A stretch of DNA of 32,000 bases, taken from NCBI RefSeq assembly GCF_000021865.1, contig NC_014034.1:2730001-2762000 (forward strand), written 5' to 3'. The stretch comes from Rhodobacter capsulatus SB 1003 (GTDB taxonomy: Bacteria > Pseudomonadota > Alphaproteobacteria > Rhodobacterales > Rhodobacteraceae). This document shows positions 1 to 32,000 of this stretch, one piece after another. Under the pieces are notes generated by a model. The model saw nothing but the letters and a program-made list of their open reading frames with translations. It made no database searches and was not told the origin of the DNA. Both the position numbers and the translations under genes were made by a program. The number at the start of each line of letters is the position of its first letter. Within the stretch, counting starts at the first letter, position 1.

Positions 1-465
1 GAGGATCGTCGCCTGAAAGGCCACCGCGGCAACAAAGGCGCGGTGCAGCATGAAGACGCCCCCGGCCAGCATGCCGGAACAGACAAGCAGCACCACCAGA
101 GGCTCCCCGATCTGATGCAGGCCGATCACATGCAAGGGCAGCACCGCCCAGGGCACGGCGAAAAGCACCGAGGTCAGGATCAGCCGCCGCGCCGCCCGCG
201 CCGAGACCCGTTCGACCTGCCGCCCGGCCGCACGGCGCGACATCCGGCTGAACGCAAACCCCAACGCCAGGACCGACCCGAGCCAGATCGCCACGAAGGT
301 GTGGTCATCCTGGCGCAGCGTTTCCAGCCCATAGATCATCGCGTTCAGCGCGGCCACCAAAGCCCCGACCGAGGTTCCCTGCACGACACTGGACACATCT
401 TCCGGGCTGGGATGCTTGGTCAGCATCGCCCGGATCCGGGTCAACAGGAGCGGTATCAGAGCCAA
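1..465 (-). CDS. Integral membrane protein, N-terminal part (gene continues past the left edge); possibly the membrane module of a signalling protein
   Basis: Absent from the ORF track because it is open to the window edge. Hand translation of the minus strand gives ...AIWLGSVLALGFAFSRMSRRAAGRQVERVSARAARRLILTSVLFAVPWAVLPLHVIGLHQIGEPLVVLLVCSGMLAGGVFMLHRAFVAAVAFQATIL, with several hydrophobic helices and normal composition. The listed + ORF 43..528 is R/P/H/Q-rich shadow. In-frame stop at 478-480; candidate starts are TTG at 465 or ATG at 426. Confidence 0.4.
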   Translation of the reverse strand, partial: MALIPLLLTRIRAMLTKHPSPEDVSSVVQGTSVGALVAALNAMIYGLETLRQDDHTFVAIWLGSVLALGFAFSRMSRRAAGRQVERVSARAARRLILTSVLFAVPWAVLPLHVIGLHQIGEPLVVLLVCSGMLAGGVFMLHRAFVAAVAFQATIL

Positions 466-569
466 AACATCAGTCTTTCACAGGAGTCGCGGCCCCGATC
501 ATGGCGGCAAATGGTAACCAGCCCCTGAAGACGGCCCGAAAAATCCCGCCCAAGGCGAAAACGCCCGCC

Positions 570-3326
570 TCAGCCCAGCGCGAGATCCTTGGCCCGCAGC
601 CCGTCAGCTTCCAGAAACCCGGACATAAAATCCATGGCGGGCAGGGGCTTGGCGAAATGATAGCCCTGCCCCAGATCGCAGCCATGCTGGCGCAGCCAGA
701 CCACCTGCGCGGGTGTGTCGATGCCCTCGGCGACGGTGCGCAGCCCCAGCGCCGCCGCCATCGCCAAAGTGGCGCGCACGATCGCATCCGAGGCGAAATC
801 GCCCAGCGCGATGCGCGAGACGAAACTGCGGTCGATCTTCAATTCCTTCAGCTGCAGCTTTTGCAGATAGCTGAGCGAGGAATAGCCGGTGCCGAAATCA
901 TCGGCCGAGAGCTCGAAGCCCGCAGCGAGCAGCGCCTCGATGCTCTCGCGCGCATCGGAATTCAGATCGACGACGGCGCCCTCGGTGATCTCGAACAGCA
1001 CATCCTCGGGGCCCAGACCCGCCGCCGCCAGATGCGCCAGCACCGCCTGCCCGAAGCGGACGCGACGCAGGCTCTCGGGCGAGAGGTTGATCGAGATGCA
1101 CAGCTGCTGGCCGCGCCCGCGCAGCGTCGCGACAAAGGCGCCCACCAGATCGATCATCAAAAGGTCGATGTCACGCACGAGCCCGGTCTTTTCCGCGATC
1201 GGCATGAAGATGTCGGGGCCGATCCCCGCCAGCGCCGGATCGGTGCAGCGCACCAGCGCCTCGGCCCCGGCCAGACTGCCGTGATCGAGCAGATTGATCT
1301 TCGGCTGCAGATAAAGCGCAAAGGCGCCGTCGCGGATCGCGCGTTGCAGCGATTGTCCGATCATCGCCTCCTGCGCCAGCCGGTCGCGCAGCTTCGGCGT
1401 GAAGGGCACGGCGCGGTTGCCGCCCAGCGCCTTGGCCTCGTACATCGCCAGATCGGCGTTCAGCCACATTTCCTCGGGGCTGTGCGCATCCATCGGAAAC
1501 AGGCTCATCCCCATCGAGGCGGACAGATACAGCGGCTGGCCGTCGATCTCGAAGGGTTCGGCGAAAGCCTGCGCCAGCGCCGCGGTCGCCGCCTCGGGTT
1601 CCTCGGCCAGACGGCCGCGGCTGAGAAAGGTGAATTCCTCGGCCCCGACCCGGGCCAGCAGCTGGTCGGGTTCGCGCAGCGCCTCGAGCCGTTCGGCGAC
1701 CTTGCAGATCACCCGGTCGCCCAGCTGCGGGCCGAAACGGTCCTTGATCTGCTGGAACTGGTCGATCGACAGGAAGACCTGCTGCAAGAGATCGCCCGCG
1801 GGGCGCGCGCGCAGCTGCGCCGGGCCGACCTGGGCGCGGAAGGATTCGCGATTGGGCAGCCCGGTCAGCGCATCATGCGTCGCGGCATGGCTGGCCTCCT
1901 CGGCGGCCTGGGCCAGACGCCGTTCGTCCATCAGCCTTTGCGTGATGTCGGAGACCGAACAGACCACCTGCACCGGCCCGCCGCGCGATTCCATCGGCGC
2001 CGCATTGACCGAGATCACCCGCTCCGTCCCGTCCGGTCGCGGCAGGGTCAGGCGCAGGTCGTTCAGCGTCTCGCCGCCCTGCGCCACGCGCTCGAACGGA
2101 AAGCCCCGCCCCGCCCCGGTGCCCTCGCGCGGACCGTAAAGCCAGCCCAGCGCCGCGTGACAGCGCCCGACCAGACCCGCGCCGGTGGTGTCAAGGATCT
2201 GCTCCGCCTCCATGTTGGCAAAGACGATCACCCCCGAGGGATCGAAGGCCAGGATGCCCGAGACCGAGGTTTCCGTCAGCCGCTGCAGGAAGTCGTTCTT
2301 CGCGATCAGCTCGGCCTCGAGCAGCTTGCGGCGGGAAATGTCGACATGCACCCCCGAGAGCACCAGCGCCTCGCCGGTCGCGGCCATTTCGACGGCGCGG
2401 CCGCGCGACAGGATCCAGACCCAATGCCCGTCGGCATGGCGCATGCGGAATTCTTCGGTGAAGAAATAGTCCCGGCTGCGGAATTTCGGCGCCTGGGCGG
2501 TGTTCAGCCGCACCATGTCCTCCGGGTGGACGAGCGCGCGCCAGTCGTCGATCATCAGCGGCACGGGCAGGTCTTCGGGCTTGCGGCCGATGATCTCGGC
2601 CCAGCGGTCGTTGATCACCAGCCGGTTCGTGCGCAGATCATGCCGCCAGGTGCCCACCTGCCCGCCGGCGATGACATCGGCCAGACCCCGGATCGCCTCC
2701 TGCTGGTCGTGCACGTCAAGGGCGAAGCCGAACAGCCTGCCGCCGGGATCGCGCAGGGCGCTATCGACATCGGTCACCACCTTGATCCAGCGGTAAGTGC
2801 CGTCACGGTCGCGGATCCGGTGCACATGCGGCGGGATCGGCACCCGCCCGCCCGCGAAAATCTCGCGGTGCAGCGCCATGTGGGCGTTGAAACTCTCCAT
2901 GTCGTCGGGATGGATCAGCGCGCGCAGCTCGGTTGTCGGCACCGCCTCCCCCTCGCGCCAGCCGATCCGGCGCGCCAGGATGCCGGAGGTGCGCAGCCAC
3001 AGGACCCCGTGGCGGTCGACGAAGCTTTCCCAGTCGCAGCCCCCCGCCGCATCCAGCGCCCCGCGCAGCCGGTCCTCGGCCTGCGAGACGGCCTCGAACG
3101 CGGTTTCCTGCCGCGCCAGCGCGCCGCGCAAGATCCCCCAGAGCGCCAGCGAGGTCAACGCGATGAAGGCCCAGCCCTTGAAGGTCTGATAGGATTGATA
3201 TTGCTGATAATCCGCGGAAATCGCGGTCAGCATCCGGTCGCTGGTCAGGACGTAGAGCACGCCCACCAGCGCATAGGCCGCGGCAATCCGGAACGCCGTC
3301 AAGTGATGAACCAGTTTGGCAGGCAT
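570..3326 (-). CDS. Membrane-anchored PAS/PAC-GGDEF-EAL cyclic-di-GMP signalling protein (non-canonical GAEEF site, intact-looking EAL)
   Basis: 918-aa ORF. N-terminal hydrophobic helices, repeated PAS-like blocks, a GGDEF-domain core RVGAEEFTFL, and EAL-domain motifs EALVRC, DDFGTGYSSLSYL, KIDRSFV, QGYHFAKP. The antisense 994-aa ORF (501..3485) is R/G/Q-rich shadow. Confidence 0.9.
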   Translation of the reverse strand: MPAKLVHHLTAFRIAAAYALVGVLYVLTSDRMLTAISADYQQYQSYQTFKGWAFIALTSLALWGILRGALARQETAFEAVSQAEDRLRGALDAAGGCDWESFVDRHGVLWLRTSGILARRIGWREGEAVPTTELRALIHPDDMESFNAHMALHREIFAGGRVPIPPHVHRIRDRDGTYRWIKVVTDVDSALRDPGGRLFGFALDVHDQQEAIRGLADVIAGGQVGTWRHDLRTNRLVINDRWAEIIGRKPEDLPVPLMIDDWRALVHPEDMVRLNTAQAPKFRSRDYFFTEEFRMRHADGHWVWILSRGRAVEMAATGEALVLSGVHVDISRRKLLEAELIAKNDFLQRLTETSVSGILAFDPSGVIVFANMEAEQILDTTGAGLVGRCHAALGWLYGPREGTGAGRGFPFERVAQGGETLNDLRLTLPRPDGTERVISVNAAPMESRGGPVQVVCSVSDITQRLMDERRLAQAAEEASHAATHDALTGLPNRESFRAQVGPAQLRARPAGDLLQQVFLSIDQFQQIKDRFGPQLGDRVICKVAERLEALREPDQLLARVGAEEFTFLSRGRLAEEPEAATAALAQAFAEPFEIDGQPLYLSASMGMSLFPMDAHSPEEMWLNADLAMYEAKALGGNRAVPFTPKLRDRLAQEAMIGQSLQRAIRDGAFALYLQPKINLLDHGSLAGAEALVRCTDPALAGIGPDIFMPIAEKTGLVRDIDLLMIDLVGAFVATLRGRGQQLCISINLSPESLRRVRFGQAVLAHLAAAGLGPEDVLFEITEGAVVDLNSDARESIEALLAAGFELSADDFGTGYSSLSYLQKLQLKELKIDRSFVSRIALGDFASDAIVRATLAMAAALGLRTVAEGIDTPAQVVWLRQHGCDLGQGYHFAKPLPAMDFMSGFLEADGLRAKDLALG

Positions 3327-3522
3327 GGAGGCTTTTCGCGTGAGTTCCGGGGTCAGAAGAAGTCGGACACGAACGCGGACGATGTGTCAATCGCCGTGAA
3401 CGCGCGCTTTCGAAATACCCCGGCAGACTGCACCCAAGCTGTGAAGCAATCCTTGCGTTTTTGCGAAACGCGATTGAATCTCTGACGTATTTTCATGATT
3501 TTCTGCCCGGCGGACAGCCAAA

Positions 3523-3548
3523 GGCCGACGATCCGGGGACCGTCGGCC
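3523..3548 (-). terminator. Hairpin downstream of fruA (putative intrinsic terminator)
   Basis: GGCCGACG / CGTCGGCC 8-bp stem with a 10-nt loop, 23 nt after the fruA stop. On the minus strand it is followed only by a short TTTGG tract. Confidence 0.45.
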
Positions 3549-3570
3549 TTGAGTTCGCGGCCTTGCCCGA

Positions 3571-5307
3571 TCAACTGCGGGCGCGCTCTTCAGCCGGGAT
3601 CGGCTTTTTCAGCGCGATCAGCAGACCCGTCGTCACCAGCGTGCCGACAACGATCGAAAGCGCATAAAGCCCGAGGTTCGTCACCGCATGCGGGATCGCC
3701 AGCACGAAGATCCCGCCATGCGGCGCGACCAGCAGGCAACCCAGCGCCATCGACAGCGCCCCGGTGATCGCCGAGCCGACGATGATCGAGGGGATCACCC
3801 GGGCCGGGTCTTTCGCGGCAAAGGGAATGGCGCCTTCGGTGATGAAGGACAGGCCCAGCACCGCGGCGGCGCCCCCGGCTTCACGTTCTTCCGCGGTGAA
3901 GCGGTTCTTCGCAACCAGCGTCGCCAGCGCCAGACCCAGCGGCGGCGTCATGCCCGCGGCCATCACGGCGGCCATCGGCGCATAGGTGCTCGAGGTCAGC
4001 AGGCCGACGGCGAAAGTATAGGCGGCCTTGTTGATCGGCCCCCCCATGTCGACGGCCATCATGCCGCCAAGGATCAGGCCCAGAACGACGGCATTGGTGG
4101 TGCCCAGCCCCTGCAGGAAGGCGGTCATCGCGGCCAGGATCGCCGCCACCGGCGTGCCGACGACATAGACCATGATCAGCCCGGTGATCGCGGTCGAGAG
4201 CAGCGGCAGGATCAGGACGGGCTTGAGCCCTTCCAGCGTGCGCGGCAGCTTGATCGCATCGCGCAGCCAGCGCGCGACATAGCCCGCCAGGAAGCCCGCG
4301 ACGATGCCGCCTAGGAACCCGGCATTCAGGTTCACCGCCAGCATGCCACCGATCAGACCCGGGGTCAGGCCGGGACGGTCGGCGATCGAATAGGCGATGA
4401 AGCCCGCCAGAACCGGCACCATCAGCTTGAAGGCGGCGCCGCCACCGATCGCCATCAGCGCCGCGGGCAGCGTGCCCTCGACCTCGAAGGCCTTGATCCC
4501 GAAGACGAACGAAAGCGCGATCAAGAGACCGCCCGCCACCACCAGCGGCAGCATGTAGGACACGCCCGTCAGCAGGTGCATATAGGGGCCCGAGCGGGTC
4601 GCGGCGCGTTGCGCCTTGAGCGCATCGACCGTGTCGGCCAGGTTGGTGCCCAGCACGACGCCTTCGGCCAGGGCCGCATCGAGCACCTTGGCCGCGCCCT
4701 TCACCGCCGCGCCGACCGAGGTCTTGTAGACCTTTTTCCCGGCAAAGCGGCTGTCATCGACATGGGTGTCGGCCGCGATCACCACCAGATCGGCGGCCTG
4801 GATCTGCGCCGCGCTCAGCGCGTTTTGCGAGCCCACCGAGCCCTGCGTCTCGACCGCGATTTCCCAGCCGCGGGCGGCGGCGGTCTTTTTCAGCGCATCG
4901 GCCGCCATGAACGTATGGGCAATGCCGGTCGGACAGGAGGTGATCGCCACCACCCTGAGCGGCCTTTGGCCTGTATCTGTCGTCATTTGCGGGGTCTCCT
5001 CTCCGGTCAGGGCAAGGGCCTCGGCCAGAACCGCCGCCGTCTGGGTGACGGCGCGGGCAGTCGAGGTCCGGTAAACGGGTTTCGTGACGAAGCGCACATC
5101 CTCGATGCGGAGGTCGGCGGCGATCAGCACCACATCGGCGGCGGCGATCTCGGCCCCCTGCAGCGGCGCCTCGACGCCCTCGGCAGAGTGGCGTTCGACA
5201 CGGATCTGATGGCCCAGCGCCTGCGCGGTGGCGCTCAGCGCCTCGGCGGCCAGATGGGTATGCGCGACGCCCTTGGCCCCGGCGGTCACGGCAACGATCT
5301 TCGACAT
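3571..5307 (-). CDS. fruA: PTS fructose-specific EIIB'BC component
   Basis: 578 aa. Degenerate N-terminal IIB-like repeat (GAKGVAHTHLAAEAL), a second IIB with the phospho-Cys motif ITSCPTGIAHTFMAADAL, then a polytopic IIC membrane domain. Strong SD GGGGAGGAACCC directly upstream of the ATG. Sits in an operon with fruK and fruB. Confidence 0.93.
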   Translation of the reverse strand: MSKIVAVTAGAKGVAHTHLAAEALSATAQALGHQIRVERHSAEGVEAPLQGAEIAAADVVLIAADLRIEDVRFVTKPVYRTSTARAVTQTAAVLAEALALTGEETPQMTTDTGQRPLRVVAITSCPTGIAHTFMAADALKKTAAARGWEIAVETQGSVGSQNALSAAQIQAADLVVIAADTHVDDSRFAGKKVYKTSVGAAVKGAAKVLDAALAEGVVLGTNLADTVDALKAQRAATRSGPYMHLLTGVSYMLPLVVAGGLLIALSFVFGIKAFEVEGTLPAALMAIGGGAAFKLMVPVLAGFIAYSIADRPGLTPGLIGGMLAVNLNAGFLGGIVAGFLAGYVARWLRDAIKLPRTLEGLKPVLILPLLSTAITGLIMVYVVGTPVAAILAAMTAFLQGLGTTNAVVLGLILGGMMAVDMGGPINKAAYTFAVGLLTSSTYAPMAAVMAAGMTPPLGLALATLVAKNRFTAEEREAGGAAAVLGLSFITEGAIPFAAKDPARVIPSIIVGSAITGALSMALGCLLVAPHGGIFVLAIPHAVTNLGLYALSIVVGTLVTTGLLIALKKPIPAEERARS

Positions 5308-5325
5308 GGGTTCCTCCCCTGCGGC

Positions 5326-6276
5326 TCAGACGGGCGGCAGCGTTTTGACGGTGACGGTGCGGGCCAGCGCGGCAAGGCGCTCCGGCGGCGGCAGATGCGG
5401 GCCGATCTCGCCCAGCGCGCCCAGCGAAAAGGCGGTGGCCAGACGGGCGGTCTCGGCCAGGTCGAGACCAAGGGTGGCGGCATGGATCAGCCCGGCCACC
5501 ATCGCGTCGCCCGCCCCCACGGTCGAGGCGATGGGGGTTGCGGGCGGGATCGCCAGCACCGCCTCGGCGCCGCGCACCAGTACCGCGCCCCCCGCCCCCA
5601 TCGAGACAGCGACCAGCCCGACGCCCGAGGCCGCCAGATCGCGCGCGGCCTCGCGCACGCTCTCAAGGCCGGTCAGGGTGCGGCCCAGATGCGCGCCCAG
5701 TTCCGCGACATTGGGCTTGACGATGTCGGGCCGTGCCGCCAGCGCCAGACCGAGCGCGGGCCCCGAAGTGTCCAGCGCCACCCGCGCGCCGCCCTTGCGG
5801 GCAAGGGCCGCCAGTTCGGCATAGGCCTCGGCGCCGATCCCCGCGGGCAGGCTGCCGCACAGCGCAACCCAATCCAGGCCCTGCGCCAGAAGCTCGGTCA
5901 GGGTCGCGGCCACGGCGTCGAGATCGGCAGGCCCGGCGGCGATGCCCGGAAAGTTCAGATCGGTGACCTGATCTTGCAGCGGATCGACGATCTTCACATT
6001 CGTCCGCGTCGCGCCGGGCAGACGCTGACAGGCATCGACCAGCCCCGTCGCCGCGAAATGGCGCGCGAACAGCGCCGCATTCTCGGCGCCGAGCAACCCG
6101 GTCACCGCGACCCCGTGGCCGACATGGGCCAGGAAGGAGGCGACATTGACCCCCTTGCCGCCCGCATCGATGCGCGAGGCGGCCACCCGGTTCACCGCAT
6201 CGGCGGTGAAGCCCGGCACGGTCACCGTCTGATCGACGGCGGAATTGAGCGAAACCGTGGCGATGCGCAGCGTCAT
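5326..6276 (-). CDS. fruK: 1-phosphofructokinase (PfkB family)
   Basis: 316 aa with PfkB signatures DAGGKGVNVA and GAGDAMVAG. The ATG overlaps the fruB stop in an ATGA (6273-6276). Confidence 0.93.
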   Translation of the reverse strand: MTLRIATVSLNSAVDQTVTVPGFTADAVNRVAASRIDAGGKGVNVASFLAHVGHGVAVTGLLGAENAALFARHFAATGLVDACQRLPGATRTNVKIVDPLQDQVTDLNFPGIAAGPADLDAVAATLTELLAQGLDWVALCGSLPAGIGAEAYAELAALARKGGARVALDTSGPALGLALAARPDIVKPNVAELGAHLGRTLTGLESVREAARDLAASGVGLVAVSMGAGGAVLVRGAEAVLAIPPATPIASTVGAGDAMVAGLIHAATLGLDLAETARLATAFSLGALGEIGPHLPPPERLAALARTVTVKTLPPV

Positions 6277-8756
6277 TTCAGCCCCCGCACTTCGGCCGCG
6301 GTCGTGCAGGCCAGCGCGCGGCGCGCCAGATCCCGGTTTTCCGCCATCGCAGAGTGGCGCAGCTGCGCCTTGATCCCCGCCACCGCCGGGATCGAGACCG
6401 AGAGTTCCCGCACCCCCAGCCCCGAGAGCACCGCCGCCCCCACCGGATCGCCCGCGATGCCGCCGCAGGCGCCGACCCAGATCCTCGCGGCCTCGGCCGC
6501 GCGCACGGTGCTGTCGATCAGCCGCAGCACCGCCGGATGCAGCCCGTCGGCCTGTTTTGCCAGCACCGGATGCATCCGGTCCATCGCCAGCGCATATTGC
6601 GTCAGGTCATTCGTGCCGATCGAGAAGAAATCGACCCGTTTCGCCAGTTCCGGCGCCATCATCACGGCGGAGGGGATCTCGATCATGATGCCGATCTCGA
6701 CCGGCGCGGCGCCGACCTCCAGCCGGACCTCCTCGGCGATGCGGCGGGCGGTTTCCAGCTCCTCGATCATCGCGATCATCGGGAACATGATGCGGACCTG
6801 CCCCCCGGCCGAGGCGCGGTAGATCGCCCGCAGCTGGGTGCGGAACAGGTCTTCGTGCGACAGGCAAAAGCGGATGCCGCGCTCGCCCAGGAACGGGTTT
6901 TGTTCAACGGGCATGCGCAGATAGGGGATTTCCTTGTCGCCGCCCACATCCAGCGTGCGGATGATGATCGGCAGCCCGTTCAGCGCCGAAAGCATGGCGG
7001 CATAGATCGCCAGCTGTTCGTCTTCGCCGGGCGGGGCCTCGCGGTTCACGAACAGGAATTCGGTGCGCAAAAGCCCCACGCCCTCGGCCCCCGCCTCGAC
7101 CGAGGCGATGGCCTCGGCCACGTCGGAGATATTGGCGACCACCTCGACACGCGCGCCATCGACCGTCAGCGCGGGCTTGTAGCGTTCGCGCGCCTCCAGC
7201 TCGCGTTGCGCCGTCAGCGCCGCCATCGCGGTCTCGGCCCGGGCCTTGTCAGCCTCGGTCGGAGCCACGACGATCACGCCCGCGCCGCCATCCAGCAGAA
7301 CCGGCGTGCCGGTCGCAAGATCAAGGAGCCGCGGCCCGACCCCCGCCACCGCCGGAATATCGAGCGCGCGGGCAATGATCGAGGTATGCGAGGTCGGCCC
7401 GCCCTGCGCCGTGGCAAGGCCCCGCACCAGCGCCGGATCGAGCCGCGCGGTATCGGAGGGCGTCAGGTCATCGGCCAGAAGGATGCAGGGCGCGGTGGGC
7501 AGATGCGTCTCGCCCGTCCGCACCCGGCCCAGATGCTGCAGCACGCGCTGGCCCGCATCGCGCAGATCGATGGCGCGGCCCGACAGCACCGCATCCTTCA
7601 TCGCCCCCAGCATGTCGGCGCGGTCGGAAAAGACCCGGTGCCAGGCAAACCCGGCCGAGCGGCCCTGCCCGATCAGCGCCTTCGCCTCGGCGACCATTTC
7701 GGGGTCGTGCAAAAACTCCTGATGCGCGCGGAAGATCGCGGCGCGGGCGGGGCCGGATGTCTTCCAGACCTCGTCGTGCAGCTCTTCCAGCTCGTGCCAG
7801 GCGGTCTGCAGCGCGGTGTCGAGCCGGTCGGTTTCAAAGGCCGCATCCGCGGCGTCGGTGTCAAAGACCACCTCGTCGCGGGCAAAGCGGAAGACGGGGG
7901 CAAGCGCGTAGCCCGGCGAGGAGGAGATGCCCACAAGGGTGCGCCCCTCGTAGGATGCCATCGACGCCCCCGCCCCCGTCAGACCGGGCGTCGCGGCTTC
8001 GGGGGCCGCCGCACCGGTATCTTCTTCGTCTTCAAGCCCGGCCTCAAAGGCCGCGGCGATCGCCGCCAAAGCCGCGGTCGCATCTGCCCCTTCGGCGCTG
8101 ATGCGCAGGGCCGCGCCCTGCGCCGCGCCCAGATTGAGCAGCGAAATCAGGCTTTTGCCATTCGCGACCTTGGCGCCGTTGCGGATGCGGATCTCGGCCG
8201 CAAAACCCTTGGCCAGATCGACCAGCGTCGTTGCGGGCCGGGCATGCAGCCCATGCGCGCCCGTCACCACCACGTCGATGCCCTGCGCGAAATCCGCGGG
8301 CGTCTCGGCCGGGGCCGCCACGGGCGCCGCCGCCCCGGTCAGCCGCGCCACGATCACCGCGGCGTCCAGCGTCGTCGCCAGCCGCTCGGCCTCGGCCTCG
8401 TCGCCCAGAACGTCGGTCAGGTTGCTCAGCACCTGCAGGTGTTCATCCGATTTCGCCGCGATCGCGACGACCAGACGCGCGGTGTCGCCCGGCGCCCATT
8501 CGACCCCCGCGGGCAGCTGCACCACCGCAATCGCCGTGTCATGGATCAGGTCGCGGTCCTGCGGCAGGCCATGCGGTATAGCGATCCCGTTGCCCAGAAA
8601 GGTATTCGCGACGGCCTCGCGGCCCATCATGCTCTGGCCGTAGCGCGGGTCGATCTTGCCCGCCGCGGTGAGCAGGTCGACGGCCTGCGCGATGGCATCG
8701 GCCTTGTCGGTGGCCGTCTTGCCGATGGCCACAAGTTCGCTGGTCAGGGGTATCAC
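6273..8756 (-). CDS. fruB: Fructose PTS multiphosphoryl transfer protein (EIIA-Fru / HPr-like / Enzyme I fusion)
   Basis: EIIA motif GNGIAIPHG, HPr-like GLHARPATTLV, EI motifs GGPTSHTSIIARALDIPAV and IGTNDLTQY. The track ORF starts at 8855, but GTG at 8756 is preceded by AGGAGGAACC and removes an R/S/P-rich 33-aa extension. This gives an 827-aa product. Confidence 0.92.
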   Translation of the reverse strand: MIPLTSELVAIGKTATDKADAIAQAVDLLTAAGKIDPRYGQSMMGREAVANTFLGNGIAIPHGLPQDRDLIHDTAIAVVQLPAGVEWAPGDTARLVVAIAAKSDEHLQVLSNLTDVLGDEAEAERLATTLDAAVIVARLTGAAAPVAAPAETPADFAQGIDVVVTGAHGLHARPATTLVDLAKGFAAEIRIRNGAKVANGKSLISLLNLGAAQGAALRISAEGADATAALAAIAAAFEAGLEDEEDTGAAAPEAATPGLTGAGASMASYEGRTLVGISSSPGYALAPVFRFARDEVVFDTDAADAAFETDRLDTALQTAWHELEELHDEVWKTSGPARAAIFRAHQEFLHDPEMVAEAKALIGQGRSAGFAWHRVFSDRADMLGAMKDAVLSGRAIDLRDAGQRVLQHLGRVRTGETHLPTAPCILLADDLTPSDTARLDPALVRGLATAQGGPTSHTSIIARALDIPAVAGVGPRLLDLATGTPVLLDGGAGVIVVAPTEADKARAETAMAALTAQRELEARERYKPALTVDGARVEVVANISDVAEAIASVEAGAEGVGLLRTEFLFVNREAPPGEDEQLAIYAAMLSALNGLPIIIRTLDVGGDKEIPYLRMPVEQNPFLGERGIRFCLSHEDLFRTQLRAIYRASAGGQVRIMFPMIAMIEELETARRIAEEVRLEVGAAPVEIGIMIEIPSAVMMAPELAKRVDFFSIGTNDLTQYALAMDRMHPVLAKQADGLHPAVLRLIDSTVRAAEAARIWVGACGGIAGDPVGAAVLSGLGVRELSVSIPAVAGIKAQLRHSAMAENRDLARRALACTTAAEVRGLK

Positions 8757-8824
8757 GGTTCCTCCTCGGCATCGGATGTGCGATGCTCTTGCAGGCGACG
8801 AAGCGCCCGGCAGATGAATGGAGT

Positions 8825-10240
8825 ATGTCGCCCGTGACGGCCCGGCTTGTAACAATTGTCATATTGGCGCTGAGCCTGACCCGCGCCGAGGCGCTCGAGG
8901 TGCTGACCCGCGACGGCGGCCCGATTGCGGGCCCGGCCATCGCCCATGGGGCAGAGTTCGCGCGCGAAACCGGCGTGGCGGTGCATGTGACGCCCCGCCC
9001 CTTTGACGCGCTTTACGGGGCGGTGATGATGGGCTTCGTCACCGGCAGCCCCCCCGCCGATGTGCTGATCCTGCCCGCCGACTGGCTGCCCGATGTCGCG
9101 CCCTATCTGATGCCGGTGCCGGACGACCTTGTGCAAAGCCCGCTGGTGCAGGGCATCCACCCCGCCTATCGCGACCGGCAGATGCGCTGGCGGGGCCAGT
9201 GGCTGGCGGTGACGCTGGACGGCGATCTGCACATGGGCGCCTATCGCCGCGATCTGTTCGAGGACCGGGCCGCGCAGGCCGCCTATCGGGCGCAGACCGG
9301 CCGGGCGCTGGAACCGCCCCGGACATGGCAGGATTACGCCCGCATCGCCGCCTTTTTCCGCGCCCGGGGCGTGGCGGGCACGCTCGAGGCCTCGGCCGAG
9401 AACGGGCAACGGCTCTGGTCGCTGTTTTCCCACGCCGCCGCCTATACCGCCCATCCCGACCATCCGGGGCATTTCTTCTTTGACCCGGACACGATGGCGC
9501 CCGAGATCGACAACCCGGCCTGGGTGCGGGCGTTGCACGATTATCTTGATGCGCTCGCGACCGCGCCGGGACCTGCCTTGCCCAGCCATGGCGTGCGGAC
9601 GGAATTTGCCGCCGGAGCGGCGGCGATGGCGCTTGACTGGTCCGATATCGGCACGGTGGCGACTGATCCCGCGAGTTCGAAAATCCGCGACCGGGTCGGG
9701 TTCTTTGCCTTGCCCGGCACCGATCAGGTCTGGAACCCGGTCGCGAAGCGCTGGGACCGGCTGGCCGCGCCGCGCCCGGTGCCGTTCCTGGCCTTTGGCG
9801 GCTGGATCGCGGTGGTGCCGCGCGGGGCCGCCGATCCGAAGGCCGCCTGGGATTACATCGCCTTCCTGGCCGATCCGGCGCGGGCCACGCGCGACGTGAT
9901 GACGGGCGCTTCGGGCTTCAACCCCTATCGGCTGTCGCAGCTGGACGACACCGCGGGCTGGTCGACCCTGATGGGGGCGCAGGCGGCGGCGGATTACCTG
10001 TCGGTGCTGCGCGAAAGCCTGTCGGCGCCGCAGACCGCGCCGGATTTGCGCCTGCCCGGCTATCCCGCCTACATGGCCGCGCTCGATGCCCGTCTTGGCC
10101 GGGTGCTCTCGGGCGAGATCACCCCCGAGGCGGCTCTGGCGGCGGCGGCGACCGACTGGGACCGGATCACCGACCGGCTTGGCCGCGCCAGCCAGCGCCG
10201 CCACTACCGCGAGGCGATGGGGCTGGAGGCGGCGCCATGA
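8825..10240 (+). CDS. Periplasmic solute-binding protein (ABC family-1-like), probably a sensor partner of the downstream kinase
   Basis: Start moved to ATG 8825 (GGAG upstream), which gives the signal-peptide-like N-terminus MSPVTARLVTIVILALSLTRAEA. Size, W/Y/D-rich composition and lack of adjacent permease/ATPase genes fit a solute-binding protein. Its stop overlaps the kinase ATG (ATGA at 10237-10240). The family assignment is by general resemblance only. Confidence 0.7.
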   Translation: MSPVTARLVTIVILALSLTRAEALEVLTRDGGPIAGPAIAHGAEFARETGVAVHVTPRPFDALYGAVMMGFVTGSPPADVLILPADWLPDVAPYLMPVPDDLVQSPLVQGIHPAYRDRQMRWRGQWLAVTLDGDLHMGAYRRDLFEDRAAQAAYRAQTGRALEPPRTWQDYARIAAFFRARGVAGTLEASAENGQRLWSLFSHAAAYTAHPDHPGHFFFDPDTMAPEIDNPAWVRALHDYLDALATAPGPALPSHGVRTEFAAGAAAMALDWSDIGTVATDPASSKIRDRVGFFALPGTDQVWNPVAKRWDRLAAPRPVPFLAFGGWIAVVPRGAADPKAAWDYIAFLADPARATRDVMTGASGFNPYRLSQLDDTAGWSTLMGAQAAADYLSVLRESLSAPQTAPDLRLPGYPAYMAALDARLGRVLSGEITPEAALAAAATDWDRITDRLGRASQRRHYREAMGLEAAP

Positions 10241-12870
10241 GCCTGTGGCGCGGCATTCAGGGGCGGCTGTTGCTGATCGTCGCGCTCTCGACGCTGGCGA
10301 TGGCGCTGGCGGGGTTTGCGGCGATCCGGGCGCTGGATCAGATCGGCGAGGCGGCGGAAACGGTGACCGGCCGCGACGTGCCCGCGATGGCGGCGGCGCT
10401 GCGTCTGGCGCGGATCGGCGACCGACTGCAAAGCCGCGGCGCCAGCCTGATGGCCGCCAGCACCGCCGCGGCGCTGAGCGAGGCGCAACGCGCCATCGAC
10501 GCCGATCTGGCCGCCTTTGCCGAGCAGATGGGCGCCCTGCGCGCGGCCGCGCCCACGGATAGCCCCGATCAGATCGCGACGCTGTCGGCCGAACTGGCGG
10601 CACGGCTGCGCGCACTTTCCACCGATCTCGACCGGCTGCGCGGCCTTGCGACGCTGCGCGCGGCGGAGCGGGCGAAGATGCTGGCACAACAGGATTTTCT
10701 GCGCCAGCTTCTGGGTCCCTCGATCCTCGCGGTCGAGGCGATCACCGCGGGCGAGACCCTGCCCGACCCGGAGATCTACCGCACCGCCGTCCGGTCTCAG
10801 GCGCCGCTTCTGGCCGCCGAACGGCTGACCGACCGGGCGATGTCGGAGCTGCTCTTGGCGGGCGACGCCCGCGAGGCGCAGGCGCTGCAGCGGGGCCGGG
10901 ACGCCTATCGGCGCACGCTGGCGCAGCTTGAGGCCACCGGCGCGGCCCTGCCCGCGGGCCTGCGCGCCGATTTCGGCCGGGCGCTGGCCAGCTTTCGCGA
11001 TCAGGCGGCGCCGGGCGGGATCTTCGATCTGCAGACGCAGGAGATGACCGCCCGCAGCGCCGCCGAGGCCGATCTGCGCGCCGCCGCCGCACGGGCCGCG
11101 GATCTGAAAGCCGCGGTCGATGCCCGGGTGCTGGCCGCCAGCCGCACCACCGCCGAGGTGACCGAAAACCTGCGCCGCACGATCCTGGAACGCACGGCGC
11201 AATTCGCCGCGATCGGCCTTGCGGTGATCCTGATCGCCGGGGGGCTGTCCTATGGTCTGGTGATCCGGCCGCTCTCGCGCAATCTGCGCGGGGTGACGGC
11301 GGCGATGGTGCGGCTGGCCGCGGGCGAACGCGACGCCACCGTGCCCGGTGCCAACCGCGCCGACGAGATCGGCGATCTGGCCCGCGCCTTCACCGTCTTT
11401 CGCGAAAACTCGGCGCAGGTGGAAAAGCTCGACCGGGAACTGGCGGAACGATCAAGCCTGCTGCTGGCGACCTTCGAGACGATGAAGGACGGCTTTTCCG
11501 TCTTTGACGGCGACCGGCGGCTGGTGGCCTGCAATCCGCAATATCTGGCGCTGCATGATTTCACCGCCGAAGATGTCGCCGCCGCCCCGACGATCACCCG
11601 GATCAACCGGATGCTGGTGGCGCGCGGGGTGCAGGCCAGCCTGCCCGACGGCACGCCGGTCGATCTGGATGATCTGGTGCCGCGGCGGCTGGCCGGGCCG
11701 ACGCGGGTGGAGATGCGCTTTCCCTCGGGGCGGGTGCTGGAGCTGCGCTCGAACCCGATCCCGATGGGCGGCTTCGCCACGATCCACATGGATGTGACCG
11801 AAAGCCGGGCGACGCAAAGCCAGCTTCTGCATGCGCAAAAGCTGGAGACGGTGGGCCAGCTGACGGGCGGGATCGCGCATGATTTCAACAACATCCTGGC
11901 GGTGATCATCGGCAATCTGAACATTCTGGCGCGGGAACTGGTGGAAACCCCCGCGCTGAAGGCCCGCGCGGAGCGCGGTCTTTCCGCCGCCAACCGCGCC
12001 GCCGGGCTGATCAATCGTCTGCTGACCTTTTCGCGCCGCCAGCGCCTTGCGCCGGAAAATGTCGATCTGAACGGCCTTGTGCGCGGGATGCTCGATCTGA
12101 TGCAATCCAGCCTTGGGTCGGGGATGCGGATCACGCCGGATCTTGCCGCGGATCTGCCGCGGGTGCGGGTCGATCCGGGGCAGCTGGAAAACGCGCTGAT
12201 GAACCTGGCGGTGAATGCCCGCGACGCGATGGAGGGAGCGGGCGAAATCACCGTCATCACGCGCCGGGCCGCGGACGGCTTTGTCGAGCTGGCGGTCGCC
12301 GACACCGGCGCGGGCATCCCGCCCGACCTTCTGGAACAGGTCTTCGAGCCCTTCTTCACCACGAAACCCGTGGGCAAGGGCAGCGGGCTGGGCCTGTCCA
12401 TGGTCTATGGTTTCGTGCGGCAATCGGGCGGCACGGTGACGATCGAGAGCGCCCCGGGCGCGGGCACCCGCGTCAGCCTGCGCCTGCCCGAGAGCACCGC
12501 CCCCGAGGCCCCCGCGCGCCCCGAAGGGCTGGACAGCGCCGAGGCCTGCATTCTGGCCGTCGATGACGACGCCGACCTGCTGGAGATCACCGCCGATCAA
12601 CTGCGCCGTCTGGGCCATGCCGTGGTGACCGCGCCCGACGGGCTGACCGCCTTGGAAATGCTGAAGGAAATCCCGGAAATCGACCTGCTTTACACCGATC
12701 TGGCGATGCCCGGGCTGGGCGGGCGAAGGCTGGCCGAAGAGGCGCAGGCGCTGCGCCCGGGCCTGCCGGTGCTCTTCACCTCGGGGGCGCCGGGCAAGGC
12801 GGGGGCGGATCTGCCGAATCTGCTTCGAAAACCCGTCCCCGAAGAGTTCTGGCCGCCGCGATCCGCCTGA
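10237..12870 (+). CDS. Hybrid sensor histidine kinase (TM - periplasmic helical domain - TM - HAMP - PAS - HisKA - HATPase - REC)
   Basis: 877 aa. Two TM segments flank a ~300-aa A/L/R-rich domain. HAMP-like ADEIGDLARAFTVF, H-box GGIAHDFNNIL, N-box NLAVNARDAM, G-boxes DTGAGIP and GKGSGLGLSMV, and a C-terminal receiver ILAVDDDADLL...DLLYTDLAMPG. Confidence 0.9.
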   Translation: MSLWRGIQGRLLLIVALSTLAMALAGFAAIRALDQIGEAAETVTGRDVPAMAAALRLARIGDRLQSRGASLMAASTAAALSEAQRAIDADLAAFAEQMGALRAAAPTDSPDQIATLSAELAARLRALSTDLDRLRGLATLRAAERAKMLAQQDFLRQLLGPSILAVEAITAGETLPDPEIYRTAVRSQAPLLAAERLTDRAMSELLLAGDAREAQALQRGRDAYRRTLAQLEATGAALPAGLRADFGRALASFRDQAAPGGIFDLQTQEMTARSAAEADLRAAAARAADLKAAVDARVLAASRTTAEVTENLRRTILERTAQFAAIGLAVILIAGGLSYGLVIRPLSRNLRGVTAAMVRLAAGERDATVPGANRADEIGDLARAFTVFRENSAQVEKLDRELAERSSLLLATFETMKDGFSVFDGDRRLVACNPQYLALHDFTAEDVAAAPTITRINRMLVARGVQASLPDGTPVDLDDLVPRRLAGPTRVEMRFPSGRVLELRSNPIPMGGFATIHMDVTESRATQSQLLHAQKLETVGQLTGGIAHDFNNILAVIIGNLNILARELVETPALKARAERGLSAANRAAGLINRLLTFSRRQRLAPENVDLNGLVRGMLDLMQSSLGSGMRITPDLAADLPRVRVDPGQLENALMNLAVNARDAMEGAGEITVITRRAADGFVELAVADTGAGIPPDLLEQVFEPFFTTKPVGKGSGLGLSMVYGFVRQSGGTVTIESAPGAGTRVSLRLPESTAPEAPARPEGLDSAEACILAVDDDADLLEITADQLRRLGHAVVTAPDGLTALEMLKEIPEIDLLYTDLAMPGLGGRRLAEEAQALRPGLPVLFTSGAPGKAGADLPNLLRKPVPEEFWPPRSA

Positions 12871-12880
12871 CGCTGGAAGA

Positions 12881-13591
12881 TCAGAGCCGCTTCACCTCGG
12901 CATCCAGCACATAGCCCGCGCCGCGTTCGGTGCGGATCAGCTGCGGCGCGCGCGGATTGGGCTCGATCTTGCGCCGCAGCCGCAAGATCAGCACGTCGAT
13001 GGTGCGGTCGAAAACCTCGCCGCCATCCGCCCGGGTGCGTTCCAGAAGCTGATCGCGGCTGAGCACGCAGCGCGGCGCCCGCACGAACGCCTCGAGCAGC
13101 AGGAATTCCGCATTGGTCAGCGCCACGCCCTGCCCCGCGGGGGTTTCAAGGCTGCGCGCCGTCAGGTCGATCACCCAGCCCGCGAAACTGCGCCGGTCAT
13201 GTTCGGTCAGCTCGACCGGCACCGCAGCCGCGCCCGAGCGGCGCAGCACCGCCTTGATCCGCGCCACCAATTCGCGCGGATTGAAGGGTTTGACCACGTA
13301 ATCATCGGCGCCCATTTCCAGGCCGACGATCCGGTCCACATCGCCGCCCAGCCCGGTCAGCATGATGATCGGAATCGCGGATGCCGCCCGCAGCCGCGCG
13401 GCCAAGGTCAGCCCGTCCTGATCGGGCAGGCGCAGATCGAGCAGGATCAGATCGGGCGCCGCCGCCGCCAGCGCGGGCGCCACCTCGGCCGCGGTCGCCG
13501 CCTCGCTCACCTCCCAGCCGCGCGATTCAAGCTCGTAACGCACAAGCTCGCGCACATCCGGGTCGTCATCGACGATCAGAATCCTCACCAT
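12881..13591 (-). CDS. OmpR/PhoB-family response regulator
   Basis: Start trimmed to ATG 13591 (MVRILIVDDDPDV, with a GGGGGAGG-like SD upstream). Receiver motif DLILLDLRLPDQDG and a winged-helix C-terminus (LTNAEFLLLEAFV, DRTIDVLILRLRRKIE, RTERGAGY). The track's 56-aa extension overlaps yacG out of frame. Confidence 0.9.
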   Translation of the reverse strand: MVRILIVDDDPDVRELVRYELESRGWEVSEAATAAEVAPALAAAAPDLILLDLRLPDQDGLTLAARLRAASAIPIIMLTGLGGDVDRIVGLEMGADDYVVKPFNPRELVARIKAVLRRSGAAAVPVELTEHDRRSFAGWVIDLTARSLETPAGQGVALTNAEFLLLEAFVRAPRCVLSRDQLLERTRADGGEVFDRTIDVLILRLRRKIEPNPRAPQLIRTERGAGYVLDAEVKRL

Positions 13592-13688
13592 GCCGCAGGC
13601 CTCCCCCGTCGCAGCATAAGAAGGGATCGCCCGGCCCGCCAGCCTTGCGGCACACTCGTCCTCGCAGGGGGCATTTCCGCAATCAGGG

Positions 13689-13862
13689 TTATTGCACCGG
13701 GCCTGCGGGGTCTTCGCCCGGCCGGTCTTCCGCTTCGGCGATGTCGCCGGGGATGACATAGCTGCCGTTCAGCCAGCGCGCCAGATCGACATCGGCGCAG
13801 CGTTTGGAACAGAAGGGGCGGTAGTTCGCCGCCGTCGCCTTGCCGCAAATCGGGCAGCTCAT
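13689..13862 (-). CDS. yacG: DNA gyrase inhibitor YacG (zinc-finger protein)
   Basis: 57-aa ORF below the track's size cut-off: [57 protein letters not shown]. It has the CPxC...FCSxRC...DLxxW YacG pattern. The ATG overlaps the stop of the upstream RNase gene (ATGA at 13859-13862); TAA at 13689-13691. Confidence 0.8.
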
Positions 13863-14899
13863 GTCCGCCCCGCCAGCAGAGAGGTCAGCGCCACGCGGTC
13901 GCGCTTGCGCACCAGTTCGAAAAGCCCCAGCGGCGTCCAGCCCGCAAGGCTGGTTTCCGCCGCCTCGCCCTTGAAGGCGGTGCGTAGTTGCTGTTCCAGC
14001 ACCAGACGGTCTTTCTTCGGCATCGGCGCGAAATCGACCACGACCTGACCGCCCAGACCCCGCAGCCGCAACTGCCGCGGCAGATCGCGGGCGGCGGCAA
14101 TATTCGCCTTGAGCGCCGCGGCGGGCGAGGTGTCGGGGCCGGTGTTCACATCCACGGCCACCAGCGCGCGCGTGGGCTCGATCATCATGTGACCGCCGCC
14201 CGGCAGCGCCACGCGCGGGGTCAAAACCGCGTCGATCGCCTCCAGAACGCCATGATCTTCAAAGCCCTCCACCACCTCGTCGGGGGCGGGATCGGCCCAT
14301 TCGCGCCAGGCTTCCTCGTGCGGCGCGGGGGCATCGACCAGCAATTCCGGGGCGCCGTCCAGATCGGCCAAAACCGCCTCGGCCAGCTCGCGCAGGCCTG
14401 CGATATCCTCGACGATCTCACCCTCTTCCGCGCCCTCGCAGGCCGAGCGCAGGATGAGGCCCATGTCCGAGCCCTCCATCACCACGCCTGCAAGCGCCTG
14501 CAGACCTTCCCGCGTGTCTTCCTCGCGGATGCGGCGCGAAACATTCAGCCCCGGCGCCCCGGGGGTGACGATGCCGTAGCGGCCCTTGAACAGAAGCCGC
14601 AGCGTCACCGGCACGGCCTTGCCAGGTTCCGCCCCGCCCGAGACCTGCACCAGAACCGATTGCCCCGGCGAGAGCCCCTTGGCGTCTTTCAGGAACCCTT
14701 TTTCACCGCCCGGAAGGGCGACGAACAGACCGCCCTGCCCCTTCATCGGGCGTTCGATCTTCGCGCGGCAGATCGCACCGGGCGCCAAAGCCATCGCATC
14801 GGACACATCGACCAGCAGATCTTCCAGCTGGCCATCGACCATCAGCGCGGCGGCCTCAAGCCCGCCGATGGCGCCCAGAACCACGATCCGACCCTTCAT
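13859..14899 (-). CDS. Ribonuclease E/G family protein (short, RNase G-like)
   Basis: Start trimmed to ATG 14899 ([13 protein letters not shown]), which overlaps the maf stop in an ATGA. Catalytic-domain motifs LVAVDVNTG and [11 protein letters not shown]. The track's 100-aa R/G-rich extension overlaps maf and is rejected. Confidence 0.85.
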
Positions 14900-15471
14900 G
14901 CGCCTTCTCCCACCGCAACGCCCGCCGCGCGCAACAGCACGGCGGTCTCGGCCAGCGGCAGGCCGACGACGCCGGTGAACGAGCCCTGCAGCCAGGGGAT
15001 GAACGCCCCGGCCAGGCCCTGAATCGCATAGCCGCCCGCCTTGCCCTGCCATTCGCCGGACGCAAGATAGCCGTTCACTTCGGTGTTCGAGAGCGGACGG
15101 AATTTCACCACCGTATCCACCAGCCGCTCGCGCAGACCGGCACTTGTCCGCACCGCCACGGCGGTCAGCACATGATGGCGACGGCCGGAAAGCAGCCACA
15201 GGAACTCGGCCGCTTCCTTTTCATCGGCGGGCTTGCCCAGGATCCGGCGCCCGCAGGTGACGGTGGTATCGGCGGTCAGGATCACCTCCTCCGCGCCGCA
15301 ATCCAGCACGGCGGCCTTTTCGCGGGCCATGCGCGCGACATAGGCACGGGCATCTTCACCGCGCGCGGGGGTTTCATCGATGTCGGGAACGCGGACCTCG
15401 GCCGGGGTCAGACCCAGCTGACCCAGAAGCTCGCGTCGCCGCGGGCTGGCCGATCCGAGGATGAGCTTCAC
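14896..15471 (-). CDS. maf: Maf-like nucleoside triphosphate pyrophosphatase / septum formation protein
   Basis: 191 aa with [16 protein letters not shown] and [10 protein letters not shown] motifs. Its start overlaps the infA stop (15468-15471). Confidence 0.9.
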
Positions 15472-15686
15472 TTGAAGCGGTAGTTGATGCGACCCTTGGA
15501 CAGGTCATAGGTGTTCATTTCCACCTGCACCCGGTCGCCTGCCAGAACGCGGATGCGGTTTTTCCGCATCTTGCCTGCCATATGCGCGATGATCTCATGG
15601 CCGTTTTCCAGCTCGACCTTGAACGTCGCATTCGGCAGGAGTTCCTTCACGACGCCGGGGAATTCGAGCATTTCTTCCTTGGCCAT
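15468..15686 (-). CDS. infA: Translation initiation factor IF-1
   Basis: [75 protein letters not shown] at 15686 has GGAG 6 nt upstream; the track started two codons earlier at a GTG. Confidence 0.95.
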
Positions 15687-15719
15687 GGTCACTCCATTGG
15701 GGATACCCGCACGGAGGCG

Positions 15720-15744
15720 GCGGGCGCGCTTTCTTTGCGCCCGC
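15720..15744 (-). terminator. GC-rich hairpin between the C-N hydrolase gene and infA (possible terminator or RNA-processing element)
   Basis: GCGGGCGC / GCGCCCGC 8-bp stem with a 9-nt loop. No clear T-tract on either strand, so the function is uncertain. Confidence 0.3.
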
Positions 15745-15768
15745 TAAAGGCAGAATTCAAGGGCAATG

Positions 15769-16671
15769 TCAAGATTTGCGAGGGGATTCGGCCACGGTGC
15801 GGATCTGCACCGCCTGCAAGGGTTGCTCGGACCAGTGCTGAAACAGCAGCACCGAACCGTCGCGGCGGCTGTGCGTGACCTGGTCCAGATCGACGGTGGC
15901 AACGACCCAGCCGGGTTCGTCATAGCCGCCCCTCGCGATCACGCCATCCTCGGGCCAGCCCGCGTCGGGCGGCCCGTAGATCCCTGCGGCGCCGTGGTTT
16001 TCATCGACCGCGGGGCACCAGGGCGCCAGCCCGACAACCGGCGCCTGCACCGTCACGCACTGGTTTTCCAAGGCCCGCGCCTGCGCCCCGATCCGCACCC
16101 GGTTGTAGCCCGAAGCCGCATCGGTGCAGCTCGGCGCCAGCAGGATCTCCGCCCCCGCCTCGCACAAGGCCCGCGACAAAAGGGGAAATTCGCTGTCATA
16201 GCAGATCACGATGCCGATCTTGCCGATGCCGGTGTCAAAGAGGGTGAGTCCCCGCCCGGGGCCGATGGTCCAGTCCTCGCGTTCAAAGCGGGTCATGATC
16301 GCCTTGTCCTGATGGCCGATCCGCCCCGCCGGGCCGAACAGCACCGCGCGGTTGCGCAGATCATAGCCGTCCTGCGCCGGGCCCGAGGGGGCCAGGATGT
16401 AAAGGCCGAATTCGATGGCCAGCCCCTCGAAATGACGCTCCATCGCGGCGCGGTGGTAAAGGACTTCGGTGACGGCGCGGGTCAGATCGGCGGCGACCTC
16501 GGCCCCGCCCAGGCTCGCCAGTTCCATCGCCGCATATTCGGGAAAGACCAGCAGATCGGCTTTCTTCAAGGCCGCCATCTGCACCCAGGCGCGGGTCTTC
16601 GCCTCGTAGGCGGCCCAGTCCTCGGCCCAGTCGAGCGGATAGGCCGCCGCGGCGATGGTGACATGTCTCAC
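15769..16671 (-). CDS. Carbon-nitrogen hydrolase (nitrilase superfamily) protein
   Basis: Start trimmed to GTG 16671 (GAGGAAG SD; GTGA overlap with the upstream GNAT stop). Catalytic-triad contexts LLVFPEY (Glu), HQDKAIM (Lys) and IGIVICYDSEFP (Cys). Confidence 0.85.
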   Translation of the reverse strand: MRHVTIAAAAYPLDWAEDWAAYEAKTRAWVQMAALKKADLLVFPEYAAMELASLGGAEVAADLTRAVTEVLYHRAAMERHFEGLAIEFGLYILAPSGPAQDGYDLRNRAVLFGPAGRIGHQDKAIMTRFEREDWTIGPGRGLTLFDTGIGKIGIVICYDSEFPLLSRALCEAGAEILLAPSCTDAASGYNRVRIGAQARALENQCVTVQAPVVGLAPWCPAVDENHGAAGIYGPPDAGWPEDGVIARGGYDEPGWVVATVDLDQVTHSRRDGSVLLFQHWSEQPLQAVQIRTVAESPRKS

Positions 16672-17249
16672 AGCTTCCTCCCCCAGAATTGCAGCGGTTT
16701 CGCAGTCTCGCCCGCCGCGCCGACATCCGTCCAGCGGAAATGCGCGATCACGCCGGGCAGGGGCGCATAGCCGCGCTTGCGCCAGAACGCATCGAGCGGG
16801 CGATAGGTCGCGGGTCTGAGCGGATGATCTGCGGGGCGGATCACCGCGCAAAAGGCGCTGAAGCGGCGGCCAAGCGCCCGTGCATGGGCCTCGCGCGCGT
16901 CGAAAAAGGCGTGGCCCAGGCCCCGGCCGCGATACTCGGGCAAAAGCACCGATTCGGCGCAGTAAAAGACCGTCTCGAGCGGCAGGCCGGTCAGGGCGAA
17001 GGGGGCGGCGAAATCTTCCGCGTGATCTTCCAGCGGCGTGCCGGTGGCGGCGCCAACGAGCCGCGGCCCGTCAAAGGCGCCCACGACGACCGCGCCCGGA
17101 GAGGTTCGGTAGCTGTCGAGATAGCGGCGTTCATAGTCAAGCGCGCCCTCGTACAGATAGGGCCAGTCGCGAAAGACCGCGATGCGCAGCGCCGCGACAT
17201 CCTCCAGCGCGGCATCCAGCGCCGGGCCGGTCAGAACCCGCACCTCCAT
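16668..17249 (-). CDS. GNAT-family N-acetyltransferase
   Basis: 193 aa with the acetyl-CoA loop YRGRGLGHAFF. The ATG shares one base with the upstream stop (TGATG at 17247-17251). Confidence 0.8.
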   Translation of the reverse strand: MEVRVLTGPALDAALEDVAALRIAVFRDWPYLYEGALDYERRYLDSYRTSPGAVVVGAFDGPRLVGAATGTPLEDHAEDFAAPFALTGLPLETVFYCAESVLLPEYRGRGLGHAFFDAREAHARALGRRFSAFCAVIRPADHPLRPATYRPLDAFWRKRGYAPLPGVIAHFRWTDVGAAGETAKPLQFWGRKL

Positions 17250-17656
17250 CAGCGGACCTGACGGATCCAGTCGGCCAGGTTGTAATAGGTGGTGACGCGC
17301 TGGATGCGGTTGCCGCGCAGGGTGAAGAAGGTGCCCGCGGGCAGGATGTAGCTTTGGCCGCGGGCCTCGGGCAGGCCGTCGTCGGTGGCGATGTAGCTGC
17401 CGTGCACGGTGAATTCCGCCGCCGCGCGGCTGCCCGCATCATTCGCCATCACCACGATGTCGGTCAGCTTCTCGCGGTAACAGCGGGTCATGTGGGCGTT
17501 GAAATCGCGGAACTTTTCGATGCCGCGGCGAATGTCGCCCTCGTTGACGTGATGTTCGAAATCCTCGGTCAGAAGCGCCTCCATCGCCGAGGTGTCGCCC
17601 CGGTTGAAAGCGTCGTAATAGGCGGAAATCACGGCAAGGGCGGCGGCGCGGGGCAT
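17249..17656 (-). CDS. SnoaL-like / NTF2-fold protein
   Basis: AVISAYYDAFNRGDTSAMEALLTEDFEHHVN pattern. ATG 17656 is chosen because GGAGGA lies 4 nt upstream; the track ORF starts 11 codons earlier. Confidence 0.75.
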   Translation of the reverse strand: MPRAAALAVISAYYDAFNRGDTSAMEALLTEDFEHHVNEGDIRRGIEKFRDFNAHMTRCYREKLTDIVVMANDAGSRAAAEFTVHGSYIATDDGLPEARGQSYILPAGTFFTLRGNRIQRVTTYYNLADWIRQVR

Positions 17657-17762
17657 CGGGTCCTCCATCTGATCCCCCATCTGTGGCATGGGCGGCCGGT
17701 TTGGTCAAACCTTGGAACCGGCAGGGCATGGGGCAAAAGCGGCATGGGGTTCGGGCGGAATA

Positions 17763-17783
17763 GGAAACGCGACCCGCGTTTCC
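17763..17783 (-). terminator. Perfect 9-bp stem hairpin downstream of the NmrA-like gene
   Basis: GGAAACGCG-acc-CGCGTTTCC. On the minus strand it is followed by TATTCC. Confidence 0.4.
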
Positions 17784-17906
17784 CCGCCCGCAGCGCCCGG
17801 TTGCGGCATGACCGCTTCAGCCCGCACCACAGAGGGCAGCGCCCGGCCCGCGGCCGAGAAGCGCCCGCCGGCCGGCTGCTGCCCGAGGGCCTTTGGGCCC
17901 TCGGGG

Positions 17907-17951
17907 GTCACAGGACCTCTGTGACGCATGGCCAAGGCGATGGCCTTGGCC
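17907..17951 (-). terminator. Two adjacent hairpins immediately after the NmrA-like stop codon
   Basis: GGCCAAGG-cgatgg-CCTTGGCC (17930-17951) and GTCACAG-gacct-CTGTGAC (17907-17925). They lie 10-55 nt downstream of the stop at 17961-17963 and have no long T-tract. Confidence 0.4.
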
Positions 17952-17960
17952 AAGGTCAGC

Positions 17961-18794
17961 TCATGCCAGCGCCGCCCGCACGGTTTCCGCCATCGGCACC
18001 GTCGGCCGCCCGATCAGCCGCGAGAGGGTCTGGCTGTCGTCGTAAAGCGCCCCGGCCGTGCCCACCACCGCATCGGATTGCGCCAGCGTCGCGGCAAAGG
18101 CGGCGGGCAGGCCGAAGCCCTCCAGCGCCTTGGCATAATCCGCCTGCGTCATGTTCACATAGGCGACGGGCTTGCCCGCTTGCGCCGCGACCTCGGCCGC
18201 CAGCTCGGCCATGGTAAAGGCCGTGTCCCCCGCCAGTTCGTAGACCTGCCCCTCGTGCCCCGGCGCCAGCGCCACCACCGCCGCGGCTTCGGCATAATCG
18301 GCCCGCGGCGCGGCGGCATATTTCCCCTCGCCCGCCGCCCCGATCAGCGCCCCGTGGTCCAGCGCCGCGCCCAGATTGCCGGTCAGGTTTTCCGTGTACC
18401 AACCGTTGCGCAGGATCGTCCAGGCCACGCCCGAGGCCTTCAGCGCCGCTTCCGTCGCGATGTGATCGGCCGCGAGCAGCGTCATCGGCGAGGCCTCGCC
18501 CTTGAGCACCGAGGTATAGATGATCCGCCCCACGCCCGCGGCCTTGGCCGCCGCGATCGCGCTTCGGTGCTGCCCGGCGCGGTCGTTGAAATCATTGCTG
18601 GAAATCAGCACCAGCACCTCGACGCCCGCCAGCGCCGCCGCATCGGGGGCGGTATAGTCGAAGGCGCGGGCCTCGTATCCCGCGATGCGCGCGGGCGTGC
18701 GGGCAAGGGCGATGGGTGCGGCGCCGCGGGCTTTCAGCGCGGCAAGGACAAGCCTCCCCAGTTGTCCGGTGGCGGCAGAGACGGCGATGGTCAT
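17961..18794 (-). CDS. NmrA-family NAD(P)-binding oxidoreductase (atypical SDR)
   Basis: MTIAVSAATGQLGRLVLAAL Rossmann N-terminus. ATG 18794 lies 6 nt after AAAGGA; the track start at 18857 adds 21 non-conserved-looking residues. Confidence 0.85.
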   Translation of the reverse strand: MTIAVSAATGQLGRLVLAALKARGAAPIALARTPARIAGYEARAFDYTAPDAAALAGVEVLVLISSNDFNDRAGQHRSAIAAAKAAGVGRIIYTSVLKGEASPMTLLAADHIATEAALKASGVAWTILRNGWYTENLTGNLGAALDHGALIGAAGEGKYAAAPRADYAEAAAVVALAPGHEGQVYELAGDTAFTMAELAAEVAAQAGKPVAYVNMTQADYAKALEGFGLPAAFAATLAQSDAVVGTAGALYDDSQTLSRLIGRPTVPMAETVRAALA

Positions 18795-18850
18795 GGGCAT
18801 TCCTTTCGTTGACTTGCCCGATCTGGCCACAGGTGCTATCAAAACGTAAG

Positions 18851-18870
18851 TACCCACATGAATGTAAGTA
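18851..18870. promoter_or_regulatory. Imperfect 20-bp palindrome in the NmrA/HxlR divergent intergenic region (candidate HxlR operator)
   Basis: TACccACATgaATGTaaGTA has 14 of 20 positions self-complementary. It also forms part of a GTAAGTA direct repeat (18846-18852 and 18864-18870) and lies 11 nt upstream of the HxlR ATG. Confidence 0.4.
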
Positions 18871-18880
18871 TCCGAAAAAC

Positions 18881-19273
18881 ATGCACAGCCCCCCCGCCGT
18901 CCTTGCAGAACTGCCCCGCGGAGATGTTCTGGTCCCCGATTGCCCGTCGCGGCAGATCCTGCAGCATGTCACCTCGCGCTGGGGCGGCCTTGTGATGATC
19001 GCCCTTGGCCGCGAAACGCTGCGATTCGCGCAGCTGCGCCGCAAGATCGGCGGGATTTCGGAACGGATGCTGGCGCAGACGCTGCAGGTGCTGGAGGCCG
19101 ACGGGCTGGTGGTGCGGCACGATCACGGCGAGGTGCCGCCGCGCGTCGATTACCGCCTGACGCCCGCGGGCTGGGAAATCGCCACGCGGGTCTTTGCGCT
19201 GGCCGACTGGATCGAGACGCATCTGCCCGATCTGCTGGCGCAGCGGGCGGAACAGGCTCAGGCCTTGGGCTGA
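18881..19273 (+). CDS. HxlR-family winged-helix transcriptional regulator
   Basis: Start trimmed to ATG 18881. CPSRQILQHVTSRWGGLVMIAL...LRFAQLRRKIGGISERMLAQTLQVLEADGLVVR is the typical HxlR pattern. It is divergent from the NmrA-like gene, a common pairing. The 3' end overlaps the convergent LMW-PTP gene by 16 nt. Confidence 0.85.
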   Translation: MHSPPAVLAELPRGDVLVPDCPSRQILQHVTSRWGGLVMIALGRETLRFAQLRRKIGGISERMLAQTLQVLEADGLVVRHDHGEVPPRVDYRLTPAGWEIATRVFALADWIETHLPDLLAQRAEQAQALG

Positions 19274-19710
19274 CCGAAACGGGCGAGGATATGATCACGG
19301 ATCTGGTCGCGGGTCTGGCGGTAGTAATGCAGCCGCGCCTCGCGCCCCTCACCCAGCCCCGTCGGGTCCATGATCGCCCAGTGCTCGACCTCGATGTGGT
19401 AAAACCGCGTCAGATCGAGCGCCTGATGGTAAGACGCGGGGGAAAGCGCGATGACCAGATCAAAGGCCCCCAGATCGTCGCCCATCTCCTTGAGTTCATG
19501 GAAACTTCTGGCCTGATGCCGTTCCAGGTCGACACCGATTTCGGAACAGACCGCAATCGCGAATCCGTCGGTGTCCAGATCGGCCTTGACCCCCACCGAC
19601 TGCACATAGACCTCGCGGCCGTAGAACTGCTTCATCATCCCCTCGGCCATCGGCGAGCGCGTCGCGTTATGGTCGCAGCAGAACAGGACGGCGTTGGGAA
19701 GCTTGCCCAT
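19258..19710 (-). CDS. Low-molecular-weight phosphotyrosine phosphatase / ArsC-like protein
   Basis: Start trimmed to ATG 19710 (MGKLPNAVLFCCDHNATRSPMAEG, with the CX5R(S) P-loop). ATGA overlap with the upstream UPF0262 stop. Confidence 0.85.
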   Translation of the reverse strand: MGKLPNAVLFCCDHNATRSPMAEGMMKQFYGREVYVQSVGVKADLDTDGFAIAVCSEIGVDLERHQARSFHELKEMGDDLGAFDLVIALSPASYHQALDLTRFYHIEVEHWAIMDPTGLGEGREARLHYYRQTRDQIRDHILARFGQPKA

Positions 19711-20189
19711 CAGCTTACCGGGGTCAGCACGCAAACAAGGGTGAAGAGCCGCCGGGCGGTGTCGATGTCGATTTCGGCCTTGCCGGTCAGGCGTTCCTGC
19801 AGCACGCGGGCGCCCTCGTTGTGGATGCCGCGCCGGGCCATGTCGACCGCCTCGATCTGGCTGGGCGGCAGTTTCTTCACCGCCTCGAAATAGCTTTCGC
19901 AGATCTGGAAATAATCCTTCACCACCTGCCGGAACGGGCCGAAGGACAGATGGAATTCCGCCACCTTGGCGCCGGTTTCCAGACAGGTGTCGAAGACCAG
20001 CCGCCCGTCGCGCACCGAGAGCGTCAGCGCAAAGGGCCCCTCGGGCGCGGCACCGCCGTCCCGGCCGGGGATCACCCAGCTGTTGTCCTCGAGCAGGTCA
20101 AAGACCGCGACGCGGCGTTCCTGTTCGATTTCGGGCGTCGGCGCGGGCAGGCCCGAATCGTCGATGTCCAGACGGGTGATGCGGCTCAT
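19710..20189 (-). CDS. UPF0262-family protein
   Basis: Start trimmed to ATG 20189 (MSRITRLDIDDSGLPAPTPEIEQERRVAVFDLLEDN...), in an ATGA overlap with the hisD stop. The hisD-UPF0262-LMW-PTP arrangement is typical of alphaproteobacteria (from memory). The track's 106-aa extension overlaps hisD. Confidence 0.8.
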   Translation of the reverse strand: MSRITRLDIDDSGLPAPTPEIEQERRVAVFDLLEDNSWVIPGRDGGAAPEGPFALTLSVRDGRLVFDTCLETGAKVAEFHLSFGPFRQVVKDYFQICESYFEAVKKLPPSQIEAVDMARRGIHNEGARVLQERLTGKAEIDIDTARRLFTLVCVLTPVS

Positions 20190-21502
20190 GGCGTCCCCCT
20201 TTCGTTCAGGGCATCCAGACGCGCGCGGACCGAAAGCCCATGCGCCTGCAGGCTTTCCGAAATCGCCAGCGTCTCGGCGGCGGGGCCAATGGCGCGCAGG
20301 GCTTCGGGCGTCATTTTGGCGAGCGTCGTGCGCTTGAGGAAATCCATCACCGAAAGGCCCGAGGAAAACCGCGCCGAGCGCGCCGTGGGCAGAACGTGGT
20401 TCGGCCCGCCGACATAATCGCCGATCGCCTCGGGCGTCCATTGGCCAAGGAAGATCGCCCCGGCATGGGTGATCCGGGCAGACAGCGCCTCGGGGTCGGC
20501 GACGCACAGCTCAAGGTGTTCGGGGGCGACGCGGTTAGAAAGCATCGCCGCCTCGGCCAGATCGCGGGTGACGATCACCGCGCCGAAATCGCGCCAGCTG
20601 GCGCCTGCAATCGCGCGCCGCTCCAGCGTTTCCAGCCGCTTTTCCACCGCCGCCGTCACGGCTTTCGCGAACCCGGCATCCGGCGTCAGGATCAGCGCCT
20701 GCGCCGATTGGTCGTGTTCGGCCTGGCTCAGCAGATCCAGCGCCACCCAGTCGGGGTTCGCGGTCTCATCCGCGATCACCAGAATTTCCGAGGGCCCGGC
20801 GATCATGTCGATGCCGACCCGGCCAAAGACCCGCCGCTTCGCCGCCGCCACGAAAGCGTTGCCCGGCCCGGTGATCTTGTCGACGGGCGCAATCGTCGCC
20901 GTGCCGTAAGCCAGCGCCGCCACCGCCTGCGCCCCGCCGATGCGGTAAACCGTGTCCACCCCGGCGATCTCGGCCGCCAGAAGCACCAGCGGATTGACCG
21001 CGCCCCCGGGCGTCGGGCAGACGACCACCAGCCGCTCCACCCCCGCCACCTTGGCCGGGATCGCATTCATCAAAACCGACGAGGGATAGGAGGCAAGCCC
21101 CCCCGGCACGTAAAGCCCGGCGGCCGAAACGGGCGACCAGCGCCAGCCCAGCTCCGCCCCCGAGGCCTCGGTCCAGCGCTCTTCCCTCACCGGCATCTGC
21201 CGGGCGTGATAGGCGCGGATGCGCTCTGCCGCGAGTTCCAGCGCCGCGCGCTCGGCCGCGGGCACGCGGGCGATTTCGGCCGCGATCTCGGCTTTCGAAA
21301 AAGCGAGCGTCGCGGGGGTCAGGTCGAGCCGGTCGAATTTCGAGGTGTAGTCGATCACCGCCGCATCGCCGCGGTCGCGCACCTCGGCGATGATCGCGGC
21401 CACCGTCGCATCGACATCGGGGCTGTCCTCGCGCTTCATCCCCAGAAGGGCGGTGAAACGGGTCTCGAAATCATCGGCGTCGGTGGTCAGGAAATGCGGC
21501 AT
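20186..21502 (-). CDS. hisD: Histidinol dehydrogenase
   Basis: Motifs SQAEHD and GDYVGGPNHVLPT. AAGGAG SD; the second of two adjacent ATGs (21502) has better spacing, and 21505 is also possible. The track start at 21622 is rejected. Confidence 0.93.
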   Translation of the reverse strand: MPHFLTTDADDFETRFTALLGMKREDSPDVDATVAAIIAEVRDRGDAAVIDYTSKFDRLDLTPATLAFSKAEIAAEIARVPAAERAALELAAERIRAYHARQMPVREERWTEASGAELGWRWSPVSAAGLYVPGGLASYPSSVLMNAIPAKVAGVERLVVVCPTPGGAVNPLVLLAAEIAGVDTVYRIGGAQAVAALAYGTATIAPVDKITGPGNAFVAAAKRRVFGRVGIDMIAGPSEILVIADETANPDWVALDLLSQAEHDQSAQALILTPDAGFAKAVTAAVEKRLETLERRAIAGASWRDFGAVIVTRDLAEAAMLSNRVAPEHLELCVADPEALSARITHAGAIFLGQWTPEAIGDYVGGPNHVLPTARSARFSSGLSVMDFLKRTTLAKMTPEALRAIGPAAETLAISESLQAHGLSVRARLDALNERGTP

Positions 21503-21588
21503 CATGGGCTCCTTCTGGACCAAGGGGATAGAGCGAAGCGGGACGCGGGGCAAGCTTCGCGCGCGGCCCCGCCCTGCGGCATCCATCG

Positions 21589-21660
21589 CGCAAGGGCGTA
21601 TTTGTTCCAAGAAAAAACCCATGCCGTTTCTTCTTGGCGCAAATACGCCTCTGCCTTGCG
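21589..21660. repeat. 72-bp composite inverted repeat (three stacked stems) between the GNAT gene and hisD
   Basis: CGCAAGG/CCTTGCG (7 bp), GCGTATTTG/CAAATACGC (9 bp) and CCAAGAA/TTCTTGG (7 bp), nested around a 17-nt apical loop (21614-21630) with small internal loops. Confidence 0.55.
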
Positions 21661-21676
21661 GGCCGGGCGCGGCGTT

Positions 21677-22153
21677 TCAGATCAGGCGCTTGTGCAGCGG
21701 GTGGCCCAGCAGCCAGCCACCGCCGCCGCCGCGGTCATCCATCTGCCAGCCCTGACGGCGATAAAAGCCAAGCGCGGTGTTGGTGGCGGTCAGCCGCGCC
21801 TCGACACGGCCGACGGCGCGCAATTCCTCTTCCAGCGCCGCCAGAAGCGCGCGGCCGCAGCCCTTGCCCTGCACTTCGGGGGCGGCAAAGAGCAGCCGGA
21901 TCCGGCCCTCTCCGTCGGGCTGGTGGCGCCAGTCGATCGCGCCCACGGCGACGATGCCCTCGGGTTCCGCAACGAACAGCCGCTGGTCGGCGTCGTTCAG
22001 GATCGAGGCCAGCGCCTTCGGGCTGTTCGAGGCGACCCAGGGCCGGATGCGCTCCGGGTCGTCGCGGTGATCGGCCCGGCACAGGGCGGTGATCGAGGCG
22101 CCGATGACCGCCGACAGGACGGGAAGTTCCTCGGATCTTGCAGGACGGATCAT
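21677..22153 (-). CDS. GNAT-family N-acetyltransferase
   Basis: 158 aa with VQGKGCGRALLAALE acetyl-CoA loop and TNTALGFYRRQGW. Confidence 0.8.
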   Translation of the reverse strand: MIRPARSEELPVLSAVIGASITALCRADHRDDPERIRPWVASNSPKALASILNDADQRLFVAEPEGIVAVGAIDWRHQPDGEGRIRLLFAAPEVQGKGCGRALLAALEEELRAVGRVEARLTATNTALGFYRRQGWQMDDRGGGGGWLLGHPLHKRLI

Positions 22154-22165
22154 GGTCTGGGCCTT

Positions 22166-22645
22166 CTATTCCGGGTGGGTCGGCGCCTGCCCCGAAACGG
22201 CCCGGTAAGGCCGCGTCACATCCCGCAGATCGACGGACAGGCATTCGACCCCCGCGGCAATCGCACCATCCCCCGCAAGGGTGATCACCACGCGCCCTGC
22301 CCCCTCGGCCTCCGGTTCGAAGCCGATGTCGAGCAGCGAGAGCACCAGATCCGGGTCCTTGCGGTCAAACCCCTGCGAGGCGACCTGGATCACATCCGAG
22401 AGCACCAGCAGCGCCTGCACCCGCTCGTAGGGGCGGCCCTCGGCCTCGGCTGCGGCCTTGTCCTCCCAGCGGAAGCGGTTGAGCAGCATCGAAAGCCGCC
22501 GGGCTTTCGGCTCGTAGCGGATTTCGGTCACCGGCAGGACGGCATCCTGAACCAGCGCGGCCAGCACGCCCAGATCCGCCGCGCTTTCCGCGCGCAGGCT
22601 CAGCGGCGCTTCGGCCCCGTCGTCAAACCGTGCATCCCGGCTCAT
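22166..22645 (-). CDS. DUF2948-family protein
   Basis: 159 aa, [48 protein letters not shown]. Conserved position downstream of murA in alphaproteobacteria (family name from memory). ATGA overlap with the murA stop. Confidence 0.7.
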
Positions 22646-23910
22646 TCGCCCTTCACCCGTTCGATCTGCGCCCCGACGGCGCGCAGCTTTTCTTCCACCC
22701 GTTCGTAGCCGCGATCAAGGTGGTAAACACGACTGACCACTGTCTCGCCTTCGGCGGCCAAGCCGGCCAGAATCAGGGAAACCGAGGCCCGCAAATCAGT
22801 TGCCATGACCCGGGCGCCTTTCAGCCGGTCGACGCCATGCACTTTTGCAACACCGCCATGCACCTCGATCCGTGCCCCCATCCGCGCCAGCTCGGGCGCA
22901 TGCATGAAGCGATTCTCGAAAATGCGCTCCTCCAGCACCGAAGTCCCCTCGGCCGTGCACAAAAGCGCCATCATCTGCGCCTGCAGATCGGTCGGGAACC
23001 CCGGGAAAGGCTCGGTCACCACATCGACGGCGCGGATGCGGCCGTTCTTGCGTTTCACCTTCAGCCCGCGTGCGGTTTCCTCGACCGAGATCCCGGCGGC
23101 ATCCAGTTTCTCGCAGAAGCTTTCGACCAGCGCGATCCGGCCACCCAGGCATTCCACCTCGCCGCCGCAGATCGCAGGCGCCAGCATGTAGGTGCCCAGC
23201 TCGATCCGGTCGGTGACCACGGGATGGGTTGCCCCGTGCAGCCGGTCGACGCCCTGAATGGTGATGTCCGAGGTGCCCTCGCCCTCGATCTCGGCCCCCA
23301 TCGCGCGCAGGCAGCGGGCCAGATCGACGATTTCGGGCTCTCGCGCGGCGTTTTTCAGCACGGACGTGCCCTTGGCCAGAACCGCCGCCATCAGGAAATT
23401 CTCGGTCGCGCCGACGGAAGCAAAGCGCATCTCGTGCACCGCCCCTTTCAGCCCGCCGCGGGCCTGGGCGTGCAGATAGCCTTCCTTCAGCTCGATCTCG
23501 GCGCCCAAAGCGGTCAGCGCATCGATGTGAATGTCCATCGGCCGCGCCCCGATCGCGCAACCGCCCGGCAGCGAGACGACCGCATGGCCCAGCCGCGCCA
23601 GAAGCGGGCCCAGCACCAGATTCGAGGCCCGCATCTTCCGCACGATGTCATAATCGGCGACCGGGTTGATCGCGCCGTGGCACGAGGTGGCCAGCACCTT
23701 GCCGTCCTGCAGCGCGGTCACCTCGGCGCCGAGGCTGGCCAGAAGCTGCGTCATCGTGCGGATGTCGGAGAGCCGCGGCGCATTGGTCAGCGTCAGCGGT
23801 TCTTCCGACAGCAGCGTCGCGGGCATCAGCGCCAGGCAGGCGTTCTTGGCCCCCGCGATCGGGATTTGCCCGGAAAGCGGCCCGTTGCCGCGCACAAGGA
23901 TGCTGTCCAC
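22642..23910 (-). CDS. murA: UDP-N-acetylglucosamine 1-carboxyvinyltransferase
   Basis: 422 aa with GTG start. [17 protein letters not shown] and the active-site Cys context [13 protein letters not shown]. Confidence 0.95.
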
Positions 23911-23913
23911 TCG

Positions 23914-24075
23914 CTCACTCCTCCGGGCCGGTTTCGGCCGTCTTGTTGTTGTCTTCGGCCGAGCGCGCCCGTGCCTGCGCCTTGCGCCGCGTCAGATTGG
24001 CGCGCAGGGCGGCGGCCAGACGCTCTTCGCGCGTGGCGTCGGGGGGTGTTTTCCGGCCGGAGCTGTCCTTTGTCA
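23914..24075 (-). CDS. Small basic hypothetical protein (53 aa) upstream of murA
   Basis: Below the track cut-off. ATG at 24075 gives [53 protein letters not shown], with TGA at 23914-23916, 3 nt before the murA GTG. Coding status is unproven. Confidence 0.4.
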
Positions 24076-24129
24076 TGGGCCCTTTTAGCGAGGCCGATGA
24101 AATGTGTCGAGAGAGGGTGAATATTTGGC

Positions 24130-24157
24130 TTGCGCACCCCGCCCGAGTCGTCTAAAT
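24130..24157 (+). promoter_or_regulatory. Candidate sigma-70-type promoter for tRNA-Thr
   Basis: TTGCGC-N16-CTAAAT, ending about 40 nt upstream of the tRNA 5' end. Confidence 0.35.
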
Positions 24158-24198
24158 CCGCGCCACGGTCGGAAGCGACCAGCGTGAAAGCGCCGGAT

Positions 24199-24273
<75 letters not shown>

Positions 24274-24457
24274 TCCCTCCCAAAAAATCAATTGGTTAGG
24301 CGGAGATGGTGGCTGCTGCTATCTGTTACCCCGCGTTACCCCTGCCAGAATCACCCGCCCAAGCATCCACCAAACCTCGCTATTGCTTTCGCGCACGTCT
24401 GCCGCAGGGCCGAGGTGGCGGGCGTCGCTGCAGACGTTCCCGCGCGGCTCCTACCGA

Positions 24458-24571
24458 TCAGCCGATCAGACGGTTGAATATCGCCTGCAAGCGAGCGTCG
24501 ATGGCACCCCGTTGCCCTTCCGCGATCAGGTTCAGAAACTCGACCACCTGGGCATCCCCTAAAGCAATCAT
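24458..24571 (-). CDS. Candidate 37-aa ORF
   Basis: MIALGDAQVVEFLNLIAEGQRGAIDARLQAIFNRLIG. The ATG overlaps the stop of the upstream 50-aa ORF (ATGA at 24568-24571). There is no other support. Confidence 0.25.
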   Translation of the reverse strand: MIALGDAQVVEFLNLIAEGQRGAIDARLQAIFNRLIG

Positions 24572-24720
24572 GAAGCCTCGGCCATCTTGGGCTGTGTCCC
24601 GGCACCGCGCGCACAGAGGCAGATGGATCCAGCACCATCCTGATAGGCGATGTGGCGGCTCCCGCCCGGGCGGCGGTTGAAGACACGCGCCGTCGCGCGG
24701 TCAAAGCTGACAGCTTCCAT
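24568..24720 (-). CDS. Candidate 50-aa ORF
   Basis: MEAVSFDRATARVFNRRPGGSRHIAYQDGAGSICLCARGAGTQPKMAEAS, taken from the internal ATG of track ORF 24568..24762, with AAGGA-like SD 7 nt upstream. Confidence 0.35.
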   Translation of the reverse strand: MEAVSFDRATARVFNRRPGGSRHIAYQDGAGSICLCARGAGTQPKMAEAS

Positions 24721-24777
24721 TTCTGTATCCTTGATGATGGGGAAATCGCCGCCCGACCTCACGCCGGGCGGCGGGGG

Positions 24778-25056
24778 TCAGGCGGCGCGGATGGCGACCC
24801 ACCAGCCCTTGTGATCCACGACAAGGCGGAGGGCCGGGTCAGCCTTCATCGCGCCGTTCACCGTCATCATGGCGCGATAGACGACCGTGGTCGCGCCGTT
24901 GATTTCACGGGTTGCGTATCCACCACCCCAATCGACAGTGATCCCGCGTCCATCATCGTCACGGGTGATCTGGCAGAAGTCGGGCCGGAACGCCCGGTGC
25001 GCGCCATTTAGCACGGCAAGCGCGTCATCCAAGTTTTCAACATTCGTGTAGGCCAT
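24778..25056 (-). CDS. Hypothetical protein (92 aa)
   Basis: MAYTNVENLDDALAVLNGAHRAFRPDFCQITRDDDGRGITVDWGGGYATREINGATTVVYRAMMTVNGAMKADPALRLVVDHKGWWVAIRAA. Balanced composition (N, Y, W, K, D present), unlike the shadow ORFs. GAAAGGGG SD upstream. No family recognised. Confidence 0.55.
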   Translation of the reverse strand: MAYTNVENLDDALAVLNGAHRAFRPDFCQITRDDDGRGITVDWGGGYATREINGATTVVYRAMMTVNGAMKADPALRLVVDHKGWWVAIRAA

Positions 25057-25650
25057 TGAGCGCCCCTTTCAGGGATAGGGCACTGGCGCGTGGGGGGCTC
25101 CGCCCGACCAACAAACACCAGCACCGGGTTTCGGTGTTCATGGTGAATCTGGTTCGGGCCATCTGGCGTGCTGCTCTCGGCAGGCCGCTCAAGGTTTCCG
25201 GTCCTGCCCCCGGGCCGTGGCGTGGCCCGAGGTCGGGCGCTCCTATCACAGGACAGCCTCGATATTGGCACCACCCTGCCACTTGTCAACCGCAAGATGT
25301 GGCTTGGCGCTCGGGGCGACGCGGGAACACAAAAAGAACATCGCGGGTCTTGTGCTGAGGGCTTCACGGCCCCATATTGGTGGTATGGCTCCCAGAAGGG
25401 CGGGCGCCAGTTACGTGTTTAAACTGTCAAGGCCAGCTTCCGGGGCGGTGCAGATCGCGAGTTCCATAATTCGGGCTCCTTTCGCCAGCCACGCGGGCGG
25501 CGTTGCGGCAATCCGGCAATACCACATTGCCAGGTGCGTCACAGTGTATACGACCACGTCAAAGACGAACGCACACCGCAGAACGGCGGGGGCGGAGATG
25601 TTAAGGGTCAGTGCGTTGACCCAATGCTCCGTCCCCACTCGTGGAGGGCC

Positions 25651-27123
25651 ATGCAAGACGAGTTCGACTTCACCACCAAGGACCTGAAGCACTACCCCCA
25701 TTTTGACGCCCCCCTCTCGCTGAGGGAAATCCGCCGCCTTGTCACCTCGCCAGAGAGGGTTGCGGCCAATTCGTTCTACCCGTTCTTCCTCTATGAGGAG
25801 TCATGGCAGCCGTACCGCTCTGCGGACGCAGCGAAGCCTGACAAGAAGACGCGCCCGATCCGGTACGGCGCCCGGCGCGATGCGTACATCTTCGCATTCT
25901 ACCGGCGGAAGCTGTCGCGCCTCTATGAGGCGAGGCTTCGCACCTTGGGCATTGAGGACTGCCCCATTGCCTACCGCCAAGTTTCCAAGTCGGGACTGGG
26001 CGGCGGGAAGTGCAACATAGACTTCGCCAAGGATGCGTTTGACGAGATTGACCGGCTGGGCGACTGCGTTGCCGTCGCGCTCGACATCAAGGGTTACTTT
26101 GAGAACCTCGACCACCGGCGCATCAAGCAAATCTGGTGCGACCTGCTGGGCGTGGCTGAGCTTCCGCCCGACCACTATGCAGTCTTCAAGAATATCACCA
26201 AGTACCACTTCGTTGACCAGAGGACCACCTACAGGCGGCTGGGCTACTTCGGCCTGCGGGAGCGGAACGGGGAGATGATCGACGGCTTCCTGCGGCCCTA
26301 CCGCGACATGCCCAAGCAGCTCTGCTCCAATGCTGACTTCCGGGCGAAGATATGCGGCGGGGACCCTGCCTATCCGTCCATCATCAAGAAGAACGACAAG
26401 CCCCATGGTGTGCCTCAGGGGGCGCCGATTTCAGACCTCATCGCCAACTTCTACCTTTTGGAGTTCGACGTGGTCATGGCGGCCTATGCTCGCGCCCGGG
26501 GTGGGCGCTACATGCGCTACTCTGACGACATCCTCCTGATCCTGCCCGGGGGTGCCAGCGAGGCCAGCGCCGCCGTCGCCTTCGCCACGGCGGAGATGCT
26601 GAACCACGGCCCCGAGTTGCGGATCAAGGACAGCAAGACCTGCGTGGCACAGTTTGAGCGTGTTGCGGGGGCGCTGCGCTTCCAACACCTCGCGCAGCGC
26701 CCGGACGAACCCGCCAAGAATGGCTTTGAGTACCTTGGCTTCCGCTACGATGGGCGCTGCGTTTATGTGCGCGACAGCACCATTTCCCGCTTCTTCGGGA
26801 AGGTCGCCGGGGCGGCCAAACGGGACGGGCGGCGGCATGTGGAGGCAAACCCGGCGATGGATGCCGGGGACCTGATTCGTGCGTTCGACTTCTCTCTGTT
26901 CTCGCAGCGCTTCAGTCGCGTGAAGAAGGAGAAGCTGACAGACGACTACCGCAGTTGGACGTTCTACTCATACCTCAAGCGCTCGGCAGAGGCGTTCGGC
27001 CCGAAGGGCGACCGCATCTTGAAGCAGGCTCGGGGCTTTGATGACTTCATGAAGGCAAGGGTTTCCGGGGCCATCGTCACGGCGGCAGCCAAACGCAAAG
27101 CGCCCGCCAAAACCGCTGCTTGA
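25651..27123 (+). CDS. Stand-alone reverse transcriptase, Abi/UG (defence-associated RT)-like
   Basis: RT motifs in order: KTRPIRYGARRDAYIFAFY, VALDIKGYFENLDH (motif A Asp), GVPQGAPISDLIANFYLLEFD (motif B), MRYSDDILLILPG (YxDD), LRIKDSKT, FEYLGFRY. They are followed by a ~130-aa C-terminal extension that ends in a K/A-rich tail. The start is set at ATG 25651 (GGAGGG SD); the track GTG at 25534 and ATG at 25624 are alternatives. Confidence 0.9.
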   Translation: MQDEFDFTTKDLKHYPHFDAPLSLREIRRLVTSPERVAANSFYPFFLYEESWQPYRSADAAKPDKKTRPIRYGARRDAYIFAFYRRKLSRLYEARLRTLGIEDCPIAYRQVSKSGLGGGKCNIDFAKDAFDEIDRLGDCVAVALDIKGYFENLDHRRIKQIWCDLLGVAELPPDHYAVFKNITKYHFVDQRTTYRRLGYFGLRERNGEMIDGFLRPYRDMPKQLCSNADFRAKICGGDPAYPSIIKKNDKPHGVPQGAPISDLIANFYLLEFDVVMAAYARARGGRYMRYSDDILLILPGGASEASAAVAFATAEMLNHGPELRIKDSKTCVAQFERVAGALRFQHLAQRPDEPAKNGFEYLGFRYDGRCVYVRDSTISRFFGKVAGAAKRDGRRHVEANPAMDAGDLIRAFDFSLFSQRFSRVKKEKLTDDYRSWTFYSYLKRSAEAFGPKGDRILKQARGFDDFMKARVSGAIVTAAAKRKAPAKTAA

Positions 27124-27691
27124 GCGGCTCCCAGCAGGCGCCTTCCGTCCTAGCTTCCCGTCTTAGGAGCCTCGTGGGCTGCAAGTCTTTGATTTCTTGG
27201 CTCCGGCGGTAGGCGCGGAGGGATTAAACCCAACTCGGCAGAATTGCCGATTAGTCCTTTAATATCAGGGCTTAAGCTGACCGCCCGTCCAGCCCGGCCA
27301 TCATGCGTGTGTGCCTGACGTGCTTCGATTGTGTGCCTAGACTAGGCCGCCCGCACGGCAAGCGCCAGCCGCAAAAGCGATCAGGGCCGCATATTTTGGC
27401 GGAAAAATCCGAGCCACCACCTCGACCGAAGTGCAGCCGCGCAGCCCCCCCCCGGTGGCCGCCCGCCCTGGGCCCGTTCAGGTCGCCCAGCACGCTCCCG
27501 AGGCCGCCCCAGCGCCGCCCCTCCCGCCACCCCGGCACCTCTCCCGGTGCAGCCAAGGGCACCCAAATAGGCGTCCCTACTGCATGGGTGTCCGCCTCCC
27601 GGCTCAGTCAATTTACATTCACAACGTTCGTTGACATTTGATATTTGTTGCCCCACCTTGGTTCCGACAGATCAAACAGGGGGCCGCAGCC

Positions 27692-28357
27692 GTGCGCCAG
27701 TTCGTTATCTACCGCCGTGTCAGCACCGAAGAACAAGGCCGCTCCGGGCTAGGGCTTGAGGCCCAGAGCCGAGACGTTGACCTTTACCTTGCCAACTATG
27801 CCGAGACGCCCTTTGAGGTTCTGGGCGAGTTCCTTGACGTGACCTCGGGGCGGGACAACGACAGGCCAGAGTTGAACAAGGCGCTGGACCTGTGCCGCCG
27901 CACCGGGGCCGAATTGCTGGTCGCCAAGCTTGACCGCCTCTCCCGCCGCGTGTCCTTCATCGCCGCGCTTATGGATGATCCCAAGGTGAAGCTGCGGGTG
28001 GCCTCCATGCCGAACGCGGACAAGTTCCAGCTTCATATCTATGCCGCGCTGGCGGAACAGGAACGGGACTTCATCTCCCTGCGCACCAAGGCCGCGCTTG
28101 CCGAGGCGAAGGCCCGGGGTCAGAAGCTAGGAGGGCTGCGTGATGCCACCGGCAAGCGCAATGAGGCTATCCAGCGGGACGCCCGCAGCTTTGCCGAACG
28201 GGTGCGCCCGATAGTGCAGCCCATGCGCGCCTCCGGGGCCACCTTGGCGCAGATCGCAGAGGCCCTTGGCGGGGCTGGCATCGCGACACCGCGGGGCGGG
28301 GCGTGGACGGCAACGCAGGTCAAGCGGGTGCTGGACCGGCTGGATAGTGTTGCATAA
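27692..28357 (+). CDS. Small serine recombinase (resolvase/invertase family) with C-terminal HTH
   Basis: Start set at GTG 27692 (AGGGGG 8 nt upstream), giving VRQFVIYRRVSTEEQ with the nucleophile Ser context. Also LLVAKLDRLSRR and a C-terminal ATLAQIAEALGGAGIATPRGGAWTATQVKRVL HTH-like segment. Confidence 0.9.
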   Translation: MRQFVIYRRVSTEEQGRSGLGLEAQSRDVDLYLANYAETPFEVLGEFLDVTSGRDNDRPELNKALDLCRRTGAELLVAKLDRLSRRVSFIAALMDDPKVKLRVASMPNADKFQLHIYAALAEQERDFISLRTKAALAEAKARGQKLGGLRDATGKRNEAIQRDARSFAERVRPIVQPMRASGATLAQIAEALGGAGIATPRGGAWTATQVKRVLDRLDSVA

Positions 28358-28526
28358 ATGTCACTCACCGTCACCCTATCTGTGTGTTTTCTCCGATTGT
28401 TTCAGCGGCAGCTTTTGTGACCACGCGACAACCCCCTGAGGCAGCGTAAGAAGTCACAGAAAGCTGCGCCCATATGTGCCCATTGCGGGATTATAACGTG
28501 ATTTCCTTAGGTTGCACCGCGACGTT

Positions 28527-28826
28527 ATGAAAGGGACACGTCAACAAACCGCAAGGGACACCACCGTGACAGCCGCCATAACCCACGCCATGGGCCTGTT
28601 CGAACAAGCCAAGGACCACGGCGTAACCCCCTATGGATCACCTAGCGCACACCGCGCCTTGGCAGCGTGTATCCAATCCTCCGGCCACCTCCTGACCATT
28701 GCCGAGGAAGTCGCGGCGGGGCGGCTGGATGGAGACATTGCGCGTCAGTTTCTGCGCGCCGCCGCCGTCTCGTTGCCTAGGGCCATGAAGGCCGTCGAAA
28801 CCCTCCAGAACGCCGCCAAGCACTGA
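28527..28826 (+). CDS. Hypothetical protein (~99 aa; start uncertain)
   Basis: Track ORF 28512..28826. Helical, normal composition (GLFEQAKDHGVTPYGSPSAHRALAACIQSSGHLLTIAEEVAAGRLDGDIARQFL). Alternative GTG start at 28566 after AAGGGA. Confidence 0.5.
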   Translation: MKGTRQQTARDTTVTAAITHAMGLFEQAKDHGVTPYGSPSAHRALAACIQSSGHLLTIAEEVAAGRLDGDIARQFLRAAAVSLPRAMKAVETLQNAAKH

Positions 28827-28851
28827 CACAGCCAACCGATAGGAAACCGCC

Positions 28852-29199
28852 ATGACCACCACCACGACCCCTGAAGCCGCCACCCTGAACGCCCTTCTGG
28901 CCGCTGCCGGGGACCGCCTTGACCAGATCGCAGGGGAACACCGCCTGAGCCGCGAACAGATCGTCGCCATGAACACCGCCCGCCTTACCGCTGAGTTTCT
29001 CTATGACCTTGCCGAGGGGTTTGCGCGGGGTGAGGCGGCAGCACCTATGCCCCGCAGCCCAGCAATGCCGCTTTCCGCCCGCATGGTCATGGCGAAGCTT
29101 GCAGAGCTGCAATTCGGCTGCGGCGTCCAGATCGCCCCCGACGCGGCGCAATGGCAGGGCCGGGACCATGCCAAGGGGCCGTTTGACGAAGCGGCGTAA
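28852..29199 (+). CDS. Hypothetical protein (115 aa)
   Basis: AGGAAAC SD 6 nt upstream of the ATG, normal composition, followed by a strong terminator. Confidence 0.6.
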   Translation: MTTTTTPEAATLNALLAAAGDRLDQIAGEHRLSREQIVAMNTARLTAEFLYDLAEGFARGEAAAPMPRSPAMPLSARMVMAKLAELQFGCGVQIAPDAAQWQGRDHAKGPFDEAA

Positions 29200-29233
29200 G
29201 ATCGCCCCTCCGGCATCTATCAGAGCAACAAGA

Positions 29234-29262
29234 GGCCCTGCTTCGGCGGGGCCTTCTGCTTT
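29234..29262 (+). terminator. Rho-independent terminator with UUCG tetraloop
   Basis: GGCCCTGC-TTCG-GCGGGGCC (8-bp stem including one G-U pair) followed by TTCTGCTTT, 35 nt after the stop of the 115-aa ORF. Confidence 0.65.
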
Positions 29263-29286
29263 CCGCACGGGCCACGGCTAGCGTCT

Positions 29287-29441
29287 CCCATTCAAGTTGA
29301 AGGGGTGCCGAGGGGCATTTACCCCGCAAAGTTTGCGGGGTGAACACCCAACGAAATTCGTGGGGTGCGCATGTCCTCAACTTGAGGACTTACAGAAGCG
29401 CGAAATTCGCTCTTCCGTCTGCCCCCAGAAAGTTTCTGGGG
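29287..29441. repeat. Phased array of six different odd-length palindromes
   Basis: CCCATTCAA-G-TTGAAGGGG (29287-29305, 1 mismatch); CCCCGCAAA-G-TTTGCGGGG (29322-29340, perfect); CACCCAACGAA-A-TTCGTGGGGTG (29345-29367, 1 mismatch); GTCCTCAA-C-TTGAGGAC (29373-29389, perfect); GAAGCGCGAA-A-TTCGCTCTTC (29395-29415, 1 mismatch); CCCCAGAAA-G-TTTCTGGGG (29423-29441, perfect). Centres are at 29296, 29331, 29356, 29381, 29405 and 29432. Confidence 0.75.
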
Positions 29442-29581
29442 AGGGAAGGCGGGCGGGCGGCGATCAAGCGCAATGACGCTGCGTTTGGTCACATGTCCCC
29501 TACGGGGGCCGTCCCCCCGAGGACGTAACCTTTACTCCGATTAAAACTATCCGACGAGACGGCGCTTCCCCCAAAAGTATT

Positions 29582-29759
29582 GGTGGGAAATTCCCGCCGC
29601 TTCCTCAATGGCGACGAGGTGAGTGAGATTTCTCGCTCCGATCTTGGAACAGGGTCTCAAATTGAGATCATGTTCCCGGCCGGGTATCGACACAGCCTCC
29701 GGTCTAACGTCAAAACTTCTGACGTTAGCTTCCCGAACACCCTGAAAATTTTTCAGGGT
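29582..29759. repeat. Second cluster of palindromes / inverted repeats
   Basis: GGTGGGAA-A-TTCCCGCC (29582-29598, 1 mismatch); TCTCAA-A-TTGAGA (29655-29667); CCCGGCCGGG (29674-29683); CTAACGTCA-aaacttc-TGACGTTAG (29704-29728, perfect 9-bp arms); ACCCTGAAAA-T-TTTTCAGGGT (29739-29759, perfect 21-bp palindrome). Confidence 0.7.
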
Positions 29760-29771
29760 AAGTGCGTCCAC

Positions 29772-29852
29772 ACGGTCAACCTCGTCTCGGAAAGCGGCCT
29801 CTACAAGCTCATCCTCCGCGCCCAGAGGTCCGGCCCTGAACCCTCGGAGTTT
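29772..29852 (+). pseudogene. BRO-N / antirepressor-like domain remnant
   Basis: Frame of track ORF 29580..29975 reads TVNLVSESGLYKLILRAQRSGPEPSEF. This matches the conserved ...SESGLYxLILRSxKPEAxxF core of phage BRO-N domains. The expected downstream WV..EVLP.IRK segment is absent in all frames, and the upstream part is occupied by palindromes. Confidence 0.35.
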
Positions 29853-30000
29853 TCGAGGGTATCGTCGGGAGAAGGTGGCGACGGGCGCAAGCCCGCAGAT
29901 GCTTCAAATACGCCCGCACAGCGCCGTCCTCTCCCGCCCCATATCCCCCTAGGGGAAAACGGAAGGCGCGCCTAGGGGCAATCTTTGAGCCTCTCAGGGT

Positions 30001-30092
30001 CACCCATTTAGGACGCACTACAGGAACAGTCCACCCATTTAGGACGTACCACAGGAGCGGGCCAGTCCGTCCAATTTCCCCTTACTACAGGA
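30001..30092 (+). repeat. Tandem 25-bp direct repeats (two good copies plus one degenerate) upstream of the 307-aa ORF
   Basis: CACCCATTTAGGACGCACTACAGGA (30001-30025) and CACCCATTTAGGACGTACCACAGGA (30032-30056) are 23/25 identical with a 31-bp period. The degenerate third copy at 30068-30092 matches 16/25 and shares the terminal ACTACAGGA. AGTCCGTCC also occurs twice (30064-30072, 30100-30108). Confidence 0.7.
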
Positions 30093-30156
30093 CACCCCAA
30101 GTCCGTCCCCCTCATCCCGTCAAACAACATCAACAATCCCAAGAGGAAACGACACA

Positions 30157-31080
30157 ATGAGCCAGAACACCATCCACCTTACCGAGGCCGAGGCCGTCCG
30201 CATGGCCGATGAAGCCGCCGCCGCCCGCCGCAGCACACCTTACAACGGCTTCCAACCTGCCGCCATCACCTCCGACCGTCACGAAGTCATCATCCGGGGC
30301 GGTCAAGTTGCCGAGGTCAAGAGCGCCAGCAAGACGCTGGGCGTCCCGACCGGCTATGCCGAACATCACCGCCCCGGCTTCATCCGCATTCCCGGCGCCG
30401 GTGAGACGACGATTGCCGCCGCCAAAGCTGCCGGGTTCTTGCCGCATACCTGGCAGGAGGGCGATAAGCTCCCTTTTGACGACGCCCCCAAAGGTCCGCA
30501 ATCGGACCCCCAGCGGGGCAGCGACAAGGCCACTGAGGCGGCCGAAGACAAGCCGCAGGAACGCACCGTTGCAGAGCACCGGGCCAAGGTCGCCGGGGAC
30601 ATTCTGGACCGTGCCGACAAGGCGCTGGGCGCAGAGGTGACGGACAAATACCTGAGCGATGCAGTCGAGACGGGGGTTATCCCCGAGGAAGGACTTCCCG
30701 AAGGTTTCACGCCGGTCATGGTGAAACAGGTCTACCAAGGATACGTCGCCCAAGCTGACGCAGTGCTGGCCCCCGTGGGCGCCTCCGTGGCGTTGCTGCA
30801 GGACATGCTGACCGATGACGAGCTTCGCCAAGCGCGCCATCATACCTTGTCCAAGGACAGCGACAGCCTTGCGGACCTCGGACGGGCTGCGGTCAACCGC
30901 CTCGCCATGCTGCCCAAGACCGACCCCGAGGGCTTCATGCAGATGGTCGCGGACATGCCCGCCGCCGAGCGCAAGTGCATCGACTTCGACAAGAAGCGCG
31001 GGGAATGGCTGGTCAAGATCCCCGGCAAGCCGACCATGAGTTACGGCGCTGCGGTCCGCATGGCCCTTGTCCGCGTCTGA
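30157..31080 (+). CDS. Hypothetical protein (307 aa), phage/island-borne
   Basis: AGAGGAAAC SD 7 nt upstream of the ATG and balanced composition. The antisense ORF 30130..31119 is G/R/A-rich shadow. No family recognised. Confidence 0.7.
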   Translation: MSQNTIHLTEAEAVRMADEAAAARRSTPYNGFQPAAITSDRHEVIIRGGQVAEVKSASKTLGVPTGYAEHHRPGFIRIPGAGETTIAAAKAAGFLPHTWQEGDKLPFDDAPKGPQSDPQRGSDKATEAAEDKPQERTVAEHRAKVAGDILDRADKALGAEVTDKYLSDAVETGVIPEEGLPEGFTPVMVKQVYQGYVAQADAVLAPVGASVALLQDMLTDDELRQARHHTLSKDSDSLADLGRAAVNRLAMLPKTDPEGFMQMVADMPAAERKCIDFDKKRGEWLVKIPGKPTMSYGAAVRMALVRV

Positions 31081-31102
31081 CGCTCTCCCCGAACACTGAC
31101 TA

Positions 31103-31136
31103 GCGCCCCCGTTGACCACCGCGGGGGCGCCCTTTC
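31103..31136 (+). terminator. Hairpin with weak T-tract after the 307-aa ORF (terminator or attenuator)
   Basis: GCGCCCCCG-ttgaccaccg-CGGGGGCGC (9-bp stem) followed by CCTTTCGTC. Confidence 0.5.
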
Positions 31137-31171
31137 GTCATTCTCTACCGTCACCCAGAGGAAACCCGACA

Positions 31172-31381
31172 ATGACTGCTGAAATCTACACCATGCCGCC
31201 CCTGCCAACCGCGATCTGTCCCGGCTGCGGGGCCACCTTCACCCCGCCCGTGCTGCCCTCCCGCGCCCGAGGCAATGACACCACCTGCCGCGCCTGTGCC
31301 GCCGCCGCCATCGAAGCAGAGCGCGCAGCCGAACGCGCAGCTTACACCGACATGTGCACCACGGGGACCATCCTGAAATGA
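31172..31381 (+). CDS. Small zinc-ribbon-like protein (69 aa)
   Basis: MTAEIYTMPPLPTAICPGCGATFTPPVLPSRARGNDTTCRACAAAAIEAERAAERAAY..., with CPGC...CRAC cysteine pairs. AGAGGAAAC SD context nearly identical to that of the 307-aa ORF. The start is trimmed from the track TTG at 31112, which lies inside the hairpin. Confidence 0.6.
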   Translation: MTAEIYTMPPLPTAICPGCGATFTPPVLPSRARGNDTTCRACAAAAIEAERAAERAAYTDMCTTGTILK

Positions 31382-31833
31382 ACGCAGAACACCCCATCGC
31401 CCGCCTTCTGAACCTCACCGCCGCCTTCGGCATCGACCCGGCCAAGCTGACAGCGCAATTCGACACGCTCCGGGGGGACCCGGACGCGGACGCCATGTCC
31501 GACAGCGAAGGCGCGGTTGTCGCCCGTGCCGTGCATGACCTCATTGAAGCCTGTGCCAGCGCGGATCGGATCATCAAAGCGGCGGTCATCGCCAAGGCCA
31601 TCGGGGACTATCTGGCCGAGGCCCAGCGCCAAGCGCAAGAGCCGCCCCGACACCCCATGCAGCGCGCAAGGGACGCCATCGCAGCCCACGAACGGGACAC
31701 CGGAACGCGCCCCTCTTGGGCCGACCGGAAGGCCGTTGCGGCCATCGCCAGAGCCGCCAGCGCGCCCCGTGACGTGGTGCGCTTCCTCTTGCGGTACCCC
31801 ACCTGCACCCTCGGCATGGGGGCCTCTCAGTGA
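31378..31833 (+). CDS. Hypothetical protein (151 aa)
   Basis: ATG at 31378 overlaps the previous stop (ATGA). Sequence begins MNAEHPIARLLNLTAAFGIDPAKL..., with normal composition. Confidence 0.6.
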   Translation: MNAEHPIARLLNLTAAFGIDPAKLTAQFDTLRGDPDADAMSDSEGAVVARAVHDLIEACASADRIIKAAVIAKAIGDYLAEAQRQAQEPPRHPMQRARDAIAAHERDTGTRPSWADRKAVAAIARAASAPRDVVRFLLRYPTCTLGMGASQ

Positions 31834-32000
31834 GCCGCAGCGTTGATTTGACGCCGGTCCCCGTATGGGTCGCCGGTAAGGGCTTGGTCAGTCCCCCCGG
31901 CTGGATCAGCCCGGAGACGCGGGCACTCATGGACAAGGCGCAGCGCGAATGCGCAGAGGCGGCAGAAGTCATCGCCGCGCGCAAGGCCAGTCCCCAGGGC
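31830..32000 (+). CDS. Hypothetical protein, N-terminal fragment (runs off the right edge)
   Basis: GTG at 31830 overlaps the previous stop (GTGA). The frame stays open to the window end: VSRSVDLTPVPVWVAGKGLVSPPGWISPETRALMDKAQRECAEAAEVIAARKASPQG. Confidence 0.4.
   Translation, partial: MSRSVDLTPVPVWVAGKGLVSPPGWISPETRALMDKAQRECAEAAEVIAARKASPQG

Follow-up and report, generated by a model that had tools for sequence, protein, structure and literature searches.

The locus analysed here raises the question of what lies in the 594 nt (25057-25650) that separate a divergent 92-aa ORF from a reverse transcriptase (RT) gene in Rhodobacter capsulatus SB 1003. All positions are those of the window, i.e. 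the whole 32,000-nt stretch of NC_014034.1 (2,730,001 to 2,762,000, forward strand) that was analysed. An earlier note, made from the letters of the window, had proposed the whole interval as a candidate RT-associated non-coding RNA (ncRNA), of the kind known from retrons and DRT2/DRT9-type systems, in which the template RNA immediately precedes the RT on the same strand. Our comparison with homologous loci led us to a narrower answer: ~25385-25644 very probably encodes the ncRNA of a DRT2 anti-phage system, the enzyme of which is the RT encoded immediately downstream.

The DRT2 system of Klebsiella pneumoniae consists of an RT, a 281-nt ncRNA and neo (Tang et al. 2024, doi 10.1101/2024.05.08.593200; Wilkinson et al. 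2024, PMC12039810; PDB 9C0I/9C0J). As published, the DRT2 RNA runs from a 5' handle through the template to a 3' part that contains a pseudoknot. In this tested system, neo is antisense to the RNA, and its -35 and -10 boxes lie near opposite ends of the template, being brought into order only across the junction of two repeats. The RT gene of the window is the following.

25651-27123, plus strand: predicted DRT2 reverse transcriptase, 490 aa, with a YSDD active-site box

The PADLOC Drt2 profile PDLC03757 (UG2/Drt2 family) matched this ORF with E 6.1e-129, whereas every other RT class in PADLOC gave E values of 1e-9 to 1e-18, the retron RT profiles scoring 4e-12 to 8e-10 and RT_UG17 2e-17. Its best match among solved structures was the Klebsiella DRT2 enzyme (PDB 9C0I, E 2.1e-62, residues 13-435), and Pfam recognised the generic RVT_1 domain only. 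On these matches we assign the ORF as a DRT2 enzyme. One could still suppose that the RNA upstream serves as the template of another RT mechanism, such as a retron msr/msd RNA, the homopolymer template of DRT9 or the short telomere-like repeats of DRT10, since all those systems have an ncRNA adjoining the RT and the weaker PADLOC matches include retron and other UG-type RTs. We give this reading the lowest probability of all the alternatives considered, close to nil: the gap between the Drt2 profile and the other RT classes speaks against it, as does the solved-structure match to DRT2 itself, and the coding and promoter signature of the template described below has no role in those systems. 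The retron-type RT with an msr/msd RNA that makes a retron was not found at the locus. The repeat synthesis of the DRT10/telomerase type is alike in having an RT and an ncRNA in which a stem precedes the template and a pseudoknot follows; the RT realigns again and again on short repeats at either side of the template and so makes tandem-repeat DNA (PMC12632851). DRT10 differs, however, in its short non-coding repeats, protein-primed synthesis and SLATT effector, none of which was seen at this locus, and in its RT family (RT_UG17, E 2e-17, against 6e-129 for Drt2 with the RT here).

We then return to the DRT2 reading and to the extent of its RNA. A protein search with the RT gave 926 homologs, mostly from Rhodobacterales; 20 of them were aligned, a search with this alignment retrieved 79 genomic loci, and conservation was mapped by BLAST comparison of the 800-nt regions that precede the RT genes. 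Among close homologs 25322-25650 was 76-90% identical, and 25408-25650 could be aligned down to RT homologs of ~60% identity. The remainder, 25057-25321, found matches in the upstream regions of two Pseudooceanicola loci only, one of which (L003) matched the whole of it at 74% and the other (L004) a 58-nt stretch, 25198-25255. Judged by these alignments, 25057-25349 is essentially unconserved among homologous loci. The 594-nt candidate of the earlier note does contain a template ncRNA, but the RNA fills only the last ~260 nt; the predicted functional RNA is only part of the flagged leader, and the coordinates are better narrowed to ~25350-25650.

All the motifs that the earlier note had listed were found where it had placed them: AACACC (25114-19) with GGTGTT (25133-38), GTCCTG (25201-06) with CAGGAC (25249-54) enclosing GCCCG (25225-29) with CGGGC (25234-38), GGCAAT (25515-20) with ATTGCC (25526-31), GGGTCA (25605-10) with TGACCC (25617-22), and an A-rich patch at 25323-46. 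Their meaning differs, however. The third and fourth stems (25515-31 and 25605-22) are the covarying helices 9 and 13 of the RNA, whereas the first two (25114-38 and 25201-54) are no part of the conserved element, because 25057-25321 is matched only by the two Pseudooceanicola loci. A terminator-like hairpin on the minus strand (25122-25136) coincides with the stem at 25114-38; one such hairpin was found, and 0.7 are expected by chance.

An alignment of 23 sequences gave a consensus structure of 51 pairs, from which a covariance model, R1, was built. The RNA and its parts are as follows.

25385-25644, plus strand: putative DRT2 non-coding RNA, ~260 nt, 301 bits with model R1; the 5' end is predicted
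25386-25409, plus strand: P1, 5' hairpin, folding 25386-93 with 25402-09 in the window; counterpart of the Klebsiella "5' handle"
25414-25418, plus strand: left arm of the basal stem (helix 1), CGTGT, pairing with 25548-52
25548-25552, plus strand: right arm of the basal stem (helix 1), ATACG (ACACG in most homologs)
25515-25531, plus strand: hairpin within the template (helix 9), GGCAAT/ATTGCC
25568-25574, plus strand: 5' strand of the pseudoknot, AACGCAC, pairing over 7 bp with the hairpin loop GTGCGTT at 25611-17
25576-25644, plus strand: 3' scaffold, with helices 25576-79/25641-44, 25588-97/25627-36 and 25605-08/25619-22 (helices 10, 12 and 13)

R1 matched at 40 loci (the window and 39 others, a count that overstates independence as the homologs are mutually related), always on the strand of the RT and always ending at the RT start. 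The covariation among homologous upstream regions that the earlier note had proposed as a check was indeed found: in a 43-row alignment, the fitting of which to the model favours the structure in such counts, compensatory changes occurred in 40 of the 51 pairs, 90.7% of the cells were paired against 39-54% when the partners were slid, and none of 500 shuffles reached the observed values. P1 has 5-8 bp, 7 bp in most cases, and is found in nearly all 40 homologs with many differing arm sequences. The outermost pair of the basal stem appears as C-G, U-A and A-U across homologs; a rival basal stem, ACGTG/CACGT, was rejected, the change in L013 giving it no support. Helix 9 showed compensatory changes in all six of its pairs with 91.7% of the cells paired, and helices 10, 12 and 13 were 92-99% paired with compensatory changes in 16 of 18 pairs. 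Helix 13 is the GGGTCA/TGACCC hairpin, and its loop (25611-17) forms the pseudoknot, for which 98.9% of the cells were paired against 13-55% when slid and four of the seven pairs had compensatory changes. The template is in this way flanked by the 5' hairpin and a stem on one side and by the pseudoknot on the other. The 3' end of the RNA lies at or past the last covarying helix and overlaps the Shine-Dalgarno sequence of the RT.

Folding-energy z-scores were -1.20 for the whole 594 nt, -1.09 for 25385-25645 and -1.74 for 25057-25349, all within chance. The folding of the single sequence is no better than that of shuffled ones, and the case therefore rests on the comparison with other loci. An Rfam search of the interval returned no family, retron RNA included, its sole match being a chance CRISPR-repeat (E 0.51).

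Some more distant loci behaved differently. At 37-53% RT identity, the upstream regions of L030, L034, L036, L040, L041, L043, L044, L047, L048, L050, L051 and L053 gave no R1 match, their RNAs being either too diverged or different, and those of L054 and L042 gave weak matches only. R1 did not detect the distant DRT2 loci L058-L074 (28-33% RT identity). At a Pseudomonadales locus (L019:888-2990) the RNA is broken in two: the 5' part, matched weakly by the model at 25.9 bits, is separated from the 3' scaffold downstream by ~1.85 kb. Between them stands an ORF of 393 aa that begins like a zinc finger, suggestive of a mobile element having inserted into the RNA gene.

A conserved, structured block ending at the start of a gene could also be a 5' leader of the RT mRNA and nothing else, exerting translational or attenuation control without any template. 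The last helix does overlap the RT Shine-Dalgarno (25641-47), and in Klebsiella the RNA and RT also share one promoter; for the latter reason the block could be leader and template at once. What decides between a mere leader and a template is the middle part of the RNA, in which the following features were recognised.

25417-25557, plus strand: predicted template region, 141 nt in this analysis (25419-25562, 144 nt, in Table S1 of Tang et al.)
25425-25430, minus strand: putative neo -35 box, TTGACA, in 38 of 39 homologs; functional only across the repeat junction
25543-25548, minus strand: putative neo -10 box, TACACT (TATACT in most homologs), TAnnnT in 37 of 39 homologs
25465-25481, minus strand: putative neo ribosome-binding site AAGGAG (25476-81) with ATG (25465-67), conserved
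25411-25413, minus strand: stop codon TAA closing the antisense frame; TAA or TGA there in 20 of 24 close homologs

Two GT dinucleotides, 25417-18 and 25558-59, are both invariant and stand 141 nt apart. The GT-to-GT distance is 129, 132, 138, 141 or 144 nt in 38 of 39 homologs, all multiples of 3, and in those 38 exactly one frame is open in the joined reverse complement. The differences in length map to the hairpins at 25485-25515, upstream of the neo ribosome-binding site; a length-variable part in that place would be translated only in joined repeats, i.e. in a concatemer. The lone exception, L032, has a 136-nt template and no open antisense frame, and is a natural negative control for the frame constraint. 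L032 (2732-4451) is a decayed DRT2 locus with a frameshifted RT that carries stops in all three frames. Among 24 close homologs the antisense frame is stop-free from 25421 to ~25600 while the other two frames carry variable stops, it being understood that high G+C content makes open frames commoner. Variability at third codon positions was slightly raised (0.65 against 0.52 and 0.57) and was not relied on as coding evidence.

The two promoter boxes fall into the same scheme. When the template was joined in silico at the GT/GT junction, the -10 came exactly 17 nt after the -35, giving a predicted sigma-70 promoter, TTGACA-N17-TAnnnT, in 37 of 39 homologs, whereas a promoter scan of the linear sequence found no neo promoter. 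The -35 has the place and the codon phase (Leu-Asp) that it has in the Klebsiella-type rows of Table S1. In 36 of 39 homologs a GGAG-type site is followed after 4-10 nt by an in-frame ATG, replaced in a few of them by GTG or TTG. The genomic stop at 25411-13 lies just outside the template and would therefore be skipped in repeat DNA. A leader alone leaves unexplained why just one antisense frame is open, why template lengths are always divisible by 3, why TTGACA and TAnnnT are invariant on the strand opposite the RNA, and why that strand has a ribosome-binding site with its ATG. We regard it as very unlikely that the block is nothing but a leader.

The same antisense signals could belong to an ordinary small gene on the minus strand, either the 96-codon ORF 25411-25701 or an 18-codon ORF that begins with the ATG at 25467 and stops at 25411. 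The 96-aa ORF is indeed present in the ORF listing, every close homolog keeps the frame open, and the ATG at 25465-67 has a good ribosome-binding site in front of it. The far ATG, however, falls within the RT gene, the open stretch is shorter in L057, L014, L012 and L015 (186-252 nt), and just 18 codons separate the conserved ribosome-binding site from the stop, while the constraint on frame and length reaches ~90 nt upstream of that site. Moreover, in the linear genome the -10 is 112 nt from the -35 and on its wrong side, and thus there is no usable promoter. An ordinary small gene is in our judgment still more improbable than a mere leader. The earlier note had held that none of the ORFs here looks coding, which is true for ordinary genes, but the antisense strand of 25417-25557 is under reading-frame constraint. 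It had also regarded a conserved small protein gene in place of the RNA as grounds for abandoning the proposal. The antisense proto-gene is the only coding signal and is one that the DRT2 mechanism requires; hence no conserved small protein gene in the ordinary sense takes the place of the RNA. Its central proposal, a template ncRNA immediately in front of the RT and on its strand, is borne out by the DRT2 class of the RT, the R1 matches at 40 loci, the covariation and the neo signature together.

The ncRNA and RT are likely to be transcribed from the following elements.

25350-25378, plus strand: predicted ncRNA-RT promoter, -35 TTGTGC (25350-55), 17-nt spacer, -10 CATATT (25373-78)
25326-25339, plus strand: A-rich tract resembling an UP element, just upstream of the -35; core of the A-rich patch 25323-46

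In most loci, distant ones included, a CTTG element and a (C/T)ATAT-like box, 17 nt apart, precede the 5' hairpin by a constant distance. The promoter was not called by a strict consensus scan because only 8 of 12 positions match. From the position of this promoter, the transcript would start near 25385. In close homologs the A-rich tract is kept in a GAACGAAAAAAGAAC-like form, and distant homologs are A/T-rich there; it is the position of the tract only that suggests an UP-element role.

By analogy with the tested Klebsiella system, the RT would bind the RNA, the template of which would be copied into a repeated, "never-ending" toxic gene, and the resulting tandem-repeat DNA would turn double-stranded upon phage infection. 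A TTGACA-N17-TACACT promoter would arise at each repeat junction, and the AAGGAG/ATG site would lead to translation into a stop-less repeat protein Neo, with 47 residues per repeat, that arrests the cell. The likeness to Klebsiella DRT2 begins with the RT, which is homologous over nearly its full length. The RNA likewise immediately precedes the RT on its strand, its parts follow one another in the same order (5' hairpin, stem, template, pseudoknot, scaffold), and the antisense neo has a 17-nt promoter spacing across the junction and a repeat length that is a multiple of 3. There are also differences: the RT has 490 aa and YSDD here against 425 aa and YCDD in Klebsiella, the predicted repeat is 141 nt (or 144) against 111-129 nt, the scaffold after the template is ~85 nt against ~130 nt, and the two template ends carry GU (CGU in a sister group) where Klebsiella has the ACA-1/ACA-2 pair.

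The last difference bears on how the template is jumped. ACA-1/ACA-2 trinucleotides flanking the template were absent at the locus and among the homologs compared. The bases common to both template ends are GU only in the window and 2-5 nt in homologs, for example CGU in the sister group, GUU, UGUA in L008, in which both copies have changed together, and UGUUU in L031. With no ACA repeats and only GU shared in the window, the position that we infer for the junction within the template region is uncertain, the choice being between 141 and 144 nt. Other junctions were tried and rejected. ACGT/ACGT (143 nt) is well conserved but breaks the frame and gives a promoter spacing of 19-21 nt, and ACG/ACG (156 nt) has an unconserved left copy and a spacing of 32 nt. 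GTC/GTC (132 nt) cuts the -35 and TAC/TAC (135 nt) cuts the -10. CAG-repeat junctions would place the genomic stop inside the unit, and AAGG (174 nt) and GTT (198 nt) both enter the scaffold and include a stop in L057.

The locus is already in a published catalogue. Table S1 of Tang et al. (2024) lists Rhodobacter capsulatus B10 with the RT WP_023925646.1 and a Neo marked as identified; its putative ncRNA corresponds to 25390-25625, and its putative cDNA, of 144 nt, to 25419-25562 read as the reverse complement. Compared by eye, the RT of the window is identical to WP_023925646.1 over the 400 residues printed there, and the RT, the RNA sequence and the antisense frame of the entry are the same as at this locus. 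Both the kind of system, described in 2024, and this instance of it are therefore already known, and no new kind of system is proposed here. Our literature search for transcript, cDNA or phenotype data on the R. capsulatus DRT2 system found no paper.

The two descriptions differ in their boundaries. The RNA of Table S1 begins within the 5' hairpin, losing its first bases, and ends before the 3' arms of two helices that covary (25627-36 and 25641-44); the wider boundaries predicted here, 25386 to 25644, are new. With the 144-nt unit the -10 would stand 20 nt from the -35 in most homologs and no bases would be shared between the ends, whereas the 141-nt unit has the 17-nt spacing and 2-5 shared bases. 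Neo of Table S1 starts at an earlier, unconserved ATG, whereas the ATG behind the ribosome-binding site is conserved. New as well is a repeat of likely 141 nt rather than 144 nt, with a GU repeat replacing the ACA repeats. Taken as a statement on the whole alphaproteobacterial DRT2 subclade, namely that it jumps templates via the invariant GU and RNA structure without an ACA/ACA pair and with a repeat of 141 nt (47 residues) rather than 144 nt, this is in our estimate an evenly balanced proposition. If GU-based jumping were true, the alignment signal for repeat addition would be flexible in length within DRT2. The neo model in addition gains independent comparative support from a distant, G+C-rich clade, and the corrected RNA boundaries, the conserved RNA promoter and the alternative repeat junction are further additions of this analysis.

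Finally, we analyzed the surroundings of the cassette. A lower-G+C island (24199-30600) begins at the 3' end of tRNA-Thr (24199-24273), where G+C falls from ~0.68 to ~0.61, and holds the DRT2 cassette together with a serine recombinase gene (27638-28357). Downstream, the end of tRNA-Thr was not found again as a direct repeat. L010 has a recombinase of 68% identity, encoded ~1.8 kb downstream of its DRT2 gene and on the other strand. The RT is present in 11 of 201 sampled genomes of the family and absent from the other sampled species of the same genus, a patchy distribution that fits a mobile defence gene. The divergent 92-aa ORF (24778-25056, minus strand) is a real but rare hypothetical protein, in which Pfam recognised no domain and of which the homologs form four other clusters, at 71-77% identity. 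It was considered as a part of the system and rejected; none of its homologs, which form only those four clusters, lies beside any other DRT2 locus, so that it is a neighbour and not a partner. Upstream of the cassette, a 64-aa ORF (24568-24762, minus strand) has 60-72% identical matches upstream of DRT2 in L003 and L049, and may travel with the DRT2 cassette.

What the first reader, a model, noticed from the sequence alone, without database searches (positions are those of the whole stretch)
25651..27123. Orphan Abi/UG-type reverse transcriptase on a tRNA-Thr island: candidate defence-associated RT system
The ORF has a complete RT palm/fingers motif set, including a YSDD catalytic box and a PQG motif B. 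It lacks the features of the domesticated classes I can recognise:
- No group II intron maturase or endonuclease tail, and no intron-like RNA context.
- No retron-type VTG after motif 7.
- No nearby template/variable repeat pair as in diversity-generating retroelements.

Instead it has the N-terminal SFYPF...KxRxIxYxxxxDxxIxxxY layout and a ~130-aa non-RT C-terminal extension, as seen in abortive-infection / unknown-group (DRT-type) RTs. No recognisable effector gene is adjacent. About 0.6 kb of DNA without convincing ORFs lies on each side, which is unusual for this compact genome. In known DRT systems, such as DRT2 and DRT9, the partner is a structured ncRNA template rather than a protein. 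I cannot assign the clade by eye, so this may be a known DRT class or a new one.
Basis: partly seen in the sequence, partly recalled or inferred. Interest (0 to 1): 0.85.

Follow-up and report, generated by a model that had tools for sequence, protein, structure and literature searches.

The report
Known DRT2 reverse-transcriptase phage defence locus
The ORF is a type 2 defence-associated reverse transcriptase (DRT2) with its upstream non-coding RNA, which in studied relatives is copied into a tandem-repeat DNA encoding a toxic "never-ending" protein; this exact locus is already in the published DRT2 catalogue, so it is a correct call but not a new system.

Summary
The ORF at 25651-27123 is real and carries the RT motifs described. 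It is a DRT2 (UG2) enzyme, not an unclassifiable RT:
- PADLOC Drt2 E=6e-129.
- Best PDB match by sequence and by fold is the Klebsiella DRT2 RT-ncRNA complex 9c0i.

Its partner is about 265 nt of conserved, structured non-coding DNA directly upstream (about 25385-25640, same strand). The downstream flank is not conserved. From 27214 onward it belongs to a separate inserted element with a serine recombinase.

The DRT2 "neo" architecture, read on the antisense strand, is present and holds in 64 of the 65 related loci whose junction I could place:
- A template of 141 nt (47 codons), 25417-25557, bounded by a repeated GT.
- One stop-free frame.
- A split TTGACA / TACACT promoter that becomes 17-bp-spaced only across the repeat junction.
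- A conserved AAGGAG + ATG start.

Tang et al. 2024 (Table S1) already list this exact protein (WP_023925646.1, Rhodobacter capsulatus B10) with a predicted ncRNA, cDNA and Neo.

Two points are new here:
- The repeat junction is more likely 141 nt than the published heuristic 144 nt.
- A LexA-box-like GAAC-N7-GAAC sits upstream of the ncRNA promoter.

Verdict: already known, low interest.

The parts
25325..25339 (+). GAACACAAAAAGAAC. It is an exact match to the alpha-proteobacterial LexA-box consensus GAAC-N7-GAAC and lies 10 nt upstream of the -35. It may be a LexA operator or an A-tract UP element. Whether it belongs to the system is uncertain.
   Evidence: -: the motif is kept at the same position in 10 close loci while the flanking sequence diverges.
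- Background density is 0.056 per kb.
- The consensus is taken from PMC3091678.
25350..25378 (+). Sense-strand sigma-70-like promoter for the ncRNA-RT transcript: TTGTGC (25350-25355), a 17-nt spacer, then CATATT (25373-25378).
   Evidence: both hexamers are conserved while the spacer varies across 22 loci. Promoter function is inferred.
25385..25640 (+). DRT2 non-coding RNA: 5' handle, template and 3' scaffold. Both ends are approximate. The 5' end is inferred from the promoter; Tang et al. list 25390 to about 25625.
   Evidence: -: nucleotide conservation in about 35 loci.
- covariation.
- published ncRNA prediction for this locus.
25387..25408 (+). 5' handle hairpin.
   Evidence: helix 1 has 7 pairs, 6 of them with compensatory changes. 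One search gives the fold of the window sequence.
25417..25557 (+). Template region, 141 nt. Its reverse complement is one neo repeat of 47 codons: VVVYTVTHLAMWYCRIAATPPAWLAKGARIMELAICTAPEAGLDSLN.
   Evidence: In 64 of 65 resolved loci the length is a multiple of 3 and the same antisense frame is stop-free.
25417..25418 (+). [quoted passage not shown] It would template the 3'-terminal AC of each cDNA repeat.
   Evidence: GT is conserved at this position. Its role in the template jump is inferred by analogy with ACA-1.
25558..25559 (+). GT-2, in the conserved CGTCGAA motif (CGTCAAA in the window) directly 3' of the template. It is the proposed landing site for the template jump.
   Evidence: The role is inferred by analogy with ACA-2.
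25425..25430 (-). [quoted passage not shown]
   Evidence: the hexamer is TTGACA in most loci, with single-base variants (TTTACA, TTGACG, GTGACA) in some, down to about 44% RT identity.
25543..25548 (-). [quoted passage not shown] It is 17 bp from the -35 only across a repeat junction.
   Evidence: the spacer is 17 in 58 of 58 loci.
25465..25481 (-). Antisense ribosome-binding site AAGGAG (25476-25481) and start codon ATG (25465-25467), in the stop-free frame.
   Evidence: an RBS plus ATG/GTG (or, in one case, TTG) is found at the equivalent place in nearly all loci.
25588..25636 (+). 3' scaffold 'tower'-like hairpin: GGGGGCGGAG...CTCCGTCCCC, with an inner hairpin.
   Evidence: helices 2 and 3 have 16 pairs, 7 with compensatory changes, and about 98% of cells are paired.
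25651..27123 (+). DRT2 reverse transcriptase, 490 aa, with its RBS GGAGG at 25643-25647. YSDD catalytic box at 26518-26529.
27213..27214 (.). Right-hand end of the shared DRT2 locus. Beyond this point lies a separate inserted element (serine recombinase at 27638-28357, phage-like genes).
   Evidence: in the strain with record CP198940.1 identity runs to 27213 and then continues into ABC-transporter genes.

Best explanation
This is a two-part DRT2 (UG2) anti-phage system: an RT gene (25651-27123) and, just upstream on the same strand, a roughly 265-nt structured ncRNA made from its own promoter.

The proposed mechanism follows the Klebsiella system.
1. The RT binds the 5' handle and the 3' scaffold of the ncRNA.
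2. It reverse-transcribes the 141-nt template (25557 back to 25417).
3. At the template's 5' end it jumps back to the 3' end. Here the jump would use a GU microhomology (GT-1/GT-2), where Klebsiella uses ACA.
4. Repeated rounds give a concatemeric cDNA.
5. After phage-triggered second-strand synthesis, each repeat junction brings TTGACA and TACACT together at 17 bp and so creates a promoter.
6. The antisense transcript carries AAGGAG-ATG and a frame without stop codons (47 codons per repeat, hydrophobic). Its 'Neo' product arrests the infected cell.

Shown here: the family assignment, the conserved structured RNA, the repeat length, the open frame, and the promoter and RBS geometry.

Inferred from the literature and not tested here: cDNA synthesis, the phage trigger and toxicity.
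For: **RT identity**
- PADLOC Drt2: 429 bits, E=6e-129, against 65 bits for the next family.
- PDB by sequence: 9c0i/9lje DRT2, E=2e-62 over aa 13-435.
- AlphaFold model (pLDDT 81) with Foldseek: top hit 9c0i_A, E=7e-30, TM 0.75; the next hit is 1e-12.

**ncRNA**
- Only the upstream flank is conserved across about 35 loci.
- For the 5' hairpin and 3' tower, 94% of cells are paired against 45-60% in slid controls. There are 13 compensatory pairs, and 0 of 500 shuffles reach the observed values.

**Neo**
- With junctions anchored on conserved motifs, the repeat lengths are 111, 117, 120, 123, 126, 129, 132, 135, 138, 141, 147, 150 and 162 nt. All are multiples of 3.
- Antisense frame 0 is stop-free in 58 of 58 loci. 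The other antisense frames are open in 2 of 58 and 0 of 58, the sense frames in 11-16 of 58, and shuffled units in 13.6%. Six more loci fit with a looser search.
- The spacer across the junction is exactly 17 in all of them.
- The RBS and start codon are conserved.

**Prior listing and mechanism**
- Tang et al. 2024 Table S1 lists this exact protein and ncRNA with 'Neo identified TRUE'.
- The mechanism comes from PMC11100668 and PMC12039810.
Against: - The NCBIfam Drt2 equivalog score is 342.6, below the curated cut-off of 390, so this is a divergent clade.
- No ACA-1/ACA-2 pair is present. The microhomology is only 2 nt.
- The start codon lies about 78 nt after the -10, not 13-15 nt as in Klebsiella.
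- There is no codon-position signature of protein-level selection.
- The basal SL2-like stem could not be demonstrated by covariation.
- Nothing about activity, trigger or toxicity has been tested in this organism or clade.
- One locus, L041 (a MAG), breaks the multiple-of-3 rule.
Confidence: 0.85

Rival explanations
1. The system is the same, but the repeat is the published 144-nt / 48-codon unit (reverse complement of 25419-25562, junction ...DSL-I-DVVV...) with translation starting at ATGTGG. This is the entry in Tang et al. Table S1.
For: -: the published prediction.
- 144 is also a multiple of 3, and the same frame stays open.
- The ATGTGG start lies 15 nt after the -10, as in Klebsiella-like systems.
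Against: - That junction gives a 20-nt (TACACT) or 18-nt (TATACA) spacer between -35 and -10, instead of 17. It gives 20 nt in most relatives.
- There is no microhomology at its ends.
- The published boundaries come from alignment to the Klebsiella reference plus a 'start after 10 residues' rule.
- The ATGTGG codon is not conserved: the position is M, A, V or I in close relatives, and it has no RBS.
Confidence: 0.2
2. The RT and ncRNA make a cDNA that acts without being translated (for example as a decoy or sensor). On this view the antisense open frame and the promoter-like hexamers are by-products of constraints on RNA sequence and structure.
For: -: no excess of synonymous change in the neo frame.
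- The most conserved Neo residues coincide with the -10 and -35 DNA motifs.
- Tang et al. note that alternative mechanisms are possible in divergent clades.
Against: - Repeat lengths vary from 111 to 162 nt yet are always multiples of 3.
- Exactly one frame is open in 58 of 58 loci, against 13.6% expected.
- An RBS and start codon are conserved in that frame.
- These features have no RNA-level explanation.
Confidence: 0.05
3. It is a different UG/Abi class (protein-primed or untemplated synthesis, as in AbiK, DRT9 or DRT3), or a group II intron, retron or DGR RT.
For: Weak partial hits to many RT models over the palm region only.
Against: - The Drt2 model outscores every other by more than 360 bits.
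- Group II intron, retron and DRT9 structures are far weaker fold matches.
- There is no intron RNA, msr/msd or TR/VR pair, and Rfam finds nothing.
Confidence: 0.01

Closest known systems
Klebsiella pneumoniae DRT2 (KpnDRT2; UG2 / class 2 UG RT). Tang et al. 2024 and Wilkinson et al. 2024; PDB 9c0i.
   Same: - A single RT gene with an upstream same-strand ncRNA of about 270-280 nt and no protein effector.
- A 5' handle hairpin, a central template and a 3' scaffold hairpin.
- An antisense repeat whose length is a multiple of 3, with one stop-free frame.
- A -35 near the cDNA 3' end and a -10 near its 5' end, 17 bp apart across the junction.
- A hydrophobic Neo repeat with LD..L and .YTV motifs flanking the junction.
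- The same RT fold, with a long helical thumb.
   Different: - About 28% structure-based identity.
- The RT is 490 aa against 425 aa, with insertions around aa 200-225 and 345-357 and a tail about 30 aa longer.
- The repeat is 141 nt against 120 nt.
- The jump motif is (C)GT rather than ACA.
- The junction lies 8 and 9 nt from the promoter hexamers rather than about 6 and 11 nt.
- The conserved RBS and ATG are about 78 nt downstream of the -10, not 13-15 nt.
- It scores below the NCBIfam equivalog cut-off.
- This clade has not been tested experimentally.
The entry for this same locus in Tang et al. 2024 Table S1 (WP_023925646.1, Rhodobacter capsulatus B10, NZ_JAOTPJ010000061.1:109316-110788).
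   Same: - The protein sequence is identical over the part shown (about the first 400 residues; the table text is truncated).
- The ncRNA string is identical to the window sequence from 25390 onward.
- The same antisense frame was called Neo.
   Different: The published cDNA boundaries (144 nt) and start codon (ATGTGG) come from an automated heuristic. The comparative analysis here favours 141 nt and the AAGGAG-ATG start at 25467.
DRT9 and DRT10 (other class 2 UG RTs with ncRNA templates).
   Same: An RT plus a structured ncRNA, with repetitive DNA synthesis used for defence.
   Different: DRT9 makes poly-dA and DRT10 makes short telomere-like repeats with a SLATT effector. Their models and structures match this protein only weakly.

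Membership tests
DRT2 (UG2) | The RT belongs to the UG2/Drt2 sequence family. | tested here: met
   - PADLOC Drt2: 429 bits, E=6e-129; next family 65 bits.
- PDB DRT2 chains: E=2e-62.
- Caveat: the NCBIfam equivalog score is 342.6, below the cut-off of 390.
DRT2 (UG2) | DRT2 RT fold with an elongated helical thumb. | tested here: met
   - AlphaFold model: pLDDT 81, helices from 375 to 480.
- Foldseek top hit 9c0i_A: E=7e-30, TM 0.75.
DRT2 (UG2) | No accessory effector protein. A conserved structured ncRNA lies directly upstream on the same strand. | tested here: met
   - Upstream 25322-25650 is conserved and the downstream flank is not.
- Covariation in the 5' hairpin and 3' tower.
- The neighbouring 92-aa ORF is not found in the flanks held for the other DRT2 loci.
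DRT2 (UG2) | The template repeat length is a multiple of 3, and the reverse-complement concatemer has a stop-free frame (neo). | tested here: met
   - Window: 141 nt.
- 64 of 65 resolved loci fit.
- Only one frame is open in 56 of 58 loci, and frame 0 is open in all 58.
DRT2 (UG2) | A sigma-70 promoter is reconstituted only across the repeat junction (-35 and -10 at 17 bp). | tested here: met
   TTGACA-GTTTAAAC|GTGGTCGTA-TACACT. The spacer is 17 in 58 of 58 loci. This is geometry only; promoter activity was not tested.
DRT2 (UG2) | RBS and start codon in the open frame. | tested here: met
   AAGGAG, 8 nt, then ATG at 25467, conserved across clades. The position within the repeat differs from Klebsiella.
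DRT2 (UG2) | Conserved ACA-1/ACA-2 trinucleotides flanking the template, with an SL2 basal stem. | tested here: not met
   - No ACA pair is present. A conserved GT (often CGT) occupies the two equivalent positions.
- The basal stem is inconclusive. The CUGU/ACAG pairing is predicted but invariant, so there is no covariation to test.
- I read this as a clade variant of the jump motif, not as grounds for exclusion.
DRT2 (UG2) | Concatemeric cDNA, phage-triggered second-strand synthesis, and Neo toxicity or defence. | not testable with these tools
   Known only for Klebsiella DRT2 and five homologues from the Klebsiella-like clade.
Group II intron / retron / DGR RTs | Maturase/En domains with intron RNA; msr-msd with VTG; TR/VR repeats. 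| tested here: not met
   - NCBIfam group II 57.7 bits against a cut-off of 300, and retron models 40 bits or less.
- Rfam finds nothing in the flanks.
- The repeat search from 24100 onward, which includes both flanks, shows no TR/VR-like pair.

The most novel reading that the evidence does not exclude
In this Rhodobacterales clade the DRT2 operon may be wired to the SOS response. An exact alpha-proteobacterial LexA box (GAAC-N7-GAAC, 25325-25339) abuts the ncRNA promoter. GTTC-N7-GTTC boxes lie inside the promoter in two other clades. On this reading, DNA damage or phage infection would raise RT and ncRNA levels.

In addition, the clade would use a 2-nt GU jump and a 141-nt repeat, not the catalogued 144-nt repeat.
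Probability: 0.3. Interest if true: 0.4.

Novelty: already known. Interest (0 to 1): 0.2.

Why it matters
For annotation, RefSeq calls this protein only 'reverse transcriptase domain-containing protein', because it falls under the Drt2 equivalog cut-off. The locus should be labelled DRT2 with its ncRNA and neo template.

For the field, the added value is modest.
- The alpha-proteobacterial clade keeps every architectural rule of neo synthesis while replacing the ACA jump motif.
- The 17-bp rule gives a simple way to correct automated junction calls.
- A possible LexA box hints at a regulatory input that has not been described for DRT2.

R. capsulatus is genetically tractable and could serve as a native host for testing DRT2.

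Tried and rejected
- **Rfam scan of the flanks.** Only the tRNA was found. No DRT2 ncRNA family matched.
- **Single-sequence folding of the upstream region.** The z-scores were not significant at this GC content, so I relied on comparative data.
- **ACGT/ACGT (25413 and 25556) as the jump repeat.** I considered this first. The period is 143 nt, not a multiple of 3, and it runs into a stop codon, so I rejected it in favour of GT-1/GT-2.
- **Downstream flank as an ncRNA partner.** It has no conservation in any of 80 loci, and from 27214 it belongs to a separate inserted element.
- **The 92-aa ORF (24778-25056) as an accessory gene.** It has no Pfam hit and no homologue in the flanks held for the other DRT2 loci.
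- **Codon-position and synonymous/non-synonymous test of Neo.** Uninformative.
- **Column-by-column search for a basal stem between the template flanks.** Invariant positions dominate, so the result is inconclusive.
- **att-like direct repeats of the tRNA end within the window.** None found.
- **Literature search for later work on this clade.** Nothing specific found.

Full report
**Observation.** The ORF is real. It runs from 25651 to 27123 (+) and encodes 490 aa. The ATG at 25651 is the start shared by homologues, unlike the longer GTG start at 25534. tRNA-Thr(GGT) lies at 24199-24273, and GC drops from about 0.69 to about 0.62 from there on. The neighbours are a 92-aa ORF with no family hit and a resolvase. 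No effector-like gene is adjacent.

**Family assignment.**
- Pfam sees only a weak RVT_1 match.
- PADLOC's Drt2 model scores 429 bits (E=6e-129). The next non-Drt2 RT model scores 65 bits.
- NCBIfam's Drt2 equivalog scores 342.6, below its cut-off of 390. This explains why public annotation says only 'reverse transcriptase domain-containing protein'.
- Against the PDB, the only strong sequence matches are Klebsiella DRT2 chains (9c0i, 9lje, 9lv7), at E about 2e-62 over residues 13-435.
- An AlphaFold model (pLDDT 81) has 9c0i_A, the DRT2 RT-ncRNA complex, as its top Foldseek hit (E=7e-30, TM 0.75). The next hit is 17 orders of magnitude weaker.
Wilkinson et al. describe that thumb as the binding surface for the ncRNA scaffold.

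**Which flank matters.** I collected more than 900 homologues, mostly alpha-proteobacterial and about 490 aa long, and 80 genomic loci.
- The upstream stretch 25322-25650 is conserved at the DNA level in about 35 loci. The core is 25408-25650.
- The downstream flank matches nothing.
- An identical RT in another strain (CP198940.1) shares sequence only up to window 27213 and then runs into ABC-transporter genes. In the window a serine-recombinase, phage-like element follows instead. The downstream ORF-poor stretch is therefore 90 nt of RT 3' flank plus the left end of an unrelated insertion.

**The ncRNA.** The alignment shows a sense-strand promoter: TTGTGC at 25350-25355, a variable 17-nt spacer, then CATATT at 25373-25378. 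About 265 nt of conserved non-coding sequence follow, up to the RT's ribosome-binding site. RNAalifold and pair counting support a 5' hairpin and a 3' 'tower' hairpin:
- 94% of cells are paired, against 45-60% when the partners are slid.
- 13 pairs carry compensatory changes, against 3-5 in the slid controls.
- None of 500 shuffles reaches the observed values.

**The neo architecture.** The two 2024 papers define DRT2 by the following features:
- a template flanked by a repeated trinucleotide;
- a repeat length divisible by 3;
- a stop-free frame antisense to the ncRNA;
- a -35 and a -10 that come into register only across the repeat junction;
- an RBS and start codon.

In the window the antisense strand carries TTGACA (25430-25425), a hexamer found unchanged or with a single substitution across the family, and TACACT (25548-25543; TATACT in most relatives). 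I anchored the junction on two conserved motifs: the GT that lies 7 nt 5' of CTGTCAA (25417-25418), and the GT of CGTCGAA (25558-25559).
- The template is then 25417-25557, 141 nt or 47 codons.
- Across the family the same anchors give repeats of 111 to 162 nt. Every one is a multiple of 3, in 58 of 59 loci with the first search and in 6 more with a looser one. The single exception is a MAG.
- The frame that starts at the first cDNA base is stop-free in 58 of 58 loci. The other antisense frames are open in 2 and 0 loci, the sense frames in 11-16, and shuffled units in 13.6%.
- The spacer across the junction is exactly 17 bp in all 58 (TTGACA-GTTTAAAC|GTGGTCGTA-TACACT in the window).
- AAGGAG, 8 nt, then ATG (A at 25467) sits in the open frame and is conserved across clades.
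- The Neo repeat VVVYTVTHLAMWYCRIAATPPAWLAKGARIMELAICTAPEAGLDSLN is hydrophobic (GRAVY 0.65). As reported for Klebsiella, it is conserved mainly where the promoter motifs lie.

**Prior knowledge.** Table S1 of Tang et al. 2024 lists exactly this protein: WP_023925646.1, Rhodobacter capsulatus B10, a 1,473-nt gene. It records a putative ncRNA identical to the window sequence from 25390, a putative cDNA and 'Neo identified TRUE'. The system and this locus are therefore already catalogued, although the Rhodobacter locus is not reported as experimentally tested and the homologues that were tested came from the Klebsiella-like clade.

**Differences from the catalogue entry and from Klebsiella.**
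- The published cDNA for this locus is 144 nt (reverse complement of 25419-25562) and starts at ATGTGG. Those boundaries came from alignment to the Klebsiella reference and a 'start after ten residues' rule.
- That junction would space the promoter hexamers by 18-20 bp and has no terminal microhomology. The ATGTGG codon is not conserved and has no RBS.
- I therefore favour the 141-nt unit and the AAGGAG-ATG start, but only junction reads can decide.
- Compared with Klebsiella, the jump motif is (C)GT rather than ACA. The junction sits 8 and 9 nt from the hexamers rather than about 6 and 11 nt. The start codon lies deep in the repeat.
- The ACA criterion is thus formally not met. I treat this as a clade variant, because every other defining feature is met.

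**Mechanism and confidence.** The most likely function is rolling-circle reverse transcription of the template, junction-dependent transcription, and translation of a never-ending toxic ORF that gives abortive infection or dormancy. The anatomy is shown here. The activity is inferred from the Klebsiella-clade experiments. I put confidence at about 0.85.

**Other observations.**
- A GAAC-N7-GAAC motif at 25325-25339 matches the alpha-proteobacterial LexA operator consensus. It is kept in ten close loci, and GTTC-N7-GTTC occurs within the promoters of two other clades. Its A-rich centre could equally be an UP element.
- Many homologous loci sit beside tRNA genes.

**Verdict.** Interest is low, at 0.2.

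Noticed in passing
window 25325-25339 (also L001, L002, L004, L005, L006, L009, L010, L029, L080; L021, L022, L025; L037): There is an exact GAAC-N7-GAAC, the alpha-proteobacterial LexA-box consensus, 10 nt upstream of the ncRNA promoter's -35. It is conserved in close relatives while the flanks diverge. GTTC-N7-GTTC lies inside the promoter spacer or over the -10 in two other clades. Background density is 0.056 per kb. The A-rich centre could instead be an UP element.
   Followed up: partly
window 27214-32000: This is a separate inserted element, absent from strain CP198940.1. It has a serine recombinase (27638-28357, Resolvase plus Recombinase domains), then small ORFs of unknown function. 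Just beyond the window, in L081, there is a Bro-N/ANT phage-type gene. It is probably a prophage or integrative element that landed 90 nt after the RT stop.
   Followed up: partly
L003, L004, L029 (tRNA-Asn); L012 and L007 (tRNA-Phe); L018 and L037 (tRNA-Gly); L040 (tRNA-Gln); window 24199-24273 (tRNA-Thr): In roughly 8 of 40 homologous loci a tRNA gene, of varying identity, lies within about 60-350 nt of the RT stop or the ncRNA promoter. This suggests that these minimal DRT2 modules sit at tRNA-linked integration hot spots.
   Followed up: no
window 24274-25320: About 1 kb lies between the tRNA-Thr and the DRT2 promoter. It holds only a 92-aa ORF (24778-25056, -) with no family hit and no homologue near other DRT2 loci. 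Short patches (24599-24721, 25048-25137, 25198-25255) are 73-82% identical to the Pseudooceanicola locus L003, possibly remnants of a shared mobile context.
   Followed up: partly
window 30001-30062: Two tandem 31-nt direct repeats (84% identical) lie in the intergenic region of the inserted element, just upstream of the 307-aa ORF at 30157-31080. They may be an operator or iteron-like site.
   Followed up: no
window 25411-25701 (-): the ORF listing reports a 96-aa antisense ORF that spans the ncRNA and the RT start. It is the linear genomic image of the neo frame, which closes at TAA 25413-25411 just past the template's 5' end. It should not be annotated as a gene.
   Followed up: yes

What the first reader, a model, noticed from the sequence alone, without database searches (positions are those of the whole stretch)
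29287..29441. Phased array of six non-identical odd-length palindromes with an AA-N-TT core
Six 17-23-bp palindromes lie within 155 bp, three perfect and three with one mismatch. Each is centred on a single unpaired base within a RAA-N-TTY core and has mostly G/C-rich outer arms. The centre-to-centre spacings are 35, 25, 25, 24 and 27 bp. The cores fall into three recurring types: TCAA-N-TTGA, AAAG-TTT and GAAA-TTC. The arms all differ, so this is not a simple iteron or operator repeat of one sequence.

The layout (about 19-bp dyads at a 24-25-bp period) recalls lambda-type replication origins. As single strands, the dyads would form five to six tandem hairpins, like single-strand initiation signals or ssDNA promoters of mobile DNA. 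The track ORF 29340..29528 covering the array is almost certainly not coding.
Basis: seen in the sequence. Interest (0 to 1): 0.7.

Follow-up and report, generated by a model that had tools for sequence, protein, structure and literature searches.

The report
Palindrome tract filling a dead gene
About a dozen different short DNA palindromes are packed into roughly 600 bp inside the wreck of a broken Bro-N (anti-repressor-type) gene, in a small integrated island of Rhodobacter capsulatus SB1003; the pattern is real and far beyond chance, but every related island lacks it, so it is not their replication origin and its function, if any, is unknown.

Summary
The six odd palindromes at 29287-29441 exist as described. 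They belong to a longer tract (29287-29860) of about 13 hairpin-forming dyads, roughly 60 times the window background; shuffles give 0.09 against 8 observed.

The tract fills a variable slot in a 7.7-kb island integrated at tRNA-Asn, between a 115-aa gene and the conserved 307-aa gene. Close relatives carry an intact Bro-N gene in this slot, or nothing. In this window only frameshifted Bro-N fragments remain between the palindromes.

No array was found in any of about 20 related islands or in plasmid, phage, viral or metagenome collections. It is therefore dispensable: not a lambda-type origin, a pac or att site, or the DRT2 RNA, which lies at 25325-25650.

Single perfect palindromes of the same AA-N-TT type do recur in the variable loop of four of five slot Bro-N alleles elsewhere, each with a different sequence.

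My best reading (about 0.4) is DNA-level palindromes produced at a mutational hot spot by inverted duplication or template switching, which piled up after the gene died. The constant AA-N-TT centre is not explained. Protein-bound dyads or cruciforms, and RNA hairpins, remain possible.

The parts
27198..27213 (+). attL of the island: a 16-bp direct repeat, TGGCTCCGGCGGTAGG, of the 3' end of tRNA-Asn. attR lies outside the window, next to the integrase.
   Evidence: exact repeat with L002 16054-16069; tRNA-Asn. Homology with related islands starts at about 27191-27197.
28852..29199 (+). 115-aa island gene that bounds the variable slot on the left.
   Evidence: ADE86299, R. capsulatus SB1003. It is conserved in L003, L014, L016, L017, L023 and L031.
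29233..29254 (+). Terminator-like hairpin AGGCCCTGC-ttcg-GCGGGGCCT with a T-rich tail. This is the last stretch homologous to related islands before the tract.
   Evidence: homology with L016 ends at 29264; homology with L023 ends at 29262.
29265..29550 (.). Block 1 of the tract. It has no detectable homologue and takes the place of the first ~65 codons of Bro-N. It holds the six phased palindromes, further GC-rich hairpins and a 36%-GC stretch at about 29526-29553.
   Evidence: alignment score to the Bro-N 5' part no better than shuffles; no similarity to any held locus.
29287..29305 (.). Palindrome 1, CCCATTCAAgTTGAAGGGG (one A.G mismatch).
   Evidence: DNA hairpin -4.8 kcal/mol.
29318..29344 (.). 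Palindrome 2; the perfect core is 29321-29341, ACCCCGCAAAgTTTGCGGGGT.
   Evidence: -10.8 kcal/mol, z-score -4.6.
29345..29367 (.). Palindrome 3, CACCCAACGAAaTTCGTGGGGTG (one A.G mismatch).
29371..29391 (.). Palindrome 4; the perfect core is 29373-29389, GTCCTCAAcTTGAGGAC.
29395..29415 (.). Palindrome 5, GAAGCGCGAAaTTCGCTCTTC (one C.T mismatch).
29423..29441 (.). Palindrome 6, CCCCAGAAAgTTTCTGGGG (perfect).
29465..29525 (.). Hairpin CAAGCGCA-atgacgc-TGCGTTTG (29465-29487), followed by overlapping GC-rich dyads: CCCCTACGGGG, CGGGGG-ccgtc-CCCCCG (29503-29519) and CGTCC-ccccga-GGACG.
   Evidence: sequence read.
29551..29596 (+). Bro-N remnant A, homologous to L016 codons ~67-82. Its 3' end has been remodelled into the palindrome GGTGGGAAaTTCCCGCC (29582-29598).
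   Evidence: local score 45 against a shuffle maximum of 35. L016 GGGAGaCGCCC becomes window GGGAAaTTCCC.
29604..29650 (+). A second, strongly diverged copy of the same Bro-N segment (LNGDEVSEISRSDLGTG). It contains the dyad GAGTGAGA-tt-TCTCGCTC (29621-29638).
   Evidence: (repeat D4); by-eye comparison with L016, so weaker evidence.
29646..29676 (.). Palindrome GGAACAGGGTCTCAAaTTGAGATCATGTTCC (15-nt arms, 2 mismatches), followed by CCCGGCCGGG (29675-29684).
   Evidence: I2; -8.7 kcal/mol.
29704..29728 (.). Dyad CTAACGTCA-aaacttc-TGACGTTAG. It sits just after the anchor CGACACAG, where allele L015 carries a different palindrome.
29739..29759 (.). Perfect palindrome ACCCTGAAAAtTTTTCAGGGT.
29769..29852 (+). 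Bro-N core remnant, HTVNLVSESGLYKLILRAQRSGPEPSEF (frame 3).
   Evidence: tblastn, 71% identity to L015 Bro-N; weak Bro-N/anti-repressor profile hits only here.
29840..29860 (.). Hairpin ACCCTCG-gagtttt-CGAGGGT. It sits at an internal deletion of Bro-N, apparently made from Bro-N sequence by two short deletions plus substitutions.
29869..29949 (+). Bro-N C-terminal remnant, EKVATGASPQMLQIRPHSAVLSRPISP. It is in frame 1, out of frame with the core remnant.
   Evidence: 89% identity to L016 Bro-N residues 130-156.
30001..30092 (+). Direct repeats CACCCATTTAGGACG(C/T)AC(T/C)ACAGGA at 30001-30025 and 30032-30056, plus a partial copy at 30082-30092, upstream of the 307-aa gene. Relatives have one copy.
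30157..31080 (+). 307-aa core gene of the island family, bounding the slot on the right. Its function is unknown.

Best explanation
The array is a lineage-specific tract of DNA-level palindromes that has accumulated in the remains of a Bro-N (anti-repressor-type) gene. That gene occupies the variable slot upstream of the core operon of a 7.7-kb island integrated at tRNA-Asn in R. capsulatus SB1003.

Shown:
- The slot normally holds an intact Bro-N gene.
- Here only out-of-frame fragments of it survive between the palindromes.
- The tract is absent from every related island examined, so it is dispensable for the island.
- Single perfect AA-N-TT palindromes of unrelated sequence recur in the variable loop of this Bro-N gene in other alleles.

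Inferred:
- That loop is a hot spot where short inverted duplications arise. The likely routes are replication template switching, quasi-palindrome correction, or small palindromic insertions.
- Such changes are tolerated in-frame while the gene is alive.
- Once the gene was inactivated they accumulated and partly duplicated, giving about 13 dyads.
- Existing palindromes may promote further switching nearby.
- On this reading the tract has no essential cis function. Any effect, such as blocking read-through into the core operon, would be secondary.
For: Slot comparison. L016, L017 and L018 (307-aa protein 98% identical), L003 and L015 carry an intact Bro-N gene in the slot. L023, at the same chromosomal site, carries 16 bp there.

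Bro-N remnants in the window lie at 29551-29596, 29769-29852 (frame 3) and 29869-29949 (frame 1).

No palindrome cluster was found in 11 genome loci or in 9 further related contigs.

The symmetry is at the DNA level.
- Complementarity extends to positions +/-1 and +/-2, which cannot pair in a hairpin.
- Spacers are self-complementary in 4 of 7 stems in the tract against 1 of 52 in the background.
- Both strands fold equally well.

There are signs of in-situ remodelling of Bro-N sequence into dyads.
- GGGAGaCGCCC became GGGAAaTTCCC.
- The hairpin at 29840-29860 is derivable from Bro-N by two 5-bp deletions plus substitutions.
- At the anchor CGACACAG, L015 has AGTGCCAAtTTGGCACT where the window has two other dyads.

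One perfect AA-N-TT palindrome sits in the variable loop of 4 of 5 slot Bro-N alleles. The chance per gene is 0.0014-0.0068 by shuffling.

Template switching is documented as creating perfect hairpins in a single event (abstracts listed: PMC8794818, PMC5453318).
Against: - A purely mutational process does not explain why the centre is AA-N-TT in about 10 of 13 dyads and never TT-N-AA.
- It does not explain the G-C to A-T swap next to the centre of the 29582-29598 dyad, which is not needed for pairing.
- The dyad sizes (17-23 bp) and the 24-25-bp phasing of five units look constrained.
- No other non-coding region of the window shows any such accumulation.
- Block 1 (29265-29550) has no traceable ancestor, so its in-situ origin is assumed rather than shown. 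It could have been imported.
- AT-centred palindromes of other kinds are also somewhat enriched in island DNA. This weakens the specificity of the family-wide signal.
Confidence: 0.4

Rival explanations
1. The tract is a double-stranded DNA or cruciform array. An island-encoded or host dimeric protein reads the narrow-groove AA-N-TT centre of each dyad, possibly after cruciform extrusion, which GC-rich arms with an AT-rich centre favour. It builds a nucleoprotein complex that regulates the downstream 307-aa operon or silences the slot.
For: - Two-fold symmetry runs through the centre base, and the SAA-N-TTS core is constant while the arms vary.
- There was apparent pressure to create AA-N-TT in the 29582-29598 dyad.
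- Dyads of the same type occur at the homologous place in relatives, including L005, where the Bro-N gene is inverted relative to the 307-aa gene.
- Metagenomic tandem operators have the same ACCC-N4-AANTT-N4-GGGT format.
Against: - A dimer that reads only the centre gives no reason for the unrecognised arm positions to stay complementary.
- Thirteen different sites for one protein in a dead gene, when relatives have none or one, is unlike known operators.
- No DNA-binding family was detected in the neighbouring small proteins.
- The spacing of 24-25 bp is not an integral number of helical turns.
Confidence: 0.2
2. The tract is transcribed by read-through past the 29233-29254 terminator, as Bro-N is in relatives. 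It acts as a multi-hairpin RNA: a barrier to exonucleases or read-through between the accessory genes and the core operon, or a decoy carrying many AAnUU-tipped hairpins for an RNA-binding protein or RNase.
For: - The fold is very stable (z-score about -8).
- Each unit is a stable independent hairpin.
- The tract lies in the position of a transcribed gene.
- Mismatches are G.T on the + strand in five dyads and A.C in one (my count; not significant).
- From my own knowledge, R. capsulatus is the classic case of intercistronic hairpins acting as mRNA decay terminators (the puf operon).
Against: - No promoter-like or extra terminator-like site is predicted.
- There is no Rfam match.
- The two strands fold equally well.
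- Complementarity of apex positions is not needed for an RNA hairpin.
- The conserved motif is paired rather than exposed, unlike CsrB-type sponge RNAs.
- Close relatives that keep the same flanking genes lack the tract.
Confidence: 0.2
3. The tract is a replication origin (lambda-type dyad iterons plus an AT-rich stretch at about 29526-29553) or a single-strand initiation or ssDNA promoter signal for the island.
For: There are dyads of about 19 bp at a 24-25-bp period, followed by a 36%-GC stretch. Iteron-like direct repeats lie 450 bp downstream, at 30001-30092.
Against: - Islands with the same core genes lack the tract.
- The arms share no consensus.
- No initiator, primase or relaxase was detected.
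- The 307-aa protein has no structural match.
- There are no homologues in the plasmid, phage or viral collections.
Confidence: 0.05
4. The tract is the non-coding RNA partner of the neighbouring DRT2 reverse transcriptase.
For: A DRT2 reverse transcriptase lies 2.2 kb upstream (Drt2, E = 2e-129).
Against: - The DRT2 module is self-contained at 25325-27078. It recurs with its ~326-bp upstream region, which is about 98% identical, in another genome inside the dcw cluster, with no array nearby.
- The module lies outside the island's attL at 27198.
- A recombinase gene, two ORFs and a terminator separate it from the array.
Confidence: 0.02

Closest known systems
REP / BIME clusters (repetitive extragenic palindromes of enterobacteria and pseudomonads)
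   Same: Both are tandem clusters of 20-40-bp imperfect palindromes in non-coding DNA just after a gene. Both form hairpins on either strand.
   Different: REPs are members of a dispersed multicopy family with a shared sequence and a cognate RAYT transposase. Here every unit differs and no other copy exists in the roughly 300 kb examined. No RAYT gene is present. The centre is a fixed AA-N-TT.
Lambda-type origin iterons
   Same: Lambda ori has four ~19-bp units with internal dyad symmetry, GC-rich arms and an A-rich centre at a ~24-bp period, followed by an AT-rich region (my own knowledge).
   Different: Lambda iterons share a consensus read by the O protein and lie in or next to the initiator gene. 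Here the arms are unrelated, no initiator is found, and related islands lack the array.
Baculovirus homologous regions (hr)
   Same: They are arrays of imperfect ~30-bp palindromes centred on a GAATTC core and are often found next to bro (Bro-N family) genes (my own knowledge). Here the dyads have GAA-N-TTC-type cores and lie in and around a Bro-N gene.
   Different: hr units are repeats of one sequence, bind IE1, and act as enhancers and origins in a eukaryotic virus. No homology was found and no evidence links the two. It is an analogy only.
Rickettsia palindromic elements (in-frame selfish palindromes)
   Same: They are palindromic DNA sitting in-frame in surface-loop-coding parts of intact genes (my own knowledge). 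In L003 and L015 a perfect palindrome lies in-frame in the Bro-N variable loop.
   Different: RPEs are 100-150 bp and form sequence families. The units here are 13-31 bp and share only the AA-N-TT centre.
Hairpins created by replication template switching / quasi-palindrome correction
   Same: These are clustered multi-nucleotide changes that perfect an inverted repeat, giving perfect DNA-level complementarity (abstracts: PMC8794818, PMC5453318). Two dyads here are derivable from Bro-N sequence by such clustered changes.
   Different: Known cases are isolated events. A dozen in 600 bp with a common centre motif has not, to my knowledge, been described.
CsrB/RsmZ-type multi-hairpin sponge RNAs
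   Same: Both have many hairpins with variable stems and a recurring apical motif.
   Different: In sponge RNAs the motif (GGA) is unpaired and the RNA has a promoter and terminator. Here the motif is itself palindromic, no promoter is seen, and there is no strand bias.

Membership tests
Lambda-type (iteron) replication origin | The repeats share a consensus sequence recognised by one initiator. | tested here: not met
   The arms all differ. The best pair of units is 73% identical over 22 nt, and only the centres recur.
Lambda-type (iteron) replication origin | An initiator gene lies adjacent to, or contains, the origin. | tested here: not met
   There are no Rep, O or primase hits in Pfam, PHROGs or PADLOC for the neighbouring proteins. 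The 307-aa protein model has no PDB match. Translations of the tract hit nothing.
Lambda-type (iteron) replication origin | The element is conserved in relatives that share the replication genes. | tested here: not met
   It is absent from L003-L018, L023, L031 and L034-L036.
Lambda-type (iteron) replication origin | The fragment supports autonomous replication. | not testable with these tools
   This needs a plasmid-rescue experiment.
REP/BIME | A dispersed multicopy family with a shared sequence. | tested here: not met
   No second copy of any unit occurs in the window or in about 264 kb of held loci. The whole SB1003 chromosome could not be scanned.
REP/BIME | A cognate RAYT (TnpA-REP) gene is present in the genome. 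| not tested
   None lies in the window. The genome was not available for scanning.
DRT2 non-coding RNA | It lies immediately upstream of the reverse transcriptase gene and is conserved with it. | tested here: not met
   The conserved upstream RNA region is 25325-25650. The array is 2.2 kb downstream, beyond attL.
ssi / ssDNA promoter (Frpo-type) of conjugative DNA | It sits in the leading region of an element with an oriT and a relaxase. | tested here: not met
   No relaxase or conjugation gene is present in the 7.7-kb island.
ssi / ssDNA promoter (Frpo-type) of conjugative DNA | It is active on one specific strand as single-stranded DNA. | tested here: inconclusive
   Both strands fold equally. 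Activity is not testable here.
Intrinsic terminators | A GC-rich hairpin followed by a T/U run. | tested here: not met
   Only the 29240-29252 hairpin upstream of the tract qualifies. None of the dyads does.
Known RNA families (Rfam 15) | A covariance-model match at the gathering score. | tested here: not met
   Only the tRNA matches in the window. The best sub-threshold hits in 29150-30200 are noise.
In-frame palindromic elements (RPE-like) | The palindrome is inserted in-frame in an otherwise intact gene. | tested here: met
   The L003 and L015 Bro-N genes are intact, each with a perfect AA-N-TT palindrome in the variable loop. In the window itself the gene is broken.
In-frame palindromic elements (RPE-like) | The copies form a sequence family. 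| tested here: not met
   The copies share only the AA-N-TT centre.

The most novel reading that the evidence does not exclude
AA-N-TT-centred perfect palindromes may be a distinct class of very short (13-30 bp) palindromes. They would be generated de novo, or be self-propagating, and be produced or selected by an activity specific to this Rhodobacterales island family. They would colonise the variable loop of its Bro-N gene in-frame, turn over rapidly (a different sequence at the same site in each allele), and expand into arrays when the gene dies. That would be a bacterial micro-scale analogue of Rickettsia palindromic elements or baculovirus hr/bro associations, with a sequence-specific centre recognised by an unknown protein.
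Probability: 0.15. Interest if true: 0.7.

Novelty: new variant of a known kind. Interest (0 to 1): 0.42.

Why it matters
If the tract is only debris from a palindrome-generating hot spot, it is still an unusually clean natural example of hairpins being born from coding sequence. Ancestral-like alleles are available for comparison, and the host, R. capsulatus SB1003, is genetically tractable.

If instead the AA-N-TT dyads are read by an island or host factor, they would define a new cis-element of an undescribed family of small tRNA-integrated islands. These islands carry an integrase, a Bro-N/ANT protein, a 307-aa core protein and a serine recombinase, and sit next to defence cargo such as DRT2. 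The dyads would also explain why a dyad is kept inside the Bro-N gene across alleles.

Either way, the finding removes a tempting but wrong annotation of this tract as an origin or a retron-like RNA.

Tried and rejected
1. Homologues of the tract. None turned up in any search:
- blastn (distant mode) against plasmids and phages;
- exact or degenerate pattern scans of viral contigs and metagenome contigs. One search found only unrelated tandem identical operators;

2. Conservation in relatives. About 20 related islands were fetched through the 307-aa, 115-aa, recombinase and RT proteins. None has an array. L019 is identical to the window and ends inside the tract.

3. Block 1 as a decayed Bro-N 5' part. 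The global alignment is no better than shuffles, so this is not shown.

4. DRT2 ncRNA. Rejected.

5. Coding potential of the tract. Rejected.

6. Function of the 307-aa protein. The AF2 model has pLDDT 68.5 and no PDB fold match at E<=0.001. Pfam, PHROGs and PADLOC gave nothing. IMG/VR has no relatives.

7. Literature. No paper mentions the locus. The guessed locus tags rcc02550-55 returned nothing. The R. capsulatus sRNA survey has no supplement held and no relevant mention.

8. Strand assignment from wobble pairs. I counted 5 G.T against 1 A.C, which is suggestive only; the folding energies are equal.

9. Paralogy of units 2 and 3 with compensatory changes. Arm identity of 7/10 is not significant given the composition, so I make no such claim.

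Full report
**1. The observation**

Reading 28800-30400 and running an explicit palindrome scan confirm the six odd-length dyads at the stated coordinates. Three are perfect and three have one mismatch. Their centres are 35, 25, 25, 24 and 27 bp apart, and their cores are TCAA-N-TTGA, AAA-G-TTT and GAA-A-TTC.

The feature is larger than reported. Further dyads follow up to 29860:
- 29465-29487
- 29503-29519
- 29582-29598
- 29621-29638
- 29646-29676
- 29675-29684
- 29704-29728
- 29739-29759
- 29840-29860

With arms of at least 8 matched pairs, 8 dyads lie in 29201-29900 and 6 in the remaining 31 kb. One thousand dinucleotide shuffles of the 700-bp stretch gave a mean of 0.089 and a maximum of 2.

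The dyads are true palindromes through the centre. Stems elsewhere in the window almost never have a self-complementary spacer (1 of 52), while 4 of 7 in the tract do. All five perfect palindromes in the tract have an AA-N-TT centre, against none of 12 elsewhere in the window.

Each unit is a stable hairpin as single-stranded DNA. The 606-nt stretch folds far better than shuffles on both strands alike, with z-scores of -7.9 and -8.8.

**2. Context**

The window is Rhodobacter capsulatus SB1003-type DNA; the proteins match ADE86296, ADE86297 and ADE86299.

A tRNA-Thr lies at 24199-24273. A DRT2 reverse transcriptase follows at 25534/25651-27123.

A 16-bp repeat of the 3' end of a downstream tRNA-Asn sits at 27198-27213. 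It marks the left end of a roughly 7.7-kb island. The island's gene order is: Pin-like serine recombinase, two small ORFs (the second 115 aa), the tract, a 307-aa gene, three small genes, a Bro-N/ANT anti-repressor-like gene and a tyrosine integrase.

The DRT2 module lies outside the island. It recurs on its own, with a ~326-bp upstream region about 98% identical, inside the dcw cluster of another genome. The array is therefore not the DRT2 RNA.

**3. Comparative result**

The 307-aa protein defines a small family confined to Rhodobacterales. I fetched about 20 related islands. None has a palindrome cluster.

The slot between the 115-aa gene and the 307-aa gene is variable:
- an intact Bro-N gene in L016, L017 and L018 (307-aa protein 98% identical), L003 and L015;
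- another ORF in L014;
- nothing in L023, a second R. capsulatus strain with the island at the same site, where 16 bp replace window 29263-30083.

Homology to L016 stops at 29264 and resumes near 29782. Inside the window's slot only Bro-N fragments survive: 29551-29596, the SESGLYKLILRAQRS core in frame 3 at 29769-29852, and the C-terminal 27 residues in frame 1 at 29869-29949.

All frames carry stops, and translations hit nothing except weak Bro-N profiles. The tract therefore fills a dead Bro-N gene and is dispensable for the island family. That rules out an origin, a packaging site or an att site for the family. No homologue of the tract exists in the plasmid, phage, viral or metagenome collections.

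**4. Signs of how it arose**

Block 1 (29265-29550, holding the six phased dyads) has no traceable ancestor. In the part that still aligns, dyads sit on remodelled Bro-N sequence:
- L016 GGGAGaCGCCC corresponds to window GGGAAaTTCCC. One mismatch is repaired, and a G-C pair next to the centre is swapped to A-T.
- The hairpin at 29840-29860 can be derived from Bro-N by two 5-bp deletions plus substitutions.
- A roughly 46-bp Bro-N segment seems duplicated and diverged (29551-29596 and about 29604-29650).
- After the anchor CGACACAG, allele L015 carries AGTGCCAAtTTGGCACT where the window carries two other dyads.

**5. An unexpected family-wide pattern**

In four of five distinct slot Bro-N alleles there is exactly one perfect odd palindrome with arms of at least 6 bp:
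- L003 CTTCAAcTTGAAG
- L015 AGTGCCAAtTTGGCACT
- L031 TGCCCGAAcTTCGGGCA
- L005 CATGAAcTTCATG

Each has an AA-N-TT centre and lies in the variable loop between the D-x-D-E and SESGLY motifs. In L003 and L015 it is in-frame in an intact gene. Shuffles give 0.0014-0.0068 per gene for any such palindrome.

Other single dyads of this type lie just after the 307-aa gene in L003 and L006.

In 264 kb of non-array DNA, 9 of 81 perfect odd palindromes are AA-N-TT centred, against about 1.2-1.5 expected. However, TT-N-AA (5) and AT-N-AT (3) are also above expectation, so part of this signal reflects AT-centred dyads being common in island DNA generally.

**6. Interpretation**

- Complementarity at centre positions that cannot pair in a hairpin, together with equal folding of both strands, points to symmetry generated or read at the DNA level rather than RNA selection.
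- Arms that vary yet stay complementary argue against a simple operator for a dimer.
- Multiplicity only where the gene is dead, different dyads at the same site in different alleles, and clustered changes that perfect a dyad all fit a mutational hot spot. Candidate routes are template switching, quasi-palindrome correction or short inverted duplications; one search lists literature showing that such events create perfect hairpins.

I therefore favour, at about 0.4, accumulation of such events after the loss of Bro-N function.

The constant AA-N-TT centre and the regular size and phasing are not explained by this. They keep two rivals alive at about 0.2 each: dyads or cruciforms bound by an island or host protein, and a read-through multi-hairpin RNA acting as a barrier or decoy. 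Origin or ssi (0.05) and DRT2 RNA (0.02) are essentially excluded.

**7. Comparison with known systems**

The tract resembles REP/BIME clusters, lambda iterons, baculovirus hr regions next to bro genes, Rickettsia in-frame palindromic elements and CsrB-like RNAs in one or two respects each. It fails a defining feature of each: a shared unit sequence, an initiator, conservation, or an unpaired motif. I file it as a new variant of clustered extragenic or intragenic palindromes, not as a member of any named family.

**8. Verdict**

This is a real and statistically extreme feature, but it is specific to one island lineage and has no demonstrated function. It is of moderate interest, mainly for the recurrent AA-N-TT dyad in Bro-N loops and as a possible natural record of hairpin birth.

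Noticed in passing
window 25325-27123: A complete DRT2 defence module. The reverse transcriptase hits PADLOC Drt2 at E = 2e-129. A ~326-bp upstream region is about 98% identical to that of a homologue sitting alone in the dcw cluster of another genome, whereas the RT gene is only 84% identical. This region is presumably the template ncRNA. The module lies between tRNA-Thr and the island's attL, outside the island.
   Followed up: partly
window 27198-27213 and L002 16054-16069: A 16-bp direct repeat, TGGCTCCGGCGGTAGG, equals the 3' end of tRNA-Asn. It delimits a ~7.7-kb integrative island (recombinase to integrase). The island belongs to an undescribed Rhodobacterales family defined by a 307-aa protein with no detectable family or fold.
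   Followed up: partly
window 27307-28396: The Pin-like serine recombinase gene, with about 330 bp of upstream sequence, recurs at 82-89% identity as a solitary insert between unrelated chromosomal genes in Rhodobacter xanthinilyticus and relatives (L020-L022). It may be a small mobile module in its own right.
   Followed up: no
window 30001-30092: Direct repeats CACCCATTTAGGACG(C/T)AC(T/C)ACAGGA, two full copies 31 bp apart plus a partial third, lie upstream of the 307-aa gene. Relatives L016 and L023 have a single copy. This is a candidate operator or promoter element that is duplicated here.
   Followed up: partly
L003 4904-4926; L006 6866-6878: Single AA-N-TT palindromes lie just after the stop codon of the 307-aa gene in other islands (L003 TACCCCCTCAAcTTGAGGGGTTA; L006 CCGCAAcTTGCGG). 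In L003 the palindrome sits in a ~37-bp stretch that is absent from the window at the same place.
   Followed up: partly
L005 about 5013-5400 (minus strand): The slot Bro-N homologue of Pelagivirga sediminicola is inverted relative to the 307-aa gene and split over two reading frames near the D-A-D-E motif. It still carries an AA-N-TT palindrome in the loop.
   Followed up: no
L019 (start of contig = window 29672); L034-L036 (contig starts 415-536 bp upstream of the 307-aa homologue): Independent metagenome and SRA assemblies break inside or just upstream of this slot. This is consistent with palindromes or repeats, or with strain heterogeneity there.
   Followed up: no
L031 1011-1027: In this relative the Bro-N reading frame loses all Bro-N homology immediately after the palindrome TGCCCGAAcTTCGGGCA. 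This could be a rearrangement junction at the dyad or a chimeric assembly.
   Followed up: no
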